The notes beneath the pieces were generated by a model. It saw only the letters and a program-made list of their open reading frames with translations. It was not told the origin of the DNA and ran no database searches. A DNA stretch of 20,000 nucleotides, from IMG/VR virus record IMGVR_UViG_3300047320_000362. One strand, given 5' to 3'. Below, one piece after another: positions 1 through 20,000 of this stretch; within the stretch, counting starts at the first letter, position 1, and the number at the start of each line of letters is the position of its first letter. A program made the translations under genes and the position numbers. This DNA comes from an uncultured virus (IMG/VR IMGVR_UViG_3300047320_000362). Taxonomy: Duplodnaviria; Heunggongvirae; Uroviricota; Caudoviricetes.

Positions 1-53
1 GCCAGAACGACGGCGGCGATCACCGTGCCGATGGCGGGTTCTATTAGCGTCAT
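1..53 (-). CDS. N-terminus of a probable membrane protein, running off the window start
   Basis: ATG at 53-51 with GGAGGA 5 nt upstream; reads MTLIEPAIGTVIAAVVL (hydrophobic). Confidence 0.5.
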   Translation of the reverse strand, partial: MTLIEPAIGTVIAAVVL

Positions 54-194
54 GAAGATCCTCCAGATTGGGATTCAATCATCCCGCCTGATCCCGATCG
101 GCGCAAGGACTCATGTCAGTGCGGGCCGTCGGGGTCTTTGTCTCATGCCTGTCCGGTATCTAGGATCCATGCAGATCGATGAAAGGTAACGCAC

Positions 195-890
195 ATGGAA
201 CTGCAGAAGCCGACGGACAGGATCGTCAAGGCAACGCTCGTCTCGCTCGTCAGGAAGGTCGCCTGGGGGCCGAGCCGCGACATGCTCTTGAAGGAATCGG
301 CGCGCTTCCGTGCGGCGGCGGGCGAAGCCACGCAGCAGGTGAATGGCATCGTGCTGAACGAACTCTTCACGCACAACGCCCGCGGAGGGGTCGAGGACGA
401 CGCGCTCCGCGATGCACGGAAACGCGAAGGCATCCTGCGCACGCAATCCGATGAACTTCACTGGAAGTCGGAACTCTACGCCCTGGCGGCAGCCGCACGC
501 TTCCCACGCGACGATGATCGGACGCTGAAGAACTTCGTCGTGAACATCATTGAGGACATCCGCCAGTTCCAGGATAAGGGCTATATCACCGCAGGACGCG
601 CGATGCAGGACATTGCCGGAGCCGTTACCAGCGCTCTTGAAGCGGAAGGTCTCGAACTCAAGGATCTACCGCTTCCTCCAAGCATCGAAGAGATGATCGA
701 CAGGGGAATGCCACGTCCGGACTACATCTCGGAAAAGCACTGGAAGGCTGCGGAGGAAGCCTACTTCCACCAGATGACGCTGGACAACACGCCTTCCGAC
801 TTCATCAACGGCGGCGATGACTACGACGACTATTCCGGTGACGATGGTTTTGCCGAGAGCCCTGAAGAAGAAATGGCACTGGCGCGCTGA
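195..890 (+). CDS. Hypothetical protein (231 aa) with acidic C-terminal tail
   Basis: Long ORF with GAAAGG upstream and GC3-rich codons; no family recognised. Confidence 0.75.
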   Translation: MELQKPTDRIVKATLVSLVRKVAWGPSRDMLLKESARFRAAAGEATQQVNGIVLNELFTHNARGGVEDDALRDARKREGILRTQSDELHWKSELYALAAAARFPRDDDRTLKNFVVNIIEDIRQFQDKGYITAGRAMQDIAGAVTSALEAEGLELKDLPLPPSIEEMIDRGMPRPDYISEKHWKAAEEAYFHQMTLDNTPSDFINGGDDYDDYSGDDGFAESPEEEMALAR

Positions 891-917
891 CAAAGTCTGC
901 TTGAAGGATGTATCCAA

Positions 918-1460
918 TCAGGGCGCTGGCTTGATGCTGCGTTCGTAGTCGGCATCCAGCTCCTTGGCCTGGGCACGCCATTCATCGACGGTGATAGTCT
1001 TCGCCCGGCGCAGGTCGCCAAGCGCGATGTGAGCTGCGCGATGAGCCTCGTATCGGTCCTGACGGTCGATGAAGGCCGTCACGCCGTCGATGAAATCGTA
1101 TTTCGTCTCGATCCCGCGGCGCTCCGCGATCGCCACTTCGACTTCGCTTCTGAGCTCGACGTATCCGATCTCGTCGCGGTTCGCGAATGCGATCATCGGA
1201 CGTCCGTTGACCGCAACGAAGCAGATCTCGCCGTCATCGACCAGCGCGTGATGGATGGTGTGAAGGAGGCCTGCGAAATCCTCGGCGCTTTCGAAGGCGC
1301 GCGCATAGCTTCGCTCGATGAAGCCGTATGGATTCGCCTCCGTCTCCATCAGCCATCGGGTAATCAGGCGCATGTCTGGAGTGTCATCATTGCGGAACCG
1401 CTCGATCCGCTCGAGAGCGCCATCGAATCTTTCGCGCCAGTCATCGAAGCTTACTGCCAT
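918..1460 (-). CDS. Hypothetical protein (180 aa)
   Basis: AAAGGA upstream; protein-like composition; last of a run of minus-strand genes. Confidence 0.75.
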   Translation of the reverse strand: MAVSFDDWRERFDGALERIERFRNDDTPDMRLITRWLMETEANPYGFIERSYARAFESAEDFAGLLHTIHHALVDDGEICFVAVNGRPMIAFANRDEIGYVELRSEVEVAIAERRGIETKYDFIDGVTAFIDRQDRYEAHRAAHIALGDLRRAKTITVDEWRAQAKELDADYERSIKPAP

Positions 1461-1534
1461 GAATTCCGTCCTTTAAAACGTAGCCTAATTTGCACTGAAG
1501 GGAGCGCCCAACGACATCGAACGTCGCCCCTGCC

Positions 1535-2044
1535 TCAGCTACTAGCCGACATGAACGAGACGTTTGACGCAATGACCAGCGACGAGATCACGAATGAGAA
1601 AGCGGCTACAGTCAGGAAGATGCGGTACTTAGCCGAAGAATGCCTGTATGCGACGAGGACGGCTGGAACCGCGGTGAAATGGGCAAGGATCCATGCCGTC
1701 GGAGTGCTCGTGACCACTCCGTAGCTCGGGTGCGGAATGAACACGGAGGTGCACCAAAGAATTTCAGCCAGGACAGCCGTGACAACTGAGAAGGCGGTCG
1801 CGGTACGCAATCGGTTTCCACCCTCGCCACTGGTCATCTCGACCCGCCGCGCGGCCATGACCGCGTCGTGCTCTCCACTGAGCCAGATCTGGACCTCAGC
1901 CATCAGAGCACCGGCCGTGACGACGCCCACGATGGCGAGGATGAGAACGGCACCGCTCGCAGCGCCGACGTGGAAGAGCACGCAGAGGAAGAGCAACGCG
2001 GTTGCAACCTCAAGCGGATTCCCAAAGACGGATCCGATTTTCAT
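1535..2044 (-). CDS. Hypothetical multi-pass membrane protein (169 aa)
   Basis: AAAGGA upstream; about 5 hydrophobic segments. Confidence 0.7.
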   Translation of the reverse strand: MKIGSVFGNPLEVATALLFLCVLFHVGAASGAVLILAIVGVVTAGALMAEVQIWLSGEHDAVMAARRVEMTSGEGGNRLRTATAFSVVTAVLAEILWCTSVFIPHPSYGVVTSTPTAWILAHFTAVPAVLVAYRHSSAKYRIFLTVAAFSFVISSLVIASNVSFMSASS

Positions 2045-2072
2045 GACTTAGTCCTTTCTGCGAATTCGTTGA

Positions 2073-2528
2073 TCAGTGGATGCAGGGCGCGGTAAAGAAA
2101 CTGAGATTAGCTTCGAGATAGGCGATGACCTCGCCCAGAAGCTCTCTTGCGAATTTGGGATCACACTCGGCGCCGGACACAGTCTCGTAGCACGCGCGGC
2201 CGTCCCTGACCGCCACGATGACCAACGGCTGTCTTCCGCTGGTGTATGCCGCGAAGAAGCCGTCCACGGCCCCATCCTTGGCGATCCGGTCGAGCGGGAA
2301 GCTCATCTTGCGATCCAGTCCCCACGACGAGCCTCGGCCGCCGGGCCTGGACCAGTTCCGCGGATTGGCCCAGTACATCGCGTCCGCGATTTCGTCGGCA
2401 GTCTTCATCTCGACCCAGACCACGTTCTTCCAGCGGCCGTCTGCAAGCTTGACCGCCAGACCGCCTTCGGGGCGGCGACTTTCGAAGAGTTCGTTCAAAT
2501 GGCCCCAAAGGGCGTTGCTCACAATCAT
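2073..2528 (-). CDS. Hypothetical protein (151 aa)
   Basis: GGAGGA upstream of the ATG; co-oriented with neighbours. Confidence 0.75.
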   Translation of the reverse strand: MIVSNALWGHLNELFESRRPEGGLAVKLADGRWKNVVWVEMKTADEIADAMYWANPRNWSRPGGRGSSWGLDRKMSFPLDRIAKDGAVDGFFAAYTSGRQPLVIVAVRDGRACYETVSGAECDPKFARELLGEVIAYLEANLSFFTAPCIH

Positions 2529-2588
2529 CCTGTCCTCCGTATCGAAACCTCAGGCGACCACTCGATTGGCGGTCGCCTAACAGAGGTC

Positions 2589-4424
2589 TTATTGCAGGGC
2601 TTCCTTCAGGCGCTGGCGGATAGCCTTGAGTTCCTCGGGCGTCGGGGGATCGAGATTGTCGATCACCTTCAGCAGGACATCGTCAGCCGCCGCGCTGCTT
2701 TCGACCACTTCCGCCGGGCCTTCCTTCCCGCTGAAGCGGAGATTGTCGAACTCTGTTGAGAAGACGACGACAGGCTCCTCGTTGTCGGTCGTGAAGCGGA
2801 CGCGGTCGCCGATCTTGGTGACGACGATGTCGCCGATCTTCTCCTCGGAGATCTCGATGATCTTGCCGGGGATGGTGTCGAGTGTCAGGTAGAAGCTCGT
2901 GCGCTCGTTCTGCACGACCGAGGTCATCGTCACCACACGCCCCTCGAAGGATTTGCCCAGAGGAGCAGATCCGGCGGAGAAGCCCGCGTCGCGGCCAGCG
3001 CGCTGCATGGAGCGGCTGTAGTCGGTGAGGGCGGCCTGGATCGAGTTGCCTTTGCCGAAGACGTTGCGGTTCGTCTGGGACACGATGGCGAATGCCTTTC
3101 GCGATCCGGCGCCGTCGACGATGATCGAGAAGTATGCGGCCTCCCCGTTGATCGTCAGGAGCACGCAGTCGGCTGCATTGTAGCCCTCGAAGTCCGCATA
3201 GGCGCCGTTCATCACGGCCTTCGCAGCGGTCTCGGTGATGCCTGCGCGACGGTAGAAGGTGATCTTCCCGGTGCGTGCGTTGGCGGTGTAAAAGCCGGAG
3301 GTCGCGCCCTCGGACTTGTTGTTCTGGAACTGCGTTCCCGAGTAGTAGACGATGTCCTGCGCCGCATCGATTGTCACGTTGATGCCGGGCGTGGAGACGA
3401 TGACGTCGTTGCCCGTGAAGAAGCAGGCGGACCACCCCTGCGACCAGCAGCCCCAGTCGCTGAAGCGCTCGGAGATCATGTCCTGATGGTACAGGCGGTC
3501 GACCCACGCAGGCACGTCGGCGATGTTCGTATAGGTCTGCACGTCGCCGGTCATGGCATTGACGATGGACCAGCTCACAGGCATCTCGCCGCCCATGCCG
3601 ACCTGAGGCAGGGACATCGGGACAACCCAATAGGGGTTCCATTCCTCGTCGACCTGGAAGATAGCCTCGCCCATGATCTCGTTCTTGAAGCCGCGGTTGA
3701 ACAGATGACGATAGACGTTGTCGTCCGACCATGCGTTCACGCCGATGCGCAGCGGCTTGTCCTGCACGAAGTTGGTGACCATCTCGCTCGTCTGCGACAC
3801 GGCGATGTAGCCGGGAGTCGTTCCATGCGACTTCCATTTGCCGTAGCCGGAGTGCTCGAGCGGAATGACCCAGTACATGGTGTTGCCGACCTTATTGCCC
3901 CAAGGCTCGCCCATCTCGACACGGGAGCCGAGACCAGTCTCCGTGGCGGAGGCGAGGATTTCGGCAGCGCGCTTGAGCGCAAGCTGATCAGTGACCGTGC
4001 GGGCCTGCGACTGGTCGACTAGCGGAACCGATGCGTCACGCTCCTTGATTTCGGGCGTAACGAGGCGACCGTAGGCTTCGGCATTGAAGATCGGAGCCGA
4101 CGTATAGAACCCCACTCCGAAGGTTACGACTGCCGATGCGACGAAGAACATGACGGAAGTCCCTCGCATGTCGCCGAACGGCACGCGAACCAGGATCGCG
4201 ATCAGGGCGACGAAGTACGCCTGCACCCACGTGCTGACGAGATATGGGCTGAAGGATGTCATGAACATCCAGGCCAGCAGTGCCGACAGACCGCCGATGA
4301 TCGTCATGGCGCACAAGATGGTTCCGACACCGGTGCGGATAGGGTGGTCGAGAACCCAGACCACAAGGGTGATCACGGCACCAGCCACAAACCAGGCGGG
4401 AACGGTTGAGAACAGCATGCGCAT
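2589..4424 (-). CDS. Large membrane-anchored protein (~611 aa): about 4 N-terminal TM helices, a large soluble beta-rich region and a possible C-terminal OB-like domain
   Basis: Long ORF with a hydrophobic N-terminal ~110 aa. The C-terminal GRVVTMTSVVQNERTSFYLTLD...VTKIGDRVRFT looks OB-fold-like. RBS spacing suggests the true start may be the ATG at 4418. Confidence 0.85.
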   Translation of the reverse strand: MRMLFSTVPAWFVAGAVITLVVWVLDHPIRTGVGTILCAMTIIGGLSALLAWMFMTSFSPYLVSTWVQAYFVALIAILVRVPFGDMRGTSVMFFVASAVVTFGVGFYTSAPIFNAEAYGRLVTPEIKERDASVPLVDQSQARTVTDQLALKRAAEILASATETGLGSRVEMGEPWGNKVGNTMYWVIPLEHSGYGKWKSHGTTPGYIAVSQTSEMVTNFVQDKPLRIGVNAWSDDNVYRHLFNRGFKNEIMGEAIFQVDEEWNPYWVVPMSLPQVGMGGEMPVSWSIVNAMTGDVQTYTNIADVPAWVDRLYHQDMISERFSDWGCWSQGWSACFFTGNDVIVSTPGINVTIDAAQDIVYYSGTQFQNNKSEGATSGFYTANARTGKITFYRRAGITETAAKAVMNGAYADFEGYNAADCVLLTINGEAAYFSIIVDGAGSRKAFAIVSQTNRNVFGKGNSIQAALTDYSRSMQRAGRDAGFSAGSAPLGKSFEGRVVTMTSVVQNERTSFYLTLDTIPGKIIEISEEKIGDIVVTKIGDRVRFTTDNEEPVVVFSTEFDNLRFSGKEGPAEVVESSAAADDVLLKVIDNLDPPTPEELKAIRQRLKEALQ

Positions 4425-4600
4425 ATCCTTTCAAGGATTCATCATGGTGACCTCGTATAGATTGAATCCTTCTCCGTAAAGACCCGGCGGCTCAATCCAT
4501 GCAGGATTCGGCTATGAATTTTGACATTGGCCGCTTTGGTCTGTTTACAGATCCGGCACCGCGCGCTACATCGAATGCACGAAAACAAGGTATCCGCGAC

Positions 4601-5266
4601 ATGTCCACGTACTACAGCTACTACCTCCGCGCTCCTCTGAAGGATCCGTCGATCTCGTCGGTTCAGGAATTCCGCGACATCGCATTCAAGGCGCCAGGAG
4701 AGATCTGCTTCGACATCGAAAGCGGGACGATCCACAACGTGTCAAGCACCCCGTATTTCGGCAAGTCGACGGACTACGAAGGGCCAAGCTTCTCCTTCGA
4801 GGGGATGGACGTAAGCAATGGCGTCCTCAGCATCGGCATCTTCGCGAGCAATCTCGAGCGTTCGGAGAACTACTACGAGGAGGATGGGATCCAGGGACCT
4901 CAGTACCGTTCGCGTCTCGAAAACCTGATGAGCTACCTGTCCAGCGTGACCACGGGCGGACCCGGCGAGGTGCAGGGATCCTTCGGCAGCGAACACGACG
5001 ACTACATGCACGGACATCCGATCATCCGGTGCGCCGACGGCGGACTGCGCATCCTTCGCACGGATACACAGGACGACTATGACTGGTATCATGGCCCGGG
5101 AGACATCAGGACCGAGACGGAAGGCGTGCTGGCCGTCATCCCCGACCGGATTCCGGCCGACCTCGTCGTCGACTACAAGAACGACGCCTATCTGAACGAC
5201 ATTCACGACGAACTGGTCGCGAGGCTGCGCCCGATTGACGGCTCGACGCAGAAGCTCATCGGATGA
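4601..5266 (+). CDS. Hypothetical acidic protein (ORF track start 4499; ATG 4601 preferred)
   Basis: Codon bias becomes gene-like from MSTYYSYYL; stop overlaps the next start (ATGA at 5263-5266). Confidence 0.7.
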   Translation: MSTYYSYYLRAPLKDPSISSVQEFRDIAFKAPGEICFDIESGTIHNVSSTPYFGKSTDYEGPSFSFEGMDVSNGVLSIGIFASNLERSENYYEEDGIQGPQYRSRLENLMSYLSSVTTGGPGEVQGSFGSEHDDYMHGHPIIRCADGGLRILRTDTQDDYDWYHGPGDIRTETEGVLAVIPDRIPADLVVDYKNDAYLNDIHDELVARLRPIDGSTQKLIG

Positions 5267-5931
5267 CGGCGAAACAAAAGGATCACCTCATGGAATTCGA
5301 CAAGAAGGTCCTAGACCGCACGCTTCATGACTGGATGGATGCCGTCAGGACTGCGGTGCACACCATCACGCCCGGCGTGTTCATCGTCGCAGGCATCGAG
5401 CGCCACCGGAAGCTGATCATCGACGCGACCATGTCCATGCTGAAAGAGGCGGGGCCCGTTGATCCAACTGTGATCCCGAGGCATCCGATCGTCCTCCGCA
5501 TGAGGCCGTTTGAAGACTTCTATTCGTATAGCCGCCTCTCGGGACTTGAGGAAGCAGAAGAGGCTTTCAGCCTTGCCATCTTCCGCCCGGTGGTGATCGA
5601 GATGCACGTGATGTCGGTTCGAAGCGTCTTTCGACGACTGGCGGGAACCGGAGTTCACGATGCCGATATCGGTCTGATCAAGGGCATTTACAGTCTCACT
5701 GGCGTACCATCGGCCAACGGCGAGGCGATGGTCAAAGACATCAGATTCTTCGCGAACGAAGCCGAAGTGACGCGCGCTCGAACTGACGAATTCAATAGCA
5801 GCGAAGACCGCTACTTCATTGGCGACAGCCTGCGCAAGATCTCCGGCGAGGGCATTTCCATCGAGGACGTGAAGAACCGCTTTCCGCGCGACACTGTGGT
5901 CGAAAGCGTCCAGTCGCTCTGCGCCGCCTGA
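5263..5931 (+). CDS. Hypothetical protein (222 aa)
   Basis: ATGA overlap with the upstream gene; ends 14 nt before dnaG. Confidence 0.75.
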   Translation: MTAKQKDHLMEFDKKVLDRTLHDWMDAVRTAVHTITPGVFIVAGIERHRKLIIDATMSMLKEAGPVDPTVIPRHPIVLRMRPFEDFYSYSRLSGLEEAEEAFSLAIFRPVVIEMHVMSVRSVFRRLAGTGVHDADIGLIKGIYSLTGVPSANGEAMVKDIRFFANEAEVTRARTDEFNSSEDRYFIGDSLRKISGEGISIEDVKNRFPRDTVVESVQSLCAA

Positions 5932-5945
5932 TAAACGAGGCTCAG

Positions 5946-7466
5946 ATGCGCTTTTCCAATGCCTTCCTTGACGAGCTGCGTGAACGCGTTCCGATTTCGG
6001 ACGTGATCGGCCGCCGCATGGTCTGGGACGAGCGCCAGACAAACGTCGCGCGCGGCGAATACTGGGGCTGCTGCCCGTTCCATCGCGAGAGGTCTCCAAG
6101 CTTCCACTGCTATATCCGCAAGGGGCGCTATCACTGCTTCGGCTGCGGGCAGAGTGGCGACCACTTCAAGTTCCTGATCGAGCTGGAGGGCCTGAGCTTT
6201 CCTGAGGCCGTGCAGCAGATCGCTGACATGGGCGGTGTCACGCTGCCTGCAGCGGATCCGGTCTCGGAAGAGCGCGAGAAGGAGCGCAAATCGCTTCTCG
6301 ATGTCATGGAGCTTGCGACCCGGTTCTTCGAGGAGCGGCTGCTGTCGGTGGATGGTGCCAAGGCGAGGGCCTATCTGCAAGGGCGAGGACTGACAGAGGA
6401 TACGATCGAGACGTTCCGGCTGGGCTTCGCTCCGGACAGCCGCAATGCCTTGAAGGAGTTCCTGGCAGGAAAGGGCGTCTCCAGGCAGCAAATCGAAGCC
6501 TGCGGACTTGTCGTGCACGGCCCAGACATTCAGGTTTCCTACGACCGCTTCCGCGACCGGATCATGTTTCCGATCCTGTCGCCACTCGAGAAGGTCATCG
6601 CATTCGGCGGGAGGGCCATGTCACCCGGCGCATCCCCAAAGTATCTCACCGCCAGCGACACCGAGCTCTTCCGCAAGGGCGACATCCTCTACAACCTCGC
6701 GCGGGCGCGCCGGGCCTCCAATAGCGGGAGGGGGAATGGGGGTGTCGTGGCCGTCGAAGGCTACATGGATGTGATCGCGCTGCATCAGGCGGGCGTCGAG
6801 AATGCCGTGGCACCCCTCGGCACCGCGCTGACCCGCAACCAGCTAAAGCTACTCTGGAGGATTGCTCGGGAGCCGATCCTCTGCTTCGATGGCGACAGCG
6901 CTGGCACCCGGGCCGCGAACCGGGCCGCCGATCTGGCGCTTCCAAGCATCAGGCCGGGCCGCAGCCTTCGCTTCGCCCTTCTTCCCGACGGCAAGGATCC
7001 TGACGATCTGGTGCGCGAGGAGGGCAGGAGTGCGTTTGACAGCGCGAGGCAGCAGGCCACGGCGCTGTCGGAACTGATCTGGATCCGCGAGATCGGCGAC
7101 GCGCGGTTCGACACGCCAGAGGCCAGAGCCGAACTTGAGGTGCGCCTCAGAGACATCGGGAACGCTATCGCCGATGAAGGCGCGCGCCACCAGTACCAGC
7201 AGGAAATGCGCGACCGCATGAACAGCTTCTTTTCAAGCGCCGATCGATACACCGGTCTTCTTGGCGACGGCCTGGACATAACCGGAAGACAGATCGAGTA
7301 CTGGGGAGACATCTGGACGGTCACGGGCAAGAACTACCTCGGTGACTGGGATGTCGAGCGCTTCGAGACGAGGCCCGACGGCAGGTTCAGGATCACGTCG
7401 TCCATCTGCCCGAAAATTCTCCCCGAGACGCACGGGCACTTCGCGCGTCTTGTCAGCCATTCCTGA
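5946..7466 (+). CDS. dnaG: DNA primase DnaG with atypical C-terminus
   Basis: CHC2 zinc finger (CCPFH..SPSF..YHCFGC), DRFRDRIMFPI, FGGR, and Toprim motifs VEGYMDV, LGTA, FDGD, GKDPDD; GAGG upstream. Confidence 0.95.
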   Translation: MRFSNAFLDELRERVPISDVIGRRMVWDERQTNVARGEYWGCCPFHRERSPSFHCYIRKGRYHCFGCGQSGDHFKFLIELEGLSFPEAVQQIADMGGVTLPAADPVSEEREKERKSLLDVMELATRFFEERLLSVDGAKARAYLQGRGLTEDTIETFRLGFAPDSRNALKEFLAGKGVSRQQIEACGLVVHGPDIQVSYDRFRDRIMFPILSPLEKVIAFGGRAMSPGASPKYLTASDTELFRKGDILYNLARARRASNSGRGNGGVVAVEGYMDVIALHQAGVENAVAPLGTALTRNQLKLLWRIAREPILCFDGDSAGTRAANRAADLALPSIRPGRSLRFALLPDGKDPDDLVREEGRSAFDSARQQATALSELIWIREIGDARFDTPEARAELEVRLRDIGNAIADEGARHQYQQEMRDRMNSFFSSADRYTGLLGDGLDITGRQIEYWGDIWTVTGKNYLGDWDVERFETRPDGRFRITSSICPKILPETHGHFARLVSHS

Positions 7467-7479
7467 CGTGATGGAGGTC

Positions 7480-7547
7480 CAAACCTTGGGAGTTGCATCT
7501 CAAACCTTGGGAGCTGCCTCCAAGGCTTCGGAGGAACTCCCAAGGTT
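7480..7547. repeat. 21-bp direct repeats plus an inverted copy
   Basis: CAAACCTTGGGAGTTGCATCT (7480-7500) and CAAACCTTGGGAGCTGCCTCC (7501-7521). AACTCCCAAGGTT (7535-7547) is the exact reverse complement of 7482-7494. Confidence 0.85.
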
Positions 7548-7642
7548 CCATGACAAAACCAGCCACATTGATGCCGGGTGTGGTCGCTTGCCGAGATGAC
7601 ACGCAGATTCAGATGAAGTTCAAGCCCGCGGAAGGGGTCGCA

Positions 7643-7900
7643 ATGAGCAACAATCTGAACGCCGCGCTGCAGACGTTGCGCCACATCATGGGTGACGAAT
7701 GCGAAAACTTTACCAGCGGCCTCGGCTCCTGCTATGAAGCCGGCCGTTCCCCGGGGGCCGAATACTCCTCGGATCGATGCTGCGTGAACTGCATCGCCCA
7801 CAGGTTCCTGACCTGCGGCGAAGTCCCGCGCGAGGAACGGCACATCGATCTCGAAACGGAAAATTCCTACGGGAAGCCGGCGTTCCTTCTTCCGCGCTAA
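7643..7900 (+). CDS. Small Cys-rich hypothetical protein (85 aa)
   Basis: GAAGGGG before ATG 7643; six Cys including CCxxC followed by His, possibly metal-binding. Confidence 0.6.
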   Translation: MSNNLNAALQTLRHIMGDECENFTSGLGSCYEAGRSPGAEYSSDRCCVNCIAHRFLTCGEVPREERHIDLETENSYGKPAFLLPR

Positions 7901-8063
7901 CCCCGTCTTTCCGTGTTCTAACCCGCATTGATCCAATCCCCGCCCGCATCGATCATTGTTGTGCAATGACGGGAGATGCATGTTGAGCAAGGATAACGTG
8001 ATCATAGTGGGGGATCTTTCCCTGGAGCCTTCGAGCTACACTTCGGAGCGGTCGGAGAGGGCC

Positions 8064-8993
8064 ATGCCCGGCACCGCCGCAATCAAGCAGGTTCTCACCC
8101 TGATCCAGCCGCCGGCACCGCCGGAGAACCCCGTCCCGGAAGATGATCGCGACTACGGGCCGGATCCAGTCGCCGAATATGTGCTCCGGTTCGACGCGCC
8201 GAGCACGTTCTCGTGCTCAGAGATGTCCGAGGCCCTCCTGACGATAAAATGGCCGACACCCCTTGAGAGACCCTGTTACTACGTCGTGACTCCCTCCGGC
8301 CAGACGACGTACCTCATGTCAATCGACGCCCCGACGGAAGGAGTGGCGATCGTGGCGGGCTGGAGCCTCAGGGATCTGGATCCGGCGGAATTCATTGCGG
8401 CTTCGGCGGAGAAGCTTGCAAGATGGCTGTCGAAGCGCAGGTTCGGCTTCAACGCCGCATCCGAGATCTCCCTAACCGACATTGAGACGCAGGTCGACCG
8501 CGCCGCGGAGATCCAGGTCGTCGCTCCAGAACGTGTCGAATGCCTGGTCTACCTCGACAAGACGGAAGACATGCTCGACGGAAAGCGCGTCTGGAACCTG
8601 CTGCATTCCATGGGCTTTACCTGGGGCGACATGGACTGTTTCCAGTGGGCGGACGAGACCGGTCAGTCCGACTACCTCATCTGGGTCGAGGTCTATGACA
8701 ACCAGTATGGCTACGCGATCCCGGAATACATCGCCGGCGGCAGCCAGAACTTCAGCGCCATTTCGTTCAGCTTCAATCCCTCCCGCACGCCTTCGCCGCT
8801 CCACGTCCTCGGCGAGATGCTCAAGGCCGTCGCCTTCTTTCAGAAGGAAACAGGCAGCCGGGTGGCGGCACGGATCGATGGCGAAGTTGTCGATGGCGCT
8901 GAGCAGCTCATAGAGGCCGTCCAGACGCTCTCCGATGGACTGGCGGCCCTTGGCGTCGAACCGGGGTCCAGCAGCGTCTGCAGGCTCCGCTGA
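8064..8993 (+). CDS. Protein with a ZipA C-terminal (FtsZ-binding)-like domain and no TM anchor
   Basis: GGAGAGG before ATG 8064 (upstream alternative 7980). The segment GKRVWNLLHSMGFTWGDMDCF...AISFSFNPSRTPSPLHVLGEMLKAVAFFQKETG resembles the ZipA_C pattern (GFxFGEMxIFH...F..ML..A..LA..LGG), judged by eye. Confidence 0.65.
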   Translation: MPGTAAIKQVLTLIQPPAPPENPVPEDDRDYGPDPVAEYVLRFDAPSTFSCSEMSEALLTIKWPTPLERPCYYVVTPSGQTTYLMSIDAPTEGVAIVAGWSLRDLDPAEFIAASAEKLARWLSKRRFGFNAASEISLTDIETQVDRAAEIQVVAPERVECLVYLDKTEDMLDGKRVWNLLHSMGFTWGDMDCFQWADETGQSDYLIWVEVYDNQYGYAIPEYIAGGSQNFSAISFSFNPSRTPSPLHVLGEMLKAVAFFQKETGSRVAARIDGEVVDGAEQLIEAVQTLSDGLAALGVEPGSSSVCRLR

Positions 8994-9067
8994 GCCGCTG
9001 CGTGCCTGTTGTCGCTTGCCCGTCCGTCGGAAACCATGACTTCAGATTGAAGAGCAGGAGAACAGCT

Positions 9068-9553
9068 TTGTCCAAGACCATCGACATGAAGGCCCTGGTG
9101 GCCCATCTGACCGACACCGACCTTTCGACCTGGGAGGTCTACATGGGCCGCAAGGAAGGCATCGGAACCGAGGAGACATTCATCGAGATCGGTGACTTCG
9201 GCCCGTGGGACGAGGACGTTGCTGACATGATCCGCGAAGGCTACACCTCCGGCCAGCGCTGGCAGCTCACGACCGACATTGATCTTGACGAGGAAGATGC
9301 GGCCGCCCACGAAATCGCCCGCCTCGTCGACGAGGGCTACACCTCCGGCATCGAGCCTTCCTGGAGCATCGAGATCAACAAGATCCATCCGCGTGAAGTC
9401 TATGTCTGCGTCGATGAGGGCGAAGTCACCGTCACGATCAGCGGAACCGAAGAGCACGAAGCCGTCGACTTCGATTCAACGATCGAGGAGCTGGAAACCA
9501 ATCACTATACGGCGGGCCTCGTGAAGAGCGCGGATCAGCCGCCGAAGGTGTGA
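9068..9553 (+). CDS. Very acidic hypothetical protein with a duplicated EGYTSG motif
   Basis: AGGAG before TTG 9068. GGCTACACCTCCGGC occurs at 9239-9253 and 9335-9349 (96 nt, 32 aa apart). Confidence 0.75.
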   Translation: MSKTIDMKALVAHLTDTDLSTWEVYMGRKEGIGTEETFIEIGDFGPWDEDVADMIREGYTSGQRWQLTTDIDLDEEDAAAHEIARLVDEGYTSGIEPSWSIEINKIHPREVYVCVDEGEVTVTISGTEEHEAVDFDSTIEELETNHYTAGLVKSADQPPKV

Positions 9554-9614
9554 CGCTGGCACGGCGTTCAGCCCTTTCGACCTAGACGTGGCCACCTCCA
9601 TTTCGGCCGAGCGG

Positions 9615-9668
9615 ACCATGGATTCCAGTGATTGGCAACAAATGTTGACATTAGCTTGAATCCATGGT
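9615..9668. promoter_or_regulatory. 11-bp inverted repeat bracketing a TTGACA box
   Basis: ACCATGGATTC (9615-9625) and GAATCCATGGT (9658-9668); TTGACA at 9645-9650; AT-rich intergenic segment upstream of the 9720 gene. Confidence 0.5.
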
Positions 9669-9719
9669 TTTTGGCGCTTCGACCGTGAATCTTATTGCGC
9701 GCGCCTAGGAGGCGATGAA

Positions 9720-10220
9720 ATGGGTTGGAAGAACGTCAAGGATCACTATGGCATCACTGACGTCGTGCATGTGCGTGACGGCCATATCCGTATCGGCGCG
9801 CTTGGAGATTTCAACATCATCGTGATCGATCCAGAGGGCAAAATCATCTCGGCACGGAAGACCGACAATGCGGATATCTCCCGCCATCTTGCCGAGATGC
9901 GTGCCGACCGCAAGAAGCTTCGCGCCCTTGTCGCCGCGCCAGATACATTCCGCGAAACCTTCCAGGTCTATACCTGTTCGGGTAGCCAGATCGTTGAAGC
10001 TCGCTGCGAGCGCTATGGATTCCCGCACACGACGACCGATGGCGAACTCATGCACACGCACTTCTATCCTGAGCGCGAACAGGCGCTGGAATACGGGCGT
10101 TCGGTTGCGCGTGAGCGTGTCGAGTTCATGCGGCAGCAGGTCGAGGGTGCCGAGGCGGTTGTCCGCCACTGCAAGGAGGAGCTGGCGATCCGTGAGGCAA
10201 CGCTGACCGCCCTCGTGTGA
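9720..10220 (+). CDS. Hypothetical protein (166 aa), phage/plasmid type, with a C-terminal coiled-coil-like helix
   Basis: AGGAGG upstream; gene-like codon usage. Confidence 0.8.
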   Translation: MGWKNVKDHYGITDVVHVRDGHIRIGALGDFNIIVIDPEGKIISARKTDNADISRHLAEMRADRKKLRALVAAPDTFRETFQVYTCSGSQIVEARCERYGFPHTTTDGELMHTHFYPEREQALEYGRSVARERVEFMRQQVEGAEAVVRHCKEELAIREATLTALV

Positions 10221-10238
10221 CAGACGTAGCCGCACAGG

Positions 10239-10832
10239 TTACGCCTGAGGCTGCGAGCCGCCTGCCCATGTGCGGCTTCCGGGAGCGAGCACGTAGACCG
10301 ATCCCATCCGCTCGATTGTCTTCTTCCGACTGCTTTCGAAGGCACTGAATACTGCACATACCGCGAAGAAGAACGCTATCATGGCGACGCCCGCGATTGC
10401 GGCAAAGAGTGAGAACAAGGCCGCACCTGCAAGCAGGGCAATCACGAACCCAATCATGATGCTGGCGCCGAGGTTGGAGATCGTCGCGGCTTCTTCTTCA
10501 ATCGGAGCTGACTTGTCCACGACGCGCCAGGCGACGGGGCCTGTCAGCCTGGAGCCGCCCTCGAGGTCGAGCACCTGCGTCTTCAGCTCGGAGACGAAGC
10601 CGCCGCGGCCTTGATGTCCGCCGAAATCGACGACTTCCACACGCTCCGCGCCCTCGAACGTCTTGGTCTGGCCGGGAGCAAGGAGGTCGAACCCCGCGAT
10701 GTCGGACACCTTGACGGTCTTGGCGTCGAACAGGCTGGTAATGCCCTGGATGAGGCCAGGAGCCTTGTTGAGATCGAAGATCGCGTGACCGTGGTGGCCG
10801 ATGGTGTAGCGGGGGTAGGGAGTGTTACGCAT
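10239..10832 (-). CDS. Hypothetical membrane protein (197 aa) with two C-terminal TM helices
   Basis: AAAGGAG upstream; long hydrophobic stretch IMIGFVIALL...AVFSAF. Confidence 0.75.
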   Translation of the reverse strand: MRNTPYPRYTIGHHGHAIFDLNKAPGLIQGITSLFDAKTVKVSDIAGFDLLAPGQTKTFEGAERVEVVDFGGHQGRGGFVSELKTQVLDLEGGSRLTGPVAWRVVDKSAPIEEEAATISNLGASIMIGFVIALLAGAALFSLFAAIAGVAMIAFFFAVCAVFSAFESSRKKTIERMGSVYVLAPGSRTWAGGSQPQA

Positions 10833-10960
10833 GGGCTGCTCCTTTGGATCGAGGATTTAGTGTTGAATCCATGATCTCAAATGGAAATTCCGATGACAAT
10901 CCAATAACGTGGCGATCTCAAATATTCGACACCTGAAGGAAACGGGATGCCAGGCGGGCG

Positions 10961-11197
10961 CTATCGAGCGAGGGGCTTCGACGCCTCGTCATCCTGTTTG
11001 CCACTCGTCGGCTCGCCGATTCCGAGAACCTCCCACAGGAAGTCGTTCGGCGAGGCCTCGCTCCGCTGGAACTTCGTGAACATGTCCTTGGATTCCTGGG
11101 TCAGCAGCTCCGGAAGCTCGTCGCGATCGGCCTTGCGCGCGAGATCTGAACGACCCACGCCAACCAGCCAGCCCTTTACATATTCGCGCATGTGCAT
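10961..11197 (-). CDS. Small hypothetical protein (~78 aa) just downstream of CRISPR array 1
   Basis: GAGGGA upstream of ATG 11197; plausible helical protein. Confidence 0.55.
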   Translation of the reverse strand: MHMREYVKGWLVGVGRSDLARKADRDELPELLTQESKDMFTKFQRSEASPNDFLWEVLGIGEPTSGKQDDEASKPLAR

Positions 11198-11264
11198 TTT
11201 CGGATCCCTCAGCACGGTTTTGTCGGGCCACGATATCGCTGCATTGTTGACAACGCAACATCGT

Positions 11265-11485
11265 TCTCCAGAAGATAAGAAAACGCGGTCAAACCGCGAC
11301 TTAGTCGGTCACTAATGACTTGTTCTCGCAGCATAGCAGATAAGAAAACGCGGTCAAACCGCAGCAGGCGCCGCGAATGGTCTTTTCCTTGATGTCACGT
11401 AAGCAGATAAGAAAACGCGCTCATACCGCAACCAAGACCGTGGAGATGTTCATTGCCCTGATAGCATAGCAGGCAAGAAAACGCG
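11265..11485 (-). CRISPR. Type II-C mini-array 1: 3 full repeats, 1 partial repeat, 3 spacers
   Basis: Consensus (+) AGCATAGCAGATAAGAAAACGCGGTCAAACCGCAAC, 36 nt. Repeats: 11265-11300 (29/36), 11330-11365 (35/36), 11397-11432 (30/36), partial 11463-11485 (21/23). Spacers are 29, 31 and 30 nt. The minus strand reads GTTGCGGTTTGACC...TGCTATGCT, the usual II-C orientation. Confidence 0.95.
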
Positions 11486-11494
11486 CATCGCCGA

Positions 11495-11585
11495 AACGAG
11501 AAAGCCGCCTCCGGAGAGACGGCCTTATTTGGTGCTGATCTAGGCTTGTTAACGGCCCGACCGCGTTTTCTTATCTGCTATGCCT
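11495..11585 (-). ncRNA. tracrRNA
   Basis: Perfect 25-nt anti-repeat at 11559-11583, extended by GGGCCGTTAAC which can pair with the repeat 5' end GTTGCGGTTT. This is followed by AAGCCTAGATCAGCACCAAATAAG and a terminal hairpin GCCGTCTC-TCCG-GAGGCGGC plus TTTCTCGTTT. Confidence 0.9.
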
Positions 11586-11589
11586 CCAA

Positions 11590-11695
11590 CGATCTGTCGC
11601 GTTTACCTCGCCGTCAAGGACTCAATTCAAGGATTCGAATCTTTCTAAGGATTCGTGACGGAGGGTTGACCGGCCTCCCCATATAGGCAAGCATT
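11590..11695. promoter_or_regulatory. Putative divergent promoters for tracrRNA (-) and cas9 (+)
   Basis: Minus-strand CTTGAC at 11618-11613 lies about 35 nt upstream of the anti-repeat start. On the plus strand, TTGACC at 11666-11671 is followed by 17 nt and AAGCAT. Confidence 0.45.
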
Positions 11696-11720
11696 TGCCG
11701 CCTCGCGAATCCTTGGAGCA

Positions 11721-14700
11721 TTGCATTTGACTCAGAGCACCCTCTTCTCTTTTGATCTCGGTTCCAACTCCATCGGCTGGGCAGTCCTCGGCCTCGATGC
11801 CAAGGGCGTTCCAGTCCGAATTGTCGATGCGGGAACCAGAATCTTCTCAGATGGCAGGGATGCTAAGTCAAAGGCGCCGAACTCCGTCGCCCGGCGGGAG
11901 GCTCGGCAGCAAGCGCGCATGCGTGATCGCTATCTCTGGCGCCGCAAGGCAACCCTGCGGACGCTTGTTGAATTCGGGCTACTCCCGGCAGACCGCGGTC
12001 TCCAGGATATCCTCCTCGCAGAAACCAGCGACAAGTCACCCCGGTCAGGGCAACAGGCAAGCGACCCTTACTCTCTCCGCGCGCGAGCTCTCGATGAACC
12101 GCTTCCGCCGGCATACATCGGGCGATGCCTGTTTCAGCTCAGCCAGCGCCGCGGGTTCAAATCGAACAGGAAGGCTGACAAGGCCAGTGACGAGACAGGT
12201 GTTATCGCCAAGGGCATTTCGAGCCTGCGTGCGGTAATTGCATCTGACCGGGCGCGCACCTACGGCGAATGGCTTGCCAATAGGCGGAAGAACGGCCTAC
12301 CCGTTCGGCTGCGCTCCGGCTCTGACACTGTCGCGGACGGATACGCCTACTATCCGGAGCGTTCGCTTCTCGAGGACGAATTCCGGCAGATCTGGAACGC
12401 GCAGGCCAAGCATCACCCCACCTTGCTGACGGACGAGCGGCGCGAAGCCCTGTTCACAGTCATCTTTCATCAGCGCCCGCTCAAGAAACAGAAGGTCGGC
12501 CGCTGCTCCTTCCAGCCGCTGGAGGAACGAGTGCGCAAGGCGCATCCATTGTTCCAGTCCTTCCGCCTCTACAAGGAAGTCAACGAACTCGAGCTTATAT
12601 ATCCCGACGGAAGCCAGCATCCGCTGGATATCCGCCAGAGGGATTTGATCGTCAGCCTGCTCCTGAAGAAGAAGGAGGTCGGCTTCAAGGCTATCTACAA
12701 GCAGCTCAAGTTAGAAGCCGAAGTCCGCTTCAACAAGGATCACGACACCCGGGACAAGATGCTAGGCGACGAGGTCGCGTCCATCCTCGGTGACAAGTCC
12801 CGTTTCGGCGACCGCTGGTCGGCTCTCGACCTCGAACAACAGTGGCAGGTCGTCTCTCGTATTATCGATGAGGATGATCCCGAAGTCCTGCGGTCGTGGC
12901 TCTCACGGGAGCATGGTCTTGATGCTGCCACGGCGGAGAAAGTCCTCTCCGCGCATCTTCCCGACGGGCACGGACGTCTCGGACACACCTACCTCTCCTC
13001 TGTTCTGGATGAACTGAAGCGAGAGGTGATCCCGGAATACGATGCGGCACGCCGATGCGGCTTCGACCCAGCGCGACTGAACACGTACCGCGAGCGTGGT
13101 GAGGACTATCTGCCGAAGTACCAGGAGATCCTTGGACGGCACATCATTCCGGGCAGTGGCGATCTCGATGACGCCTATGACCTCCGGATGGGCAGGATCT
13201 CCAATCCTACCGTGCACATTGGCCTCAATCAGCTCCAGCGCGTGGTAAACAGGCTGATCCGCCGTCATGGCAAGCCAGGCAAGATCGCTGTCGAGTTGGC
13301 GCGCGATCTGAAGATGTCCGAGAAGCAGAAGGCAGACCTCGGGCGCCGCCAGTTGACCAACCAGAAGGACAACGCTCGCCACGCCGACTTCCTGACGAGC
13401 CATGGCCAGCAGGTCAACGGCAACAATCTGACACTTGTCAAGCTGTGGCAGGAACTGCCCACTGACGATGCCGGCAATCGCATCTGCGTCTATAGCGGTC
13501 GACCGATCAGCGAACGCATGCTCTTCGATGGCTCCGTCGACATCGATCACATCCTGCCATGGTCGATGACCTTCGATGACAGCATGGCGAACAAGCTCCT
13601 CTGCATTACGGCGCCGAACCGGGTAAAGACAAACCGCATCCCTGCCGATGTCCATCAGTGGCACGACACCTATCCAGAAATCCTTTCTCGCGCGGCGAGG
13701 CTACCATTCAACAAGCGCTGGCGCTTCGCCGCGGATGCCATGGAGCGCCACGCCGAGGCGGACGGCTTTCTGGCAAGGCAGCTCGTGGACACGCAGTACC
13801 TTTCACGAATGGCGACAGAATATCTCGACTGCCTATTCCCGACCGAGGCAGAAGACAAGCACGGTGTTCTGCGGAAAGTCCAAAATGTCCGGGTGTCACC
13901 AGGGAGGCTGACGGAGCTGCTCCGTCGCTCGTGGAAGCTCAACGGCCTCCTGAACCGAGGTGACGACGATACCTTCGAGGAAAAGAACCGCTACGATCAC
14001 CGCCATCACGCGATCGACGCCATCGTCATCGGTGTCACTTCACCCGACATGGTCCGGCGCATCTCGTCAGCGGCCGCGCGCCTTGAAGCCGATGCCCTCA
14101 AAGGCTTTATTCGAAATGCGGTGGCGGAGAACCTGCCGTGGCAGACCTTCATCGAGGATGTCGCGTCAGCGATCGGCCAGATCATCGTGAGTCACAAGTC
14201 CGACCATGGAACCATTGCGGGCGGACGAGGGACCATTGGCGGCCTTCACAACGACACCGCCTATGGCATCAGGGAGCAGGGCGACGGATCCACGCTGGCG
14301 GTCAAGCGCACGCCGTTAACATCCATCAGCGACAAGAACGTCGACAGCATCCTCGACCCGGTACTCCGGGAGAAGTTGGCAGAGGCCATCCATGGAAGCC
14401 CGAATGCCAAGGAAGTCCTGGCGGCACTGCAGGCATTCCGCAAGAACGACCCCACCTATCATGGCATCCGTCGCGTGCGAACAGGCGAAAAGCTCAAGCT
14501 CATCCCCATCAGAGATCGCAACGGCACCGTTTATAAAGGTTACAAGGGCGACTCCAACTACTGCTTCGACGTGTGGGAGACACTCGACGGAAAATGGCAT
14601 TCGGAGGTCGTATCCATGTTCGACTTCCACCAGCCTGGATGGTCATCCGAGTTCCGCAAGAAGAACCCGACAGCGCGCCGCGTCATGCGGCTGCACCAGG

Positions 14701-14987
14701 GTGACACTGTCGCCTACTGGGAGGAAAATTCCGGCCGAAAGTTCGGAAAGGTCGTGAAGTTTGGTTCTAATGGCCGCATCACTTTCGCCGACCCCAAGGA
14801 GGGCGGCAGCCTCAAGGCGCGCGACAGCGCGGCGTCGGACCCGTTCAAGTATGCATCGAAGGCCGCGGAAGGATTGAAAAGCATCTTCTTCCGCCAGGTG
14901 CGCATCGACGAAGCCGGCAAGATCTCTGATCCGGGGCCGCAGGATCGCGCATCGAAGGCGAAGAGAAAAATGGCTAAGGCGGCCTGA
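11721..14987 (+). CDS. cas9: Type II-C CRISPR-associated endonuclease Cas9 (~1088 aa)
   Basis: RuvC-I FDLGSNSIGWAV, Arg-rich bridge helix RREARQQARMRDR, RRGFKSNRK, NPTVH, RuvC-II VELARD, HNH DIDHILP...NK...N.VK.N and RuvC-III HRHHAIDA. TTG start; 11727 fits the GGAG spacing better. Confidence 0.98.
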   Translation: MHLTQSTLFSFDLGSNSIGWAVLGLDAKGVPVRIVDAGTRIFSDGRDAKSKAPNSVARREARQQARMRDRYLWRRKATLRTLVEFGLLPADRGLQDILLAETSDKSPRSGQQASDPYSLRARALDEPLPPAYIGRCLFQLSQRRGFKSNRKADKASDETGVIAKGISSLRAVIASDRARTYGEWLANRRKNGLPVRLRSGSDTVADGYAYYPERSLLEDEFRQIWNAQAKHHPTLLTDERREALFTVIFHQRPLKKQKVGRCSFQPLEERVRKAHPLFQSFRLYKEVNELELIYPDGSQHPLDIRQRDLIVSLLLKKKEVGFKAIYKQLKLEAEVRFNKDHDTRDKMLGDEVASILGDKSRFGDRWSALDLEQQWQVVSRIIDEDDPEVLRSWLSREHGLDAATAEKVLSAHLPDGHGRLGHTYLSSVLDELKREVIPEYDAARRCGFDPARLNTYRERGEDYLPKYQEILGRHIIPGSGDLDDAYDLRMGRISNPTVHIGLNQLQRVVNRLIRRHGKPGKIAVELARDLKMSEKQKADLGRRQLTNQKDNARHADFLTSHGQQVNGNNLTLVKLWQELPTDDAGNRICVYSGRPISERMLFDGSVDIDHILPWSMTFDDSMANKLLCITAPNRVKTNRIPADVHQWHDTYPEILSRAARLPFNKRWRFAADAMERHAEADGFLARQLVDTQYLSRMATEYLDCLFPTEAEDKHGVLRKVQNVRVSPGRLTELLRRSWKLNGLLNRGDDDTFEEKNRYDHRHHAIDAIVIGVTSPDMVRRISSAAARLEADALKGFIRNAVAENLPWQTFIEDVASAIGQIIVSHKSDHGTIAGGRGTIGGLHNDTAYGIREQGDGSTLAVKRTPLTSISDKNVDSILDPVLREKLAEAIHGSPNAKEVLAALQAFRKNDPTYHGIRRVRTGEKLKLIPIRDRNGTVYKGYKGDSNYCFDVWETLDGKWHSEVVSMFDFHQPGWSSEFRKKNPTARRVMRLHQGDTVAYWEENSGRKFGKVVKFGSNGRITFADPKEGGSLKARDSAASDPFKYASKAAEGLKSIFFRQVRIDEAGKISDPGPQDRASKAKRKMAKAA

Positions 14988-14994
14988 CTGTGGA

Positions 14995-15044
14995 AAAGCG
15001 CAGGGATTTTCGATGCTTTCTCAAGCACAAAATCCCTGCGCTTT
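14995..15044. terminator. Long hairpin, probable bidirectional terminator between cas9 and array 2
   Basis: AAAGCGCAGGGATTTT (14995-15010) and AAAATCCCTGCGCTTT (15029-15044) form a perfect 16-bp inverted repeat, with an inner TGCTT/AAGCA stem. Confidence 0.75.
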
Positions 15045-15065
15045 CAATGGTTTATTTGGACATCC

Positions 15066-15297
15066 AGGACAGCAGACAAGAAAACGCGGTCAAACCGCAA
15101 CCGATAGAATTCGGCGGCCTCTTTGCCGTCCAATGTAGCAGATAAGAAAACGCGGTCAAACCGCAACGTGACGCTGTAGTGTGTCTGCCCTATGGGAGGA
15201 TATCGGATAAGAAAACGCAGCCAGACGGCAACACGACCCGCTGATTGAGAGTTACCGAAATATGGTTGCAGATTTGGAAGGTAGGTCAAGTCTGATT
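15066..15297 (-). CRISPR. Type II-C mini-array 2: 3 repeats, 1 vestigial repeat, 2-3 spacers
   Basis: Same repeat family: 15066-15101 (33/36), 15132-15167 (33/36), 15197-15232 (29/36), and a relic at 15262-15297 (19/36, in register). Spacers are 30, 29 and 29 nt. Confidence 0.92.
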
Positions 15298-15311
15298 CAG
15301 CCGCCCCAGCC

Positions 15312-15728
15312 TCATCTCCCCCAGACCGAAGGCTTCTCCTTCTCCATCAGCTCGCAGGACTCGACAACGATGCTGTCGAGATCGAGAAGGATCGAGTGCA
15401 GCACGCCACGCATCTCGTGGATGTCAATGACAGTGTAGCCCTCTGCCAGCAGCTCCTTGGCTAACACTCGGTAGAATTCAGCGGCCTCTTCGCGGTCCAT
15501 CTCGCGCGTCTCATCGTGCAGGCCTTTCAGTTCGCGATACTCCATCGGATATGCGACGACTTCCGGAACCGAGAGCGTCATCAGAACCTCTCCGAACATC
15601 TCGCATTCTGCCCGCTCGTTGCCAACCCAGACACCGAGATTTCCGTTCGTCGCGCCCTTCGATGCCAGCATTGCCGGGTCGAAGCGGTCGAATACCGTAT
15701 CGGTCGCGTGATAGTAGAGCTTGGTCAT
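15312..15728 (-). CDS. Putative ADP-ribosyltransferase-fold protein (ART-PolyVal-like), 138 aa
   Basis: AGGAGG before ATG 15728. The N-terminal LYYHAT...FDRFD...G..GVWV......CEMFG resembles the YHGT..F..FD..G.G.YF.....A..YG pattern of ART-like domains in mobile elements. Confidence 0.6.
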   Translation of the reverse strand: MTKLYYHATDTVFDRFDPAMLASKGATNGNLGVWVGNERAECEMFGEVLMTLSVPEVVAYPMEYRELKGLHDETREMDREEAAEFYRVLAKELLAEGYTVIDIHEMRGVLHSILLDLDSIVVESCELMEKEKPSVWGR

Positions 15729-15902
15729 GAGTCCTCCTGACGACCAATCATGGCGCAGGTACTCGCATGCGGAAACAAAGGATTCGATGAACGCAATGTT
15801 GACACTCTGAGAATGCCGCTGATATAGCAGATTCATTCCTTCGCGGAATTGGCGTGTGACGGGGCTCGAATCCCACACCCAATTGCGAAGAAGGATACCA
15901 AC

Positions 15903-16439
15903 ATGAAGAAGATCAAGACGGTCTTTCTGATTGACAGAGACGTGCATCGTGCGACGGAAGTCGTGCTGGAAGGTTGGGTTCTCGAAGGCGAAGGTCTTGC
16001 GACCATCAAGTTCGACGGAACCAGCACCATGGTCAAGGACGGACTGCTGTTCAAGCGTTACGACGCCAAAGGAGGAAAGACACCTCCGGAAGGCTTCGTT
16101 CCCGCCGAAGCGGCACCGGACATCCACACAGGCCACTGGCCTGGATGGATCAAGGTCTCGGACACCGATCCTGCGGATCGCTGGCATCGGGAGGCGTTCG
16201 CGGAAGGCGGGTTCGAGGATGGCACCTACGAACTGATCGGCCCGAAAATCCAGAAGAACAAGTACGGCCTTGACCGGCATCGGCTTGTGAAACACGGCAG
16301 CGTGACGGTTGCCGTGGGAAGGACTCGGGAAGAACTGATCAGTTGGCTCGAAGAGAACGAGCACGAAGGTCTCGTCTTCCATCATCCGGACGGACGCATG
16401 GCTAAACTCCGCCGCAAGGATTTCGGTCTCAAGTGGTAA
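15903..16439 (+). CDS. ATP-dependent RNA ligase-like nucleotidyltransferase (DUF5565/C12orf29-RLIG1-like)
   Basis: AAGGA before ATG 15903. Motif I KFDG, HWPGW, GTYELIGPKIQ.N, motif IV EGLVF and motif V K in AKLRRKDFG. Confidence 0.75.
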   Translation: MKKIKTVFLIDRDVHRATEVVLEGWVLEGEGLATIKFDGTSTMVKDGLLFKRYDAKGGKTPPEGFVPAEAAPDIHTGHWPGWIKVSDTDPADRWHREAFAEGGFEDGTYELIGPKIQKNKYGLDRHRLVKHGSVTVAVGRTREELISWLEENEHEGLVFHHPDGRMAKLRRKDFGLKW

Positions 16440-16446
16440 GAAACAG

Positions 16447-16474
16447 AGGCGGGGCAGCGGATGCCGCCCCGCCT
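16447..16474 (+). terminator. GC-rich hairpin after the ligase gene
   Basis: AGGCGGGGC / GCCCCGCCT inverted repeat; weak U tract. Confidence 0.4.
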
Positions 16475-16498
16475 TGTCATCGGCTCAACAAGGAATGA

Positions 16499-16771
16499 AT
16501 GACGATCATGGTTTTGGACGCTATCGAAGAGAAGCGCGACTACGTCAGGCTCTGGGTCGGACAAATGCATCCAGATGATATTGCGCAGGTGACCGAGTCG
16601 CGGATCTCGCTCATCCAAAAGCCGGAGTTCGAAAACGCCGACCGCGTCCACGACTGGCGCAACCATGTCGGCGAGGCGACGAAATCCCTTTGGTCTACAT
16701 TCACGGATGAACAGAAGGCAGCAATCGCGCTCGATTCCGAATACCGCGCAAACTTGGAAGAGTGGGAGTAA
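16499..16771 (+). CDS. Small phage-type hypothetical protein (90 aa)
   Basis: AAGGA upstream; Trp-rich motif RVHDWRNH..W.TFTDEQK. Confidence 0.65.
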   Translation: MTIMVLDAIEEKRDYVRLWVGQMHPDDIAQVTESRISLIQKPEFENADRVHDWRNHVGEATKSLWSTFTDEQKAAIALDSEYRANLEEWE

Positions 16772-16775
16772 AGAG

Positions 16776-17180
16776 ATGTCGCAAATGCTCGACCAGATCA
16801 TCGCCGCAGTGAACCGCGCTCTCGAACACGATCTTCCTGAAATCGAGGAGGAGACCTGGGGCATCGTGAACAACAGGGCCGCGATGACAGGCACCATCAA
16901 GCGCCGCCCGGCGCAGCATGACGTCGAGATCTTCTCCTTTCCGCAAACCTGGGGATCGACCGGAATTGGGCTCTCCAGTGTCGGCGGCCAGATGATGACG
17001 ACCGCGCAGACGACAATCGTTTCGCTCGGGACGATCGCTTGGGTCTATATCGGCGGACAGCTCGCCTATCATGTCACGGAATGGCAGCGGAACGAGGCAT
17101 TCACGCGCGACATGCAGAGGCACCACATGGCGGCCCAGTTCGAATCCTTCAAGCGCTACAAGTCCGAGAAGTCGGCCTGA
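16776..17180 (+). CDS. Phage-type hypothetical protein (134 aa)
   Basis: GGGAG upstream; starts 4 nt after the previous stop; FPQTWGST..G..GGQ motif. Confidence 0.75.
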   Translation: MSQMLDQIIAAVNRALEHDLPEIEEETWGIVNNRAAMTGTIKRRPAQHDVEIFSFPQTWGSTGIGLSSVGGQMMTTAQTTIVSLGTIAWVYIGGQLAYHVTEWQRNEAFTRDMQRHHMAAQFESFKRYKSEKSA

Positions 17181-17182
17181 TC

Positions 17183-17566
17183 TCAGTCGGCGGATGCCAC
17201 AGACTTCTTGGTGTCGCCCGCCGCCACAGCCCTGCCAGCCCGCCAGGCGGCTCTAGCAAAGAACGATCCCGCGGATGGCTTTCTCACACCGAGCAGGCCA
17301 TTCTGGAAGTGCTTGAGCTCGTAGGGCGATGCAGCGGCCGCTCCCCGGCTTTCCAGACACGTCCGGTAGGTCTTGCGAACATGGGCGGCGTAGTTCGCCA
17401 CCGCCGCGAGGCACAGGATGAGACTGCCTCCGACTAGGATGCCGGGGTGTACATCTCCGGTCACCAGATTCCACAACGCCAGTCCAAGTTGGACAGTGCT
17501 CGCGCAAAGATACATCGTGGTAATCGCGAACAGCTCTCTGTCGAGTGGTTCTGCCTTGACTGTCAT
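17183..17566 (-). CDS. Hypothetical two-TM membrane protein (~127 aa; ORF track start 17647)
   Basis: AAGGA upstream of ATG 17566; two hydrophobic segments. Confidence 0.55.
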   Translation of the reverse strand: MTVKAEPLDRELFAITTMYLCASTVQLGLALWNLVTGDVHPGILVGGSLILCLAAVANYAAHVRKTYRTCLESRGAAAASPYELKHFQNGLLGVRKPSAGSFFARAAWRAGRAVAAGDTKKSVASAD

Positions 17567-17726
17567 GTGGCGTATTCCTTGTGGTGGCCCATATAGCGTG
17601 AATCCTTCGGGGTGAGCAGTCAACGCGCCGACACTGGGAAGTTCCATCCCGAAAGCACGGGGAATGCCTAGCCACTTGCTCCCGACGATGCCAGAATCCT
17701 GTTAGTGAAAAGCAGGAGAATGAAGA

Positions 17727-20000
17727 ATGGCATCCACTTCCGAGACAATGATCCCCATCGCCATCGCAGCCGAGATCGGGTGCCGGCCGGATCAGGTGAA
17801 GGCCGTCATGGCGCTTCTCGAAGAGGGTGCCACCATCCCTTTCATCGCCCGCTACCGGAAGGAAATGACGGGCGGACTCGATGACGTGCAGCTCCGCAAG
17901 CTCGATGAGCGCCTCATCTACATGCGTGACTTCATCAAGCGCCGCGAGACCATCGAGAAGGCCATCTCCGACCAGGGCAAGCTGACGGACGAGGTCTCGA
18001 AGCGTCTGGGCAAGGCGGCCACGAAGGCGGAACTCGAAGACATCTACGCCCCCTTCCGCCAGAAGACGCGGACGCGCGCGCAGACCGCCATCGAGAATGG
18101 CCTCCTTCCTCTAGCCGACGCCATCATCGCAGACCAGAACGCGGATCCTGAAGCCTTCGCGGCCCAGTACCTGTCCGACAAGGTCACCGACGCCAAGGAG
18201 GCGCTCAACGGGGCGAGGGACATCCTCGCCGAGCGCTTCGCCTCCAATCCCGACACCACGGGCAAGCTGAGACCGCGCGTCAGGACGGCTGCCAAGGTTC
18301 AGGCCCGTGTCGTCGCTGGCAAGGAGGAGGAGGGCGCAAAGTTCAAGGACTACTTCGACCACAAGGAGGAATGGGCGAAGGCTCCGAGCCACCGCGTGCT
18401 CGCCATGCTGCGCGGAGCCGAGGCCGGAGTCCTGGCATTCGATGTCGTGATCGATGACGACACCGCATCCCACGCCAAGACGGTGATCGCCGGAGACAAC
18501 AAGATCTCCACGTCGAACCCGTTCCTTTCCAAATGCGTCGACTGGTCGTGGAAGGTGAAGTTCGCCAACCGCCTGATCACCGAGATGACTTCGGAGATGC
18601 GGGAGCGGGCCGAGGCCGAGGCGATCGATGTGTTCGTGAAGAACATGAAGGCTCTGCTTCTGGCCGCGCCAGCAGGCAACAAGACGACGATGGGTCTCGA
18701 TCCGGGCATCCGCACGGGTGTGAAGGTCGCCGTCGTCGACGCCACTGGCAAGCTGCTCGACACCGACACCGTCTATCCTTTCGCGCCGCGCAACGATATC
18801 CGCGGATCGCTGGCGACGCTGGCAGGTCTCGTTCGCAAGCACAATGTCGAGCTGATCTCGATCGGCAACGGCACCGCATCGCGTGAGACGGATGCTCTGG
18901 CGGCTGAACTGCTGAAGGCGCTGCCTGGCAAGAAGCCGACCAAGGTAATCGTCAGCGAGGCTGGCGCGTCCGTCTATTCCGCTTCCGAGCTCGCGAGCAA
19001 GGAGATGCCCGGCATCGATGTTTCGCTGCGCGGAGCCGTCTCCATCGCCCGCCGACTGCAGGATCCGCTCTCCGAACTGGTGAAGATCGAACCCAAGGCC
19101 ATCGGAGTCGGCCAGTACCAGCACGACGTCGACCAGTCGCGTCTCGCCAAGGCGCTCTCCGGCGCTGTCGAGGACTCCGTGAACTCCGTCGGCGTAGATC
19201 TGAACACGGCATCGGCCGCGCTCCTGTCATACATCGCAGGTGTCGGCCCGACGCTCGCCGACTCCATCGTTGAGTATCGCAACGCGAACGGAGCCTTCAA
19301 GAGCCGCTCGGAGCTGAAGAAGGTGCCGCGGCTGGGCGAGAAGGCGTTCGGCCAGTGCGCGGGATTCCTGCGCGTTCCAGGCGGCAAGGAGCCGCTCGAC
19401 GCTTCATCCGTGCATCCGGAAGCATACGACGTGGCCCGCCAGATCGTGAAGGCCTGCGGTCGCGACGTGCGGGACATCATGGGCGACGAGAAGAGCCTGA
19501 AGGGCATCGACCCCGCGAAGTTCGTGACCGACAGCTTCGGCCTGCCGACGGTGAAGGACATCCTCGGCGAGCTGCGCAAGCCCGGCCGCGATCCGCGCCC
19601 CGAATTCAAAACCGCCACGCTCATGGACGGCGTGAATGAGATCAAGGATCTGCGCCCAGGAATGCGCCTCGAGGGCACCGTCACCAACGTGACCGCGTTC
19701 GGGGCCTTCGTTGACATCGGCGTGCATCAGGACGGCCTCGTGCACGTCTCCCAGCTCGCCGACAAGTTCATCGATGATCCGTCGAAGGTCGTGAAGGCGG
19801 GGCAGATCGTGAAGGTGGTCGTGCTTGCCATCGATGAGAAGACGAAGAGGATCTCGCTGTCGATGAAATCCAATCCGGAGATCGGCGAGCGGGCACCGCG
19901 TGGCCAGGCGCAGGATTCCGGAAGGGGCCGCAACATCTCGTCCTCTCCGCCGCCGAAGTCGGGTGGGATGGGTGCGCTTGGAGATGCTTTGGCGAAGGCG
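17727..20000 (+). CDS. tex: Tex/YhgF transcription accessory RNA-binding protein; stop lies beyond the window, so it is absent from the ORF track
   Basis: AGGAG upstream; reads GATIPFIARYRKEMTGGLD, GLDPGIRTGVK (YqgF-like), VSEAGASVYSAS, IGVGQYQHDV, HhH repeats and S1 domain FGAFVDIGVHQDGLVHVSQL. The start and the last codons (GDALAKA) are in the same frame, 758 codons. Confidence 0.95.
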   Translation, partial: MASTSETMIPIAIAAEIGCRPDQVKAVMALLEEGATIPFIARYRKEMTGGLDDVQLRKLDERLIYMRDFIKRRETIEKAISDQGKLTDEVSKRLGKAATKAELEDIYAPFRQKTRTRAQTAIENGLLPLADAIIADQNADPEAFAAQYLSDKVTDAKEALNGARDILAERFASNPDTTGKLRPRVRTAAKVQARVVAGKEEEGAKFKDYFDHKEEWAKAPSHRVLAMLRGAEAGVLAFDVVIDDDTASHAKTVIAGDNKISTSNPFLSKCVDWSWKVKFANRLITEMTSEMRERAEAEAIDVFVKNMKALLLAAPAGNKTTMGLDPGIRTGVKVAVVDATGKLLDTDTVYPFAPRNDIRGSLATLAGLVRKHNVELISIGNGTASRETDALAAELLKALPGKKPTKVIVSEAGASVYSASELASKEMPGIDVSLRGAVSIARRLQDPLSELVKIEPKAIGVGQYQHDVDQSRLAKALSGAVEDSVNSVGVDLNTASAALLSYIAGVGPTLADSIVEYRNANGAFKSRSELKKVPRLGEKAFGQCAGFLRVPGGKEPLDASSVHPEAYDVARQIVKACGRDVRDIMGDEKSLKGIDPAKFVTDSFGLPTVKDILGELRKPGRDPRPEFKTATLMDGVNEIKDLRPGMRLEGTVTNVTAFGAFVDIGVHQDGLVHVSQLADKFIDDPSKVVKAGQIVKVVVLAIDEKTKRISLSMKSNPEIGERAPRGQAQDSGRGRNISSSPPPKSGGMGALGDALAKA

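Follow-up and report, generated by a model that had tools for sequence, protein, structure and literature searches.

A reduced type II-C Cas9 cassette with two mini-arrays of unlike repeats and a guide that appears to match an allele of the adjacent gene in relatives

The window (the whole 20,000-nucleotide stretch that was analysed) contains a minimal Cas9 locus in which a minus-strand array, a minus-strand tracrRNA candidate, a plus-strand cas9 gene, a 16-bp hairpin and a second minus-strand array follow one another, a layout and strand assignment first proposed in a sequence-only reading and confirmed here. The features are as follows, with spacers and repeats numbered within each array.

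11265..11498, minus strand: mini-array 1, in minus-strand order R1d, S1.1, R1c, S1.2, R1b, S1.3, R1a
11463-11485, minus strand: R1d half repeat, its 5' part degenerate to 11498
11433-11462, minus strand: S1.1 spacer
11397-11432, minus strand: R1c repeat
11366-11396, minus strand: S1.2 spacer
11330-11365, minus strand: R1b repeat, with promoter-like TTGACC-16-TATGCT with TG inside
11301-11329, minus strand: S1.3 spacer
11265-11300, minus strand: R1a terminal repeat
11493..11586, minus strand: tracrRNA candidate (inferred ends) with anti-repeat, conserved AAUAAGGC linker, terminator hairpin and U-rich tail
11548-11584, minus strand: tracrRNA anti-repeat
11504-11523, minus strand: tracrRNA terminator hairpin, followed by the U-rich tail
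11727-14987, plus strand: cas9 (type II-C), 1086 aa from TTG 11727, with GGAG 9-10 nt upstream
14995..15044, no strand assigned: inverted repeat of 16 bp between the converging cas9 and array 2
15066..15232, minus strand: mini-array 2, in minus-strand order R2c, S2.2, R2b, S2.3, R2a
15197-15232, minus strand: R2c repeat
15168-15196, minus strand: S2.2 spacer
15132-15167, minus strand: R2b repeat, with promoter-like TTGACC-16-TACATT with TG inside
15102-15131, minus strand: S2.3 spacer
15066-15101, minus strand: R2a terminal repeat
15312..15728, minus strand: neighbour gene, 138 aa, sharing the strand of array 2 and lying immediately upstream of it
15469..15498, minus strand: protospacer-like site in the window's own allele of that gene, matching S2.3 at 26 of 30 bases
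15849-16439, plus strand: neighbouring real gene

Judged by its domains and motifs, cas9 is an intact type II-C gene. The open reading frame (11721/11727-14987, plus strand; an alternative TTG start at 11721 gives 1088 aa) matched Pfam RuvC_III (5e-22), HNH_4 (4e-21) and Cas9_a (9e-11) and scored 554.5 bits against TIGR01865 (cut-off 100). It aligned to solved II-C Cas9 structures, 8jtj among them (E 2e-61). In line with the earlier claim that the RuvC and HNH catalytic residues are kept, RuvC-I D12, the E of IAVELARDL, HNH DIDH...N and RuvC-III HHAIDA are all present. Two orthologues (P0003, 90% identical, and P0004, 87%) align with no internal indels, and the nuclease domains are the best-conserved part (HNH 95.8% and RuvC-I 94.3% identity, versus 86.4% for the C-terminal part). 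Type II-D (Cas9d) loci also lack adaptation genes around a type II effector; however, membership of that type was rejected, given a score of 132.5 bits against NF049971 (cut-off 375) and a length of 1086 aa, which fits II-C. This is an ordinary II-C size, so the description of the protein as a candidate compact Cas9 did not hold. No csn2 (II-A) or cas4 (II-B) was matched in the window by Pfam, NCBIfam or PADLOC.

A repeat search returned the six 36-nt copies and the half repeat listed above, spaced at 65-67 nt; the first array has 3.5 repeats and the second 3, and the spacers measure about 30 nt. As the sequence-only reading had noted, no two are identical (7/7 copies differ), and R2c alone carries five changes within its first 28 nt. 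The changes avoid the part that pairs with the tracrRNA: the anti-repeat co-folds with 7/7 repeats at -40 to -60 kcal/mol, versus -21 +/- 3 for shuffles. The tracrRNA candidate is conserved, with two compensatory pairs, in locus L002 and in two copies in the metagenome locus L003; no part of the window scored above the gathering threshold of any Rfam family. Four sigma-70-like sites were found in 10800-15800 (1.9 +/- 1.2 expected from shuffles), two of them inside R1b and R2b. Judged by eye, the -10 element is gone from both terminal repeats, which no spacer follows, and the first half repeat, R1d, retains only the -10 half of the promoter. The hairpin between cas9 and array 2 (-33.9 kcal/mol, z -5.3, with 0/200 shuffles as good) is likely a bidirectional terminator. 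If transcription of the upstream gene reads through into array 2, a sixth guide could possibly arise from 15233-15262.

The absence of recognisable cas1, cas2 or cas4 nearby was upheld in that none was found among the 82 of 112 window ORFs of at least 60 aa that were scanned, the other 30 being other-frame overlaps of cas9 or Tex. Only 78 nt separate the cas9 stop from array 2. In L003, the closest relative compared at the locus level (Cas9 50% identical), the order is tracrRNA, cas9, cas1 (Pfam E 7e-28), cas2 (3.7e-14) and at least 27 uniform repeats, which are oriented as array 2 is and lie where array 2 lies in the window. At the position of the L003 cas1-cas2 and array, the window has only the hairpin and three unlike repeats. 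Since this closest comparable relative is canonical, the window is best read as a reduced derivative. The two share a Cas9 of about 1080-1100 aa with RuvC and HNH domains, 36-nt repeats starting GTTGC, an array transcribed towards cas9, a tracrRNA upstream of cas9 on the opposite strand and a -35/-10 pair within the repeats; the Neisseria meningitidis type is the canonical II-C system with repeat-embedded promoters. The window differs in lacking cas1-cas2, in having seven unlike repeats rather than at least 27 uniform ones and in carrying a second mini-array just downstream of the tracrRNA terminator. Within the window, the earlier idea of an interference-only system with fixed guides looks correct. 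An intermediate stage of this reduction is seen on p2, a conjugative plasmid of Novosphingobium sp. ES2-1 (NZ_CP063447.1; Cas9 43% identical). It too has an intact cas9 followed, in the same orientation, by a small array of three unlike repeats, and its adaptation module is degraded. There, however, a CDS annotated as Cas1 remains (345 nt, about 114 aa), only one array was seen in the 11-kb stretch read, and the record is typed as a conjugative plasmid, whereas the window's replicon could be of another type.

The cassette of about 4 kb looks optional, situated at a fixed site and apparently absent from close relatives. For eight of the flanking genes, a contig of 1,556,780 bp carries copies with 90% identity or more (94% for the 611-aa protein, 99.6% for DnaG, 93% for the 221-aa protein and no differences in the 197-aa protein). 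The Cas9 90% cluster consists only of the window's own two start variants, and among the 120 Cas9 relatives listed (598-1904 aa, a range that a broken cas9 would escape) none lies on the contigs of 1,556,780, 17,398 or 11,589 bp, equal size in bp being taken to mean the same contig. It is because no Cas9 of this clade is listed on the 1.56-Mb contig that holds the flanking-gene copies that the cassette appears optional.

That the carrier is a large mobile replicon, as had been proposed, is unproven because the same genes occur on megabase contigs: proteins identical to those of the window lie on a contig of 1,245,328 bp, and the same genes are also found on the 1.56-Mb contig. No integrase, transposase, relaxase, Rep/Par or virion hallmark domains were found in the scanned window ORFs, phage records gave no match to the window, plasmid matches were confined to the conserved Tex gene (71-75% identity), and no relatives of Cas9 or of the neighbour gene were found in IMG/VR. 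The region has a faint mobile-element flavour owing to its genes, most of which belong to no known family, its three PHROG matches (primase, RNA ligase and RecX-like) and the ART-PolyVal-like gene beside array 2.

The latter gene had been obscured by a long ORF (15312-16385, minus strand), which we rejected as a mis-call; the real genes are 15312-15728 (minus) and 15849-16439 (plus). The 138-aa product is a putative member of a divergent small ART-PolyVal/AcrIF11-like family, a candidate ADP-ribosyltransferase and candidate anti-defence protein. The window's own protein matched neither Pfam PF18760 nor PF26151; 6 of 20 family members matched PF18760 (best E 0.0026), and 36 of 64 remote profile matches carry PF18760 at E <=1e-3, six of these above the cut-off. 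By ESM features, AcrIF11 and ART-PolyVal clusters are among its neighbours at 0.93; an AF2 model (pLDDT 57) gave no fold match.

Spacer S2.3 resembles this gene. The site at 15469-15498 (codons 78-87 of 138, about 170 bp from the array) mismatches S2.3 at positions 3, 12, 23 and 26 from the PAM-proximal end. Read in frame, S2.3 encodes DGKEAAEFY, whereas the window's gene encodes DREEAAEFY. The neighbour allele on the 1.56-Mb contig (P0212) has DGKEAAEFY and is the only exact match to the S2.3 peptide among 231 proteins compared; this match is at the peptide level (9/9 residues). Two further alleles (P0126 and P0209), on contigs that also seem to lack cas9, have NREEAAEFY and do not match. Between the window and P0212 proteins, 2 of the 78 residues preceding the site are different, against 10 of the 60 that run from it towards the cassette (Fisher p 0.005). 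These data suggest that S2.3 matches the neighbour-gene allele of relatives apparently lacking the cassette. The other spacers had no match in the window at up to eight mismatches, the other four to five had no target in the window, PLSDB or INPHARED, and none of the six had a PAM-proximal match of at least 10 nt elsewhere in the window, upstream of cas9 included.

Given these findings, the reading we favor, with moderate confidence, is that of a reduced II-C Cas9 cassette, optional in its distribution, maintained for interference only and with one guide aimed at a sister allele. The cassette would consist of cas9, the tracrRNA and two frozen mini-arrays, which together hold five or six fixed guides, and would have arisen when a canonical tracrRNA-cas9-cas1-cas2-array locus lost cas1-cas2 and most of its array. 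It would sit at a fixed site in an uncultured alphaproteobacterium of root-zone soil, on a replicon of megabase scale. Each repeat would provide its own promoter to give short crRNAs that start inside the spacers, pair with the tracrRNA and load Cas9, which would then cut matching DNA. At least one guide (S2.3) would target the form of the neighbouring ART-like gene found on sister replicons that apparently lack the cassette, and four mismatches, including one at seed position 3, would spare the cassette's own allele. Most probably the cassette would serve to exclude, or compete with, sister strains or elements that are closely related, and not to give open-ended adaptive immunity.

The foremost alternative, which we consider unlikely, is a decaying remnant, a chromosomal II-C locus en route to deletion and already lost in sister strains, with inert arrays and S2.3 as a relic. 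The unlike repeats (R2c in particular), the tiny arrays, the lack of cas1/cas2 in the window, the close relatives that seem to lack the cassette and the cas1 stump of the Novosphingobium plasmid locus would all fit decay. However, the 3.26-kb cas9 frame is open, as are those of the two orthologues at 87-90% identity, whereas a neutral cas9 should carry several stops (a rough inference from about 6% repeat divergence). Moreover, the changes in the repeats stay outside the stretch that pairs with the tracrRNA, and only repeats with no spacer after them have lost the -10 element. Function rather than decay is suggested because promoters occur only where a spacer follows, all repeats pair and the orthologues are indel-free with conserved nuclease domains.

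We regard as rather improbable an adaptive system with adaptation in trans, in which cas1-cas2 of its own or another CRISPR type elsewhere on the replicon would feed the arrays. S2.3 does match an allele that exists today, and according to PMC9071438 and PMC11656645, systems borne on mobile elements often lack adaptation modules (present in 36% of plasmid versus 88% of chromosomal systems) and borrow those of the host. Against this, no two repeats are alike, whereas active arrays have uniform repeats because each acquisition copies a repeat.

It is more doubtful still that the locus is a natural Cas9-based homing or drive-like element. S2.3 would direct a cut in the sister allele that lacks the cassette, about 170 bp away from the cassette edge, and repair from a cassette-bearing copy (supplied by conjugation, co-infection or transformation) would copy in cas9, tracrRNA and arrays; the carrier's allele would be immune via its seed and distal mismatches, and the step in divergence at the protospacer (2/78 versus 10/60 residues) would be a co-conversion tract. 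A bona fide CRISPR-Cas9 system would then behave as homing endonuclease genes and its IscB/TnpB relatives do. The precedent is guide-RNA homing by TnpB/IscB, which retains IS200/IS605 transposons and likewise involves an RNA-guided nuclease whose guide recognises the element-free adjacent DNA; the same preprints describe Cas9 as evolutionarily related to IscB (bioRxiv 10.1101/2023.03.14.532601, 10.1101/2023.11.20.567912). Unlike those elements, the window has no transposase or transposon ends and its guide is a CRISPR spacer rather than transposon-end-derived; homing here is a proposal.

Very improbable is a regulatory Cas9, by analogy with scaRNA or the long tracrRNA, in which S2.3 would guide non-cutting binding to tune the ART-like neighbour: the stretch of that gene that shares 26 of 30 bases with S2.3 is 170 bp from the array, and about 6% of type II loci have regulatory mini-arrays that are distinct from the tracrRNA (PMC10120712), but the seed is broken by the mismatch at position 3 from the PAM-proximal end, the site is far into the coding region and not in a promoter, PAM-proximal matches of at least 10 nt were found for none of the spacers upstream of cas9 or elsewhere in the window, and the similarity is better explained by the exact peptide match to another allele.

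Adaptation-less CRISPR systems on mobile elements are well known and mostly of types I, IV and V. As described in PMC11656645 and PMC9071438, such systems and viral mini-arrays resemble the favored cassette in having few spacers, no adaptation module and a guide that targets a near relative of the carrier, and in being present at a set locus in only some strains, as for the CRISPR system of phage ICP1. They differ in being mainly types I, IV or V-M, or arrays that use host Cas proteins, whereas the window carries a complete Cas9 with intact nuclease motifs plus a tracrRNA, and its target lies right beside the cassette. Less familiar is a Cas9 that is nuclease-competent by its motifs and retained in an optional 4-kb cassette whose guides are frozen and self-promoted, and a guide matching the next gene's allele in relatives seemingly without the cassette is unusual. 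What looks new, from the sequence comparisons, is that the 1.56-Mb contig with the flanking-gene copies seems to lack Cas9 and holds the allele that the S2.3 peptide matches. The locus specifies a complete crRNA:tracrRNA pair for an alphaproteobacterial II-C Cas9 for which we found no characterisation, which is of modest practical value. If the favored reading is true, Cas9 would be used for strain-versus-strain or element-versus-element exclusion, or even homing, at its own locus, and this would reconnect the biology of Cas9 with the selfish behaviour of IscB, from which it descends.

The cas9, tracrRNA, hairpin and two arrays described by the sequence-only reading were all recovered, as was its lack of adaptation genes: Cas1, Cas2 and Cas4 domains were absent from the 82 scanned of the 112 open reading frames of at least 60 aa, the other 30 overlapping cas9 or Tex in other frames. 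A repeat search found one repeat family, flanking cas9 and with the minus-strand consensus GTTGCGGTTTGACCGCGTTTTCTTATCTGCTATGCT, and no two copies across both arrays were identical. The elements are:

11265-11498, minus strand: array 1, three complete repeats plus a half repeat
11504-11523 (G+C-rich terminator hairpin) and 11548-11584 (anti-repeat), minus strand: predicted tracrRNA, between array 1 and cas9
11727-14987, plus strand: cas9, TTG start at 11727 with GGAG 9-10 nt upstream; alternative TTG at 11721
14995-15044: 16-bp hairpin (z -5.3) between the converging cas9 and array 2
15066-15232, minus strand: array 2, three repeats

The tracrRNA has the conserved linker AAUAAGGC. Two metagenome relatives have the same RNA ahead of cas9, and two of its hairpin pairs are compensatory. 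Upon co-folding with the anti-repeat every repeat gave -40 to -60 kcal/mol, versus -21 +/- 3 for shuffled repeats. In the window no Rfam family reached its gathering score, no tRNAs were found, and PADLOC named only Cas9 and the primase. Sensitive searches of both arrays against PLSDB and INPHARED gave only chance-level matches (E 0.7 or worse), and the edges of the cassette (the roughly 4 kb holding cas9, tracrRNA and both arrays) had no terminal direct or inverted repeats except the CRISPR repeat itself.

The Cas9 protein matched Pfam RuvC_III, HNH_4 and Cas9_a. It scored 554.5 bits with TIGR01865, for which the cut-off is 100, and 132.5 bits with the Cas9d model, under the cut-off of 375. 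In an alignment with II-C Cas9 proteins of solved structure (E 2e-61) it retained the D, E, H/N and H/D catalytic motifs. The earlier description of a compact Cas9 was abandoned, as 1086 aa is an ordinary II-C size. The named relatives, at 50-57% identity, are from Hyphomicrobiales such as Neorhizobium, Agrobacterium and Coralliovum. Among genome contigs the sole match was a Gimesia Cas9 (locus L001, 30% identical, Cas1 nearby), which was uninformative. The metagenome contigs that the search covered gave only loci L002 and L003, and viral contigs gave no match; by tblastn the best plasmid match was 43% and phages gave nothing relevant.

The canonical metagenome relative L003 (Cas9 50% identical) has a tracrRNA, cas9, cas1 and cas2 followed by at least 27 uniform repeats, an array with the orientation and position of array 2 in the window. 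Given this arrangement and the mere 78 nt, containing the hairpin, that separate the cas9 stop from array 2, we infer that the window locus is a deletion derivative. A second relative, L005, on the conjugative plasmid p2 of Novosphingobium sp. ES2-1 (NZ_CP063447.1 135843-147049), has an intact II-C cas9 whose product is 43% identical to that of the window. After it come an annotated Cas1 CDS of 345 nt (~114 aa) and, at 8199-8362 of the locus, three repeats that differ from one another. L005 shows an intermediate state of reduction and is an independent case in which the adaptation module was lost and the adjoining cas9 retained. The upstream side of cas9 seems structurally fluid in the L003/window clade, because in L003 (4538-5128) the tracrRNA occurs twice on the minus strand in nearly identical form, at 4538-4630 and 5036-5128, and a lone repeat-like element separates the two copies (4710-4745). 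Such fluidity could account for the origin of array 1.

Four sigma-70-like sites were found in 10800-15800, two of them inside repeats R1b (array 1) and R2b (array 2). These predicted promoters consist of TTGACC, 16 nt and then TATGCT or TACATT, with TG upstream, and resemble the arrangement of Neisseria II-C systems, in which promoters are embedded in the repeats. When the repeats were compared by eye, the -10 element was found to be lost in the terminal repeats R1a and R2a, neither of which has a spacer after it, the half repeat R1d retained the -10 half alone, and the best-kept portion was that pairing with the tracrRNA. Each well-kept repeat also has a terminator-like hairpin and T-run (GCGGTTTGACCGC then TTTTCTT, at 11284-11298, 11349-11363, 15085-15099 and 15151-15165), and of the nine terminator-like sites that the scan of the region gave, five lie inside repeats; hence the repeats might both start and stop short transcripts. 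Window DNA was present in 24 rhizosphere or root metagenome runs, with no RNA runs among those listed. The Cas9 orthologues P0003 (90% identical) and P0004 (87%) have no internal indels, and identity to them was 95.8% in HNH and 94.3% in RuvC-I versus 86.4% in the C-terminal part. Together the promoter, repeat and Cas9 conservation patterns would fit selection on an interference-only module, and we consider simple decay of the locus unlikely. The unlike repeats argue against recent spacer uptake, because each uptake copies a repeat; ordinary immunity with adaptation supplied in trans seems to us rather improbable.

The G+C content of the window is about 60%, and its composition does not change abruptly at the locus. 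Many genes to the left of cas9 have no known family; the neighbours that could be named, together with the gene directly beyond array 2, are:

5946-7466, left of cas9: DnaG-type primase, 506 aa (phrog_6444)
7956-8993, left of cas9: ZipA_C-like protein, 345 aa, a weak match to the ZipA C-terminal (FtsZ-binding) domain (E 1.3e-5, just above cut-off)
15312-15728, minus strand, right of cas9: gene for a 138-aa protein
15849-16439, plus strand: RNA ligase (phrog_14301, E 6.5e-55; Pfam RLIG1)
16499-16771, plus strand: small RecX-like PHROG protein
from 17727: Tex

The closest named phage homologue of the primase is that of Caulobacter phage Sansa (42%). The primase has no recognised C-terminal helicase-binding domain, lies among genes without known family and is 99.6% identical to its sister-strain counterpart, far more conserved than its neighbours (93-94%). 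In one Logan contig from run X9, position 7790 is joined to 8692; the population therefore includes a variant that lacks about 900 bp of the 345-aa gene. A possible 84-aa gene (10961-11215, minus strand) with coding-like GC3 immediately follows array 1 on its downstream side; it matched no family, and its exact sequence was absent from the protein collection. A 357-aa open reading frame (15312-16385, minus strand) was rejected as a mis-call, the real gene being its last 138 codons and the upstream part overlapping the plus-strand RNA ligase; a search with it found no match because the gene model was wrong. In the ESM Atlas a 611-aa membrane protein fell only in unnamed or CvpA-like clusters. 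The window gave no integrase, transposase, relaxase or Rep/Par domain and no match to phages, and it matched plasmids over Tex alone. Proteins identical to those of the window lie on a 1,245,328-bp contig. The replicon is of megabase scale and may be a chromosome, a chromid or a megaplasmid.

On a 1,556,780-bp sister contig, eight genes from the flanks are present as copies of 90% identity or more (611-aa protein, 94%; DnaG, 99.6%; 221-aa protein, 93%; 197-aa protein, identical), and contigs of 17,398 and 11,589 bp also hold genes from both flanks, contigs equal in bp being treated, as a proxy, as the same contig. None of the best 120 Cas9 relatives lay on these three contigs, an absence judged from proteins of 598-1904 aa, which a broken cas9 would escape. 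The Cas9 90% cluster held only the two start variants of the window itself. Run X3 gave an identical Logan contig across 11731-15425 (Logan contigs being short). In runs X6 and X9 depth over 11340-15341 was below that of the flanks and variant contigs ended at 11214 and 15514; no contig was seen joining across the cassette, and these reads were not counted as evidence of absence. In X6 and X9 a variant contig has 147 other letters in place of the 341 bases at 16443-16783, which makes this a second small polymorphism of the replacement type near the cassette.

The 138-aa protein of the window had no Pfam match, and a PDB profile search, tblastn against plasmids and a search of its family against viral contigs all gave nothing. 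Its AF2 model was too poor for use, and Foldseek found nothing. For the family, to which 21 of 28 candidates belonged at E 0.001 or better, ART-PolyVal was matched weakly by 6 of 20 members. A profile search with the family gave 122 representatives, and among the 64 scanned 36 matched ART-PolyVal at E 1e-3 or better, six of them above cut-off. Neighbours in ESM features at 0.93 include AcrIF11 ADP-ribosyltransferase clusters. We tentatively regard the protein as small, divergent and ADP-ribosyltransferase-like, of a kind typical of mobile-element anti-defence loci.

Spacer S2.3 of array 2 (15102-15131) matches 15469-15498 in this gene at 26 of 30 bases; the other spacers had no match in the window at up to eight mismatches. 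Of the four differences, two are synonymous and the other two alter the protein. The spacer encodes DGKEAAEFY and the window gene DREEAAEFY. P0212, the allele on the 1,556,780-bp contig, which is known as protein only, has DGKEAAEFY, the sole exact match among 231 proteins. A P0212-like allele is the more likely source of the guide than the carrier's own gene, to judge from the family alignment, because DGKE is unique to P0212 and R is common at the second position. The alleles P0126 and P0209, from seemingly cas9-less contigs, did not match the guide. Before the site, the window allele and P0212 differ at 2 of 78 residues; from there on, in the direction of the cassette, they differ at 10 of 60 (p 0.005), and because of this step an apparent haplotype boundary coincides with the protospacer.

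The reading we favour, at about even confidence, is of a Cas9 cassette that is maintained for interference only, has frozen guides and is optional in the population, with at least one guide that distinguishes carrier and sister replicon by the adjacent gene. Adaptation-less CRISPR systems and mini-arrays directed against related elements are established for mobile elements (PMC11656645, PMC9071438), and mini-arrays distinct from the tracrRNA are reported for ~6% of type II loci (PMC10120712). Homing, which we think quite improbable, would have Cas9 cut the cassette-less allele adjacent to the insertion site and repair then copy the cassette into the cut DNA, much as TnpB and IscB are described as serving their transposons (10.1101/2023.03.14.532601, 10.1101/2023.11.20.567912). 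Self-regulation through the partial match of S2.3 to the carrier's own gene is most improbable, given a mismatch in the seed and the lack, for every spacer, of a seed match reaching 10 nt anywhere else in the window.

Our literature search on adaptation-less II-C Cas9 and natural Cas9 homing found no such case, although absence is not thereby proved. The unusual feature is that a complete and optional Cas9 cassette at a fixed site has a guide for the allele of the adjacent gene in seemingly cassette-less relatives. A guide against the sister replicon would suggest that close relatives are excluded or compete with one another.
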